Source: Dimorphilus gyrociliatus
Lineage: Eukaryota > Animalia > Annelida
Direction of reading: 5' to 3'
Assembly (NCBI GenBank): GCA_904063045.1
Contig: CAJFCJ010000007.1
Coordinates: 2,363,404 to 2,427,403 of the forward strand
Length of the DNA stretch: 64,000 nt
Of this stretch, positions 1 to 64,000 are shown one piece after another. The notes beneath the pieces were generated by a model that ran no database searches, was not told where the DNA came from, and worked only from the letters and a program-made list of their open reading frames with translations. The position numbers and the translations under genes are program-made. Position 1 is the stretch's first letter; every line of letters starts with the position of its first letter.

Positions 1-534
1 TCCAGCTTGAATAAGCATATGAGGTTAGAAAAAAATTATAAGCTGTTTATGTGCCTTTAAAAGATTATAAAAAACAAACCCCACAAAAATAACATTCTAA
101 ACTAAACTAAAATAATGTCAAATAATAATAATAATAATAAAAAAATTAATATTTTAATTATTTTTTTTTTTAAAAAAAATATGAAATACAAAATTTTTTT
201 TTTTTTCAACTTTATCTTCCTGCTTTATTTTAATTTAGTTTGGATTGATAAAATTAGTTAGATAGTTAGAGAAAGAGAGAAAGAGAAGAGTTGTGTTTTT
301 TTTTGATTATTACTTCCGCTGTGAAACAGCTTGTCTGCTTTAATATTTTAATTTTTTTTGTTGTTGATAATTATAGATATTGTTAACTATTGTTTTCATT
401 GTTATTACTAATTTACCTGTTATCAATTAGGCCAGTCTGTGCATAGGATCACCCTTTGCCCCTATCTCCCACTCTTCCTACAAAAAAATTATTAATTTTT
501 TATAGCATATGCTGCTAATATCACAATGCTTTAT

Positions 535-559
535 TGTTTGTTTGTTTGTTTGTTTGTTT
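535..559. repeat. (TTTG)n microsatellite
   Basis: tgtttgtttgtttgtttgtttgttt read directly. Confidence 0.9.
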
Positions 560-853
560 CTGTTGTTATTGTTGTTTATCGTTTTTTAAAACTTTTTTTT
601 TGCTAATATTTTGCTGCTTTTTCAAAAAAAAATTGCTACTCCTACCGCCTAGCCCTCTTCAGTTTATCATTGTCCATCCTATCTTGTTTTTTTTTTACCG
701 CCATTCTTTACCAAACTTTTAACATATGCTTGTTTCTTTTTGTTTAAACTTATCAATTTCAATAGTGCTTTTCACAACCCTTACTTAATAATTACATGCA
801 ACATATGCATTAAATTAAGCGTATTTTTAAAAGATATATCGTTTTACAGGTCA

Positions 854-3800
854 ATGTCTGGTCCACAGTTTAATTTTTCCACCATCGCAAAAGCGAAAAA
901 GGAAGCTATCGTCGCTACGCCCGAGGAATATGTCAAACGATTCGGTGGTACTAGGGTTATATCAAAAATCCTAATTGCTAATAACGGTATTGCTGCCGTT
1001 AAGTGTATTAGATCGATCAGACGATGGTCCTACGAGATATTTCGCAATGAACGGGCCGTTAAATTTGTGGTTATGGTAACACCTGAAGATTTAAAGGCAA
1101 ATGCTGAATATATTCGTTTAGCCGATCAATATATCCCCGTTCCTGGCGGTACTAATAACAATAACTACGCAAATGTTGATCTTATCCTTGATATCGCTAA
1201 GAGGACAAAAGTTCAAGGCGTTTGGGCAGGTTGGGGTCATGCTTCCGAGTTTCCAAGACTACCTGAATCTTTACATCGTAACAATATTATATTTATCGGT
1301 CCACCTGAACATGCTATGTGGGCTCTAGGTGATAAGATAGCGAGCTCTATTGTCGCTCAAAGCTGCGGTGTTCCAACTCTGCCGTGGAACGGTAGTCATT
1401 TAAAAATAGAATATGACCTTGATCAGATAGCCAAAGGTGAAGTTGTCACGGTCCCTCAAGACATCTACACTCAAGGTTGCGTAGCTAACGTATCGGAAGG
1501 CCTAAAATCTGCCAAGGAAATAGGCTTCCCTGTAATGATAAAAGCCTCCGAAGGAGGTGGCGGCAAAGGAATTAGAAAAGTTAATCATGAAGATGATTTC
1601 CCTAATGCTTTCCGACAAGTTCAAACCGAAGTACCTGGATCCCCTATATTCATTATGCAACTGGCAAAGGGTTCACGACATTTGGAAGTTCAAGTTTTGG
1701 CCGATAAATACGGAAACGCCGTATCCTTGTTCGGAAGAGATTGCTCTATCCAAAGAAGACATCAGAAAATTATTGAGGAAGCCCCCATAACGATAGCACC
1801 CGAACATATTAGAACAAAAATGGAGAAAGCTGCCGTTACGCTGGCCAAATTGGTAGGCTATCAGTCGGCAGGAACTGTTGAATATTTGTATAATCCTACA
1901 GATGAATCTTTTCACTTTTTGGAATTGAATCCAAGACTTCAAGTAGAACATCCTTGTACTGAGATGGTATGTGATGTTAACTTACCATCTGCTATGCTGG
2001 AAGTTGGTATGGGTATACCATTGTGGAGAATTAAGACTATTAGAACTATGTACGGAGAAGATCCCATGGGAGATAGTAAAATCGACTTTGAGAATCCAGC
2101 ATATGAACCAAAGCCTAGAGGCCACGTTATCGCTTCTAGAATTACGTCCGAGAATCCGGACGAAGGATTTAAACCTAGTTCAGGAACAGTACAGGAATTG
2201 AATTTTAGAAGTTCGAAAAATGTTTGGGGCTATTTTAGCGTATCCGCAGCTGGTGGCCTTCACGAATTTGCCGATTCTCAATTCGGACATTGTTTCTCGT
2301 GGGGAGAAGACAGAAATTGCGCTAGAGAGAATATGGTTATTGCCCTAAAAGAACTATCGATTAGAGGTGATTTCAGAACAACTGTAGAATATTTGATTAC
2401 CCTCTTTGAAACGGAATGTTTCCAAAGAAATTCTATTGATACTGCATGGCTTGACAAGTTGATTGCCGAGAAAATTCAATCTGAAAAACCCGACCCACTT
2501 TTGGGTGTACTTTGCGGTGGATTACACGTTGCAGAGCAAACGATACTTGAGAATTTGCAAAATTTTCAATCAACACTTGAACGAGGCCAGATTCTACCTG
2601 CAAATTCTTTGAAAAATTCGTGCGAAGTTGAATTAATACACGAAGGCATAAAGTATAGAGCAGTCGTATCAAAATTAGGTCCAACAAGCTTTCTTATCCG
2701 CATGAATGATTCGTTTATTGAGGTTGACGCTCATCGTCTATCCGACGGTGGATTGTTAATATCTTTAGATGGTGACTCTCACACAACATATATGAAAGAG
2801 GAAGTTGGTGGTTATAGGGTTGTTATCGGAAATAAAACCTGTAATCTAGAGAAAGAAAACGATCCGGCTGCTCTACGCGCTCCATCCACTGGAAAATTAA
2901 TTAATTTCTTGGTTGAGGACGGCGCTCATATAGCGGCTGGTTCGGTTTATGCCGAAATAGAGGTCATGAAGATGATTATGGAATTAAGAGTTAACGAGAG
3001 CGGAGTAATTAATCATATTAAAAGATCTGGAGCAATTCTTGAAGCTGGCGACCTCGTTGCTCGCTTGGAACTCGACGATCCTTCAAGAGTTCAAAAGGCT
3101 ATCCCTTACCAGGGTAAATTGCCCGAAACAACTCATAATGGTAATGCTCATGGAGATAAACTTCATCAAATCTTTCAGAGATGTAAGCAAACGTTGATTA
3201 ACATATTGGATGGGTATTGCGAAGGAGAAGAACATTTCAAGAATCGAGTAAGAACAACAGTCGAAACTTTAATGAAATGCTTGAATGATCCGGCGCTACC
3301 ACTCCTGGAACTTCAAGAATTAGTTTCAGCAGTTTCTGGTCGTATTCCACCGGAAGTTGAAAGGGAAATAAAACAATCAATGGCTTCATACGCCTCGAAT
3401 ATAACGTCGATCCTATGTCAATTTCCTAGTCATTCAATCTCGAAATATATCGATTCTTATGCCGCTTCTATTCAAAGAAAAACCGAAAGAGACGTATATT
3501 TTATGACAGTTCAGGGAATTGTTCAACTGACCCAAAGATACTTGCACGGAACTCGTGGTCATATGAGGAACGTTGTTGCCGAATTAATTAAGAAATATGT
3601 AGATGTTGAAAAGCAATTTCAACATTTTCATTATGATAAGTGCGTTGCTCACATAAGAGATACGCACAAAAAGGATATGGCAGCCGTTTCAAGTGTTATT
3701 TTGTCGCATGCTCACGTTGCCGAAAAGAATACGCTTATTATTACATTGTTAGATCAGCTATTCGGCGGTGAGCGTGATTTTGGATTAACCGAGGATATGC

Positions 3801-6800
3801 AAAAACTTCTTACCGAATTAACAATGCTTAACAAGGTGGAAAATAGCAAAGTAGCCCTAAAAGCTCGTCAAATTTTGATAGCAGCTCACCAACCAGCTTA
3901 CGAATTAAGACATAACCAAGTAGAGAATATCTTCCTAAAAGCAATCGATACCTACGGACACGACATCAGCCCTGATAACTTGAAGGTAAGTTATCCTTTT
4001 ATACCCTTTTTGATCTATCCCTTTATCCATAAAATCATCATATACCAACAACAATATCATTTTTATATTTTATAAGTAAAACAATCAAAAATATCATGAA
4101 TTACTGTAGCAATTAATCAAAACCGAAACGCTTATATTCGACGTTCTTCACGATTTCTTCTTCTATTCGAATTTGGCCGTTCGTCGAGCGGCATTCGAGG
4201 TAATTATTGATTGAAAATTTTATATTTATGTTGCTTCAACAGAAATTAATTTTGTCCGAAACATCGATATACGACGTATTACCTGATTTCTTCTATCATA
4301 CTAACAAATTGGTTCGAATGGCTGCTTTAGAGGTGCGAGCAAAAACACAAACAAATAAAAGAAGTGTTACATATATATATATATATATTTTATATAAGCT
4401 ATATTTAATTTTGCTTTTAATCAGATAAAAAGCCTATCCAATATATATGCTTGATATATATATATACATACAATACATATATATATATATACCTAAACAA
4501 ATATAACGAGTGTGAAAGAAGTCTAATTTTTTTTATTTGAAAAAAAAATGGAGATTTTCTTCGATTTAAGAAAAATCATATCTTGTTTATGATTTCTTTA
4601 ATTTTTATTTACATGATTATTTCAATGTATATTTCTTATATTTAGGTCTATGTACGAAGAGCTTACATCGCTTACGATTTGAATTGTATTCAACACGATC
4701 TGTTGAAAGGAGATCTATGCATTGTTGAATTTCAATTTCTACTTCCGAGCTCCCATCCTAATCGTTTCCATCAGAGAAAAACTAGCTATATGCTACCTAG
4801 AGTATCGAGTTTAGGCGATGAAATGGCTGCCGTTGCCAATTATTTACCATGTCAGAGAACTGGAGTTATGGCTGCTTTTAGATGTTTCGACGAATTTGTG
4901 AGATATTTCGATGATCTTTTAAAAAGATTTGTGAAAACTAATAATTGTACAACAATGAATGGCGACGATGCATCACACCAATACGATAGTAGACGAAGTA
5001 GTTCTAGTTCTTTAGGAAGTGTCCTCGGTGATGATGAACCGATTCACATACTGAATATTGCTATATCTTGTAAACAGTAAGTTAACAAATCTTCTTTTTT
5101 TATTATTATCAATGATAATATCTACTATTGTTTTTATTTGTAGTGACGAAGAAGATAGAGAGTTAGCGGACAGATTTGAACAATTCTGTGTTCAACACAG
5201 GCCTGTTCTAAATGAACGTGGTATAAGGAGAGCAACATTTATTCTGCTTAAGAATAGAGAATTTCCAAAGTATTTCACCTTCCGCTCTAGGGAAGGATTC
5301 ACTGAGGATAGAATTTATAGACATCTTGAACCTGCTCTTGCATTCCAGCTGGAAATTAATCGAATGAGAAATTTTAATTTAGAAGCTATTCCAGTAGCAA
5401 ATCATAGAATACATTTGTACTTGGGAAGAGCAAAACAAGTAGCCAAAGGCCAAGAAGTTACTGATTATCGTTTTTTCGTTCGCGTAATTATCCGCCATTC
5501 TGATCTCGTATCGAGAGAAGCTTCGTTCGAATATTTAAGAAGTGAAGGTGAACGCATGTTATTGGAGGCTATGGACGCCTTAGAGGTAGCCTTCGAGCAT
5601 CCTCTTTCCAAGAGAACCGATTGCAATCACGTCTTTTTGAATTTCGTTCCAACTATGGTTATGGCAGATCCGATCAAAATTGAAGATACCGTTAGAAATA
5701 TGGTTATGTGTTACGGACACCGTATTTGGAAATTGCGAGTACTACAAGCAGAAGTTAAAATGAACGTTAAGAAGACGCAAGAGAGTGAACCAATGCCTAT
5801 TAGGGTGTTTGTTAATAACGATAGTGGATACTATTTGGATATTACTACCTACAAAGAAATCAACGATGGTAAAGGTGGACAAGTTCACTTTGAGAGTCTG
5901 GGAAAGAAGAAAGGACCTCTTCACGGTCTAATATTGTCTACACCATATATGACAAAGGATCAATTACAATTGAAACGTTTCCAAGCACAAAGTGCCGGTA
6001 CAACGTACGCCTACGATCTGCCAGAATTGTTTAAGCAAGCACTAGTAAAACTCTGGAAGAAATACTACGCAAGTAAAGGTGAAGCTGAAGAAAACTTTCA
6101 AAATACCGAATTAGATTGTTTCTCTTTTGTTGAATTGGTAATTGGTCAAGACGGAAAACTAAAAGAATTTAATAGATTACAAGGCGAGAATGATTGCGGA
6201 ATGGTTGCTTGGAAATTCACCTTGAAAACTCCAGAATTTCCAAACGGTAGAAGTGCCATTGTTATAGCTAATGATATAACATTCCAAATTGGTTCTTTTG
6301 GACCAAAAGAAGACGATCTGTTTTTGAAGGCAAGCGAATTGGCTAGAGCCGAAGGAATCCCTCGCATATACGTGTCTGCTAACAGTGGAGCCAGAATTGG
6401 CTTGGCTAAAGAGATAATGCATCACTTCCGAGTGGCTTGGAAAGATGATAAGGATGTCGAGAAGGGATTTAATTATTTGTATTTGACTCCCGACGATTAT
6501 AAAAAGGTCATGTCGAGTGTTCACGTTGAGCATGTCGTGGAGAAGGGTGAATCCCGCTATAAGCTTCTCGATATTATCGGCGCTGAAGATGGTTTAGGCG
6601 TTGAAAATTTACGTGGCTCCGGTACTATTGCTGGGGAAACTTCCCAAGCTTACAATGAAATTCCAACTATTTCCTTGGTTACTTGCCGTGCTGTTGGTAT
6701 TGGTGCTTATTTGGTTCGTCTTGGTCAGAGAGTGGTTCAAACTGAAAATGCCCATATTATTCTTACTGGAGCGGGCGCTCTCAATAAGGTTTTGGGAAGA

Positions 6801-8258
6801 GAAGTGTATACAAGTAACAACCAACTTGGTGGTATCCAAATTATGCACAACAACGGCGTCACTCATACCGTTGTTAAAGACGATTTCGAGGGAGTTGAAG
6901 CAATTTTAAGATGGCTAGCATACGTTCCTCGCTGCAGAGATGGGCCTTTGCCCATATTGACGTCTCAGGATCCAATTGAGAGAGAAATAGAATTCAAACC
7001 GCCTAAAACCCCACACGATCCACGATTAATGTTGGACGGAAAGTATTGCGAGAATGGTCGATGGATTAGCGGCTTTTTTGATAAGAACTCTTGGGAAGAG
7101 ATGATGGCCCCATGGGCCCAAACAGTGATTACGGGCAGAGCCAGACTTGGTGGAATACCTGTCGGTGTGATTTGCGTTGAGACTAGATCAGTTGAGGCTA
7201 AGGTACCGGCTGATCCAGCCAACTTGGATTCAGAAACTCTAGTAATTCCCCAAGCAGGACAAGTATGGTTTCCCGATAGCGCCTATAAAACAGCGCAGGC
7301 CATTAAGGATTTGAACCGCGAACAGTTGCCTCTATTTATCTTCGCCAACTGGAGAGGTTTCAGCGGCGGTATGAAGGATATGTACGATCAAGTCTTGAAA
7401 TTCGGAAGTTATATTGTTGACGGACTAAGAGAATACAAACAACCGATAATCGTTTATCTACCACCCGGAGCAGAACTAAGAGGAGGCGCTTGGGTGGTTG
7501 TCGATCCGACAATTAACGAAAGACATATGGAAATGTACGCCGACAAAGAGAGCAGAGGCGGTGTTCTCGAGCCGGCTGGAACTGTGGAAATTAAATTTAA
7601 ACTTCGAGAACAGATAAAAGCCATGACGAGACTCGACGAAACATATCGCAAGTTGAAAAAGAGCTTGAACGAACCTAATCTAACTCCTGCCGATAAGATC
7701 GCTTTAGAAAAGAAATTACGTGAAAGGGAGTCTCTCATTGCACCTGTCTATCATCAAATTGCCATCGCCTTTGCTGATCTACACGATACTGCCGGTCGTA
7801 TGCAAGAAAAGGGCGTGATTAACGACGTTCTTACATGGAAAACATCCAGAAAATATTTATACTGGCGTCTTAGACGTCTATTGTTGGAAGAAACCTACAT
7901 TAAAAAAGTTCAAGAGCTCAATCCAACACTCAATGACGCCCAAATCAGAATGATGCTTTCAAGATGGTTTACAGAGCACAAGGGAGCAGTTAACGCCTAT
8001 CTATGGGAGGATGATAACATGACCGTTACCGAGTGGTTGCAAACTCAATTAGATAACGGATTACATAATTCAGGAATTGCCGAAAATCTCGCAGCAATCC
8101 GTAGAGATTACGCATTAGAACAAATTAAGAAAGTCCTGAAAGAAAACGAAGATATAGCGATGGATTCAGTTGCATACGCAATTTCAATCCTAAACGCTGG
8201 TGAGAAGAGCGAAGTTGTCAAAATGTTGAGCGAAAATACGCCTATGCAAAACTCATGA
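854..8258 (+). CDS. ACC: Acetyl-CoA carboxylase (BC-BT-BCCP-central-CT). Exons 850-3985, 4243-4332 (or alternative 4110-4199), 4646-5076, 5144-8258; an upstream exon is probably missing
   Basis: BC motifs [39 protein letters not shown]; biotinylation motif EVMKM; CT motifs [21 protein letters not shown]. Splice sites AAG|gtaagt 3986, cag|AAA 4243, GAG|gtgcga 4333, tag|GTC 4646, CA|gtaagt 5077, tag|T 5144 keep the frame. Confidence 0.98.
4110..4199 (+). CDS. ACC: Alternative (duplicated) ACC exon encoding [30 protein letters not shown]
   Basis: Preceded by ctgtag (AG 4108-4109), followed by gtaatt (4200). Exactly 90 nt, phase 0, no stop, aligns residue for residue with the downstream 90-nt exon [30 protein letters not shown]. 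Confidence 0.85.
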
Positions 8259-8698
8259 AAGGGTAATGAAAAATAGACAAATAAATAAAAAAATAAATAA
8301 ATAAAGGAAGAAATAAGAAGAATAAGGAAAAAAAAAGAACTTGATAAAAAGAGTTTAAAGAAGAACTTAAATATTTCAAAATTTAGTCTTTGTTATTCAA
8401 TCAATCATCTTAATATTTTCTTTTCTTTTGAATTATATAAAAAATATAAATAATAACAATATATATATAAATATATATGTATTACCTATATGTATACATA
8501 TATTAACATATATTAGCATATAGATATATACTTTTTATAGATATATTTATATATGATATACAGTATAGTATATGTATATATGTAAAATTTGTTTAAATAT
8601 CTATGTTTTTGTTGTTTGAATGAAGAACTTTAAAGTGAATCTAATTATTTTAAATAAACTACGAAAAATGTTTATATACAATCTATTTTGACTGTATC

Positions 8699-8800
8699 TT
8701 TGGCGCCAAAATAGTGTCCATTTTGTACCTTAAAAGGGCATATCGATGATGATTGGCTGTCTTTGAAATGGCATTGTGTAATGGCATATTCACTATAAAT
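8699..8800 (+). promoter_or_regulatory. Candidate promoter of the gag-like ORF: palindromic E2F-type site, reverse CCAAT box, CHR-like TTTGAA, TATA box
   Basis: TTTGGCGCCAAA perfect palindrome 8699-8710; ATTGG 8752-8756; TTTGAA 8762-8767; TATAAAT 8794-8800; ATG at 8914. Motif match only. Confidence 0.4.
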
Positions 8801-8913
8801 CTACTGACTAAATTCATAGATTTTTAGCTTTAAAATAAGTGTAAAAGTTTAATCATATTCGTAAATATTTGTATTAAAACATATGCGAACGAGTAATAAA
8901 AATTGAATTTGCT

Positions 8914-10566
8914 ATGGAACATCCAAGAAGTTTACAGTCAGCAATTAACCTTTTCTCAAAAGAAAAACCGATTGCAGATCCGCTGAAAGGTAAAATTGAC
9001 GCTCTATTGGAGTTCGATATCGATATAAGCCCACTACAGCCTCCTTGGAACGATGAGGAAAAGGTAGAGAAACTACTACAGTTCCTAGAAGATCGAATTG
9101 ATGAGGAGACAAACAATCGTAACCGTACGAATGTACAGTTAAGGACGCTTTGCGAAACCTTCAAGAAAACCTTTAGTAGGATAGGTGAACAGGCCTTGAA
9201 TAGAAATATAGATGTATATAAGGACACTTTACGTACAGTTGTTGAGGCGACGTCGCATCTATTTTCGGCTATGACGTTAAATATTACTTCAAAGAACGAT
9301 TATAATTATATAAAAAGAGCTCATAGTCATTTTGTTAGTGAACTCGAACTAATCAAAGAATGTATTAAAGCTGCGGAGGTTGTCAACTGTGATAAATTTA
9401 TACGGAAATGTCCAAGCGAATTGGTAAGATCAACCTCACAAGAAAACCTTAACGACTATAGAAGTATACAAATAGGAGGAGAGCTATTAGAAGAGAATCG
9501 CGAAGATTTCATCTATGATCAAAGGGATAGCGAGAAAGGAAGAGCAATTAGAGTTCTAGAATCCGTTGCTCTAGAGGATGAATTAAGTATTTGCGACAGG
9601 GAAGTTAAATGTCAAGTAAGTCAAGAGAATACTACTGAAGTCTTATGGCAAGGTAGCGGGTTAACCATGTGGAATCCCGATACGGAGCAAAAATACGATG
9701 GTTATAATATATCATTCGAGGCGTTTGAGGCTAGATTCAATGAGATAACAAGAAAATTTGGTAAATGCTCTCAATGGAAAAAGGCTGAACTATTGAAAAG
9801 ATGGACAACAGGATTTGCTTCCAAAGTGATTGTAACCGCTTGTAAAGATGAAAAATATCCTTTTGATAAGGCAATGATAGCACTACAAGAGAAATTTAAA
9901 GAGATGTATAGACCCGAGAAAGCAATATTTAATGAGATTCAACAATTACCTTTACTCTCGCCTTCTACAAAGATGGCACTCGCTGAAGCTCACCTAATCC
10001 TAATTAATATCAAACTTACTCTTCCAGAAGCGTGTATTGCTCAATCGACCTTAGAGTCGTCGGTTTTGAGAGTATTAAGTGATAAAATGGATTTTAATCT
10101 CCTGCGTCAATGGAATGACGTTGAATCGAAACTCAAACCTTCGGAATCGCGACTACTCAATCTAACCAACTTTATTCATCAAGTTGAAAAAGGATCAATC
10201 ATCTCCAAGGTGAGAGCGAACGGCGATTTGTCAAAGAATGAAATGAAATTCACTAACAATTCAGCGATGGAAAAATATCAAGTTGATAAATCTAACTGTT
10301 ACGGTTCGAAAAGAAACAGAGATTGTACTCTTCATCCTGGAAAACATTCTTATTCAAGATGCCCAGATTTCTTAAAATTGACTATCAACGAAAGATGGAA
10401 CAAAGCAATTGAAGATGAACGTTGCCTCAATTGCCTTAGAGCGGGACACCAGTTGCATCAGTGTAAATCAAGAATGTGTAATAGATGCGGAATAAGGCAT
10501 AATGATTCCCTGCATGATTCAAGAAAGTTTCCAACAAGAAATATTTCCGCTGAAAAAGTTTGCTAA
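8914..10566 (+). CDS. Intronless Bel/Pao-type retrotransposon Gag-like protein (DUF1759-like capsid region plus triple Cys/His knuckle), no pol
   Basis: 550-aa uninterrupted ORF; KYDGYNISFEAFEARFNEI...KKAELLKRWTTGFASKVI resembles the Bel/Pao gag core; C-terminal CTLHPGKHSYSRC..F....ERW......RCLNCLRAGHQLHQCKSRMCNRCGIRHNDSLH matches the Bel/Pao zinc-finger array. AATAAA at 10886-10891. Confidence 0.85.
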   Translation: MEHPRSLQSAINLFSKEKPIADPLKGKIDALLEFDIDISPLQPPWNDEEKVEKLLQFLEDRIDEETNNRNRTNVQLRTLCETFKKTFSRIGEQALNRNIDVYKDTLRTVVEATSHLFSAMTLNITSKNDYNYIKRAHSHFVSELELIKECIKAAEVVNCDKFIRKCPSELVRSTSQENLNDYRSIQIGGELLEENREDFIYDQRDSEKGRAIRVLESVALEDELSICDREVKCQVSQENTTEVLWQGSGLTMWNPDTEQKYDGYNISFEAFEARFNEITRKFGKCSQWKKAELLKRWTTGFASKVIVTACKDEKYPFDKAMIALQEKFKEMYRPEKAIFNEIQQLPLLSPSTKMALAEAHLILINIKLTLPEACIAQSTLESSVLRVLSDKMDFNLLRQWNDVESKLKPSESRLLNLTNFIHQVEKGSIISKVRANGDLSKNEMKFTNNSAMEKYQVDKSNCYGSKRNRDCTLHPGKHSYSRCPDFLKLTINERWNKAIEDERCLNCLRAGHQLHQCKSRMCNRCGIRHNDSLHDSRKFPTRNISAEKVC

Positions 10567-11233
10567 TCCTTGACAAGAATCTTAACAGCGTCATCATAAG
10601 TAGTACATAATTTAGAAGTGTGAGAACCCGATAATCGGATGATATTAGAAGATTAACTATTGATAAATACATGATAAATGTGTTCATTAGTTCACAGTTG
10701 ATAGAATTAATGAAAACTACTTTTATAATGTAAAGCCTAAAGAACCGGAAGTTTCATTTCGTGTTTATCTTTTATTCCTGTATTCTTTTTGTTTATACAA
10801 AGTAGTGTTTTTACAAGGAAAAGATCTGCTAAAAATATCCAATACATTTCTATAATCTTTCTAGAAGACTAAACAAGATATTCTCAATAAAAAATAATAT
10901 CTATCTGATTACAGTTTTACACTTATATCTTTAAATTGATTTGTCCAGTGAAATGTCAATAGATCCTTTGTACTTTCAGATTCTTCATTTCTTCGAAATA
11001 TTGCACTAGTAATAGTGAAATATAGTAAAAATCTATTTTATTGAAATAAGCGTTTTTTTTTTTGAAGTTAAGTTAAAACTTCCGGAATTATCCGACTTTC
11101 TTTAATCTTATCAATTTTAGCTATCTAATAAACTTTTTTATGCTTTTTATATAAAATTAAATATGAAGACTTCTTATATCTTTGAGGTGAAGATGAACTT
11201 TAACAAAGCTTAACTTGGCATATAATTAATATA

Positions 11234-11273
11234 CAGTACATAAAGTAGTAATTGACAAAAATAACAGGACACT
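11234..11273 (+). repeat. Left terminal inverted repeat of the Tc1-like element
   Basis: CAGTACATAAAGTAGTAATTGACAAAAATAACAGGACACT is similar to the reverse complement of 12368-12404 (TATAAAGTAGTTGACAAAAAAAATCTGGACACT). Confidence 0.7.
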
Positions 11274-12367
11274 ACAAAGTTTTATAGGCCGAATCGTAGA
11301 AATCATTTTCAATACCAAAAAAAAAAAAAAATACATTTAGATAAGTTTTTACATTGTTCTTTTGTTTTTGATGAGTTTTCTTCTTATTCCGCCGAGAGAC
11401 GTAATAATCCGGACAATGGTTTTGGGACTAATATTTTTAAATATGAATACCCTATTTCTTCAAATGCATTTGCTTACACTAAACTTCTTCATACACCCCC
11501 CCCCCTCCCACTCCCCTCATCTGATGTTATTAGTCCCAAAATCATTGCTCCCCACCCCAGCCCATAAATTTTCTATAACCGTTAAGTTTTCATGGCCGTC
11601 ATTTGTCCGCGTGCGAAAATCAGTAGTCCAGTCATCAGTGAGATTCTGGATTCATCTTTAAAAATTACTCTAAATAAATCTAAAATATCACTGATATTTT
11701 CTTCTTTTACAATCCTTGGCTGTAAGTCCAACTCTTTGTCTTGAACTTATATTTGAAATTCTGTCTTTTCAGTTCTCTCTGAATTGTTCTAGTGCTTACG
11801 TTCAGTTCTAATTCCTTCAAAATCCTTGCTGATGTTACTCTTTCCTTGTTTCTTTCAAGTCTCTTCGCAATCCTTTTAATCCTGGTTGAGTCTCTTTCTG
11901 TAAAAAGCTTTCGACGACCTCTATTCTCTTTTTCCGGTGGCTGATAGTTTAAAATATTGCTAACGGTTGATGGTGCCATTCCTAAAGCTCTTGCTGTTGC
12001 CCTTACTTTTCCCAACTCATCAAATTTCTTGATTACTAAAATTCTAACATCTTTACTCCACGCCATAATTAATTAATATAATTTTGAGAAATTGAACGTT
12101 GAAAAGTGAATTTATCAATGACGTCTATTTGAATGCCAAACCGGATGTATTATGTCTCGCAGTCAAATAAAGAAGAAAATATGTAAATTAATAAAAAGTT
12201 TTTCCTAATTCTATTCATAAATATAATAAGTTTTTCTAATATTTTTCAATAATAAACATAAATATAAGTGTTTTTTTATAAATATAACTTTTAGACAAAA
12301 GAGACAAACATTTCAAATAAAAAAAAATTTGGAGCGTTTTTTTAAAACTTGGCCTATTAAAATTTAC

Positions 12368-12404
12368 AGTGTCCAGATTTTTTTTGTCAACTACTTTATA
12401 TATA
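12368..12404 (-). repeat. Right terminal inverted repeat of the Tc1-like element (outer end decayed)
   Basis: agtgtccagattttttttgtcaactactttatatata is an imperfect inverted copy of 11234-11273. Confidence 0.65.
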
Positions 12405-12660
12405 TCATCTGGTCTTATCATTCAAGATCAAAAATCTGTTGAGAAATATAGACGTCTGCCTCTATTTTTATCATAGTACTGTCTTCCTAAAAGATATTAC
12501 AAAATTAAACTACTTTTATCAGTTAAATTGCAATATTAGGAGTGATAACAAAGACCGAAATATCGATCGAGAAAATGTATTGACAAATGATCAGGAAAAA
12601 ACGAGTACAAACATTTACACGCTTACGTGCCTATATACGTATTAGTCAACTATTATGCCT

Positions 12661-15043
12661 TTAGTTTTCTACTTTGCAAGATAACCAGGATCTTGGTATT
12701 ATGTAATGCTTTATTCCGGTGTAAACGTTGGGACAAAGCTTTCGAGCGTACCATTCAAGAGAGTAAGTATACAGTAGGATACCTGTACCCATAAAAAGGG
12801 CTACCCACATCCCTATATTCCATTTTTGGTTTTTTCCTTTGATAAACATTAAGCCAAAACCAGCCCCCATGAAAAGAACAAATAGCACAGGATAGAAGAA
12901 ACCAAAACTGACAACTAGTATAAATTCATGGACAACAGCCGATAATAAAAAGACTGACGACATAGCTGCAGCTCTATTGTATTTTCCAAATATGTTGACC
13001 GCGTCTTTGTAGACATAAGTATATAGCCAATCGTGAACAACAACATTCCATGTTCTATAGTAATTAGAAAATGTCCTAGAATTCCACCAATCTCTGTAAA
13101 ATAGCCTATCGGCAAAAGTTAACATCTCAGCCCAGGCGTTCATCCAGGAGTGTAATATGGCAAAAAAGGCAATAAAAAGCATTAAACTTGCCGGCATCAT
13201 ACATGCAAAACAAGATGATACTAGATCTTTTAGGCTCAGATGTTCATTTGAGAATTTGGAAAACAATTGAGCAACGAACCTCAAGAAAATATAATAAACG
13301 TATAGCAAACAAGCAACAACCTGGGCTAGATTTGAGACAACATAATTCCAGCGAATGACCCTTGTTCTTGGATATTCATCCCTATAAACTAAAGTTGGGA
13401 TGAATAAGAAGTATAAGTATTTTGAGAAGTCCGGAATGATTCCCTTTTCAAGCGCCCTATCTAGATTTTCTCTAATAAACGCATGTTGTTTCATAATCAA
13501 ACGCACTTGCTCACAAGCGCAAACAACTGACGATGCTATAGGAAAACTATGACTATGGACGTAATAACACGGTACTACCATAAAACCTATCATATAAAGT
13601 CCATAAATTCCCATCCAAGGTAGATCCATTAATCTTAATTTTCCATTCTTTCTAAATTTAGCCCAATTTTGAAAAAATGGATATAAGAATGCCGTTGAAA
13701 ATGCCATCATGCACATCCAAAGACAAATTACAAGAGGTAGTTTACCAAATCCCCATATGATCAGCTCAAACTTTAATGATGTACTACTATTATCAAGAAT
13801 ATCTTTTACAATTGTATGAAGAGAGAATACAATTAAAATTGCAACGAATATATGATAGATTGATCTTATATGAGAAATATCCAATAGTTCGGTTAATACG
13901 GAACGTCGTGCAACAAATTGCTTATCTGGCAATTCTCCATCTTTTCTATCGAGTTTCCTGTTCAAAATAAAATGGAGAATAGCACATTATTATTATTTTT
14001 TTTTTGAAATATTCACTCATTAAATAAAACAAAACAAAAACTATAATAATTCAGATAGAATAGTAATTTTGAATTAAACAATTAAGCCGGTTAAGCGTTG
14101 AAACATAAAGATAGAAAGAAATTTTTACCAATAGGGTAAATTAATAAATTTAGCATCTTTTCAAAAGTTGAAAAGTACCAAATAAAAAAGTAATAATTTT
14201 TTTTTTTTTTAATTTTCTTTGTCTGACGACCATATATCGGATCATGTTCTTATCTTATCCATATAAGAGATATTTTTGACTCTTTATACTGTAGAAAGCT
14301 AAAACTAGGACAGCGAGGGCATTTATAGTACAAATGTGTCAATTGAACTGAAGGTAGTTGATCAATTATTCGTTCTTTTGTAATCAAAAAAAAAGTGTTA
14401 TAGAAAATGTGTAAGTTTTACTGCAAAAAGTTAGAATTGCATAGTTAAGAAAAGGAGGATATCTTATCTCCTTAGAGATATTTACTCACCAAGTAGATCG
14501 CCTTTTGGGTCAATGATTGAAAACACTTTTTAACTTTTTATAATAAACTTAGCGTAATAGTTATATTATATATTACTCCTATTGTGTAAATACAAATGCG
14601 ACTTACTTGTCAGCTGCTGCTAGAGACGCTTTTTCTCCGCGAGAGCCAACTTTAATTTGTTCAAGTTTTTCTAGTTCGATTAAGAAATCGTCCAGCGAGT
14701 CACTCAGCTTTTCATCAAGTGTCGATACTAAGTTAGCTTTAAATAGCTGTATTTTTACGTCGGAATATTAACTGACATCTAATTTCAAATCTTTAATTTG
14801 TTATACCTCGGCTCTATCGCGGAGTAATTGTAAGTTTCCATATAGAGAGCTTGTAATATCTATCTCGTCTTTACAGTTTGCGGCTTTAAGAAAAATGTAG
14901 AATTATTAGCTACTTTATCGAAACGCTATAGAATAATTTAGACGGATGCCAATCATTATACGTTATTTACCATTGTGATTCGAGTCAGTTTTTGGTGTAT
15001 TCCGTCGTCGAACTTCGTTGCTTGTTTCCTCCTTATCAGACAT
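12661..15043 (-). CDS. SOAT1: Sterol O-acyltransferase (ACAT/SOAT, MBOAT family); short 5' exons (start MSDKEETSNEVRRRN) plus main exon 13957-12661
   Basis: FLFIPTLVYRDEYPR, LHSWMNAWAEMLTFADRLFYRDWWNS, YYRTWNVVVHDWLYTYVY, SAVVHE (catalytic His). The exon ending GAC AA|gtaagt near 14607 joins cag|G at 13957 in phase. Confidence 0.95.
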
Positions 15044-15510
15044 TTTGTCCACAAAGTTAGTACTATAACGCGAATGGCAAAGGATTTCGCAACGTTTCTA
15101 TCCCCACCAAATAGAAATATGATCTATGGTATACTGGAACCATGAACCCGTCTTCAGAGATTTCCGGAAAATCCCTGACGTCATAGTCGCCATCCTAATA
15201 TTTTACTATCTGAATAATATAGTTATCACTAGTTTTAGTACAAATCGGTTGATGCTATAGGATAATCGATTGCGAGAAGAAAGATAAAGCCAGCTGGGGC
15301 TTTATAAGTACACCGATTTTCATTTGTTAATGATAAATTGGTAAGTATTTTCCATTGTTCTTCATCATTTACTCATTCTTTTTGCTAGTTTAAATCAATT
15401 ACGGTACTGAAGCATCAATAAATTTTGTTCAAATACTGTATAATTTTGAGATTATAATTTTATTATTTCGTCTAAAGCATCCATATATATTATTCGTAGA
15501 ACTAGTTCCA

Positions 15511-17105
15511 ATGGGTTCTGAATTAGAAGCGAATGAGCGGACGAGTCTTATGTCAGAATATACTGACGAACAGGACGAAGTAAGCATATATTAATATTAA
15601 ACTTGTTACATAGATTTAGCGGCGATTGTTCGCATAAAAGGCTATTGAAGATTCTGATAAAAAACCTCCCGAGAACGGTAATGTTCGTTTCGCTGCTATG
15701 GAAATAGAAAATGACGAAGATGAATTGGTAAAGAAGGTGAGAAAAAGGGTGGATTGTTGTGCTTACCTACTGTTGTCTTTACCCGTTTTACAAAGTTAAC
15801 TTGGCTTCTTTCTTCTTCTTTTTTTCACATATAACGCTCTTTTAACGAAACAGTATTTTTTACGAGAATGCTTTATTTATTAATTGTTCGCAGATGCGGC
15901 GGAGAGAGCAGAGAAGGGAGCAGAATCAAACTCTAACAACTGACAATGCTCTTATGATTGGCGCACAAAATATAATTCGACTCTTCGTACCAGTAACAAT
16001 ATGTATGATAATAGTGGTTGCTACTGTTTCGTCGGTCACTTATTATGCAGAAAACAAAAGTAATGTTCGTCTAATATACACGCCCCTCGAAGAAACCGGT
16101 ACCAGCGGAGCAAAACGATTTGGAATATCATTAGGAAATACAATGATATTTCTATCCTTAATAATTGTCATGTCCATAATATTAATACTCCTATATAAGT
16201 TCGAGTGTTATAGATTTATTCATGCGTGGTTAGTTCTGTCGTCCCTTCTCCTTTTGTTTATATTTGTTTACGTTTACTTGGGCCAAGTATTAGAAAGATA
16301 TAATATTCCATTAGATTATGTCACAACTATTCTATTTGTTTGGAATTTTGGGGTCTTGGGAATGTGTTGTATACACTGGAAGGGACCTTTACGCATTCAA
16401 CAAATGTATCATATTGTTATATCGGCTCTGATGGCTCTTGTCTTTATAAGATATCTACCCGAGTGGACATCTTGGGTTCTTTTGGCATTGATATCAATAT
16501 GGGATTTAATAGCTGTCCTTTGTCCGTTTGGACCTCTTAGAATTCTAGTAGAAACTTCTCAAGAGCGAAATGATACACTGATGCCTGGTTTAATCTATTC
16601 TTCAACGATGATTTGGTTCGTGAATATGGCTGATATTGAAAATAATCCAAGTGTTGAGGGATCTGAGAATCATTTAATTGCTGAAAGAGAAAACCCTGCT
16701 CGTCAAGCAGCAGCCGCTCTCGGATCTTCCCAAAAGGAAAGAAAGAGAAACTCCGTATCATCTCTTGAAACAGGAGAAAGAGGAGTCAAATTAGGTTTGG
16801 GTGACTTTATATTCTACAGCCTACTAGTAGGTAAGGCTTCTTCTTATGGAGATTGGAATACGACTCTTTCATGCTTTGTTGCTATTCTAATTGTAAGTAT
16901 TCCATTATTGAGAATAATTAGTAGTTTATTGATATATTCTATTCTGCAGGGTCTCTGTTTAACTCTACTACTCCTGGCCATTTTCAGGAAGGCACTACCA
17001 GCTCTACCAATATCAGTTTGCTTTGGATTAGTATTCTACTTTGCAACTAGTCAACTTGTTCGACCATTCATATCTCGATTATCTTATAAACAAATATTTA
17101 TTTGA
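15511..17105 (+). CDS. PSEN: Presenilin (gamma-secretase catalytic subunit)
   Basis: N-terminal ERTSLMS; LFVPVTICM; catalytic aspartates in [10 protein letters not shown] and [10 protein letters not shown]; PALP motif; C-terminus QIFI; last intron 16893-16949. Confidence 0.97.
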
Positions 17106-17608
17106 AAATTTGATATTAGCTTCACGACTTTCGCTAATCAAATTTAACACTTTTTGCTGATGAAACTTTTTAAAGAAACAGTCGTGTTTTTGTTGAAATT
17201 TAATATTTTCTATTATTGCCAAAAGCTAACTATATTCGAAATTTTTTTTTTAAAATTAATTTTGTTTCTGTTACAGTTTCTTTTAATAAGTATTTATACC
17301 CTGATGATATCCTTCGAGACAATAACATTTAACGTCAATCATCAAGAAAGATATTTTAGGATATCTTGAATAAAACTCCAGTTACCAAAGTTTATTTATA
17401 GAAAATTAGAAACAATAGTTGCTTTAATCTTTCTGAAAACTTTCCTGCTTTGAATTAGTTTTAAAAGTTCGAAAATCTGTTGCGCATGCGTTTTGAAAAT
17501 ATTTTCTGCGGTCTTATTACGTATGGTTGTTGTATAATATTCCCACGTGTTGTGAATCGTAAGATTCAGGACTATTCTGTGTATAACATTATAATATTGA
17601 ATCTTAAC

Positions 17609-18675
17609 ATGACATCTGTCAAAGCAAGCGATAATGAAATTATCTTAATTGGAAAAGTTCTAAATAATACCAACGAGCCTTTAAAGAAAAGATTTCGAGC
17701 TTTATTTACATTACGAAATTTAGGTGGAAAACAATCTATTGAAGAAATCAACAGTTGCTTTAAAGATGAATCCGAATTATTGAAACATGAATGCGCTTAT
17801 GTTCTAGGACAGATGCAGGATGAGTTAGCTATTGATTATTTAATAAAAATATTAGAAGACGAGAGTCAGCAACCTATCGTTCGACATGAGGCCGGTGAAG
17901 CACTTGGCGCTTTAGGCGATGATAGAGTTATGCCTATTCTAGAAAAATATTCTACTTGCTCGATATCCGAGGTAAGAGATTATTTGTGAAATTTCTTGCA
18001 GAGAATAAGATTATCATTTATGCAGATAGCAGAAACTTGCTATTTGGCTATTAAAAGGATAAGATGGCTTAAAGAATCGAAAGAAGAAGTGTCAGAAAAT
18101 CCCTATAAATCAGTAGATCCAGCTCCACCTTCGGCTGAAAAAAATATTGAAAAATTAACAACAACAATGCTGAACGAAAAAGAAGATCTATTTGAAAGAT
18201 ATCGGGCCTTGTTCGCTTTGAGGAATATAGGCACAACGGAGGCTGTTCTAAGCTTGTCAAAAGGTTATTGTTTAATAAAAAGTACTGTTTTAATTATAAT
18301 CGAAAAACTACTATAAACAGGTTTGTTTGTTGGAAGTCCGTTGTTCAGGCACGAAATAGCTTATGTCTTAGGTCAGATGCAACATGAAGCCGCTATTCCT
18401 TCCCTAGAAGAATCTCTTAGAGATCCATTAGAAAATTGTATGGTTAGACACGAAAGTGCTGAAGCTTTAGGTTCAATAGGATTATCAAAATGTAATAATG
18501 TCCTAAAAGAGTTTCTTCAAGATAAGGTAAAAAATATTTCTTTATCGCTGATATTACTAATCAAATCATATTTTAGGCTCGAGTTGTCAAGGAAAGTTGC
18601 GAAGTAGCTTTGGACATGAGTGATTATAACAGCAGTGGAGAATTTCAATACGCCAATGCTCTGCTAAGTACGTAA
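17609..18675 (+). CDS. DOHH: Deoxyhypusine hydroxylase, 4 exons
   Basis: RFRALFTLRNLG, SELLKHECAYVLGQMQ, VRHEAGEALGALG, FRHEIAYVLGQMQ, VRHESAEALGSI (four HE motifs); last exon ARVVKESCEVALDM...ST*. Confidence 0.97.
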
Positions 18676-19125
18676 ATAATGTCTAATCTTTAATATAAGA
18701 TATTTCTAACGAATAAAAATTGAAGCTTTTATTAGATAATGAAAAGTTTTATTGAACATTTTATAAAACATTACTCAAATCTTTGATTGAAAACAAGGGC
18801 TTTTTGATACTTATATGATACTTAAGTTTATGATTTTATACATTTTCTCACTTTTCCTTGTATTACAATTAGAAAGATAAGAGCAATACCATAGGCTTAT
18901 TTCAACTATCTTTCACCAAATTAAAATGGCTTAGTTTAAGATATTGTGGCACATAAAAATAGAAGCTAATGGTTAAATAATATCTGCTGTATTAAGTAGC
19001 GTTAGAGAGAATTAACCAGCAAAAATGTTCAAATATGGAATGTTTCGATTCCTTTTTGCCTGCGCTCTCTAAAAGTTCGGCTGGAATATTCTAAAGTGAT
19101 ACTAACGATAATTGCATAATTCAGT

Positions 19126-20384
19126 CTATTCCTTTGAAAAATTACGATTTTTTAAAGCGCTAGATAGCTCCGATTTGAACATTTCTTTCTGGCGAGAGTC
19201 TTGTTTATCAAGCGTTCTTAATCCATTTACAATATCCTTTGTTTTTCCAAAGTATATATCATTCATTGTGTTACGAATTTTATTTTCCATATCCTGAAAT
19301 TAAATGAGAGGTTCATAAAAAAGAAAGATGAAAAGAATTTATATCGATGATAGATCATAATTACCTCAACCATTCGCCCCATATTCACAATATGAGTTTG
19401 AACTTCTGAAATGGACAAATCGTCTTCTTTTTGTCTTGTAATTTGACCTCCCAAATGCATATTTCCTGATTTTTCTTTTTTTGTGTTCAACCATAGCATA
19501 GCGGTTGTCGTTAGACGATAATGAGCACTTCTGCCACTTGTTTTCTCTTGAATTTCAAACACATGCATAGAGTCCCATTGACCTGTTATCATTTTAGAGC
19601 CATCGCCTTGTTTCTTAATAAGGACGCAAGCTGCGAAACAATGATCCAGATCCCAGAAGTAAATGGAAGAGATACCTCCTTCGAAGTACATTTCTCTATA
19701 TTGATCGAAGGCAGAATTCGCTTCCACCTCCATTAACCTTAAACGTTCTGATGGAACTGTACCATCATCTAGGGCTGGGTAATATTTGTTAGACCAAGGC
19801 GATCTATATGAATCTCCATCCCTATTATAGTCACATATCAGAAAATCTTTTCCACATTCTGTATCTCTCATGACTTGAATTGGTCTATCTACGGCAGCTA
19901 ATAAATCTTCCAGAATATCAGGTACTAACTCTATTATCTTTTCTATATTATCATCCACTCTTTGAGGTGGAAGTCTTCTAAATAAGTCTAATGCCGAATC
20001 TAACTGATCGCTCTGAAAGATAAGCATATTTAAAGTAAAATACAAATTATGCAATTGTCAACAAAAAATCAAGCAATTTTACCTATAATTACACAACGAT
20101 TAATAACAATCTGTATCATACACATTTTCCTTAAAGATACGAATGTTTCACAAATATCCTAAACTTGCAATAGCTTTCAGATTATACTGTGAGATTATAT
20201 TGTGCATATTTAAAAAATCTACAATAACTTTATTGAACCGGTAGGTATTATTCAGGAAATGAATTTATCCTTTCCTTTTATTCTTAAAGTGTATCAATAA
20301 TCGCTATAAAGAGTTTTGTTAGTAATGCTACCTAGTAATTCTAAATGAGACCCCTATTATCACAAAGATCTTAATTCTCACCAT
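19126..20384 (-). CDS. CAPZB: F-actin capping protein beta; coding exons 20384-20382 (ATG only), 20012-19365, and a final exon ending 19126
   Basis: [54 protein letters not shown]; last exon [26 protein letters not shown]; ATG|gtgaga at 20384-20381. Confidence 0.97.
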
Positions 20385-20612
20385 TTTGCTGGAAAGGTTC
20401 AACTTCACCCCTCTTTACACGGAAAAACCGGATATTCTTTTATCGGAAATTGGTAGTCTTGGGGTGGTTCACCGTCTCGTTCTGAAGAGCTCAAGAAATT
20501 TTCGCGCTGCACCACTATCCACACTTTACAGATAGTAATGTGAACATAGCCTACTTTCAATTGTTCAATATTTATTAAATATTAAGGCGGATCGCATCTT
20601 AAGCAAGCATAA

Positions 20613-22315
20613 ATGGCATCACCAAAAACTCCTATTAGCCCAACTAGCCCTCGTAAGGCAAAGAAAGACAACAGTTTCTTGGAATATATCACTCTTGGAC
20701 GAAAGAAGAAGAACAAGGAAGGTAATCTCCTCGAATCCTGTCAATTTATTGCATTATGTTTACATTTTAATGTATTATCAATATTGAAAATTCAACAGCT
20801 GATGATCTAGACAAAGAGATGAGGGATCATATAGAAGAAATAGAATCGGGTGTTCGATGTTATGTTCCAGATCTGAATGAGTTAGGTTAGGCTTTTCCTT
20901 TTATTAAATGTTTACATTAACTAAAATCAATTGTAAACAGAGGAAGGAGAAGAGCGGTTAGTTGTTGAGAAAGGACAACAAAGTCCCTCTGTTCAAGAGT
21001 TAATCAAAGTTCTTATTGATTGGATAAACGACGAATTAGTCTCCTATCGAATAATCGTTAGAAATTTACAAGAGGATTTGTACGACGGCCAAGTTTTACA
21101 AAAACTTGTTGAGAAACTCGGTAACATACGTTTAGAATTTCCCGAGGTTTTACAATCGGAAACGGGGCAAAAACAAAAGTTAAGAATTGTTTTGGAGGAA
21201 TGCAATAGAATATTAGGCATGGATCAGCATTACGAAAGTCCTCTGTGGACAGTAGAAAAAATTCATGGTCGAGATATTATAGCAATCCTTCACCTTCTGA
21301 CGGCACTAGTTAGACATTATAGGCCACCCATAAAGCTACCGGAAAACGTCAGAATTGAAGGACATCTCTATAAGGTAAACAAAGACAATAGAATAAATCC
21401 TTTCTAAATTTTGGACTTTAACATCATATAGAAAGTGAATGGAGAATTACGAAGAGACATAAATCCAATAGCCGAACAACTTACTATGGAAAAAGAGTAA
21501 GTAAAAGAATATCTTTAGATACTATAATAACGAATAGATAACTAATTTTATCCCTTTCCTAACTATTTAGAGACACAACAGCCCATTACGGTAGAGTACT
21601 CTTTTTTTTTTGTCTATTTTACAACCATTTGCTTGATGAATAATTCTATAAAATATCTACTTCACAGAAAGAGACGCTTTTGATACTCTATTTGATCACG
21701 CTCCTGAAAAATTGGAAGTTGTTAAAAAAGTTTGTATTTTTTTTTTTTAAAAAAAATATATTAATAGGTTTTCTTTAATACTTCTTCTATGTAGTCACTT
21801 ATCGTCTTCGTTAATAAACACATGACCAAAGTTAACATACCAGTGCAGAGTATTGAAGAAGATGTAAGTTTATTAAAGTTTATACAATTATCTTTATAAT
21901 TATTATATGAACTCTTACAACGTAGTTTCATGATGGAGTGGTACTTGTCATGCTAATGGGACTTTTAGGAGGCTATTTTGTTCCTTTGCATAATTTCTTT
22001 CTAACTCCTCAGACTTATGAGGAAAAGGTTTGATAATTTTCATTAAAATAAAGAATTAATCCAAAATGTACGATATGAAAACATTAGGTTGCAAATGTTA
22101 CACTGGCTTATAAATTGATGGTAGATGCTGGTTTGCACAAGCCTAACACTCGACCGGAAGGTAAATAATTGAAAAAAGTTTAGAAACCATAAAAATTAAA
22201 TATATAAAACAATGAATGATTTTATGTTTATTTTGCAGACATTGTGAAAAAGGATATGAAATCAACAATGAGAGTTCTATTCAGTCTCATCAACAGATTT
22301 AAAAGTGTTAGTTAA
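20613..22315 (+). CDS. PARV: Parvin (two calponin-homology domains), multi-exon
   Basis: MASPKTPISPTSPRK; LIDWINDEL, LQEDLYDGQVLQKLVEKL; ERDAFDTLFDHAPEKL; final exon DIVKKDMKSTMRVLFSLINRFKSVS*. Confidence 0.95.
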
Positions 22316-22486
22316 AAAGGTTATAATTACAAAATCTTTATTGGTGCTGAGCTTTTAGTTAAATGGCTATTAGATTATTAGAATATTATTACTTTTTAAA
22401 TACTAATGTCAAACTTATATCCTGGTAATAAAAGCATTTTCAAAATAATCAGAGTACAATTTTTTGAAAAACCATAAAAAAATAGA

Positions 22487-23374
22487 TTAGTCAGAATCTC
22501 CTTCATCACCCAAATAATCTCCTGCATCCATTGAAACGGTAGTTTTTAACATAGCAGCTACTTCTGGTGTTTTTGCTAAATCGTAAGGTAATTTCTTATC
22601 TCTATTTCGAACGTTTATATCTGCACCACGGTTGAGTAGCAATTCCACCACCTTTAGATTTCCTTTAAATGCTGCCAAGTGCAAAGGCGTGTCGCCCAAT
22701 TTATTTTGTAGGCTATAACGAACAATCTTCAATAATGCAGTTTGTTTATTTACTTAATGACTTACTCAGTTCGGCATAAATTATTAGCCAATAAAACTTC
22801 AACACAATCAATGTGTCCTCCTCTCGCCGCCCAATGCAATGGAGTATTATCGGCATGGTCTGTTTAATAATTTATGATATTAGTCAAAATTATTCTAGCT
22901 ATTCATACAGTAGTTTTTCCGCAAAATAGGATAAAAAGCTCACCTTTTCCATTTATTGATATTTGATTTGCAATACATTCTCTTAGGAAATCAATTTGAC
23001 CACTTTTTGAAGCCTCATGCATGGGATTATCAATAGTTTCCAGATGATTACCTTTTTGTAACGTTAAGTTATTTAGTGATTTCTATTAATTGAAGATATT
23101 TTGCTACAAACCATCCTGAAAGTAGTTACTTGGTACCAGCCCTGTTCGATTACCACATCTACCTGAAATAAGCAATAATAAACAAAAAAATATAACAAAT
23201 AATCTTAGTAGAATTACCTGTCCACCAATTAGGATCAGTTCTATCTAATAAATACACTGTGTCTCCCTCTTTAAATGACAGCTCATCTCCGTTTCGGGCC
23301 TCAAAGTTAAATAGTGCCCTGACAACATTGATCATAGCAGGTTTCGATGTGGGAGGTGGAGGAGCTTTTCTCAT
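22487..23374 (-). CDS. OSTF1: Osteoclast-stimulating factor 1 (Pro-rich, SH3, ankyrin repeats)
   Basis: APPPPTSKP, VVRALFNFEARNGDELSFKEGD..WW (SH3); NKLGDTPLHLAAFKGNLKVVELLL (ANK); acidic tail DYLGDEGDSD*. Confidence 0.93.
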
Positions 23375-23671
23375 CGTAAAATTTCTTGTGATTCTTCCTT
23401 GTTTAGAATTTGCTTAATATCGCTCGCTAACGGCTTGTTCTGAAAGGTACAAGTTTCGTTTCGTAAAAACTGTATGTATTAAAACTAAAAGTTGTACATT
23501 TGACCAGTAATATTTTTAGAATGTGAAACTTTCTCTCTCATTTGGACAAAGAGAATTGTGAAATAGACCGGTTTCCGGTTCCTGCAGTACCCGATTAGAT
23601 AGTTTTTAAAATTATAATAAATAAGTTTATTAGCGTTAATTTGTCTTTTACTTAAAAGAAACATATCAAAA

Positions 23672-25454
23672 ATGAGTCTCATTATAACAAACATCCTCTT
23701 GTTATTGACCATCTCGTGTTCGGCATTAAAGGAGGCTGATTTAAATATAAACGAAAAAAATTTTCAAGACGGCAGAAATCGCTTCGAAATGTACAAAAGG
23801 TATACGGACTTTGACAGTCCTGAATATAGCGAATGCTATACTGATGCCTTAGAATCACTTAATATTGGATGTAAATACTTAACTGATGATATACAACATA
23901 GACTGGCTTTCAAATTTTTTGATTGTTTCCGAGAGAAGTTGGGAAGAGATTTAATAAATTGCAAAGAAGATGAAGATATCAAAGATTGCTATAAGAGAGT
24001 GGGAAAGGATTCCGATTATACCGATTTCTTTACTCACACGAACAACATGTGCTACTTTCTTCAATCTCAAATCTGGTATAGAAATGTGAATAAGGCAACT
24101 TCACGACTTATCGAAAAATCTCAAGACATTGGTCAACAGCTTGAAGATTCTCGACTAAAACAGAAAGAATTAATTGATCTTCAAGAAAAGCAAATTAATA
24201 GTGGAAAAGAAGTAAAATACCTTATTGAAACAGCAGGAGACGGGGTATCAAAGCTTATGACTGACTTTCGTGAAAATACCTTCGAGCAGAGGAATATGAT
24301 TGGAGAAATCTTTGAGAAAATATCTTCGTTCCAACGTCTCTTCTTTACTGAGAGCTCTTGGTTATACTCAATGGTATATTATTCCGCAACAATGTTCTTA
24401 TCCTATCTATTAACGTCAACGAAGAAAACTAGCTCCTCAAGATTTTGGATATTTTCAATTTTCATTATGGGTCTTATGAGCGAATATTTTTTAACTTACA
24501 TATCAAATTCGGGACTCATTTTCGATTCTCATGTACCTGAAATTTTCCATAAGAAAATAAGCTTTATCCGTGGTATATTTGCAAGTGTAGCCATTATCGT
24601 ATGGGCGATTATGGCATATAGATTTCAAGACATGGATAAAGTCAATAATCAACTACTATTAAAGATTCAAGAACAGAATGAGCAATTAAAATTTCTGCTT
24701 CAAAATGGTAGATTATATCTTAAATAATAAATATATATTGATAATATTATGAATTTCTACAGGCAGAATTTCCAATGGACATATTTCTAGTGAACATAAT
24801 TTTGTTTTCGACACACCGGAGAAATTAAAAATTAGTAATGTTGTAGAGCATCATGAAGAGGAAGTTGAGAAAGAAGCTGCCTTGGATGAAGAAGGTAAGC
24901 TTACAAAATTATCATATTTTAGTCTACGAGATAATGTTTATTTGTAAGATCGTTAACCTTTTAATAATTTTACAAAGAAGATACTGGCGAGTCCAGTTCA
25001 AGCGATGAAGAAGATCCAACTATTAGCTTTTCGTCAAGCAGTAACCGCTCGACTCCCTCGTGCAGTAGAGCGTCTACTCCATTCTCTTTCATCGACCAGG
25101 AGGAAATAAAATCCCTGACGGAATCAACTCCTATGAGGCAACTGGCCAAAGAAGGTAATTGAATGTTTTCCCCAGTGAAACAAACTAAATTTATGATCAA
25201 TACAGCTAAACTTCAAAAAAGATGGTCTTCACCCGTAGACAATGTAAGTTTGTCAACTCGTTTGGTGGATATTTATTTCATTTGAAATGTAATTTTAGAG
25301 CTCAAGCCATAGATACAACTTGCGTCGGAGGACATCGATAAACTATAGGGATATGCTTACGGGAGAATCCGACAGAGAATTTAGAAAGAGAATTCAAGAA
25401 GCTGCAAAGAAATCGTACGAAAACTCTCAAGAATTTCGGAAGCGGTTCAAATAA
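23672..25454 (+). CDS. bmb: Brambleberry / Kar5 / GEX1-family nuclear-envelope fusion protein; large first exon 23672-24707 plus small 3' exons
   Basis: Signal peptide; Cys-rich domain SECYTDALESLNIGCKYLTDDIQHRLAFKFFDCF...C....C; coiled coil; three hydrophobic segments; spliced tail with S/T-P sites and HRYNLRRR, stop 25452-25454. Confidence 0.85.
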
Positions 25455-25903
25455 TTGCAAGTACGACAGATTTAAGATAGTCAAATCTGTAATATTTACA
25501 TAAAAACTTCGATTTGACTAAATTAAGGTTTTCATAATTTTAATAAAATGCTTTATATTTTTACTAAAATGATGATGTTAAAATGTTTTATAAGCCTTAA
25601 ATCCATAGAAACTTTACGTTTTAAGTAAAGCAAAGTTAAAAACAATAATGGTTTTGATTATTAATTTCAAGCTTTTTAAAAGTGGACAAAAGTTAAAAAA
25701 CTTTGCATAAGTTAAATATTAATACCCCAACGAAGAAATGTAATATTCTTCAGTCGACTTAATAAGTTATGGCTGCTGTCTAGCTGCCTATCCTATGCTA
25801 GGCCTGCATGTCATTAAAATCTAAACCAAAGACTGCAAGAAAAACATTAAAAAGTATATATATAGATATGTATATACATTTCAAATTATGGGCATAAATA
25901 TTT

Positions 25904-27073
25904 TTATACTTCTTTTAGACAAACTTCAGGTAATAAAAGAACCATAACATCCCAATTAATTCTTCCTTTGGGTGGAGATTTCGATAGTTCATTATTTCTC
26001 AGAGAGTACAATTCCTCAAAATCATAATAACGACCAACTGTAAAAAAAAGTGTGCCGAGTAGCGTTTAAAGCTGACTTTTATAACTCACCTTTCTTAGGA
26101 GATGTAGGAGTAATAAGTAATTTCTTATTAATACTCTCTTCAACTATGTCGTCTGTTGACAATTTTCATTAGTATTTAGACATAATAGCTTAAAAAAGCT
26201 ACAAAAAATGAATATTACTTTTTTTTACTGCATCTTCATTTATACTATTCACCTTCTTAAAGTTACGAAATCCTTAAGATATTCCAATCAGTAATTAATA
26301 ATAGATTATCCCTAAAAGTAAGCCTTACCCTCTTCAAACGATAAAGGTGTACTCCCTGTCTTAAATCTTTCAAAATTATCGAAGCCATTTATTTGATTAT
26401 GTTCTTTGATATCTTTGGCCGTCAGACATTTTTGTCTATTTATTTTATCTAATGTAATATCGTTGGATTCTTGGAAATTCTCCTCATTATCGCTTTCCTT
26501 ATTCTTACGTTCTGCATTGTAAAGGAAATAATATAGCATGATATAGAAATTGATTCTTTACTATTTATACCATCTTCTCTAACCCATGGTTTAATGTTTG
26601 ATTTCTGAAAATAATTTTATATTATTCTTTGTATAGAGAATAGGACTATTGAAATCTACTTCTTTAAGAATGGTCGAAGATTTCAAGGAAATATCTTGCG
26701 AATCGCTTTAGTAAATAAATAATATTTAATTATTGCTTTTTTTATAATCCTTTTCTTACCGTCTCTCCGGTTTTTCACTTCTGAATTTACTGAAATATAT
26801 AAATTAATTTCACTTTATTATGCTTAAAAATTTTCCGTATAAATAAATATATATATATATATATATATATACTTTTCAAATACTTCTGGCTCTTCGGACG
26901 AAGTGAAAGCTTGCAAATTCGACGAATCTTTGACAAAAAAAGAAATATAACATGAAATGTAGCCACTAAATTCAAAGAGAGTAAGAGTGACACGAACGTG
27001 TGCGACTCAAAAGATTCAAATTCTTACTGCTTCCAACGATGGTTTGCAAAATAGAAGGGTCAATAACAGGCAT
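25904..27073 (-). CDS. Uncharacterised multi-exon protein ending in a 4E-BP/C8orf88-like eIF4E-binding motif; 5' exons uncertain
   Basis: Last exon 26037-25904 (cag|TT; stop TAA) reads VGRYYDFEELYSLRNNELSKSPPKGRINWDVMVLLLPEVCLKEV*; preceding exon ends ...LLITPTSPKK G|gtgagt; further coding segment about 26330-26515. Start ATG at 27073 is tentative. Confidence 0.65.
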
Positions 27074-27590
27074 GATTCTTAGTTAGAAGACGTTCGGACC
27101 ACTTCTTAACGAACTTAACACAATTCTTGTTAACTTTCAAGGTGAAAATTCAACGAAGACACAAAAAGTTTTGCCTTACTCAAACTCTTGCACGAGCAGA
27201 AAGTTCAGAGGGTTAACTGTGCCAAAAAGTTTAAAAAATTAAATTTTAACAAATGGCTGCCGCTTTTAAATCACTACTTTTCTAAACAAAAAAGTACAGA
27301 ATTTTTATCTTTTAATAACAATTAATAGTTATTAATGTTTGGCTAATCAATATAAGCAATGTTTATTGTACTTTTTAGTAATTTTTACGCTTTTAAAAAG
27401 TGATTTTTTATTTTTAGATATATTCCATAATTTTTTTACGTATCTTTAAAATGATCAATAGAGTTTAATCTCTAGAGATTATGTTTCCTAAAAATATTAA
27501 TATTTTATTACTTAAAATGAGATTAAATTTCGTTATAAAACATACGGCAAATAATTTATGGAATAAATTTTTTTTAATTTCATAATAAAT

Positions 27591-29754
27591 ATGGCGGCGT
27601 CAGATGCAGAGAACAATCTGAAATATAATAAGGATATTTGGCATTATAGACAAGAAGGAAATCAAAGATTGGTTGTGTATAGTCTGCAGGTAAATTACGA
27701 ATAGTCATGCTTAATTATTTTATAAATCCACTTTGCTGTCTAGATAAAATAGGAAATATCGACTTCTTTTCGTGTAGTACTTTTATTTGTTTGTTGCTGT
27801 TTTCTCATATTATGTGTGTTTTTGCATTTTGCAGAGAAAAGTTGTTCAAATATTCCAAAAGCGTAGAGTGTTAACGAATCCGACAGAGTCTCAAAAGACT
27901 GAGCCAATGGTATTTATTTGTCCAATTATTAATTAATTTACTTAATTGTGTTAAAATCTCAATAGACTAAAGATGAACTTTTAGAAAAATTAAGGTTTAT
28001 TAGAAGTGTAATAAGTCCATTAATTGGAAATGATTTTGTTCATATTGGTTGTACAATTGAACACGATGAGAAATATTTGAGAGACTTGAATAATTCTGTA
28101 AAGCAATATAGGTCCAAGTCCAGACTGGATAAAGAAATTGACTTTACCTGCCCGTTTGCGATTGAAATGCCTGATCTCTGTTTCGTACCAAATTCAAATG
28201 ACATGCCAACATTTGCTGTGGAGATTAAAGCTAAAAGTGGACTGATTCCCAATTGGGATTATCCTTTCCTAAAAGGCGTTTGCAAGTTTTGTATGTCTCA
28301 ACACTACAAGTTGAAGATTGGCAAATGGTGCGGTTTGTTGTGTCAATTGTTCAATGTCCATTTTCAAAAAGTCCCACCCTTGATGTATTTTCACAGCCTT
28401 GTAAATCTCTGTCGTGTTTTTTGAAGCTTTCTGAGGATATATCTTATTTAATTGACAGGTAAAAATCAGTAATCTAACTAGTCATAAGATTAGTGTATTG
28501 GCTTAAAATCACGCTTATTGCTTTGTACTTGTCCGATTAGGGCACAAATTTTATTCAAGCTTATAATCACAGCTTTCACTTTTCAAATAGTTGACAAAAT
28601 TTCATTTTCTCAAGCTTTTTTCAATTGATAACCCTTAACAACTCTAATATTGTCTAAATCATAAGTGCAACAAAAATATTTTTTTATTAGCTAAGAAAAC
28701 AGCACTAAAAACCAGCTTATCGATGTTCAATGTCACTTAAAGTACTCTAATATTAATCGTTTTGAAAGATTATACATACTATTCTTTGCCTATCTTATTT
28801 GCCGAGATAAATTATTTAAACTAACACAATAAACTACATCAGGAAGACCGTTAGCCGCTATTGCCCATTGGACCTTTTTTCTGGGAATAAAGATCGGATG
28901 CGTTTGGCATTTTCATCACTTTTTGCTACTCCACAAAATAACTTCAGGATATTTTTAGACGGAAAAATCATTTGGGCCGAAGAAGTACGTGAGCTTGACA
29001 CATTAATATCCAATTTGCGAAAGTTTTTGAAGACGGAAAATGGTATATCGAATGATTGCTTATTAACACGCTTCTTCGATATTCTTATAAAAACTCTATT
29101 ATGGACAAGAAGTGATGAAAAGCAGATAAGAGGATCTCCTGTTTGTGCGGCAGTGCAGCATAATTCTAGCAGAAATCAAGGTTAATTAAGCAAAAAAATA
29201 TATGATCACAATGGATTTACCTTTAATTTTCTGCCTGGAAGATTAAAGAATATTTTATACTTGATAATGTTTTATCGAATATAAGAAGTTGTAATCTTCC
29301 GAAATTACTTATGACATATGAAATAAATTAATCCTTTCAAGATTAAAATAGCTTTTAATGAATTTTCCACTTTGATTTTGATCATATGCGTTTTTGCTTA
29401 GAAAAAGAAGGCTATCTGCCAAAAGATTGCGTCTTAGAAGGAATTTGGAAATTACAAAAAATAGATACAATTCGTAATATTCGAACCATTTATAATTCCT
29501 ACAAAAAAGTTGGGAATAAAAAGGAAATTGATGATTATTTAATATCAACGGTAGCCAATGATTGCTCGATAATGGTTGCACTTCAATCGGAAATCAAACA
29601 AAACGGAATACAAATAAAAACTGATTTCGATTGCTATACATGTTCAGTAGGTGTTATAGATTTGGATAAAAAACCAGCGTCGAAGATCGATGGTCATTAT
29701 CAAGAGCTTTTAAAGTCAGTTGCAGTTTATCGAAATAGTTGCTCCGTTCATTAG
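27591..29754 (+). CDS. IPPK: Inositol-pentakisphosphate 2-kinase
   Basis: WHYRQEGNQRLVV; AVEIKAKSG; CKFCMSQHYK; RYCPLDLFSGNKDRMRLAFSSLFATPQNNFRIF; VANDCSIMVAL; VIDLDKKP. Confidence 0.93.
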
Positions 29755-30556
29755 GTAAATCATTTAGTATTTCTATTATCTCTTTGAAAATTTAATAATA
29801 TTATTACTGTTATGACATTTATTATACAGATGAAATCGAGGAATGAAAGTCGACATTTATTAAGAAAAATTACTGCTAAAAAATGGAAAATATAAAGATT
29901 TTCTTTCTTTTCTTTCTCTTTCCCTTTTCGGAAAAACAAAAAACCATATATATCTAATCCCTTTATTTCCTGCTCAAAAAACTTTTTACTGCTTTTAAGT
30001 GCCATAAAGATGAATTTAAAATATCCCTTGCCTTTTTTAAACACAAAGTTTATTTTTCGATATTCTTTATTACTTTCTAAAATTTGGCAAAACCTGAATT
30101 TATTCTTTTAAGAAAAAAGTTCCTAATCAAAAGAAAAAAAAACGCAACAAAAAGAAAAAAGAACACGTTAAAAATAGTATATCATTAAGATTACCGCTAA
30201 AAAAGTGGAATAGATGCTTCAATGTATGAAAAACACAAAAAAGAAAAATAGGTATTGTTTTGTTAGATTCTTTGTGAGATTTAGAATTAAAAAAAGAAAA
30301 GAAACATTGCAGAATTTATATAAAATTTTGTTTTTATTTGTGTTTTGTTTAAGTTTGTAATAAATCAATAAATTCGTCTGTTATTTTTTTTATATAAAAA
30401 ATAATCTTGTTTTTTTTTTCTGTTTGTAGGGAAGATCTATCAATTTATTATGCGATTCCCTTAGGTAGCGCGTTTTCAGGACGTCGTATAATAGCTTTGG
30501 AAATAGAATGCTTGTATGATTTGTTTACACTAGAGACAGTCTTTTAATAATGAAAA

Positions 30557-32077
30557 ATGTCAACTCAAAAATGTGAACAACCGTCGGAGTTACGAGAAAT
30601 GGTAGAAGCTAGTCAACAGGTTTATTCTAATATTGAAATTAATAGAATTATAAATTTTAATTCATAGTTATTAGTTTAATCAAGTATATACTGAGCGATA
30701 ATTGAAAACTTTTAGGATATGAAAACTATGAAGGAAAATTTGGATAGGTTGAAAAACCTTAGCGAATCGGAGAAAGGAGACAGCGCAATTTTAAGATCAA
30801 GAATAGAGGAACAATCACAGCTTATAATGATCTTAAAGAAAAGATCTGATGAAGATTGCATTAGAGCTAAAACTCTCGAAAAGATGGTTGATGAGTTGAC
30901 AGAGTTTCGCGAAGGTGCTAATGAGGATTTGCAAAGGGAAATAAACAAATATAATATGCTGGATGCAAGATTTAACGATTTAGCTTACAATCATCAAGAA
31001 TTGATAAAATTTAAAGATGAATATAAAAGGCAAAATAATGAATTGCGCAAAGATAATGAAAGACTGAAAGAAGAGAATGCTAAACTCTTTAGCTCTGCCT
31101 TAAGTGAGAAAGATAAGAAAATAAGGGAACTCTCGGCCGAAATTGATACTTTACAAGATAAACTAGCCTCAATGGACTATCATTTTCAGTAAGAAATTAA
31201 TTTGCGATAATTAGAGGTCCACTATGCGTACGAAATATTTGCATTATCATACAATAATGATTATTGAGCTCATAGATTTATTTACCCTGTTTATTATATT
31301 CTCCTTTTATTCCTATCTATTAGGAAAATAAATAAGGAACTAAAGGAAACGACTCAGGTTTACGAGAAAGAAACCCATAGCCTGAAAACAGAAAATAATG
31401 ATCTTAGAGACAAACTCTCTAAGGAAGAGAGTTTTCGAAAAGGTTTGTTTACAATCAGAAAACAAAGCCGAATCTTTTTTGTTCATTTATTGCCTTATCA
31501 TGTTTTTAGAATTAGAAAGGAAATTAAAAGCTGCTCAAGAACAATCAAAGTTAAGCGGAAGTGCTGTGAAAGCCTCTATAGAGCAGCTTGAAAAAGAGAA
31601 AGAAGAGCTAATGGCTTTGGCTATGCAAAGGGGTCGCCTAGTTCAAGATAAAGTTGAAGAAATAAAGCGTCTACAACATCAAATTGTCGAAATGGAAAAG
31701 AAAGTAAAAGCTTCTAAAGATAAATTCGAGTAAGATATTATATTAGAAAATATTGCAATTTGTTATATAGAAATTTGATGTTATTGTCAAAATGCTTATC
31801 CTCTTAAGGAGAGAAGCCGCATCAGTCAACGCAAATATACAAGTCATTAAACTACGTGATGAGCTATGTAGAGCAGAAGAAACACACAAAGATTTGGAAA
31901 GAGTATGGATTTTTTTTTCACACCCATTTCTATATAATATATAATATATATGCAGTAGCACTTTATAATATTTTTTTATTATCCAATCAGAACTTCAATG
32001 CCTTTAAGGAGCATTCTAAGAAAATGTTGGACAATGAGAAAGAGATTAATGCAAAATTGAGAATGTTGCTTTCTTAA
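30557..32077 (+). CDS. CCDC89: Coiled-coil domain-containing protein 89
   Basis: LDRLKNLSESEKGDSAILRSRIEEQSQLIMILKKRSDE and RFNDLAYNHQELIKFKDEY match my recollection of CCDC89; ends FKEHSKKMLDNEKEINAKLRMLLS*. Confidence 0.85.
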
Positions 32078-32443
32078 CAATTTTTACATAAGAAGTATAG
32101 AAAAAACTTTGTTTTCGTTCGTTAATTGTTTAACATGTTTACTTTCGAATATTTTACTTTTTAAACTCCTTTCAATAGCATTATAAGATTATTATCGTGC
32201 CAATTATTATTGTGCCAATATAAATAACATAGGCCAAATGTTTTTGATAAACTCCATGTGTTTTAAAGGTTCAATAAAAAAATATCTGGTGTAAATCAGT
32301 AATAAGCGGTGTTGAATTACAACAAAATCTGCTAAAGCGTGGCCTCGCATAGAAAGGCGCTTTAGAGCTTTTTAGCGTTCGATTTCTCTTTTATTGTCAT
32401 TTTCTCAATACAGTATTTAAATGGTTCATGAAGGGTAAGCCAA

Positions 32444-32944
32444 ATGAACGACGAGCTCTCAAAGAAGATAGGCAACGCTCGATATTGCACTAATCATACC
32501 TTACCCTCCGATGAATATGGAAGAAAGATGGCTTTGGAACCCTTTAAACCTTATGTTAGGCGGAGGTTTGTTGTTAAAAGTCGTAGTATTCAACTACCTA
32601 CCAACGCCGATCTAAAAAACTCTGAGAGGATTAGAGTAAACGAGGATACAAGTGGTAGCTATGTTCGACACCTAAAAAATTCTCTTGACAAAAAAGGCCT
32701 AGAAGTAACTACTCTATATTCGAAAAATCGACTATCAATTATGCCAAATGTTGAAGAGGATGTTATCAAAACTCCCTCCCAACAGGAAACAAAGAAACCT
32801 AAAGTTTCAAGAGTTGGATATTTACACAAGAGAAAGTTAGGTGAGGTTTCATCAACGAAAAAGTTCACCAATTTATTCGATAAAGACGATTCTTATCTAA
32901 AATTGTTACCACCCGCAATGACAAACGATTTAACTTTTCAATAA
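32444..32944 (+). CDS. Hypothetical intronless basic protein, 166 aa
   Basis: ATG-initiated 501-nt ORF in AT-rich DNA, coding-like composition, AATAAA overlapping the stop and again about 25 nt later; no family recognised. Confidence 0.6.
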   Translation: MNDELSKKIGNARYCTNHTLPSDEYGRKMALEPFKPYVRRRFVVKSRSIQLPTNADLKNSERIRVNEDTSGSYVRHLKNSLDKKGLEVTTLYSKNRLSIMPNVEEDVIKTPSQQETKKPKVSRVGYLHKRKLGEVSSTKKFTNLFDKDDSYLKLLPPAMTNDLTFQ

Positions 32945-33557
32945 AACGCAATGTATTGTTATGTACAAAATAAATTTGATAAAAGAAGTGTTCTTTATAT
33001 GACAATAAAAAAAGGAAGTAATTCACATAGAAAATTTTCCTTTAGACGAAACTTAATACAAACTTAGATATCTCTCTCTCTGTTTTTTTAATTAATTAAT
33101 TGTTGTTGTTACAATGGTGTTATTTATCACAGCAGTCTAATTTTTTTAAAAAATTGTTAAAGACAAGTACAGGTCTCTTTTAAACTTTTAATCATTGATA
33201 TAAAAATCTGACCTATTTATATATTTGTAGGTCAAGCCAATAATTTCTTTGATCCGCAAAATTATTCTTTTAATGGTCAACGTAATATTTAATACTGGGA
33301 GAGAAAAAAATAATAAACAATAACTATTCCGATAATTAACCATAGTGTGTATGTGTTTTTTTTTTCTTAGCATATCACACTTGCCCATTTCTGTTCTGTA
33401 ACTTGACGTTATAAAACGTTATACTGAATAATAAAGAAATTTATAGTTTGATCATTCAGCACAGAATTGCTAAAAAAAAAAAAGTCTGCATAAATAGTTT
33501 CGCTCTCTATATGTTCCTGAGTTTCCGTCCTATTTACTAATATGAAAGACGAGGTCG

Positions 33558-34973
33558 TCACTTACGTTTACACGAACGGAATCTTTGACGTTTATAAAAA
33601 GCGGGAAATGAGGGTGATGAATTTGGTAGGTTTGATGGCAATTTTCCTATCGGTACATCTTTAGAAGATTGATAATCTTTGGCCGCAATCCATTCGTCTT
33701 GAAATCTTATTTCAGGAAGAAAAGGAAAGTTGGATATTTAGTTTCTAGTTTACGAATTTTGACAGTCAATACACGCTTTTAATAAACAGTCAATACTTTA
33801 GTAATAATCGACAAAAAAAAACGCCCAGAGAAACTTACACATTATCGGGAAACCAACGAACAAGGAATTTTTCTTTATCTTGTTTATCAAACGTTCTCGC
33901 TATAACCTTTAATAAATAAAGGATATAAGCAATAAAAATTGTATGAATTGACCTATTGAATATCACTGCAAACCTACCGAGCAAGTAAATTTAACAACTG
34001 GCCTACAAGAGGAGGAGAGATCCACGTCCAAAGAGTTGGCGAGCTCTTCCAACCTATCGTTGATACGCTTAACGGACGGCTCATCGAAAAAATCTAGGAG
34101 TGGGGTTACAGGAACACACGATGGGAGTTTTTTGCGACGTTTTTTCTTCTTTCTTAGAGGATCACGAGTGCATAAATTGGACGAACTAATTGATGAGTTT
34201 GAAACTGAACCGTTCTTTTCTTTGAAATGGCAGTTTATGTGTCTTTGGAGTAAAACATATGAGGCAAAAGTTGACTTACAGCCGGTAACAATGCATTTAT
34301 AAGGACGATTGCCAACGTGCGATATAACATGACGTTCTAACCACGCCTGAAGTTTTGAGGGTTTTTCGAAAACTTTGCAACCTTTCCATAAACAAATGTG
34401 GGTATTATTTTCCTTTTGAGGATCAACATGACTTTTGGTTAGGTGATCTAAGAGTTCGCTTGGTTCTATTTTACAAGAACAGTTGGACCACTTGCAGCAA
34501 ATTTTTTCGCTATATGCGCTTGCATCAGGTTCGTCAAGATTGTTCTTCAGTTTTCCATTTTGCACTTGATTTTGAGTTCGTTTTCTTTGAATAGTTTGCA
34601 CTTTCTTACTAGAATTTGAATCTATAAAGTCAGCTCGTAATGGTTTTTTAAAACTTTCATTTTCCGCATTCACTTGATTTTTTTTCCTTAAACCTTTCTT
34701 TCCATTTCCTATAAGTTTGTCAGATGAAGGGTCCACAACCTGATTTATAACTCCATTCAATCTGATCAATAAAAACCCTTAGCAAGCTGTATTTTGATTG
34801 AAATTCGTTTAAACCTACCCAGGAGAGTTTGATGAATTATTTAATAAGCATAATTCACCATTCCTCGCTGATCTTCGCAATCTTTTACCTGAATTTTCCG
34901 TGGAAAGCGGTACCACGGAATGTACACCGTTAACTTTCGTTTCTCTATCAAGCAGTTTGTGATTCCTTTTCAT
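33558..34973 (-). CDS. AEBP2: AEBP2/jing zinc-finger protein (PRC2 accessory subunit)
   Basis: Three C2H2 fingers CKWSNC...HLTKSHVD, CLWKGCKVFEKPS..WLERHVISH, PYKCIVTGCKSTF...LQRHINCHF; KKKRRKK basic patch; DFFD motif; 3' exon DEWI..KDVPIGKLP...KRK*. Start (MKRNHK, 34973) less certain. Confidence 0.9.
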
Positions 34974-35104
34974 CTTATTTACATAGATATTTCAAAAAAA
35001 TAACTTGAAAAAACCTTCTCCTAATCCGATCATTATTAGGCGAATATAGTAATTTATACCGCCTTTTTCAAAACATAAAACCGATCTCCATTTTAGATTA
35101 CCAC

Positions 35105-35125
35105 TGTGACGTCACAAGCGGAAGT
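35105..35125. promoter_or_regulatory. Palindromic CRE (TGTGACGTCACA) adjacent to an ETS site (GCGGAAGT) in the AEBP2/SMARCE1 divergent gap
   Basis: 12-bp perfect palindrome 35105-35116 followed by gcggaagt 35118-35125; a second ETS core (acttccgg) near 35320. Confidence 0.55.
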
Positions 35126-35379
35126 TTATTTTTTTTCACTTTTTTCGTACATATTGAATTTTAATAGTTTTTTCTCTCTTAAATATAATGACTGTTAATA
35201 AAACTACAGTTAAGTTTGACTAGAAGGACAATATATAGTGTATTTTTAATGATAGCAGATCATTACTTATTCTGCGTTCTTGATTTTGCAAAACAAATTT
35301 GTAGCACTTCCTGAATTGGACTTCCGGTAAACAGCGTCTATTATTTTATTACAAAATACTAAAGATCGGTTAGCAGAAA

Positions 35380-36684
35380 ATGTCTGCGGCTTTTAGGAGT
35401 GTAACTCCAAATGCTTTGGCTCGTGAGTCATTTTTTATCTTTCGACCATATATGTTAATTACTTGTTATTTTAAAAGATATCAAATTTTTGTAGTGGTAT
35501 TTCATGTATACTTATTTTCAGAGAGGATAAGAGGGCCTTATATGCAACAAAGTCCTCTATCATATCCGATGCCATCAAACTTACCATCAAATCCTGCCAT
35601 GGTGAGATTAGAATTTCGTGAGAGAACCAATCTTACTGAATATCTAAATTGTTTCTTTCTAGAACTACTATAATCAGCCTCAGTCAACTCCTACACCTAA
35701 CTCCGCGGTCAATCAACCTTCTACTCCACAACCAACAACGCCATTTACAGAAAAAAGTCTAGGGCCTCCCAGCTTCGCACCCATGAAGTTAGGAGCTAGA
35801 GGGCCAGAGGTATGAGACTATTCCTATTTTATATGCATAATGCATATATTTTAAGTTGAAAAGAATGTAGCTTTTCGCAGTGAGTTAAATTATTTCATAA
35901 TTGTTTTAAATAGTTGAAAATGCCAAAACCTCCCAAACCCCCTGACAAACCTTTGATGCCTTATATGCGCTATTCCCGTAAAGTATGGGAACAAGTGAAA
36001 GCTGCTCATCAAGATCTTAAATTATGGGAAATTGGAAAGATAATTGGAGGAATGTGGAGAGAGTTGCCTGAAAATGAAAAGCAAGAATATATGGATGAAT
36101 ATGAAATAGAGAAATCTCAATATAATGATGCTATGAGAAATTATCACAATTCACCTATGTACCAAGCTTATGTTTCTGCCAAATCAAAAGCTCAAGAAGC
36201 TCAGGCTGCAGTTCAAGCTTATGCAGAAGAAGAAGAAATCGCTGGACGACGAGGGAAGAAAGTAACAGATACAAGAATCAGCATTCAGCCAGCAGATGAT
36301 GAAGATGAGCCTCAAGAGGATGGATTGTGGGAAAAACATTTAGCATCTTCTCGTTATCATAGAAATCACAGATTAATCAATGAAATTCTGGGAGAATCTG
36401 TTGTTCCTGATGTTAGAACCGTTGTTACAACTAGTAGAATGGCTATATTGAAAAGGCAAGTTTTATCTTTAATTACTCACCAAAAGAAGCTAGAATTAGA
36501 ACTGGAGAATCTCGAAAAGCAACACAATAAGAGAAAAAGATTATTGGTTGAATCGTCAGAAACTTTTAGTAATAAAATGAGAAGAATTTGTGAAGATAGA
36601 CCATCTTACGACGATGATAGATTTGAAGATACTGTCCAAGATGAAATGGATAAAATACGAAATATAGAGGAGAAAACTGATTAA
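35380..36684 (+). CDS. SMARCE1: SWI/SNF (BAF) subunit BAF57, HMG-box
   Basis: [27 protein letters not shown]; [15 protein letters not shown]; [35 protein letters not shown]. Confidence 0.97.
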
Positions 36685-37282
36685 TTTCATGTAAGACTTA
36701 TTTTCTCGTAAGTGTTGTCACTTAATCTTGGCCCAAGCGCTATATAGAATTAAAAATACAGGTTTTTTTCTACATATTTACCAATCTATTTTAAAATGAA
36801 ATCCCTAAGATAATTTAAAGCTTTTTCATAATTGATACAATACAAAAATCTTTGATTTCATTTTGAAAGTGGTATATTGTTTTGATCGTTGAAATTGTTA
36901 TATTAATATATATATATATATATACAGTATATATATATGGGATGTTGTTTATTTTTTAGAATAGTATTTTATTTTTTAGCTTTTTCTTTCATGTCGAATT
37001 GAATTTATGTATCAAAGAGAATTTATAATTTTTTTTTTTGTAAATAATGATAAATTAATCTGTAAATTTAATGGAAAATATAATTTTTGAGACTAATGTA
37101 TTTTATGACAAATTTGTATATAAAAAGAAAGATATGTTATTCTTATTAAGGATGAGAATAGTTTTCTTTTCTTATTTAATCCAAATTCAACATTTATTTT
37201 AGGCCTACAATCTAGGCGCCTCAGTTTTTAGTGAAAACTGGTATTTTGGGTGACGAAATATTCCTTTCTATTAAACGTTAAA

Positions 37283-37917
37283 ATGTCGAATACCGGCCAA
37301 ACATCAAAAAATTGGCAACCTGCTCAAATAACAATAGAAACTGGGTAAATTATTTTAAGAGAATTTTTTAAATATTGTTAAAAATAGCTTGTATAAATTT
37401 TTAAGCCAGAAAATGTAAAGATTGTCTTAATTTTTCATTTCTTTTTATTATCGTTAGCATGGGAGACATCGTAATAGAATTGTATTGGAAACATGCTCCC
37501 AAAACATGCCGAAATTTCGCTGAATTGGCTAGAAGGGGTTACTACAATGGAATTAAGTTTCACAGAATTATCAAAGATTTCATGATTCAAACTGGAGATC
37601 CAACTGGAACTGGCAAAGGAGGTGCGAGTATTTATGGTGAGAAATTCGACGATGAAATCCATTCTGAACTGAAACATACTGGAGCTGGAATCCTATCAAT
37701 GGCAAATAGTGGACCGAACACAAATGGATCGCAATTTTTTATAACTTTGGCCCCGACTCAATGGTTAGACGGAAAGCATACAATATTTGGAAGGGTATTT
37801 TCTGGTATGGGTATAGTTGCTCGAATTGGAATGGTAGAAACAGATTCAAATGATCGGCCTATTGAAGAAATAAAAATGTTGAAAGTATACGTAACAGCTA
37901 ATTCTCAGAACATTTGA
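37283..37917 (+). CDS. PPIL1: Peptidyl-prolyl isomerase-like 1 (spliceosomal cyclophilin), 2 exons
   Basis: [10 protein letters not shown]|[30 protein letters not shown]; [11 protein letters not shown]; [22 protein letters not shown]. Confidence 0.97.
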
Positions 37918-38257
37918 AGGAAAATAGTTTTTTTTTTGTTCTTTCAATCATTCTGACAAAAATTGTTTTCCTTATCATTTTTGTTCTTAAACTTCATTCA
38001 TAATTTTGTACAAACTATGTATAGAATCATCTTTATAAAAGATATTTATAAAGAAAAGGTATAAAATAAATCATTGAAAAAAAGAAGGTAATGAGCCTGC
38101 CTTTGAAACAAGGACAGTTGTAGAATTTTCTATGGAAATAAATAGCTTTTACGTTTTATTAAAAGTATAGAAATCATTAAAAGTTAGAAAGTCTTGCTAA
38201 AGATTAGAACACTCAAGGAAGGGAGTAGTTTCGAATTGTTATTTTTGTTATTTGCTT

Positions 38258-40085
38258 TTACATAACTGAAGGAATGCTGTGTTCTTCCGGTATGTCGGCT
38301 GTCATATCGTGTTCTCTTAAGCCTTCACTAACAGGTCCCTTATCAAGAAGAGATAGCATAGCTTTCGCTTCAGGATCTTTATCCAGAATACTTTGTTTAA
38401 TTTCTTCGTCACTCTAAATAGTTAGATGAGAATATACAGTATTTCTATTATATTTTACTAGAACGTATGATTACCTCATTTCCATTATTATAGACCTTAG
38501 GTTTACTCACACTCCAAACTTCTAGAATATCGATTTCAAATTCATCTTCAGCTGATAATTGAGGACTTTTAAAAGTTGTCGACGAGGGTTTGGCTTTGCT
38601 ATGTCCTTTACCAAAATCTGAATCTAACCACAAGCCGAAATATTTCAGTTGGCCTCCCATTCCCTATTTTTAATAACATATAGCTTTAATAATTGGATTT
38701 AATTATATAAATTACTGACGAATCCGTTGGGCATCGTTTCTTGGTGTTGATTGAAGTAAACGAAATGCGAGTTGAAACCAGACGAAGTGTATATGGCAAA
38801 ATCAGGACTGAGAGTAAACAGGAAACTACTATCATCACCTAAAATATCGAATAAATAAAAAGAATTACAAGAACTATATAGTTTTTCTTAATTTACGAAA
38901 TTACCAAAAAAACTAGGTCCAATGCTTAAGTTTGTTGAAGTATAGCCACCAAAAATATGACCACGAGTATCTTTTACTATAAGTATACACGGGCCTTTAT
39001 CAACAACATTTTTGACAAAAGTAGAAAAACTTTGACCGTGAACTTCACTGTTGAATAATAATGTCCACCTTTTAGTCATATTCATAGGTAAATGTTGCAT
39101 AAGTAGAGTTAAACTTGAAAGTGTTAATTGTGTTCTAAATTTTGACCAATTAACATCATTGGCACATGGTAATTGAAAACGTTCGGAAGGTGTTAAGTCC
39201 ATATCGCTGAGTCCTTCACTCTAAGAATATGCAAAAGTGTATGTGATAAATATGCAACATACTTTCTTTGAAATAACTACCTCCGAGTTTAAGACTGTTT
39301 TAAATACATAATCACAAATTTTTAATAATATTGGAGAATGTCGTAGACAATCTTCAACTTCAGAGAGAATTAAATGTAACTCTGGATTGTTGCCTGAAAG
39401 TTTTTTTATACGAAAATAAATAGAACACATTTAAGAATAATTGATTTAAATTTACCTTGTAAGCTGCTCAACAAATATCGGCTGAAAGTTCTATAGTCTG
39501 AATTGGAATTGAATGTCCAACTTGTATAATCGCCTCGTAGTTCCATACATTTTTCGTAAGAAAGAAGTAGTTCCGTTGTTATCTAGTTTATGATTATTAT
39601 TGGTTAGGTAAACGATACGTAAAGTTCGTAAGATGTAACCTTTTCCAGAGAATGTTTTGTTATACTTTTGGAACATGCTAGGCTGAATAATTTTGCTTTG
39701 TCTGATGCTGATCCTTTTGTTGCATAATATAAGAAAATGACGAAGGCCTCTTCGTCAATATTTACGGTTTCTTCTCGTCCAAATATAATGTTCGAACAGG
39801 CGTTAAATAGGTTATTAGATAAATCTTTCGTTAAAGTTTTCTCAGTGAATTTCTGAAATTAGACTGTCTATAATACTCTTTTTTATTCAAACACAATTAT
39901 AAATTGCTGTAATTATTACGCAATAAAGGGTGTAAAAAGATTACCTGGAAATCAGTCTCCGAGTAACTACTTTTTTCACTTCCGCTTATTTTGCGAAACA
40001 GGTCTCTGGCTGCTTGTAGTTCACTTAACGTAAAATACTGGATAGCATCCTCGTATTCTTGACTTTTACTTGTTTTTCCTCCCAT
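38258..40085 (-). CDS. MEAK7: TLDc-domain protein MEAK7/TLDC1
   Basis: N-myristoylation-like start MGGKTSK; WTLLFNSEVHGQSFSTF, KGPCILIVKDTRGHIFGGY; GMGGQLKYFGLWLDSDFGKGHS; tail SILDKDPEAKAML...SEGLRE. Confidence 0.92.
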
Positions 40086-40640
40086 TTTGAAAATGTTCAA
40101 TGATCACTGATTTATATACTTACGATATTCAATAAAACACTCTGCTTCGTAAGTGTAAACTGGTATGATCGTAATAATAAAAGAGAGAACTTTATTGCAA
40201 ACATTACTTCACCTTTGATATGTAAAATCTGATTAATGTGGAAACTCATTTCACATTATATGAGTCGTTTGAATAAAAATTAAATTAAAATAAAAATAAA
40301 AGAAACAATAAAGCCTATGCAAAAGTATTAAAATTGATTATATCCTTTCTGTCAGTCTTGAATTCATTTTTTTTCAAGTTATATTTATAATAAAATTAAA
40401 CAATTAACATTGGGATTAGTTATCATTTGTCGACCGAGGACGACAAAGGTGACCTTTAAAATTATTGACAATTCAGAAAATAATCTTAAAGAGGATGAAC
40501 AAGTATAATTAAATAGAACTATGGCATCACAACTAAAGATTCCTGCAATTGTTTTCATAAAAAGCTTTATTAACAAAGCTCGTACAATATATACATTCAA
40601 AAATAAACAAAGTACCCAGGAACCACATAACGCTGGGCTT

Positions 40641-43600
40641 TTATAAGAGATTAGAATTGTCAGATAGCTCATAGCGAATGTTGTCGTCCGAGTCTTCAGT
40701 TTCCCACTCTGTGTTACTATTGGACTCTTCTAATCCCATTTCATCCCAGTTGAATTCTTCTGAATCTGTATCAGGCGTCATTGGAAGATCGCTTTCGGAA
40801 CCTGCTGAATATAAAACGAAAATATACAAATTATTATCTTGAAAATTTTAGTGACAAATACTAGAAAGTGAATCCAGGATATTACCGTCATTAATGTCAA
40901 TATCGCTACCAAAATCGCTTCCTTCTTCTTCTTTATCTTCGTCCTCTTCCTCCTTAACAGTAACTCCGCCTATATCTGCTAATTTCACTTCTTTTAAGTC
41001 ATTCTCTCTATCCGTTGACCAGACAACAAATGCTGCTGTTAAATCCCTATCATCTATAGCAACATCGTCAGCATAGGTAGAAAGATCAACGCTTCCAAGC
41101 TGATCGTAATATTTAGCATCATACACTTTAAAAGCATGAGTTTTCTTTTTTTCTTCATTGTCATCATCAATTTCGCAACTTGAAGATAAGCAATACATAG
41201 CATCTCCTTGGCTATTGAATCTGAAAAGAAAGCGATAAAATAAGTTTATTGCAGTATTACAAAGTCAAATATTATACCTAAATTGACATGACTCCAACTC
41301 GGGAATAATCTTTACTAAATTGAATGTCCTCATATCCCATATTTCAGAATTCAGTATTAGTTCCACATTATTAGGATTACAAACTCCATATGAATTCTTT
41401 GATAACTTATCAAATTTATGTATTATTTTTCCAGCACGGGTGTCAAAAAGCATTCCTTCAAATAGTATCATTTTGTCGTCAGGAGAAAATGAAGGAGCCG
41501 ATCGTGTGTAGAATGAATTTAAAGAATCAGCATGATATATTTTTAATATCTTTTTACTGGTATTTATATCATATATATAAGCATTGTCATAGTATGCACA
41601 AACTGCCTTTTTGCCACAATAACTCCATTGAAATGTTTCTGTTTCATCTAACTGAAATTTTTCTCTAGGTATTCCAGTATTATCATAGCACAAAACAGCT
41701 GATCTTCCATCACTAACGGTTGCAAACAATTTATCATTTACTGGATTGGATATAATACTTTCAATTGAGGATCCAAGTGATTCTACCTTCCATATTTCTC
41801 TCATATTAGAAGTTTGATAACCTTTAATATATAATATTTTTCAATATCATATTCGGAGAAATATAAATGTTTTAAGACTTACCTTTCAAAAAGCCTCCCT
41901 GAGTTCCTAAACATAACTCAGTAGATCCTTTAACAAAGCCACAGGAACTGAATATATCCTCTTGATTGATCATTCCGTCCTGTTCTTCTGTTGAAAAATG
42001 ATGGAAAAATCTTAGTCGATTCCATTTCCAAGTTCTTTCATGTCTTCGCAAGTTCTTTTTATAACATCTAAGAGTACCACCCGAGCGTCTATCATTTAAT
42101 CTTAAAGTGATATTTAAATCGGAATCCATCAAGTGTTTGTTTGCAATAGGGCATGAATGAGGTCGTGAAAAATTAAAAGGCGGGCAGGTATGCATGGGTT
42201 TCTTACATTCAGCATGTTGTTTTTCTAGATAATCCATTACAACATCTTGTAACCTCATACTAACTGGTGTTTGAGATGATGTTCTTCGAATGGGAGAAGA
42301 TTCGTATAACTTTGTAGATGGAGAGAGAAATTTTTCAACTATTTTTAATTTCCTGACTGGTTTTGGCATATTTTCTTGATTGAATTTGTCATCGTCTGCA
42401 TCATTTTTCAAAGATTTAACTATCGATTTCTGGGAGTTTTCGTCGGAATCCGTTCTTTCTCTTGAGTTCTCTTCTTGAGAGTTCATCAAATCACCTAAAT
42501 CTGATAATTTTTTTGTCATTTTTGACGGTTTTGTTTCTCTTTTGTTTGGTATATCTTCCAATTCAGATACTTTTAGTAGTTTTCTTTCGTCGAGACACAC
42601 TTGTTTTGAAAGCTTTTCTGATTTCTTTGATTTTCGTTCTTTTTCCTCTAACTTAGGTGTATTGGATTCCAACTGATATTTTACGAATTCGTCCATCTTA
42701 TCCAAAACTTTATGTTTTTTTTCTTTTTCTTCAGTTTGTAGTGCTGTTACCGTTTTCTGAAAGCCTTTTTCTTTTAAAAACTTGTGTATTAAAGGTAACA
42801 GCTCGTTGTCATCAAAAGTCACGTGAGTTTTGGAACGTTTCTTTTTTCCGTCATCCAAACATTTTAAGAGTTTTTTCACTGATTCATCGAACTTTTTATA
42901 TTGACCTTTGTAATCTAAATTGGCAGCATTTTCAGTAATTTGCTTTAAATTATCTTTAAATAAAGGCAGTTTAATTAGAATTTGCTTAATCGAAGAACAT
43001 CTTGATAGTCCAATAAAACATTTAACAACAAGAGTTTGCAGAGCTAAGTTAGTTTCGTCGGTATGATTGATCGCTTCCAAGTACTGGGACAAGCAAAAAA
43101 TTCCTGCATTATCTCGAAAAGCTTGCCACATCTTTTGGAGAATTTCGAATTTGGGTTTTTTAGGTGTTGGAGTTGACTTTAGTTTTTTCTTTGGTGTTAT
43201 ACCATATCTCATTACATGATATGAACCAGCTTTAACCGGAGATGAGACACAATTTTTTATAAGAGATAAAGCTGCTTTTCGAACCTCAAAATTATCATGT
43301 TCATGTTCCACTTCCCTGTAGAAAATTGCAATCATAAAGTGAATATAATTGAAATTATTTGTTTTGCTTACCTATTGTCAATTAAACCAAAAAGAACAGC
43401 AAACGCATTCTTATACGAGTCATCCTCAGAAGTATTATTTAGCATGGTCAATTGAGCTCTCAAAACAGTTGAACAAACAGATAAAATTTCAATTAGACAA
43501 GTTAGTACTTCATCTCTTCTGGCATAGTCACTCCAATCAGCTACGGCAGTTAGTAGGCGGCACAAGTTATCTATATGACCATTACTTATTAATTCGTAAA

Positions 43601-45270
43601 TAGGTGTCCACCTAGCCTTTAAAGGTAGCTCATTTTGAAGAAATTCAATCTGTTCCTCAACAGCCTCAGAACTCAGGTCAATGGGTTTGTTGTAAGGCAA
43701 ATCGGGAATAGATTCTGATCTATCGTTTCGTGATTTCTGACGTTCCAACTGGTTGACTCGAATAGCTAAATGAGTCTGCACATAACTCTTTAGAGCTTGG
43801 AGAACCTGCTCAATAGCTTGTTGAAGTACGTCCATTTCATCTTGTTTTTCGGGATTGAATGCATGTTCTAGTGTTGAAAAAATGGTGAAACTTCTTAAGT
43901 ATTTTATGAAATTTCTATATGCAATATTTTTAATATTTTGCTTTTTACCAACCTTTAAGGGTGCTTAACAAATTCAACAGAGTTCTCAATCCTCCAAACT
44001 GATCAAACTGATCTAAAAAGTATCTAAATGAAAAAGCTGATTGCAGGAACATAGCTGAGTAAACTTTTGCAGATAGATGTAGCTTATCCATTGCTGATAA
44101 AGTATAGTCGAGTATCTGTCTTACTAATGTTCTATTAGGTACAGTGCATAGTGTCCGTAGAATATCTTGGAAAGAGCAGGTATAATATATGCAACATGGA
44201 ACCATAGTGGCAGCCGTTGATGGAATAGGAACATCCAACAGTTGCACAAGATAGTCAACCACTGAACTGGCAATCTTTTTATGACATAGTAAGCAACTAA
44301 GTACTTTTAAACCATCTAAGACAAGTCCAATATCCTTATCTGCCATATTTATATAATTAAACACTATTTGAATAATATCTTTTTCAAGTAATATCCCAAC
44401 AACATCCTGATATTCAGAGACAGGCGCCATAAATCTAAATAAAAGAAAAAATCATGAGATTAATAAATAATTGAATAATAAAAATTCAATAACAAACTTT
44501 AACAGGAGCCTTTGTTTCATACTATCACTTAATGGAGCATGTAAACTAAATTCTGGAACCATTAGTGCCTTCTGCTCTAGCCATGACGAATTCGAATGTT
44601 CAGCATCAATTATGTAGGGTTTTACTTTTGGTGAAGACGATATTGGTTTAGAGCTGGATGATTTTCCAAACATTGCAAATGGTCTTTCAATTTTGACTCT
44701 TTTATTTGGTGGCTCACAATTTTCTATGTTTCCCTGTAAACTCTTTAATCTGTTTACAGCGAGCTTTATTAAAGAAATTGTCTCATCTCGAAATGTTGCA
44801 AAGAGATTTGAATCTGTTATGTAAATACTCAAAAATGCAGTTGTAAAATAAGAAATCACTGGCCTATCTTCTAAAGATGTTTTAAAGAGCTTTTTTACTA
44901 GTCTTTCACACTTTTCGTCTTTAATCATTAGTTCATGATCTAAAGCAGGCATCAGCATGATGCTAACACAAGACGCTGCTATAAGAACCTCTTCGTCATT
45001 TTCATTGTCAAGGACATAGTTTGTATATATGCTATTCATGAAATCATCTTCCTTTGTCAAATATTCTAACATAGAGGCATATAATGATTCTTTTTTAATT
45101 TTCAAGGGGTGTCTTTCATCATTCGGATCGGGATCCATTTTCAAATAACTAAGGTAATGTTCTTGCAGTATATTTCCTATAGATTTTAAACATTTCAAGT
45201 AGCCATCTCTATTTTCTCTAGAGTTCTTCCATTCTTCTAACACATTTTGAAGAGCTTGAACTGCAGACAT
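40641..45270 (-). CDS. DCAF1: DDB1- and CUL4-associated factor 1 (VprBP): ARM-like, LisH, WD40, acidic tail; divergent
   Basis: MDPDPNDERHP; LisH LLPLIHKFLKEKGFQKTVTALQTE; VMDYLEKQHAECKKPMHTCPPFNFSRPHSCP; FSPDDKMILFEGMLFD; HKFDK; NPNNVELILNSEIWDMRTF; D/E-rich tail. Confidence 0.92.
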
Positions 45271-46647
45271 TCTGAAATTTTGTATAAATTTATTCTGAAA
45301 GAATACAAGTATTGCGGGGATTTAAACGGCGAAGTTTCCACCGGAATGTTAAACGTTCGATAAAAAAGAATCAATGTCAAAATTTAACTGAAGTCAAAGC
45401 TTCAAGAGTCAATTTCAATAAAAAAAGTTTAAGTGTCTGTTAACTACAAAAAATAGTGAATAACTACTCAGAAGAACAGTAAATTAATATATCGAGTAGT
45501 CACATGTCGCTTTATTATCGCTCATAAAGTTTGGTCATTGTGCAATCAAAAAAAATTTGATCTATAATAGGCAGATTTTTGATACACACGTGAAGCGAAA
45601 ATGATATTCGGTATCCTGTTAGTCAGCTTCGGATACAGTTATTATTATTTCGTTGATTTCTAACAGATATAGCCAAATTCAGCTCAAATAAAATGAATGC
45701 ACTCCATGTTATTCTTCTCGTACTTTTGAACAGTAGTGACATCTGTTGATAGAAAAAATTCAAATTAAAAGGTAGAGGGAGAGATTATACAAACACTATG
45801 ATTTCTATTAATTGAAAGGAAAGAGTCTGACATAAATTCAAATTTTATTCCAAATATCCACCCTTCCTTATTAACTGTGCAAACAATGTCTTCTATTTAT
45901 CTAATCTGATTAATAATTCAAAAATATACTTTTGTAGTCTAAGCTCACAGTATAAATGGACTAAATTTAAATGAAAAGAATTTCTAATTCGGTAGAAAAG
46001 ATAATAATACTCTATTGAGCATAAACAAAAAAAGACAGTTATAGGAATAATATGGCATAATGTATATAATATTTTTGATTAACAGTTACAATTAGTAGCT
46101 TTATTATACTTATTGATAAAGATGACAGCTACTCGAATTATTGTTATAAATCTGCATAAAAAAAGAAGCTATTGAAATTATTCATATACTGTATATAAAT
46201 AAATATAAATATATATATATATTTATACAATATATGCAGTGTAGAGAATACTATATGCTGCTTTGTCAGGAAATACAATTATTCTATAATATTTGCAGTA
46301 AAGATGAGTCATTTTCTATTATGTTTAAGGATAAAATATTATCCTCCATTTCTTTTTCTATATTAAACTTCCATATAAATAATATTAAAAAAGATGAAAA
46401 ATTCTAATAATAAACGGTTATAATTGAGCTGTGATATCGACGTATATTAATTTATACTGTATTTATGTAGTATACTATATACTGTATGTATATAGAACGC
46501 AATAGAATATTCCTCTGAAGTTTATATATAAGCTACATGCTTGCTATCATTCATTCAAAATAACAGTTTTATATTTAACCTGTCATAATATTTTTTCTAA
46601 AAGTATTTTCAAATTATTAAACAACAACACTAAGACTTTTTTTTAGT

Positions 46648-47436
46648 ATGTACTACTTTGAGCTTGTCCTTTTTCAAATTTATTTTGCAGTATTGCAGTT
46701 GGTTTATAGTTGTAAATAATATATAGATTATATTATTTGTTATATTGTATAAATCTATATAAAATAATATTTTTCTTTCTTATTTGTATAGTAATAACAG
46801 AAGTCGATATCTTTTCAAAATTAACTTGTGAAGGTACAAAAACGGATATAGATTGTGGGGTTGGATATGTTATTTCTATTCAAAAAGCCTCATTTGGAAG
46901 GAATATAATGGTTAATAAAAACAAGTGTCATCCACAAAATAAAGAATATATAGAAATGAGGTATAAAATTTTTATCTATGATTAATAAATGCATAATTGA
47001 TGAAAGTTAATTAATTAATGAATAAATTAGTTGTATGAAAGACGCAACTAACGCTATGAGAAATCTATGTGATAGAAGACAAAGTTGCGATGAATTAATA
47101 AATAGGAGATTGTTTAATCGATCTAAATGGCTAACTAATCATCGTTGTCCCGAAGATGTATATTCATATGTCTATTATGATTTTAAATGTGATTGTAAGA
47201 AGTGTTATATAAGACATTATATTTTTTTTTATTATATAAAACAGCATTATTTAAATCCCTTTAAAGATGTTCAAGAGTCACTTGCTTGTGAGAATAATCA
47301 TCTAATGATTTACTGCCCTGACTATCATTATCTTAATCTCGTCTCGGTTGTATTCGGAAGAGTTGAAATTGATAAATGTATGACAAAGAGTGATACGCCG
47401 ATATCAAGTCAAGAATTTAGCCCGTAAGTATACAGT

Positions 47437-47483
<47 letters not shown>

Positions 47484-49183
47484 GTAATAATAACTATAAA
47501 GTTCGATTATACCGAAAAGCAAATTATTACTTTTCCAGTTGTGGCTCCGATACAAAGAAAATTTGGGAAATTGTAGGTAAAAAATGCCAAGGAGAGGAAT
47601 GGTGTAGGATAAAAGCTAGTAGAGATACTTTGAACTCTTGGACAAGTAATACATGCAAGCCTGAATGGAAGATTTATCTTTTAGTGAAATATTCATGTAA
47701 AAGTAAGATGTTCTATTTTCATTATTAATGATAATTATTTGCGTAAACATTAGTTAGAGCTCATGGTGGAACAGCCACTGCTTGTTATAATAATGCAAAA
47801 CAAATAAAATGCAATAGAAGAGAGATGTCAATTACTGTAATTAATTCGTATTTCGCTAGATTCACTGAAAGTGACCCTTTTTGCGAACCAAAAGGCATTA
47901 AAAACTTTTATAAACCATGCCAAGCTAATTCGAACTTTACACTGATGAAGATAAATGAACTTTGCAGCATGAAATCAACTTGTGGTCTGGAAAATTTCGG
48001 TGAATTCGATAAGGGATTTCCCGAGTTCAGTATGCATAAATTCCGCAAATGTACGATAAGAGATAAACCTTTCTTAACGGTCGATTACCTTTGTAGTTGT
48101 AAGTCTTTTTAATATTTTGGATTCTTTTTTATCTACTTTTCTTTTTTGGTTTTGTCTCAGATGTTTTCATGTTAAATATATGTTTTAACAAAGTAAGGAA
48201 AGTTAAATGTCCCAAAGATCAAGTAATTCGATTAAATTTCGCTACATTTGGCCGACATCGCCTAAAGACGTGTAATCCTTATGAAAATCTTGCGCAAGAT
48301 CTGCAAGATTATGAAGATTTATCCATTTTTGAGCGTCAGTTAGTAAAAACCACACCCCCGATATATTTTCACATGGAAAATTGATAAAAATCTTAAATCT
48401 ACACAGCTGCGAAACGAATACAACGGAAATAAGTCAAATTGTTAGCGAACAATGCGAAGGAAAGAATTCTTGCGTCCTTAAAGCATCTTTAAACGAATAT
48501 AGTAGAAACAATATATTAGGACGGGATCATAAAAAGTGTACATCTGCTATACGCCCCTATCTCTTCGTTAAATATACTTGCGAAAGTTTTTAGTTCTATC
48601 ATTTAATAGGAAAATAATACTAATATACGCGTAGTATATTTCAGACAACGATTGTAATAAATTAGAGAAAGAGGCTCTAAACAAGTTATCCTCTTGTCTA
48701 TCATCTAAGTGGACTTATTGCGATGAAATAAAATCGAAAAGATGTGAAATAGAAGCAATATGGGATATAGGTGATAAGAAAGCGTGTAATAAAAAGAGAG
48801 AAAGTTTAATAAAAATGGCTAAATTGATTATATATGAGAGAAGGATTGATAAATGTTAGCTTTTAACTCATTCCTAACATTAAAAACTTTATAGTTTTTC
48901 CTATTTTCTTATCTTTTTCTTCATTTTTCTTAACATATATTAATAAATAAAATAAAATTATTCGTTTCTCCCTTTAGGCAATACTGATGAATGTGGCAAA
49001 ACCCTAAAGATTCTTACTGATGAAACATTCGCAATATATCTAAATATTTCTACAACAATTAATGAATTGGTTATAAATAAGAAAAGATGTGATTTTATAA
49101 GAAGCTATCAAAATTCTTATAATTTATTAAAGGAAAAGGAATATTGCTTTCTAGGTTGGCTCATAAATAAATGGACTATATTA
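46648..49183 (+). CDS. Secreted protein with four tandem SUEL/galactose-rhamnose-binding lectin domains plus an unrecognised Cys-containing C-terminal region
   Basis: Signal peptide MYYFELVLFQIYFAVLQLVYS (46648-46711); four repeats of C-x8-9-C...(F)GR...C...C.....C...Y/FL.V.Y.C (TCEG..ASFGR; ACEN..VVFGR; ACYN..SYFAR; ICFN..ATFGR); splice phases checked by eye. 3' end less certain. Confidence 0.8.
47441..47476. repeat. (AT)n microsatellite in lectin intron
   Basis: About 18 AT units read directly. Confidence 0.95.
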
Positions 49184-50077
49184 AAAAGATTTGTAAAGGA
49201 AAATAAAAAGAAATTAATCGATTCTTGTTAGTTTGATTAGCCGTAAAGAAAAAATCTATTTCCACTAAAATTTATACTTTATTTGATGTTTTCTTTATTT
49301 TTTCTTTATTCAAGGTAATGCATATTATCAGACGAAATCTTCTAAAGCTTATTCTAATGGTAGTAGTAGTTTATATTAATTACTTGGAATTAGTATAATA
49401 TATTTTTTAATTGGTTTTAGGCTTAAATCAACAATTTATTATTCTACTTGTATTAAGGTTATTGGTTTGACCGGGGAAGAGGAATGAACGATTAAACTTT
49501 TAAAGTTTTTCTGCATATTATCTTGTTTATTTAAACAGTAATATATGATTAATTATATCAGTTTCATTTCACTCTCTCTCTCTTTCTCTTTCTTTCTTTC
49601 TTTCTTTTTTTTTCTTCCTTTTCTATCTAGATTTATTATTTCTTGATGATAGTAGTATAACTAAGTAAAGCTCTAAATTTTGTTTTCTACATTTCCTTTG
49701 TCTAAAAAAAAGACAATATAAATCTAAATGAGTTAATTAATAGCTTTTAAGTATGTATTTATGTTTGGTGTTACCTTATTTATAACTGGCAATTTTCTCT
49801 GGGTAGTCTACGACGATCTATACAGCAAACCTGAAAGGGGGATATTGATAAAAATGGATTTCTCATTAATAATTTCGATTAGTGCTTAACGTACAATACA
49901 GGCTAGCAAACTTTGTCATTAAAACTAGCATTTTTTAACAAACGTTTAATGATAATTCCCCAATAATTTATTATCAATTTAATCGATTTTAATGAATATT
50001 TATAAAAGAAAATATAAAATTACCCTTATTGACCCCTACTTCTCAATCAGCTAAACGACTGCTTAGCTAACCGGTTA

Positions 50078-52900
50078 TTATTTCGATAGTATATCGGTAC
50101 TAAATTTATACGAGATGAAATACAAACCGGCAACACAAGCCGTAAGGAAACAAGCAATGTTACCGGCTATCATTGCTCGAACCACAATCTTCGTAAATGC
50201 TCTCGTTCTCTTTGGAGCTAAATTTTGCATAACCGCTAAGGAACAGCCAATTGATGCTACGTTAGAAAATCCACATAATGCGTAGGTCGAAATTACAATA
50301 GATCTGTTCTGTAAAATAAAAGAAATATCACTTGAATTTTACTGTATAATTAAACGTTAAATTGCTATTTGTAAATATCAGATTACTTGTAATAGGCCTC
50401 CGACAAGCGTGACATTGGTCTGATCGGTAGTTGTAACGATAAGATCTTGGCCTTGGTAATATATAGGTGGTCCAGACATGCTTTGATTTGCGAATTGTGT
50501 CGTTATGTTCGAGTATAGGTCCACGTTTTTAATATAAGATTCAAGGTCTTACATAATAAAAAGGATTTAACGAGAATTTGTAACAAAATTTAGATTATTA
50601 AATTTTATACTTTTGTACGCTATAAATTCATTTAAAAACGTCTTAACTCCAATTAGCGACGCTACTTTCCGTGCATCCGAAGGAATAACTCCCATCATCA
50701 CGACAACAGGATAAAACAGGTAAGAACAAAGAAACTGAAATCATTAACAATTTAGCTCTTTAGTTATTTAATTAGCAAGAGAAACTCGACCAGATCGTAC
50801 TTGAAAAGTTATACTTTCGTACTCTGGCGGAACCATACCAATCCTTTCTCCAAACCATGATAAGATATTATTAATTAATTGAAGGAGAGCAGTGAATGCA
50901 ATTAAATTTACAATTATTGTTGCAACCATTGTAATACTATCTAAAGCACCTCTAGACGCTGCTTCCAAAACGTTCTTGGAATCTCTATAATAGGATTGAT
51001 GAATCGTTAAAGAATTCCATTAGCAGATATTTGGCACTAACCCTTTAGACATTATATTATCAGCACTATCAGCCTTTGTTTTGCTTTTTAAAGTTTCGGG
51101 ATAGAATAGTTTAGAAATAGCTAATGCTGCAGGTGCACTCATAACAGACGCCGAAAGGAGATGGTTAGCAGGAACCTTATTGGATTTTTCAAAGGAAAAT
51201 AATTAGGAAAGAATATAGAAAATAGAAAATTTTATAATATATTCATACTCCAAACGTTATATAGGCGCCCATAACTGAACCAGCAATAGTCGCAAATCCT
51301 CCAGTCATAACGGAATGCAACTCTGAACGGGTCATGTGCTCTAAAAGCGGTTTAATAATTAGTGGAACTTCAGTTTGGCCTATAAATATATTTGCAGCTG
51401 CAGTGAGACTTTCACCAGTCGTAGTTCCCATCGTTTTCTAAAAATAAAAGTAAATTATAATCTTTTTTTTTACCATGTTTTATTAAACTTTTATACAGTT
51501 TACGCATGTAGAAAAAATACGCCCACCTATCCTTTCCCTTTCCCCTATATTTTTTTATATATACCTGCATAACGTAAGCCACAGCCTTGATCCCGATTTG
51601 TAATATTCCCAAGTAATATAGGATTGATATACATGTCGAAAAGAATACAATAACTGGCATGACTTTGAAAGCAATTAGATGATTATAATATAAATCGCCA
51701 AATACAAATTTGGAGCCGGCGTTTGTATTATCAATAAACGCTTGTATTTTTCCAGCAATCCATCTACAGGTCAAAAGGGTTAGGTAAGAGATAGTCTGTC
51801 TAAATTGAATTGATAAATTACTCAATTGTTTTATAACCAGCTGAAGTTCTTAGAATTAAGACTGCGAAAATTGCCTGAAGAGCAATTCCCCATAAAACTG
51901 GTCTCCAATTGACTTTAACCGGGTTATATGAGAATATATACGATATAAGTACAAAGAAAAGAATACCAGCTCCGGAAATCAAATTGTAATATTCTTTTGA
52001 TCTGATAATGTCTCTTAGGACGAATATCAACCAACTACAATAGATAACAGCTAGAATCAACCTTTAAAAGTAAAATTGTCTTTTGTTAATCGTTCAAGTT
52101 TACTAATAACAATAATGATATGAACCAATTAAATTTGCTTTTATGCTTAGATAGTTTATCCCCTAAGGTTGTACAACATCTGCAGCATTCCTTAAATTTC
52201 TTAAAGTAATCATCCTTAGGCTTACACCTTTTCCATAAAATCTTGTATATTACAAATATAAATATTAGAATAGATAAAACTAGCAGAGTAACAGATTCCT
52301 TATCACCAAACTGCAACGAATGTAGGATCATATTAGTAAACCTATACTAGTATGTATACATTGTATATAGAGTATTTATAGAACATTTATAAATACTTAC
52401 TTGGTACCTGAATGCAAAAATCAAGTAGACAATGTATGCCAAAAGGATTATGGTATTTACCGCTAAAAAGATCGTTTGCTTATTCTTAAGATAGAACATC
52501 ATCAGCTTAGTTTGCGATATCTCTATGATTCGAACAAAAGCGTTGTTCGGTTCATCATCCTGATATTCAAAACCTGATTTTCGTCTTTTTAATTTTTTTA
52601 CCGACATTTTCCTAGAACTTCTTCTCCGAAAGATTTCTCTCTCTTCCCTCTCTCCGTCCGACTCGTTTGATTCATTTGCGCTGGCCCTTCCATTTTTCGC
52701 TTTGCCTGCGATGTCATCCATTTCAATACGTTCCTCTATTTCAGCATCCTTGATGCGAACTCCGTATACCTGGAAAGGATATACAGTAATTGTTTATAAA
52801 AGCTTCAACTTTCCTCTTTCATTTCAAAAACTGTATTAACCTTATGACTTTCGTCGTTCGAAAGGATGCTTTTTCTTTTGAAGCTCGACTGATTGGACAT
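50078..52900 (-). CDS. SLC28A: Concentrative nucleoside transporter, paralog A
   Basis: [23 protein letters not shown]; FAFK-like [14 protein letters not shown]; [15 protein letters not shown]; [10 protein letters not shown]; TYALCGFSN; [14 protein letters not shown]. Confidence 0.95.
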
Positions 52901-53278
52901 TATGCTCTTGGATAAGCAACTGCAAATGAATGGACCACCATATTTCGGTTATAATAGCTGTTTAGGCCTTCATAGATTAACTTATAGCCTTTTCAATGTT
53001 GTGCGTACTGATACTATATTAAATGACCCATTAAGTCAGAAACAATTACATATACCATGAAAACAAAAAATACTGTATTCACTTCGATACTAGATAAAAA
53101 CTCATGTCTAAAAGAACTATATCAAACAATTCATATAGCTTATATTTGTAGTGCCAGTAAAACGATTTTTCACTATTATTTAATCGCTTTATTAGTTAAT
53201 TTAAACTAATTATTGTAATGTCCATATTTATCCAAAATTCATGTTGCATTTGCTGTCACATCTTATATGGAAGTTCAT

Positions 53279-56068
53279 TTATAATTTGTTTCTGACTCTC
53301 TTTTCGTCGAAAAGTAAACCTTAAAGATAATAGAGAAATAACATTAGAATTGGTTTACCCGACAGTGATGTAAATACTATATACTTACCAGCAATACAGG
53401 CTGTTAAGAAACAGGCAATAGTACCAGCTACAAGAGCTCTAACGACTAGCTCTGAAAATACTTTCTGTCTAGAGGGGACGAGTACCTTCATCGCTCCAAT
53501 CATTACTCCCATAGAGCCTACATTTGCAAACCCACAAAGAGCGTATGTAGCAATGACAATAGATCTGGGCTAAAAGAAAAAATAAAGATATCATATGTAA
53601 TATTTCCTATTTTTCCATCACTTATATTAAATTACAGCTAGCAAACCCCCTGGTAAGGTTGCATTTCCTCCTTGAAAATAGAGTATAATATCTTTTCCAT
53701 TTTTCTCCATGGTTGTATTAAATTGACTTGTTAAATTGTTATAGGTATTCAAATTCTTTATATATGGTGTCATTTCTGTTTTGGATTTAATTTTTTAAAC
53801 AATAATTCATTATTTTCCATTAATTATGTATACTATATTTAGAATGTTACCTTGATATGCTACAAACTCGTTTATAAATGTTTTGGTCCCAATTAAAGAT
53901 GCTACGACTCTTGAATCTTCTGGTTTCACTCCCATTAATATTGCTATAGGATAAAATAGGTAGGAGCATATAAACTATTGAAGATTTTTCACGATAGGTG
54001 AGCGAGGTTGGTAAGGTAAGGGAAAAAATTTGAGAAGAGTTAAATCGTACTATAGTCACATTAGTTAAGTTTCATTTACTTGGAAAGTGATATCTTCTTC
54101 CGTAACTCCCGCTCTGCGACCAAACCAAGTTAACGCTGAATTAAAAAATTTCAAGATGGCTATGAAAGCTATCAAATTAACCACTATGTTAGCTATTAAA
54201 GCTATACTAGCTGTTGCTCCCTTGGATGCGGCATCTATGATATTATTAGCATCTCTGAAAAGATTACAATAAAAGTTTATAATTTTACAATAAGATTAAG
54301 AATACAGTTTAGATTACCCCTTTCCCAATGCTTCTTTAAGGTCTTCTACTCTAGTTTTAGACTTTTTTGTCTCTGGATACATCTAATCGTTAGAATTAGT
54401 AAAGAGTTACGTTATTATTATTTTGTTATTTGTAATTAGTAATTTTGCTTTTCTAATTAATTACCAGTTTACTTATTGCTAAGGCCGCTGGAGCGCTCAT
54501 AATCGAAGCGGAAATTAGGTGATTTGCCGGGACCTGTTTTTAAATAAGTTATACAATAGTATTTTAGTATCAAACTATAAAATATATTAATAATTAATAA
54601 CCCCAAAACCGATATAGGCTGCTAAAACCGTTCCAGCTATTGTTGCGAAACCACCAGACATAACTGCATGAAGTTCGGACTTTGTCATATTTGGTAAAAG
54701 GGGTTTTATCACTAAAGGTGCTTCTGTCTATTTAAAAAAATAATATATTAATCATTCTGAATAAACAAGAGCGTAAATAGATAGATATAAACCTGTCCAA
54801 TAAATATATTAGCAGCAGCATTTAAACTCTCTCCGGCTGTCGTTCCCATAGCTAACTGGGTTAGGAAGATAAAAGTTAATTTTTTATACAGTACTTAATA
54901 GTTTTTTATTATTTTACACTCTATTTACTTGGAGAACTTTTGCAATTGCTTTTATAACTACTTGCATCACTCCGATATGGAAAAGTATGGATGTAATAGC
55001 ACAGAAGAATACAATAACGGGTATCAGTTTAAAAGCGAATAGATGATCGGCATAATTGTCACCAAAGACAAATTTTGAACCAGCATCAGTGTGTTCTAAG
55101 AATTCACTTGTTCGTTTTCCCATCCAACTGAAGAAGCAACTTAATTAAGACCTATTTATTAATTATCGCATGTATGCTCACTGGAAAGCGTTGAAGCCTC
55201 TTTCCCATCGCAATATAAATATAGCAAAGATGCCCTGTAGAGCTAAGCCCCAAAGGACTGGACGCCATTTCACTCTAGAAGGGTATTTCGAAAATACGTA
55301 GCTAAGAAAAATGAATACGACTATTCCGCATGCCGATACTAAGTTATATGGTTCCTTTGATACTATTGCAACATCAATGATAACAAAGACTATCCAAAAC
55401 GAGTATATTATTATACCAATAAGCCTATAAAACTAAAATTCATTAGTCAATCGAATGCATAAATTAAAACAAACCATGATAATTTCTCCGAGTGCTTTCC
55501 AAGTCTTTCCGAGCATTCATCAGTAAATATATCAATGGGTTCCTTCCAAAATCTATATATTCCCCATCCAATAACAAAAACAACAACTACGCAAGTCATC
55601 CATAATAAACGAATTGATTCTTCACTTCCTAACTATTGGTATTTATATAAAATATGAAGTATCTATAACAAAAAGGAAATTATAGCTTACCTCATAATAC
55701 ATAGCATAGCCGAAATAACATAAATATGCTATTGTAATTATTAAAGCCAAAACGATCTTTATCAATCTTTTGTTACTTTTAAGAAACTCTTTTGTTAACC
55801 TTTGTACTTTCATTACAAATTTTGAAAAACAATTAGGAGTACTCGTTTCCTCTTCATCTTCAAAAATTCTCTCATCGTTTTCCTTATCTAATTCCTTTTT
55901 CTCATCAACCGATGCATTGATTTGATCAATTGTTATCTTATAATAATAATTTTATAATTATTTAAAGCAAATTTTTGCATATTATTATTTTTTTACCTCA
56001 TCAACATTGGCTTCAAATGCTTTGTTTACGTGAGATATCTCCCTTGATTGAAAACGCCTATTCTCCAT
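53279..56068 (-). CDS. SLC28A: Concentrative nucleoside transporter, paralog B (tandem duplicate)
   Basis: [20 protein letters not shown]; [12 protein letters not shown]; [13 protein letters not shown]|TEAPL; [10 protein letters not shown]; [12 protein letters not shown]; TYALCGFAN; [14 protein letters not shown]. Confidence 0.95.
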
Positions 56069-56840
56069 TATTCACATATAATGATAATACAACAGTGTCA
56101 TAGAAGTTTAAGCTGTTAGTTTGAACAACGAGACTTCTGGCGACTGTTTAAATTTTAAGTCGAAAAAAACAAGTGTTTTTCAATATTTGTTTTATATTGG
56201 AAATTCGTACAAATACGATTTCTTTTACCTGTATTCTGTGTGAACCATATTGAATAACGTAACCTTGAATAGTCAATTGACGTGCAAGTAAATGACTCTT
56301 CCTCTCTGTCGCTCTCTTTTCTTTCCCACTCTCTTATTTGATGGGACAACTTATCGTTCTCTTTCACCAGTGTTTTATATCGGTCCCGTCCGCTCATGTT
56401 TATTCATGCACTTAGTACTCCAAATAGTTTTTTATATCGGTAATTTTCAAGCCTTTCAATCTCTTTCTGACCCCTGACTTCTCTCTCTGCCTTTCTCTTT
56501 CCGTTGAATAAGTTAATTCAACTTTTTAAGATTTTTATATTGATTGTATAGAAAACAAGCAGATAGAGTGATAGTCTGTTAATGACTTCACACAAAGGAA
56601 TTAATATTTTGTACCTTCAACTCAATAAGCTATTGGAAGAGAGAAGCTTTTCTACTCTTTTCTTGAAGTCTTTAACAATTAATAAGGACGAAAGTTAGAA
56701 TACTGTTTGCTTTGAATAATTGACTTTTATTTATTTGATAAACATGTTTATATAAGCTTTAAATTTTATTTAGAATGGTATAAACTGTATAGATTTCTTA
56801 GATTTCTCTTTACCTTGCTCACTCACTCTCTGTCTTTTTG

Positions 56841-56874
56841 TCTCTCTCTCTCTCTCTCTCTCTCCCTCTCTCTC
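56841..56874. repeat. (CT)n microsatellite
   Basis: tctctctctc... run read directly, one interruption. Confidence 0.9.
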
Positions 56875-57723
56875 TTCCTTCTTGTTTTATTTAAATGATA
56901 GCCTGAAATTTTATCCTATCGATTTACTCCATGATGAATCGATAGTGTGATTCACAGAGGATAGTAAGATATCTAATTAGGAAAATAATTTGGTTCATTG
57001 AAGTTAACGACTTAACTTGGTTTCTTTCTAGTCTTTTTTTAAGAAGATAATATAGAACATAAAAGGAGTAATATTTAGTATAAATGTTGTTGAATCACGA
57101 TTGCCCCTTCTCTTAAAATCTCATCATACTTCCTTCTTTTCTTCTACTTTAATAACAGATCAAAGACATTTTGAAGCAGATGAAAAATATTTGTCTATTT
57201 TAGAATAAGCTTTGTGACGCTACACGTAATAAGAAGCATCAAGATGTACTTCCGGATAATTTACTTTTATAACGATATTTTCTATTGATCTTCTCCAAAT
57301 TTTCACAGCTGAAAAAACAATTTAAATCAGCAGGAAACAAGTATTTTTCATACATAATATAGACATTCCCTAACGAATAAATAATCTTTTCTTACAATGA
57401 ATGAAATTATCCTATAATCATTCTATTGGAAATTCGACACAAATCATGCATAAAAGAGATAAATTATATATCTATCCTCTGTTATCACGACGATCTAAAC
57501 GCCGGAACAGCAGTAACTCTCTTCGCTCCTTTTTATTTGATTTTTTTTTATATATAGGTAGAATTTAATCAATCCATTCGGATTTTCTCTCAAAATATGT
57601 TGCTGGAATAAGTTTATAAATCATTTAATAATATCAGACTACAACGTAAGGAAGTTTTGAAAGGAAACATTAAATATACTCTTACTTTTTCAACATTGAT
57701 GATTTAAGGAAGAATAAAAAACA

Positions 57724-60700
57724 ATGATCAGTTATTTATACAGTATGCTTAGTTATTAATTAATTTTTCATTGTTTTATATATATAATATATATATATAT
57801 ATATTGATTTTTTTAAACAGTTTTCCTACTTTTATTTACTTACACTTTACAAGAAGAAACAGCGTTTAATGAGTATGATAGAAAGAGGATAAAATGTAGA
57901 TCGGGTTTCATGAAAAACTTTGATTCGGATAAAATTTATAAGAAAGCTTTGGGTAAAAAGTTTCAGCATCTTCTTTTTTCTTTCTTAAATCATCGTTCCT
58001 TTTCTTTTACTACTAGTTAAACTTGTTGAAAAAAAAAAAACACTTGGTAGGAATGTTCGCATAGAGAATCTCTATTTAGGTTGTAGATCAGATGAAAAAG
58101 GACGTATTTATTGGAATGGTGGCGTGATAAACTCACCTCATAATCTTGGTGAGGTAAAAGAACAATACCTGTTAAAGACCGTTCGCCAATGTAAATATAT
58201 ATATATGTATTGTATATTTACATCAATTAATATTTAAAAATAGAATGCGTATTGTTATCTAGGGTCTTCACAAAAAAGGAAAAACAAGTGCTGTTTCTTA
58301 AAGGCTTTTGGGTCCGAATTTGGTAAAATTGGTCTAGACAACTGCAATAACAAGCGAGCAGGAACTTTCTGCAAGTTTTTCACTCATTTCTCTATTAATA
58401 GAACTATCTAATTTACCATTCAATTAATTAAAGGTGTTAAATCTAAATCGGCAGAAGAGAAGTTATTGCAAAATCTAATAGTAAAAAAACAGAATAAAAA
58501 GCCTAATAGACCAATTCTGTTAATAGAAAGACCAGGAAATATGATTGTAACGGAAAAACCAATAGGCGAAATGAGAGTTACTGAAAAACCAAAAATTTCC
58601 CGTTACGTTCCTGATCCAACAATATCCAGTCCATTCGGTATAGATAACAATAAAAAATTGATAATTGCAAACAAAACAAACTACTTATAATAGAGTTTGT
58701 AATTATTTATTGAAATCAGCGTAATATACTTCTCCCTCCTATAGAATTAACAATAGAGGAAGCAGCTAAATGCGACTTTGAAAAGGGCGGAAAGAAACGC
58801 TTCTGCTACTACAAAATTCCCAAAAAGAATGTTTACAAGTAATAAATTATAAAATAAAAGATTAAAGAAATCTACAGATTTAATTATAATATTAATTGCA
58901 TTGAAACGTAATTATAAGGTTTCAAAGAAAACTTCGGAAAGAGTATGGAATAATTGAAAACAGTAATTATCCTCTTTTATTTTTCTTCTTGCTATACGGT
59001 ATATAGAAAGAAAATTCTTAAATGAAAATTTGTGCCGTTTTAGAATATACCGCTTCAACAAGGCCTAACTTATTTGGTACTTACAAACTGGAAACTGTAG
59101 AATTTAAACCAACGAAAGAGGATGGATGTTTAACATTTTCTTACTACATCACTGGAAAGGAATGCGAAATATCAGTTTACAATTGGTGAAAATGAACTTT
59201 TTTTTATACTTTGTTTATATAAAATTAATAATTATTTGAGTAATGATTAAATGAAAATATTGTTTCATGGGGAAAAAAAAGGGATCAAATTAAGGAAGGT
59301 TATCAAATTGTAGCATCTTTTAATGAAAGCAGTGCAGGGAAATGGAAAAAATATCATTTGATGATTCGTCAAAATGTAATTAAAGTAAGCGAAAAGTAAT
59401 TTTGTTAAAAATTTCAAAAGATTCCTTTTATTAATCGTATTCCTTAACTTTGCTAATTAGATCAAATTCCAAATTCGAACATCTATGGGATACGTTCAAC
59501 TAGATGATATTAATTATAGGAACAGTTGTAGTCCAACTTCTATGCTTGTTTGCGAATTTGATTCCCCCTTCAGAGAGTTAGGCCTTTGCTCTCTCAAAGC
59601 TGGAACGATTTATGGAGGATACGTGTTTAAGAGATCGCATGGGCATTGGAGTATAACTAGATCGAAATACTACGATACTGGTCCGGCTAAAGATCATACA
59701 CTCAATAGTTACGAAGGAGGCTTTGCTATGGCGGATGCAACTTCAGGATTTCGTGGAAGTGTTACATATCTTATATCACCAATCTTTACGCCCGTAGGGC
59801 AACAAGGCGGCTGTCTGTCTTTCTATCTTTTTACTGATAATCAAGAAAAAAAGATTCCAACAACCTTGACCTTAATGGTCAGAATAGGTCTAGACGCTGA
59901 ATTTAAAAAACTATGGGGAACTAAAAGAATTACTATGAAATGGGAAAAGCGTCAAATAAGGATAAACCCCGACACTATTCAGGTATGATTTAACACTTAT
60001 TATATTAATGGTCTAACGCCTTTCCATTTCCGTCTTCGTCCATCGTAACTAAGCAATTAAATTGTCTTGTGTGTTTACAATCGTTTTCATTTTATTACAA
60101 AATAGAATAGGAATAGCAGTGTCATTTTTGAGTATCGTTAGAAATACCATATAAAAGCTTGACGTATCCCATTTCGTTGTCATTCCGTGTCCTCTGAGAT
60201 TGTGGATAAGATGGAAAGCGTATCGCCCATAGACTACTCTTTAAAACGAAATTGTGAAAATTTAGAAAAGAAAACGAGAAAGAATAAATCGTACCATAGA
60301 ATTAGTGACGAAAACAAGAATAAACTTGAGGAAACTTTTGAAAAGTCACCGTTTCCAACGGCTAAAGTTATGACTAGTTTAGCGGATCAACTCGGATTGA
60401 AGTATAGTTGCGTTAGAGGTTGGTTCAAGAGAAGAAGAAGGTTTCTCAGACAATTGACGACGAATAAGCAAACTAATAAAGATAAGAAATCTAATAAGAA
60501 GACCTTGTCTATTGATGTTATACCGAGTTTCAACGAAGTTCTTGAAAGCTTAGAACCTTTGAATAATAACGATATCCATTTTACTACGCCTACTCAACCA
60601 GAAATAATGAACAACGTTAATCTAACAGAATCCTATTATCCGGAAATTTATCCGCCTTTCGAAGATCAGTACTTTCATCAACCTGTACAACAGCTGCAGC

Positions 60701-63069
60701 AACAACAGCCACAACAACAACAACAACATTATCAGCAAACATCGAATTCTTTTGATATTTCGCCTCGTTGTTGTCATTGCTTCTGTCATAACAATGTACA
60801 ATTTAGCTACAATGAATATTATTGATTGTTTAGTTTTGTTACGTTAATCCTAAAGACTTTGTTTCATTACTTCTTTATTCTTTTTAAACAGATAAAATTT
60901 ATAGTCTCTAGAGGAAATAATCATTATTCTCACGTATCGATCGACGACTTGTCCTATTCCGACGGTTATTGCGCCATCGGCACAACAATTAGACCCATTA
61001 CCCCGCTTAAAACAACAGCTAAAACAAATACATTTCCATCTAGGCCTAGTGAAACTACTATGAAAACTACACCAACACCAACTACTACTATTCGCATTAT
61101 ATCGAAATTCGACCAATCTGACGAATGGAGTGCTTGGAGTTCTTGTACAGCTACATGTGGAACAGATGTATACATTTAATCAAATATTATAGAAAATATA
61201 ATGCTAGATTTGACCTAATCTATTTCTTTTCTAAATGAAAAAGGCAACACAAATTCGTTATAGAAAAAAATGCTTAGAGAAATCATCGTGTTCAAAAGAT
61301 TCATCGGAAAAGAGAAATTGTAATTTATTGTCTTGTTCAGGTTTGAAAAATTCACTATCTTCTTTATTTCATTATTTAGTTATAAAAAGGGTCGATCCTT
61401 TATTAATTCATTGCCTTTCATTCCTTTAATTTTAATCGTTTGTTATCTGTTAAAAGAACAAAAACTTGTACCTGACGATATTTTTCGGTATTGTTCGAAA
61501 CATGGTAGTCTATGCTTTGAAGAGAAAGTCGGTCTTAACAGTTATAAACTATGCATTGATTCCGATAATCCTGTGTGTTCTATGCAATATTGTACGAATA
61601 TGGAGAATTACGTTCCGGGGCGTGGTTGTATTCGTAAGTTTATTATAACTATATTAATAGCCCATCGTACTGCATTGATTGAAAAATGATAAAACCAAGA
61701 AAATTTTACTGCAGATTCGTTTATCGTCTACTGTGTAAATAACGGGGGGGAATGCAGAGTAAGGAGTAGCTCGTTTCCGTACAAAAGTAGCCTGTGCTCA
61801 CCAACGAAGGGCACTGTTGAAAATTGCATTGACTTTTGTCAAGAAACGAAAAAAGAGGCTCATTGTGTAGGTTTGTAAAAATAAAAAGGGTATAGGCAAT
61901 AATTAGATATCGATTTAAGATATAAAATCTAAGACTTAAAAACTCTTTATATATTAGAATATATAGTAGTATATACTGTATATCATATCATAAAAAATGC
62001 ACAGATAAATCGGAATATGTCTATCATTTTTGTAATAAGAAGAAGAACTCTTCCGAGATCAAGTGCTTTACTAAAATCGACCATGAATCAGAAGACGAGC
62101 GAGCGTATTATGTGTGTATTAAACACCTAAGGGACAATTGGAAGAACGAGTGCTTCCCCAGGCGTTGTGAATACGATTATTTTTTCGACAAGGAATCGAA
62201 TGAATGTAAACATATAGGTATTTACCTAAATAATAAGAAGGATTAAGATGAAAAGAATGTTCTATAAGGAATTTTGATTTCTTTATTAAAAACAAATTAT
62301 TTGCGGTACTTTTAGGTTATTCTTATTGCTCTTTGGAACCAAATAAGTGCACAGCTAAAAAATCAGCAAAGGGCAGACAATTTTACAAATTATGCATTCC
62401 GAAAGACGCCGACTATGAGTACAGAGGCCAATGCATGCTAAAACGCTGCCCCGGAACGCAATTATTCCTCGAAGATGCTCGATCTTGTAGCGATTGTAAG
62501 TGGGAGTGCTAAAAATAGTTTATTACTCATTTGTACCCTTATTTTACATATATACACTGAATTTAAAGCGTATTTTCTTTTCTTTTTAGATATGGACGAT
62601 TGTGTATCATGGTGTCGAGATAGGGGTGACTGCTCTTTTCGTCCACTTACTAATAAGCGTTCATTTGAAGTCTGTTCACCACAACTTCGTGCCGAGTCCA
62701 AAGTCAACATAGGCTGTATAAAGTGTCGTTGTCCAGAAACTAGTCCAATATTTTCTTCGAAAAGCTTTGCCAATTGTCTCCCGATAGGTAAACCAACTAT
62801 TGCTTCTTCAATTGGTCTCATGAATTATTATGTAACAGATAAAATAGTTTTTTCCTTTTCTTCCTTCTTTCATAAAACGCCGTTTTTTTCTATTGTTTTC
62901 CTATAATATAGCAAAAGAGTGCAAATCTGGCGAATTTAAGTACCTAACAGTTGAATCATCATCCTCTTCGGCGAACTCTATCGAAGTTTACAAATGTGAC
63001 AATTCCATTAGTCAATGTTACCTAGAATTGACTACTGCTTTACCGTCCAAATGTAATTTTTTGGCATAA
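57724..63069 (+). CDS. Secreted mosaic protein: signal peptide, C-type-lectin-like Cys domain, TEKP linker, 2 x MAM, Thr-rich stalk, TSP1, five to six six-Cys repeats
   Basis: Spliced signal peptide MISYLYIFLLLFTYTLQ; MAM1 CDFEKGG...CLTFSYY...VQLDDI; MAM2 CEFDS...LISP....GCLSFYL...VSIDDL; TSP1 WSAWSSCTATCG...RYR..C; 3' exons each encode one Cys-rich module; stop 63067-63069. Confidence 0.8.
60150..60186 (+). promoter_or_regulatory. TATA box plus initiator of the nested homeobox gene
   Basis: TATAAAAG 60150-60157 and TCATTC (TCAKTY-type Inr, A at 60182), 32 nt apart; first ATG at 60211. Confidence 0.6.
60211..60825 (+). CDS. Intronless divergent homeodomain protein (204 aa) nested in an intron of the MAM gene
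   Basis: 60-aa homeodomain 60280-60459 with L16, F20, P26, L34, A35, L38, L40, V45, W48, F49, R53; N-terminal PIDYSLK; Gln/Pro-rich C-terminus; lies wholly within intron 59983-60891. Confidence 0.88.
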   Translation: MESVSPIDYSLKRNCENLEKKTRKNKSYHRISDENKNKLEETFEKSPFPTAKVMTSLADQLGLKYSCVRGWFKRRRRFLRQLTTNKQTNKDKKSNKKTLSIDVIPSFNEVLESLEPLNNNDIHFTTPTQPEIMNNVNLTESYYPEIYPPFEDQYFHQPVQQLQQQQPQQQQQHYQQTSNSFDISPRCCHCFCHNNVQFSYNEYY

Positions 63070-63960
63070 GAGGAGAGAGAAGAGAGAATGGAGCGAACGG
63101 AGAGGAATTATGGAGAAAGAGATTGTAGGGGATATTAATAGAAACTCTAAATATATACACATATATATATGTATGAATGCTGAATAATCCTTGTTCTTAT
63201 TTAAATAAAGCATTAAAAAATTATTTCAAAGGATTCGCTTATCATCAAATTAAAAGGATAGGAGAGAGAGAGAAAGAAAGAGAAATATAAAAATAAAGAG
63301 TAATATTCAGTTTTGACTTTAAAAGAGCTATACTGAGTAATTACAATTAGTCGACAATCTCTTTAACAGCTGTGCTAATGAGTTAATACTCTTAATATAA
63401 AAGAGGCTTCAAGCTGTTTGAAATGGAATAGCGAAACTATAAAAAAAAAAAATATAACTCTTCGTTAAGATTTAAAATAGGTAGAAACCAAAAAAAGAAA
63501 ACACAATAAAAACTGACTACTTCTGTAAAAAAATAAAAAAGATACGGAAGAATAAAAAGAGAGAGAGAGAGAGAAAGGCAGAAGGGAGTTTGGGATTATA
63601 GCAATATGTACAATACTATATATAGTATTTATTATGTATATAACACGAATCTTTCGGAGAGTTTGATGTGTTTTTTTTTTTATTTTAAAAAAAAATATAC
63701 ATACTTACTTAAATAGATACAGTTTGAGTACATTTATTTATACTCGTTTATTATAAATAGGCTAAATTTTTAATAAAAAAAAATCTGGATTAGTCATTCG
63801 CTAACTCATCGCGCTTTTAGTAATAACGTAACGTAATCGATGAGGAACGTTGAATAGGCTGTTTTTTCCCTTTTGTGTTTTTAAAAATAGAAAGGAAAGA
63901 ATATTTTAAGACACAAAGATTACATCTGTTTAAATTTATACATATATACATATATATATT

Positions 63961-63964
<4 letters not shown>

Positions 63965-63991
<27 letters not shown>
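63965..63991. repeat. (AT)n microsatellite
   Basis: atatatat... run read directly. Confidence 0.9.
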
Positions 63992-64000
63992 CGTATAATG

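What the first reader, a model, noticed from the sequence alone, without database searches (positions are those of the whole stretch)
4110..4332. Tandemly duplicated, apparently mutually exclusive 90-nt exons in the ACC central domain
Two exons of identical length and phase lie 43 nt apart: A 4110-4199 [30 protein letters not shown] and B 4243-4332 [31 protein letters not shown] matches the conserved animal ACC sequence. A is diverged but stop-free with intact AG/GT, and is missing from the ORF track. The 43-nt spacer is shorter than other introns measured here (50, 54, 57, 67 nt), and branch-point-like TTGAT/TTGAA lie only 10-15 nt from the exon A donor, the classic steric mechanism for mutual exclusion. 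The segment lies just before the phospho-regulated central-domain loop, so one gene could yield two differently regulated ACC enzymes. I know of no described MXE at this position in ACC.
Basis: partly seen in the sequence, partly recalled or inferred. Interest (0 to 1): 0.75.

Follow-up and report, generated by a model that had tools for sequence, protein, structure and literature searches.

The report
Swappable exon pair in worm ACC
The fat-synthesis enzyme gene ACC of the tiny marine worm Dimorphilus gyrociliatus carries two old, well-preserved copies of one 30-residue exon beside its regulatory loop. They are very probably used one at a time, which is a known splicing trick but one I found no description of for this enzyme.

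Summary
Exons A (4110-4199) and B (4243-4332) are in-frame 90-nt homologues (55/90 nt, 17/30 aa), each with AG/GT sites, 43 nt apart. They lie in the acetyl-CoA carboxylase gene of Dimorphilus gyrociliatus, shown by an exact match to NCBI DgyrCDS6195.

- **B is used.** Assembled RNA contigs from two public runs join 3985>4243 and 4332>4646, the B form.
- **A is annotated.** Both public gene models carry A and neither carries B. I saw no read with A.
- **A is not a dead copy.** In a related genome, constitutive ACC exons are saturated at synonymous sites (pS 0.70). There exon A differs at 6 sites, all synonymous (P about 1e-4 to 8e-4), and B at 3.
- **The cassette is conserved.** Both exons are among the most conserved 90-nt stretches of the gene, and the spacer is again exactly 43 nt.
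- **The duplication is lineage-specific.** A bryozoan, two nemerteans and a brachiopod have one copy.
- **Location.** The segment matches human ACC1 1122-1151, about 50 residues before Ser1201.

Verdict: very probably a functional mutually exclusive pair. This scan has noted many other candidate exon pairs in this genome, but not this one.

The parts
854..3985 (+). ACC exon 1, coding part (ATG at 854): BC, BT, BCCP and the first part of the central domain. Ends with a consensus donor AAG|GTAAGT.
   Evidence: Its translation is residues 1-1044 of NCBI DgyrCDS6195. RNA contigs end this exon at 3985.
3986..4109 (+). Intron 1 (124 nt; 138 nt in the relative). Only its last 20 nt or so are conserved; they hold the weak, purine/AT-rich acceptor region of exon A.
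4110..4199 (+). Exon A, 90 nt, phase 0-0. This is the diverged copy and the one used in both public gene models.
   Evidence: There are 6 substitutions against the relative L001:3814-3903, all synonymous.
4200..4242 (+). 43-nt spacer between A and B. Its length is identical in the relative. The first 10 nt and last 16 nt are conserved and the middle is variable. It must hold the branch point for exon B's acceptor.
   Evidence: The weak hairpin is not significant.
4243..4332 (+). Exon B, 90 nt, phase 0-0. This is the canonical copy and the one seen in RNA contigs. It is absent from the public gene models.
   Evidence: There are 3 substitutions against the relative L001:3947-4036.
4333..4645 (+). 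Intron 3 (313 nt). It holds a (TA)n-rich low-complexity stretch. Only about the first 13-20 nt are conserved.
4646..5076 (+). Exon 4: the end of the last CDL helix, CDC1 strands b1 and b2, the regulatory loop (with an RVSS motif) and b3.
5077..5143 (+). Intron 4 (67 nt).
   Evidence: Joint 5076>5144 in the contigs of both runs.
5144..8258 (+). Last exon: the rest of the central domain, the carboxyltransferase domain and the stop codon.
4090..4345 (+). Conserved nucleotide island that covers the A-spacer-B cassette and its immediate intron flanks.
   Evidence: Alignment with the relative. Sliding-window comparison with the constitutive exons.

Best explanation
A and B are a functional pair of mutually exclusive exons in the single acetyl-CoA carboxylase (ACC) gene of Dimorphilus gyrociliatus. 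They arose by tandem duplication of an ancient 90-nt exon somewhere in the annelid/dinophilid lineage.

Each mRNA takes one copy: 1>B>4 (shown) or 1>A>4 (annotated, inferred). Both give a 2255-aa enzyme. The two enzymes differ in 13 of the 30 residues that form part of the four-helix linker (CDL) of the central domain. These are the helices that pack on CDC1 next to the phospho-regulated loop.

The most likely cause of exclusivity is geometric (inferred). Exon A's donor and exon B's acceptor are only 43 nt apart, so B's branch point must lie within about 10-30 nt of A's donor. The spliceosome can then use one of these sites but not both.

The depressed synonymous rate of both exons and the conserved spacer ends point to added regulation by RNA-level signals. 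The likely outcome is two ACC variants with different hinge or regulatory behaviour. This last step is inference only.
For: **Anatomy.** Both exons are in frame, 90 nt long, flanked by AG/GT and 43 nt apart. They are homologous: 55/90 nt, 17/30 aa, E=1.5e-8.

**Organism and gene.** Three window exons are exact substrings of NCBI DgyrCDS6195, which has the full ACC Pfam domain set.

**B form in RNA.** Contigs of a coral metatranscriptome (X1) and of a 2017 run of 'organism A' (X2) both join 3985>4243 and 4332>4646.

**A form in the annotation.** Both public models, DgyrCDS6194 and 6195, carry A at residues 1045-1074 and neither carries B. The annotation pipeline weighted transcript alignments 10:1 over ab initio predictions (PMC7854359).

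**Selection, from the related genome (L001/L002).**
- Constitutive ACC exons have pS=0.70 (saturated) and dN=0.038.
- Exon A has 6 differences, all third-position and synonymous: P(6/6) = 1e-4 to 8e-4.
- Exon B has 2 synonymous and 1 non-synonymous difference.
- Of 2020 sliding 30-codon windows in constitutive exons, 0.15% have 6 or fewer differences and none has 3 or fewer.
- The spacer is exactly 43 nt in both species and 35/43 identical ungapped, whereas the other introns change length and drift.

**Age of the duplication.** A against B gives pS=0.78 (saturated) and pN=0.28, so A cannot have been neutral for most of its history.

**No double form.** No contig or model carries A+B.

**Location in the protein.** The segment equals human ACC1 1122-1151, and Ser1201 lies 50 residues downstream. 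An AF2 model places the exon in the end of helix 81-89, helix 95-103 and the start of helix 107-121, just before b1-b2-loop-b3. This agrees with the published CDL/CDC1 description (PMC4833862).
Against: - No read or contig containing exon A was seen. Only assembled contigs of two runs could be laid, and contigs drop minor isoforms.
- The A-only public models could in principle come from the ab initio predictor.
- The minimum spliceable intron in this species is not known. The genome median is 66 nt, and a crude scan of this window gave 51-100 nt from only about 9 introns. A+B double inclusion, or skipping of both, is therefore not excluded, and either would stay in frame.
- No significant RNA structure was found.
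- The selection test rests on one relative of unknown name.
- Any functional difference between the A and B enzymes is untested.
Confidence: 0.75

Rival explanations
1. Exon A never enters mature mRNA, and the public A-form models are a prediction artefact. A is kept as an RNA element, for example a decoy or regulatory pseudo-exon that tunes inclusion of B.
For: Only the B form was seen in the RNA contigs of two runs. A has a weak acceptor without a pyrimidine tract. The whole cassette, including non-coding flanks and the spacer ends, is conserved at the nucleotide level.
Against: All 6 substitutions in A fall on synonymous third positions and the 30 residues are unchanged, across a divergence that saturates synonymous sites elsewhere. 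That is the signature of translation and not of an RNA element. The reading frame, the length and both splice sites are intact in both species. The annotation pipeline gave transcripts ten times the weight of ab initio models and still chose A.
Confidence: 0.12
2. Both exons are functional but not strictly exclusive. The 43-nt spacer is a real, spliceable mini-intron, so A+B (+30 aa) or neither (-30 aa) also occurs as a regular product.
For: Both exons are multiples of 3, so all four combinations stay in frame and none is removed by NMD. The species is adapted to short introns. The spacer ends can pair into a small hairpin, and other notes on this genome describe end-paired introns. Some vertebrate database models skip exactly this exon.
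Against: Both RNA contigs go 3985>4243 directly, and both public models are A-only. No A+B form was seen. At 43 nt the spacer is shorter than every credible intron found in this window and well below the genome median. A tandem repeat of these helices, or their loss, would disturb a conserved four-helix bundle.
Confidence: 0.08
3. Exon A was functional for a long time but has recently gone silent in D. gyrociliatus, so it is a young dead copy that has not yet decayed.
For: No A-containing RNA was seen.
Against: There is no disabling change in either species. A's residues are identical in two lineages separated by saturated synonymous divergence. The splice sites are intact.
Confidence: 0.03

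Closest known systems
Tandem-duplicated mutually exclusive exons enforced by steric hindrance, the classic case being alpha-tropomyosin exons 2/3 (my own knowledge, not tested here)
   Same: Two adjacent homologous exons of equal length and phase. The downstream exon's branch point is forced to lie very close to the upstream exon's donor, here within a 43-nt spacer. One of the two copies is included.
   Different: The host gene is different (ACC). The species routinely splices introns of 50-70 nt, so the steric limit is not established. Both exons are multiples of 3, so there is no NMD back-up. Exclusivity was not measured at read level.
[quoted passage not shown]
   Same: Alternative splicing of ACC in the central domain next to the phospho-regulated loop. 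It is reported to alter phosphorylation and activity in ruminant mammary tissue.
   Different: That is a micro-exon that is included or skipped, not an exon swap. It lies inside the loop region about 45 residues downstream of this segment. It occurs in vertebrates, and it changes length rather than helix sequence.
Other candidate tandem-exon switches noted by this scan in the same genome, e.g. anoctamin, AMPA receptor, CPT1, SAMHD1 (earlier AI notes)
   Same: Same genome and the same architecture: short homologous exons side by side, conserved in relatives. In some of them only one copy was seen in RNA.
   Different: Different genes. Several of those pairs are shared with other phyla. The ACC pair is single-copy in the bryozoan, nemertean and brachiopod genes checked here.
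ACC central-domain linker CDL and regulatory loop, as described for yeast and human ACC (Hunkeler et al. 2016, PMC4833862)
   Same: The swapped residues align to the helices that precede CDC1 strand b1, upstream of the b2-b3 regulatory loop.
   Different: No natural isoform variation of these helices is described there. The assignment to La2-La4 rests on the order of predicted helices, not on a superposition.

Membership tests
Mutually exclusive exon (MXE) pair from tandem exon duplication | Neighbouring exons are homologous to each other | tested here: met
   55/90 nt and 17/30 aa identical; reciprocal tblastn E=1.5e-8.
Mutually exclusive exon (MXE) pair from tandem exon duplication | Same length and phase, each with its own acceptor and donor | tested here: met
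   Both are 90 nt and phase 0-0, flanked by AG and GT, in the window and in the relative.
Mutually exclusive exon (MXE) pair from tandem exon duplication | Each exon is found in mature mRNA | tested here: inconclusive
   B: yes, in the contigs of two runs. A: only in the public gene models DgyrCDS6194/6195. No read-level evidence was obtainable.
Mutually exclusive exon (MXE) pair from tandem exon duplication | One and only one of the exons per mRNA | tested here: inconclusive
   No A+B or neither form appears in the contigs or models, but raw junction counts could not be made.
Mutually exclusive exon (MXE) pair from tandem exon duplication | Both copies kept by purifying selection | tested here: met
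   A: 6 synonymous and 0 non-synonymous differences. B: 2 synonymous and 1 non-synonymous. Background pS is 0.70.
Mutually exclusive exon (MXE) pair from tandem exon duplication | An enforcing mechanism: steric (intron too short) | not testable with these tools
   The geometry fits: a 43-nt spacer whose length is conserved. The minimal spliceable intron of the species is unknown.
Mutually exclusive exon (MXE) pair from tandem exon duplication | An enforcing mechanism: frame shift or NMD of double or zero inclusion | tested here: not met
   90 nt is a multiple of 3, so double inclusion or double skipping stays in frame.
Mutually exclusive exon (MXE) pair from tandem exon duplication | An enforcing mechanism: competing RNA pairings (docking/selector) | tested here: inconclusive
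   The cassette does not fold better than shuffles (z=+1.0). The spacer hairpin gives z=-0.7 and -1.3. There is one compensatory pair in two sequences.
Eukaryotic multidomain acetyl-CoA carboxylase | BC, BT, BCCP, central and carboxyltransferase domains in one chain | tested here: met
   The window exons equal DgyrCDS6195, whose precomputed Pfam hits are PF00289, PF02786, PF02785, PF21385, PF00364, PF08326 and PF01039. The central region aligns to human ACC1 structures at E=4e-76.
Mammalian Acc1 exon-28-type cassette | An 8-residue micro-exon inside the regulatory loop region that is included or skipped | tested here: not met
   Here a 30-residue exon is swapped, upstream of strands b1 and b2.

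The most novel reading that the evidence does not exclude
The A/B choice is a regulated switch, by stage, tissue or sex (dwarf males against females). It changes how the CDL helices clamp CDC1 beside the phospho-loop. One gene would then make a phosphorylation-sensitive and a less sensitive or differently hinged ACC. That would be a splicing-based counterpart of the ACC1/ACC2 paralogue split of vertebrates, and a natural helix-swap experiment on the poorly understood central domain.
Probability: 0.15. Interest if true: 0.7.

Novelty: new member of a known kind. Interest (0 to 1): 0.42.

Why it matters
ACC is the committed, heavily regulated step of fatty-acid synthesis. Its large non-catalytic central domain is thought to act as a phosphorylation-controlled hinge.

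A naturally swappable pair of linker helices, preserved by selection next to the regulatory loop, would give two defined enzyme variants from one gene. Comparing them would be a direct experimental handle on what that linker does.

There is also a practical point. The public annotation of this genome lists only the diverged A form and lacks the canonical B form, which is the one seen in RNA. The case also adds to a growing set of tandem-exon switches in this compact annelid genome.

Tried and rejected
1. **RNA support.** Only two public runs hold this stretch, and only their contigs could be laid. X3 and X4 gave nothing. No raw reads were available, so isoform ratios and the absence of A cannot be judged.
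2. **Protein search with exon 1 alone.** The length filter hid full-length ACCs, and the best hits were only 59% identical.
3. **First alignment (A1).** It misaligned the last exon and was discarded. A2 was used instead.
4. **Search with the A-form region.** No A-like segment exists in any other annotated ACC. The high score of Acropora P0302 comes from an internal duplication in that model, not from an exon pair.
5. **Metagenome scans.** The exon 4 peptide found no relative. A degenerate pattern for the A-specific motif [10 protein letters not shown] gave one chance hit (L004, not ACC).
6. **Outgroup lookups.** Tubulanus X2 and Lingula X2 were not on record because only the longest isoform is. 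The lookups were repeated with the X1 isoforms.
7. **No other annelid.** No ACC locus from another annelid could be reached, so the duplication is dated only as younger than the split from Bryozoa, Nemertea and Brachiopoda and older than the split from the unnamed relative.
8. **RNA structure.** The cassette does not fold better than shuffles. The spacer hairpin is weak and not significant.
10. **Minimum intron size.** It is not given in the genome paper. My ab initio scan found too few introns to set a limit.
11. **Literature.** No paper describes an ACC mutually exclusive exon pair.

Full report
**1. The observation**

- Exon A (4110-4199) and exon B (4243-4332) are each 30 open codons.
- Each is preceded by AG and followed by GT.
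- They are separated by a 43-nt spacer.
- The upstream exon ends at 3985 with a consensus donor. The next exon starts at 4646.
- A and B share 55/90 nt and 17/30 residues. They find each other by tblastn at E=1.5e-8, with no third copy in the gene.
- B matches the vertebrate consensus at 25/30 positions and A at 18/30.

**2. Gene and organism**

Earlier notes of this scan named the genome Dimorphilus gyrociliatus, and I checked this.

A profile was made from a bryozoan ACC plus the window's exons. The exons were entered as separate rows by reference and were not joined. It retrieved NCBI DgyrCDS6195, 2255 aa. The translations of window 854-3985, 4646-5074 and 5145-8255 are exact substrings of that protein. 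The protein carries the full ACC domain set.

The gene here runs as follows:
- exon 1: 854-3985
- exon A: 4110-4199, or exon B: 4243-4332
- exon 4: 4646-5076
- last exon: 5144-8258

**3. Which exon is used**

Only two public runs hold the stretch. Laying their contigs shows the same joints in both, 3985>4243, 4332>4646 and 5076>5144, which is the B form. One run is a coral metatranscriptome. The other is a 2017 run of 'organism A' whose record does not give its kind. No contig contains A, but contigs drop minor isoforms, so this does not show that A is absent.

Unexpectedly, both public gene models, DgyrCDS6194 and 6195, contain exon A at residues 1045-1074 and neither contains B. The two models differ only by a 46-residue N-terminal extension. 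The genome paper states that transcript alignments were weighted 10 against 1 for ab initio and protein evidence (PMC7854359). An A-containing transcript is therefore plausible, but it is not proven here.

In short, one form is seen in RNA and the other is in the annotation. An A+B form is seen in neither.

**4. Is A alive?**

The 90% cluster of DgyrCDS6195 also holds two ORF products from Logan assemblies of SRR23372228 and SRR23372229. Their contigs (L001-L003) are genomic DNA of a related but clearly different animal.
- Its ACC protein is about 94% identical.
- Synonymous sites in constitutive exons are saturated (pS=0.70, dN=0.038).
- The neighbouring gag-like gene is only 42% identical.

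L001 contains both exons in the same order, with intact AG/GT sites and a spacer of exactly 43 nt.

| Feature | Differences from the window | Note |
|---|---|---|
| Exon A | 6, all third-position and synonymous; all 30 residues identical | P(6/6 synonymous by chance) = 1e-4 to 8e-4, depending on transition bias |
| Exon B | 2 synonymous, 1 Ala>Ser | |
| 2020 sliding 30-codon windows of the constitutive exons | median 16 | 0.15% have 6 or fewer, none has 3 or fewer |

Both exons are therefore also unusually conserved at silent sites.

The conserved island runs from about 20 nt upstream of A to about 13-20 nt downstream of B. Beyond it the introns drift and change length: 124 against 138 nt, and 67 against 68 nt with many gaps.

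Protein-level constraint on A rules out a dead copy. Constraint on silent sites and on the intron flanks is what regulated alternative exons typically show (established knowledge).

A against B has saturated synonymous sites (pS=0.78) but pN of only 0.28. The duplication is therefore old, and A has been under selection for most of that time.

**5. Age and spread**

- The 30-residue unit is ancient. Several vertebrate database models skip exactly it.
- In Watersipora and Tubulanus it is a discrete 90-nt exon with AG/GT sites. In Lingula and Lineus the 5' intron is missing, and the 3' intron is present in all four.
- In these four outgroup genes the segment is single-copy.
- RefSeq isoforms of Lingula, Tubulanus, Lineus, Haliotis, Biomphalaria, Aplysia, Liolophura, Mytilus and Pecten show no variation within it.
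- A search with the A-form region found no A-like segment in any other annotated ACC.
- A departs from four nearly invariant residues of animal ACCs: K>Q, S>T, H>Y and L>F.

The duplication therefore arose after the split from bryozoans, nemerteans and brachiopods, and before the split from the unnamed relative. No other annelid ACC locus could be fetched.

**6. Mechanism**

*Shown.* The 43-nt spacer has a conserved length. Its conserved ends are the A donor region (first 10 nt) and the B acceptor region (last 16 nt). Its middle is variable.

*Inferred.* B's branch point must lie in this spacer, so within a few tens of nucleotides of A's donor. Using A's donor and B's acceptor in the same molecule is then sterically unlikely. 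A would have to join exon 4, and B would have to be joined from exon 1.

*Caveats.*
- The species' median intron is 66 nt and its spliceosome copes well with short introns.
- My small ab initio sample gave 51-100 nt, which does not set a lower limit.
- NMD cannot help, because 90 is a multiple of 3.
- The spacer can form a small hairpin that pairs A's donor with B's pyrimidine tract (-6.7 and -8.5 kcal/mol). It is no better than shuffles (z=-0.7 and -1.3), and the cassette as a whole is not structured (z=+1.0).

**7. What changes in the enzyme**

The central region aligns to human ACC1 structures at E=4e-76. The segment equals human residues 1122-1151, and Ser1201 lies 50 residues downstream.

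An AlphaFold2 model of the A-form region (mean pLDDT 75.5; above 90 over the second half of the segment) puts the exon in three places:
- the end of helix 81-89
- helix 95-103
- the first nine residues of helix 107-121

These are followed by strands b1 and b2, a disordered loop, and b3.

Hunkeler et al. describe the CDL as a four-helix linker whose helices La3 and La4 pack on CDC1 over 1,300 A2. They place the regulatory loop between b2 and b3 of CDC1 (PMC4833862).

By the order of these elements, the swapped residues are part of La2, La3 and most of La4. This is inference, not a superposition. The loop in exon 4 keeps an RVSS motif that aligns with the conserved regulatory serine. That the two forms differ in regulation is a hypothesis only.

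**8. Comparison and novelty**

Tandem-duplicated mutually exclusive exons are a well-known kind. I found no paper describing such a pair in ACC. The nearest known ACC event is the mammalian 8-residue exon 28 cassette beside the phosphorylation cluster. That event is of a different type and at a different site.

This is therefore a new member of a known kind. It is well supported by comparative evidence. It still lacks read-level proof that A is included and that the choice is exclusive.

**9. Limits and rules**

- The selection test rests on one relative whose name I could not find.

Noticed in passing
window 8914-10566; L002:4451-6127: The stand-alone gag-like ORF 656 nt downstream of ACC is present, intact (558 aa) and in the same position in the related genome. 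It is 42% identical over 504 aa. It is therefore a conserved syntenic gene rather than a recent insertion.
   Followed up: partly
window 4243-4332: The public annotation (DgyrCDS6194/6195) contains only the diverged exon A. It lacks the canonical exon B, which is the form present in the RNA contigs of two runs.
   Followed up: yes
upstream of window position 1 (not in the window); acceptor at about 848-849: DgyrCDS6194 has a 46-residue N-terminal extension, rich in Ser/Pro/Glu, from an alternative first coding exon that is not found in the window. ACC therefore also has alternative N-termini here.
   Followed up: partly
proteins P0127, P0247-P0258 (Haliotis ACC isoforms): Abalone RefSeq isoforms insert one or two optional micro-segments (about 8 and 14 residues) exactly at the junction before this 30-residue segment. 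The same exon boundary is therefore an alternative-splicing site in a mollusc.
   Followed up: no
proteins P0077, P0107, P0109, P0111-P0117, P0119, P0120: Several bird ACC models and one camel ACC model skip exactly this 30-residue exon. They may be prediction artefacts or a real skipped form in vertebrates.
   Followed up: no
protein P0302 (Acropora digitifera ACC model): The model repeats a stretch of about 180 residues of the central domain twice, nearly identically (806-983 and 1087-1266). This is probably an assembly or haplotype duplication and not an exon pair.
   Followed up: partly
window 4197-4239; L001:3901-3943: The two ends of the 43-nt spacer can pair, A donor GAGGUAAU with GUUGCUUC, in both species, while the loop differs. 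It is not significant against shuffles. It recalls the end-paired introns noted elsewhere in this genome.
   Followed up: partly
window 4362-4503: There is a (TA)n-rich low-complexity tract in intron 3. The reads tool skipped it as a repeat, and it is not conserved in the relative.
   Followed up: no

Follow-up and report, generated by a model that had tools for sequence, protein, structure and literature searches.

A homeobox ORF nested in a MAM-domain intron

The window, a 64-kb stretch of Dimorphilus gyrociliatus DNA, contains a gene encoding MAM domains and a TSP1 repeat, one intron of which is largely occupied by a homeobox open reading frame (ORF) (Table 1). An earlier note, made from the sequence alone, had described this ORF as a self-contained, intronless homeobox gene that shares the strand of its host and lies within an intron splitting a MAM domain. 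This description was supported, and every position it gave for the intron, the TATA-like box, the initiator, and the start codon proved correct. The evidence presented below makes it likely that the ORF represents a genuine protein-coding gene of one exon, transcribed independently and contained wholly within one intron of the MAM/TSP1 gene.

TABLE 1 Host and nested gene features, in window positions
Feature	Position	Strand	Description
Paralogous "empty" host intron	59385..59460	+	76 nt; equivalent place in MAM domain 1; joint 59384>59461, GT..AG
Host exon	59461..59982	+	MAM domain 1 tail (IKFQIRTS...LDDINYRNSC), then main body of MAM domain 2, to ...INPDTIQ
Host intron with nested gene	59983..60891	+	909 nt; GTATGA...AAACAG, GT..AG, phase 0
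Conserved noncoding element	59987..60130	.	Core blocks 59987-60037 (49/51 identical) and 60052-60089 (36/38 identical)
TATA-like box	60150..60157	+	TATAAAAG, read from sequence; relative has TTTAAAAG
Initiator-like motif	60180..60186	+	TCATTCC; predicted +1 A at 60182; relative has CCATTG
Nested intronless CDS	60211..60825	+	204 aa plus TGA stop (60823-60825); ORF list, ortholog, dN/dS, RNA contigs
Homeodomain	60280..60459	+	Residues 24-83; subtract 23 from residue for homeodomain position
Acidic/hydrophobic motif	60508..60576	+	Residues 100-122 (..DVIPSFNEVLESLEPLNNND..); 21/23 residues identical in relative
Cys/His-rich C terminus	60766..60822	+	RCCHCxCHNNVxFSYNEYY; 17/19 residues identical in relative; AlphaFold2 confidence low
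3′ UTR and spacer to host acceptor	60826..60891	+	Contig cover ends at 60854; 40% identity to relative, counting gaps
Host exon	60892..61167	+	MAM2 tail (IKFIVSRGNNHYSHVSIDDLSYSDGYC), Thr/Pro-rich linker, TSP1 repeat start (WSAWSSCTATCG); within spliced contig

The host exon upstream of the nested gene ends with ...DTIQ (CAG at 59982), and the reading frame resumes at 60892 with IKFIVSRG...VSIDDL. The MAM match of the upstream exon covers Pfam profile positions 15 to 124 of 158 (E = 1.6e-11). The exons were scored separately, and the 27-residue MAM2 tail that follows the intron is too short for a score of its own; it aligns with Pfam-recognized MAM tails found elsewhere in the D. gyrociliatus genome, with which it shares F, RG, I-D-D, and G-x-C. 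The TSP_1 match in the downstream exon was weak (E = 0.018, or 0.0052 with a slightly longer translation). The upstream exon lies within a 1,725-nt spliced contig of data set X2, whose spliced contigs are the reason for treating it as RNA. A joint in this contig (59979>60889, cut +3) skips exactly 909 nt with GT..AG ends, showing that the intron carrying the nested gene is removed whole from the host transcript. The remaining host introns seen in X2 measure 63 to 134 nt, placing the 909-nt intron at about 11 times the local norm, in agreement with the more than tenfold excess claimed previously.

The peptides flanking the 76-nt intron of MAM1 (...HLMIRQNVIK / IKFQIRTS...) parallel those flanking the large intron of MAM2 (...QIRINPDTIQ / IKFIVSRG...), and many MAM domains of the D. 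gyrociliatus genome are split at profile positions ~124 to 131. The host gene probably encodes a multi-MAM/TSP1 extracellular protein, and its 909-nt intron would be an old MAM-domain intron, normally about 70 to 80 nt long as in MAM1, which grew when it took in the homeobox gene with its promoter.

Conservation and purifying selection

The note had advised looking in relatives for the orthologous empty intron; in a related species, the same MAM intron (951 nt) holds a 78%-identical ortholog of the nested protein (P0001). All conservation figures come from one pairwise comparison with this single other species. The nested ORF, its place in the MAM intron, and the upstream noncoding block are all kept in the relative. 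Purifying selection, without which the gene call could not have stood, was evident over the ORF as a whole (dN/dS = 0.085; Fisher P = 2e-29 versus neutrality; pS = 0.65), with ω values of 0.025 for the homeodomain, 0.023 for the motif at residues 100 to 122, and 0.13 for the host exons. Both species keep an intact frame through several indels, all of them multiples of three, and the start codon is shifted by three codons with the frame kept. Synonymous sites are near saturation, 50 to 65% of them having changed. The nesting is older than the split from this relative. The suggested "young lineage-specific homeobox" is supported as to its lineage restriction but not as to its youth.

A canonical homeodomain fold with altered base-contact residues

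The Pfam Homeodomain profile (PF00046) matched residues 26 to 76 over profile positions 2 to 52 without gaps (39.2 bits versus a cutoff of 22.9; E = 6.2e-10). AlphaFold2 predicted helices at residues 33 to 45, 51 to 61, and 65 to 84, with pLDDT values of 83 to 90 over residues 31 to 85. The Foldseek PDB matches listed were all homeodomains, and the single-homeodomain chains among them gave TM scores of 0.8 to 0.93 and rmsd values of 0.5 to 2 Å. Core residues L16, F20, W48, F49, and R53 (L39, F43, W71, F72, and R76 of the protein) are kept and are invariant in the relative. The departing positions are Y5, G47, K50, R51, and R54. In both species, Arg replaces Asn at position 51 (WFKRRRR versus WFQNRR), and Tyr replaces Arg at position 5 as numbered by the Pfam alignment (K-S-Y-H/Q-R-I). 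Asn51 makes a near-invariant major-groove contact with adenine, and Arg5 is the minor-groove contact of the N-terminal arm. Since both are absent, canonical TAAT binding is doubtful.

Other homeodomains work in different ways. The Arg-rich helix 3 of Bicoid, with K50 and R54, binds RNA, and HOPX serves as a protein-interaction module. It is possible, though less probable than not, that the nested homeodomain has lost sequence-specific DNA binding and acts by either of these routes, a question that bears on molecular function only and not on whether the gene is real. Of the five classical positions of DNA contact, three are changed (Tyr5, Gly47, and Arg51), helix 3 is very basic (K50-R51-R52-R53-R54), and the deviant residues are identical in the relative, within the domain of very low ω. 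In addition, homeodomains contact DNA via Arg3, Arg5, Ile47, Gln50, and Asn51, and mutating these residues abolishes DNA binding by Ubx (PMC4705621). Against such a loss, the domain retains its fold, the residues W48, F49, and R53, and an N-terminal arm of basic character (K-K-T-R-K-N-K), and many divergent homeodomains bind DNA with altered specificity. Judged from its sequence, DNA binding by the Tyr5/Arg51 homeodomain is uncertain, and the protein most likely acts as a regulator that binds nucleic acid with a preference other than TAAT. The product would be a nuclear homeodomain protein of canonical fold belonging to a lineage-restricted, unclassified family. Its motifs at residues 100 to 122 and 186 to 204 would act as partner-binding or effector modules, the Cys/His-rich C terminus being possibly a metal binder.

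Kinship and origin of the nested gene

An exhaustive phmmer search of 1.84 billion representative proteins returned, the ortholog aside, only matches limited to the homeodomain (23 to 41% identity). Paralogs, which had been proposed as a target for searching, were absent from the D. gyrociliatus genome, where the best matches were ordinary PRD and POU genes (33 to 36% identity, homeodomain only) and no second WFKRRR homeodomain was found. A K50 gene of the same genome (L004) was 33% identical, again in the homeodomain only. The best PDB sequence matches were DUX4, POU, and PRD homeodomains. With the K50 PRD-like homeodomains (Otx, Pitx, Gsc, and Bicoid-type) and DUX4, the nested homeodomain has in common Lys50 and an F-E-K-x-P-[FY]-P helix-1/loop motif, but it is only ~30 to 36% identical to them and carries Arg51 instead of Asn, Tyr5 instead of Arg, and Gly47. 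Orthology to Otx, Pitx, or Gsc was not supported by any full-length family relative or shared class motif, and OAR, eh1, or other class motifs are absent from the nested protein.

The gene resembles the "novel" homeobox genes that are specific to lophotrochozoan lineages (Paps et al. 2015, PMC5322547; Barton-Owen et al. 2018, PMC6118893) in belonging to no ancient bilaterian family, in its strong divergence, and in its confinement to one spiralian lineage. Unlike those genes, it lacks Arg5 and Asn51 and has conserved C-terminal motifs of its own.

The retroposition suggested by the lack of introns found no support. No intron-bearing parent of a processed retrogene could be identified, and no paralog in the genome exceeds 36% identity in the homeodomain. 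Flanking direct repeats and a poly(A) remnant or A-tract were not found either, which is weak evidence given possible decay at the age of the gene. Other homeobox genes of this genome are also single ORFs.

Promoter, RNA evidence, and transcript ends

The TATA-like sequence TATAAAAG occurs 14 times in the 64-kb window versus 10.5 expected, i.e., at chance frequency, and its weight derives from its position and its conservation in the relative rather than from the motif alone. Its first base lies 32 nt from the initiator A in both species, yet positions 60150 to 60210 are only 52% identical. The predicted 5′ UTR has no upstream ATG in either species, and the ATG at 60211 stands in good Kozak context (A at −3 and G at +4). 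The 5′ part of the intron (59983 to 60149) is 79% identical to that of the relative with only 5 gap columns, compared to 30 to 72% identity for ten other host introns and 35 to 50% for synonymous sites. The conserved element within it is single copy (one match in its own genome), with no Rfam match and no RNA contig cover. The TATA/Inr pair, kept in both species, favors a start site belonging to the nested gene itself; the conserved element would drive this core promoter, with transcription beginning near 60182.

The RNA contigs agree with the independent transcript that had been proposed. Two X2 contigs (60210 to 60434 and 60444 to 60854) each align over their full length at the ORF, so that RNA from the intron is limited to the ORF and ~29 nt of 3′ UTR, with zero contig depth at 59983 to 60209 and 60855 to 60869. 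A contig from a coral metatranscriptome (X1) lies inside the ORF (60426 to 60667), with one synonymous difference and no accompanying host-exon contig. These are Logan contigs, which do not show strand, 5′ and 3′ ends, or expression level and whose gaps in cover are no proof of absence; where transcription starts and where poly(A) is added are consequently inferred.

Lacking a canonical AATAAA, the nested transcript would end within the 66 nt that separate its stop codon from the host acceptor. As the earlier note had observed for AATAAA, this signal is missing between stop and acceptor (60826 to 60891), as is ATTAAA, and both are also absent from the corresponding 103 nt of the relative. A unit without an efficient terminator might let a substantial share of its transcripts read through the acceptor into the 3′ exons of the host or interfere with splicing of the host by competition, all the more so as the distance is short and interference, exonization, and cryptic polyadenylation are known effects of nested genes (PMC3192792). 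We consider this outcome unlikely: the X2 contig over the ORF stops at 60854 and enters neither 60855 to 60891 nor the next exon, no contig joint links 60210 to 60854 to any host exon as chimeric or read-through RNA would, and the host contig is both deeper and cleanly spliced. The previously suggested run into host 3′ exons was thus not seen, although contigs alone are not proof.

The ORF would be an alternative host exon rather than a separate gene if the donor at 59982 were joined to the AG at 60209 to 60210, giving an in-frame MAM-homeodomain fusion. This AG lies immediately before the ATG and would match the phase of the host donor (phase 0), and one X2 contig begins at 60210. However, no such joint exists among the contigs, that contig is fully aligned without extra 5′ letters, the polypyrimidine tract is weak, and the ATG of the relative lies upstream of the aligned AG, where splicing would break the frame. 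A fusion between a secreted MAM domain and a nuclear homeodomain would also be biologically senseless. This arrangement is very improbable. A decaying retrocopy or functionless chance ORF, its RNA being noise, DNA contamination, or intron remains, might be read from the intronless and nested state, the lack of Asn51, and relatives known in one species only, but is effectively refuted, with a negligible residual chance, by the strong purifying selection, the intact frames and in-frame indels of both species, the RNA on the ORF with none on the neighboring intron, and the conserved upstream DNA.

Significance and comparison with other nested genes

This locus of a 78-Mb animal genome offers a compact, clearly bounded case of a developmental-type regulator that retains a promoter and a conserved cis-element of its own while residing inside another gene, and the host carries an internal control in the 76-nt intron at the equivalent place in MAM1. 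The nested protein further offers a natural experiment, in which strong purifying selection acts on a homeodomain without its two most conserved base-contact residues. A bolder and quite improbable proposal is that a new homeodomain family lacking the Arg5/Asn51 contacts, under very strong constraint, uses its Arg-rich, Bicoid-like helix 3 (K50, R54) as an RNA-binding/translational regulator or as a DNA binder of new specificity. Moreover, the conserved element, which begins 4 nt into the intron, would couple both genes as enhancer of the nested promoter and splicing aid for an intron 11-fold larger than those to which the spliceosome of this genome is adapted, with activity of the homeobox promoter and productive splicing of the host as alternatives.

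Setting this proposal aside, the locus is a genuine, if fairly ordinary, pair of host and nested genes, both of which are expressed. As in animal host/nested pairs such as the human single-exon intronic genes (PMC3192792), a complete single-exon gene with its own expression lies in an intron that is spliced whole. Same-strand nesting is the rarer arrangement, as had been claimed, but the point is weak, since this minority amounts to ~37% of human nested genes (PMC3192792). Unlike the human pairs, this one sits in a very compact genome with a median intron of ~66 to 80 nt, and because introns are so short, the nested gene and its promoter fill nearly the whole intron. It further differs from typical pairs in that the host intron appears to split a protein domain and that the arrangement has been kept across a deep species split.

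The split MAM domain and the 909-nt host intron

On the forward strand, the host exon terminates with CAG at 59982, is followed by GTATGA, and is separated from the next exon by a 909-nt gap that closes with AAACAG; the coordinates of the earlier note all hold on re-reading the sequence. The exon before the gap matches positions 15-124 of the 158-position Pfam MAM profile (E 1.6e-11), and the exon after it opens with IKFIVSRGNNHYSHVSIDDLSYSDGYC. The host was analyzed one exon at a time, with profile scans on single exons rather than on a joined model. The tail of this second MAM domain (MAM2), too short to score, had no match by itself in the PDB or in the genome-wide MAM profile search. The tail nevertheless aligns to those MAM tails elsewhere in the genome that are recognized by the Pfam profile (positions about 123-158); F, RG, I-D-D, and G-x-C are shared. 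In MAM1 of the same gene, an intron of 76 nt lies at the equivalent site (...HLMIRQNVIK/IKFQIRTS... versus ...QIRINPDTIQ/IKFIVSRG... in MAM2), and many of the at least 136 six-frame MAM matches genome-wide stop at about position 124-131 and restart at about 123-130 after 70 to 80 nt. These genome-wide matches and the split of MAM1 indicate that the intron position is old and that the short form is its usual state. The length of the MAM2 intron is due to the homeobox gene and the upstream element within it.

Features of the nested locus and its surroundings (window positions)
Feature	Position	Strand	Remark
Counterpart region of the relative's transporter gene	upstream of ~56500	minus	
Small upstream gene or unrecognized intron	57950-58838		either reading
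Intron in X2 contig	58371-58433		GC..AG
Exon in X2 contig	58434-58838		stops in all three frames
Host intron	59983-60891	plus	splits MAM2
Zero X2 cover, 5' side	59983-60209		
Conserved element	59987-60130		non-coding
Core block 1	59987-60037		49/51 identical
Core block 2	60052-60089		36/38 identical
Putative TATA box	60150		TATAAAAG
Putative Inr	60180		TCATTC, A at 60182
X2 contig on ORF, first	60210-60434		aligned full length
Nested homeobox ORF	60211-60825	plus	204 aa; ATG 60211, TGA 60823-60825
PIDYS	60229-60243		region of residues 7-11
X1 contig	60426-60667		242 nt
X2 contig on ORF, second	60444-60854		aligned full length
Difference in X1	60591		T>C, CCT to CCC
Zero X2 cover, 3' side	60855-60869		
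Host exon	61455-61868		conserved DNA
Host exon	62003-62214		conserved DNA; identity peak ~62080-62200

The nested ORF is conserved and constrained in a second species

The nested ORF carries a Pfam homeodomain (39.2 bits, cut-off 22.9) and stops 66 nt before the host acceptor; neither AATAAA, which the earlier note likewise did not see there, nor ATTAAA occurs in those 66 nt. A word search returned one homolog, P0001 (209 aa), which is 75% identical by BLASTP and 78% by phmmer and in a MAFFT alignment, and an exhaustive phmmer search found the same single ortholog. In this relative, three contigs (runs SRR23372228, SRR23372229, and SRR31984834), identical in sequence across the locus, carry on one strand a MAM exon, the homeobox ORF, and the next host exon, with an intron of 951 nt bounded by GT..AG. 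Over 201 codons (Nei-Gojobori), pS is 0.65 and pN 0.12; the resulting omega of 0.085 departs from equal rates (Fisher's test, P 2e-29). For the homeodomain alone omega is 0.025, and for a motif spanning residues 100-122 it is 0.023. Host exons give a pS of 0.50 and an omega of 0.13, so the nested gene is constrained at least as strongly as its host. Every indel between the two ORFs is a multiple of three, the start codon is shifted by three codons with the frame intact (GTG...ATG in the window, ATG...AGT in the relative), and both species have A at -3 and G at +4 around the ATG.

Within the intron, RNA contigs keep to the nested ORF and its immediate 3' flank

RNA contigs came from two sequencing runs, X1, an RNA library of a coral metagenome, and X2, whose run type is not on record and which was taken as a transcriptome because its contigs are spliced. 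Such contigs carry no strand, ends, or level, and holes in their cover prove nothing. A 1,725-nt X2 contig joins 59979 to 60889 (cut +3), leaving out exactly 909 nt with GT..AG borders; the remaining host introns seen in X2 measure 63 to 134 nt, which makes this intron about eleven times as long as is usual here. The nested ORF itself is covered by another two X2 contigs. The X2 depth bins sum exactly, and since depth is zero on both sides, intronic RNA is confined to the ORF and 29 nt past its stop, a pattern that intron retention, a lariat, or contaminating DNA would not be expected to give. Among the RNA contigs, none joined the nested ORF to a host exon. The single X1 contig spans the 9-nt gap separating the two X2 contigs and differs from the window at one synonymous site; no X1 contig matched a host exon across the 5.7 kb compared. 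The earlier note had named as refuting its reading the lack of an independent start site or transcript, or of purifying selection; RNA contigs over the ORF and purifying selection were both found.

A conserved element and a candidate promoter precede the ORF

The A of the putative initiator lies 32 nt past the first T of the TATA-like box, and in the relative, where TTTAAAAG and CCATTG stand in their place, the distance to the initiator A is likewise 32 nt, while the stretch from TATA box to ATG is just 52% identical. TATAAAAG occurs at chance level in this AT-rich window (14 found versus 10.5 expected); the case for a promoter lies in position and conservation, not in the motif alone.

The 167 nt from host donor to TATA box are 79% identical in the two species, with five gap columns, compared to 30 to 72% and many gaps in ten other host introns and just 35 to 50% at synonymous sites. 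The element is single-copy in its own genome, where one match only speaks against a repeat. It has no conserved ORF and no RNA contig cover, and an Rfam scan of the intron (59900-60950) gave nothing credible. We read it as a probable proximal regulatory region of the nested gene. A role in host splicing may also be considered because the element begins 4 nt inside the intron and the genome is tuned to short introns.

An altered homeodomain of restricted distribution

AlphaFold2 predicts three helices (residues 33-45, 51-61, and 65-84) within residues 31-85 at pLDDT 83-90, the remainder being of low confidence. The Foldseek PDB matches listed are all homeodomains, with TM scores of 0.8 to 0.93 for single-homeodomain chains. 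Numbered by an ungapped Pfam alignment (homeodomain position = residue number - 23), the domain retains L16, F20, W48, F49, and R53, and has Tyr at contact position 5, Gly at 47, Lys at 50, Arg at 51, and Arg at 52-54; the relative is identical at all these positions, retained or altered. The classical contact residues are Arg3, Arg5, Ile47, Gln50, and Asn51, and their mutation abolishes Ubx DNA binding (PMC4705621). Conservation beyond the homeodomain includes DVIPSFNEVLESLEPLNNND (residues 102-121) and a Cys/His-rich C terminus, CCHCxCH...FSYNEYY. The N-terminal PIDYS is kept in both species; with Tyr where Leu or Met is expected, it is presumably not a canonical CtBP motif (PxDLS).

Against 1.84 billion representative proteins, phmmer gave only 183 matches at E 1e-3 or better. 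Other than the ortholog, these are limited to the homeodomain at 23 to 41% identity, many being multi-homeodomain proteins whose score is summed over repeats; the top ones (a merged DUX-like array in a sheep assembly, stick-insect proteins, and metagenome contigs) are not orthologous. The best PDB matches were DUX4, POU, and PRD homeodomains, from E 4e-7 upward. In its own genome (77,897,245 bases in 349 contigs, with short introns), the best matches were an ordinary PRD-class gene, a POU gene, and a K50 PRD-like gene, at 33 to 36% identity in the homeodomain only. No further WFKRRR homeodomain was found there (five pattern matches versus seven in a control, the single homeodomain being this locus). 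The ESM Atlas gave generic homeodomain clusters only, all scores under 0.9, and a JGI metagenome scan gave no further orthologs. As far as sampled, the gene appears to be single-copy, unclassified, and lineage-restricted. Word searches with two host exons returned the same relative alone or nothing; with host and ortholog searches reaching one relative only, no "empty" orthologous intron was found in more distant species.

Retroposition or a young gene?

The earlier note had seen in the lack of introns a sign of retroposition or of youth. A parent gene, a poly(A) remnant, and a target-site duplication are all absent, and a search for direct repeats around the gene, or for inverted repeats spanning its host's splice sites, gave only short, chance-level pairs. 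The gene's own TATA/Inr pair and conserved upstream element speak against retroposition, and other homeobox genes of this genome also consist of a single ORF. On these grounds a retroposed origin is unsupported, although at the age of this locus its traces could have decayed. Nor is the gene young, since the nesting predates a species split at which synonymous sites are near saturation.

Other observations around the host

Host exons downstream (Table) show DNA conservation against the relative far above other exons; forty-nt identity is 0.98-1.0 over about 62080-62200, and pS is 0.23 versus 0.5-0.69 elsewhere in the host. This suggests extra constraint on their nucleotide sequence. An Rfam scan (61400-62600) gave nothing credible. 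At the other end, an X2 contig starting at 57950 crosses two short introns into the MAM1 exons, and represents either a small upstream gene abutting the host 5' end or an unrecognized intron. The relative's contigs (L005, 1-5400) carry a concentrative nucleoside transporter gene (Pfam Nucleos_tra2, Gate) upstream of the host on the opposite strand, so synteny around the host seems kept. MAM domains are massively expanded in this genome, many in tandem arrays (e.g., contigs C14, 267-292 kb; C25, 1.02-1.05 Mb; C11, 1.06 Mb), and an intron at profile positions of about 124-131, the site of the 909-nt intron, is common to many of them.

Discussion

The nested homeobox gene is real, expressed, and constrained, and belongs to known kinds. 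Two features go beyond the ordinary: Arg5 and Asn51 have been lost from a domain that is strongly constrained, and a conserved element abuts the host donor. The published D. gyrociliatus assembly (~78 Mb, ~350 scaffolds) has a median intron of 66 bp, and the same study provides CAGE and ATAC data, with ATAC peaks falling in unusually large introns (PMC7854359), which bears directly on this locus. Being unclassified and, as far as sampled, lineage-restricted, the gene would belong with the homeobox genes described as "novel" in lophotrochozoans (PMC5322547, PMC6118893). The earlier note rightly called same-strand nesting the rarer arrangement: in human, about 63% of nested genes are encoded on the strand opposite to their host and 41% have a single exon, so that by this comparison a same-strand, single-exon case is in the minority yet ordinary (PMC3192792).
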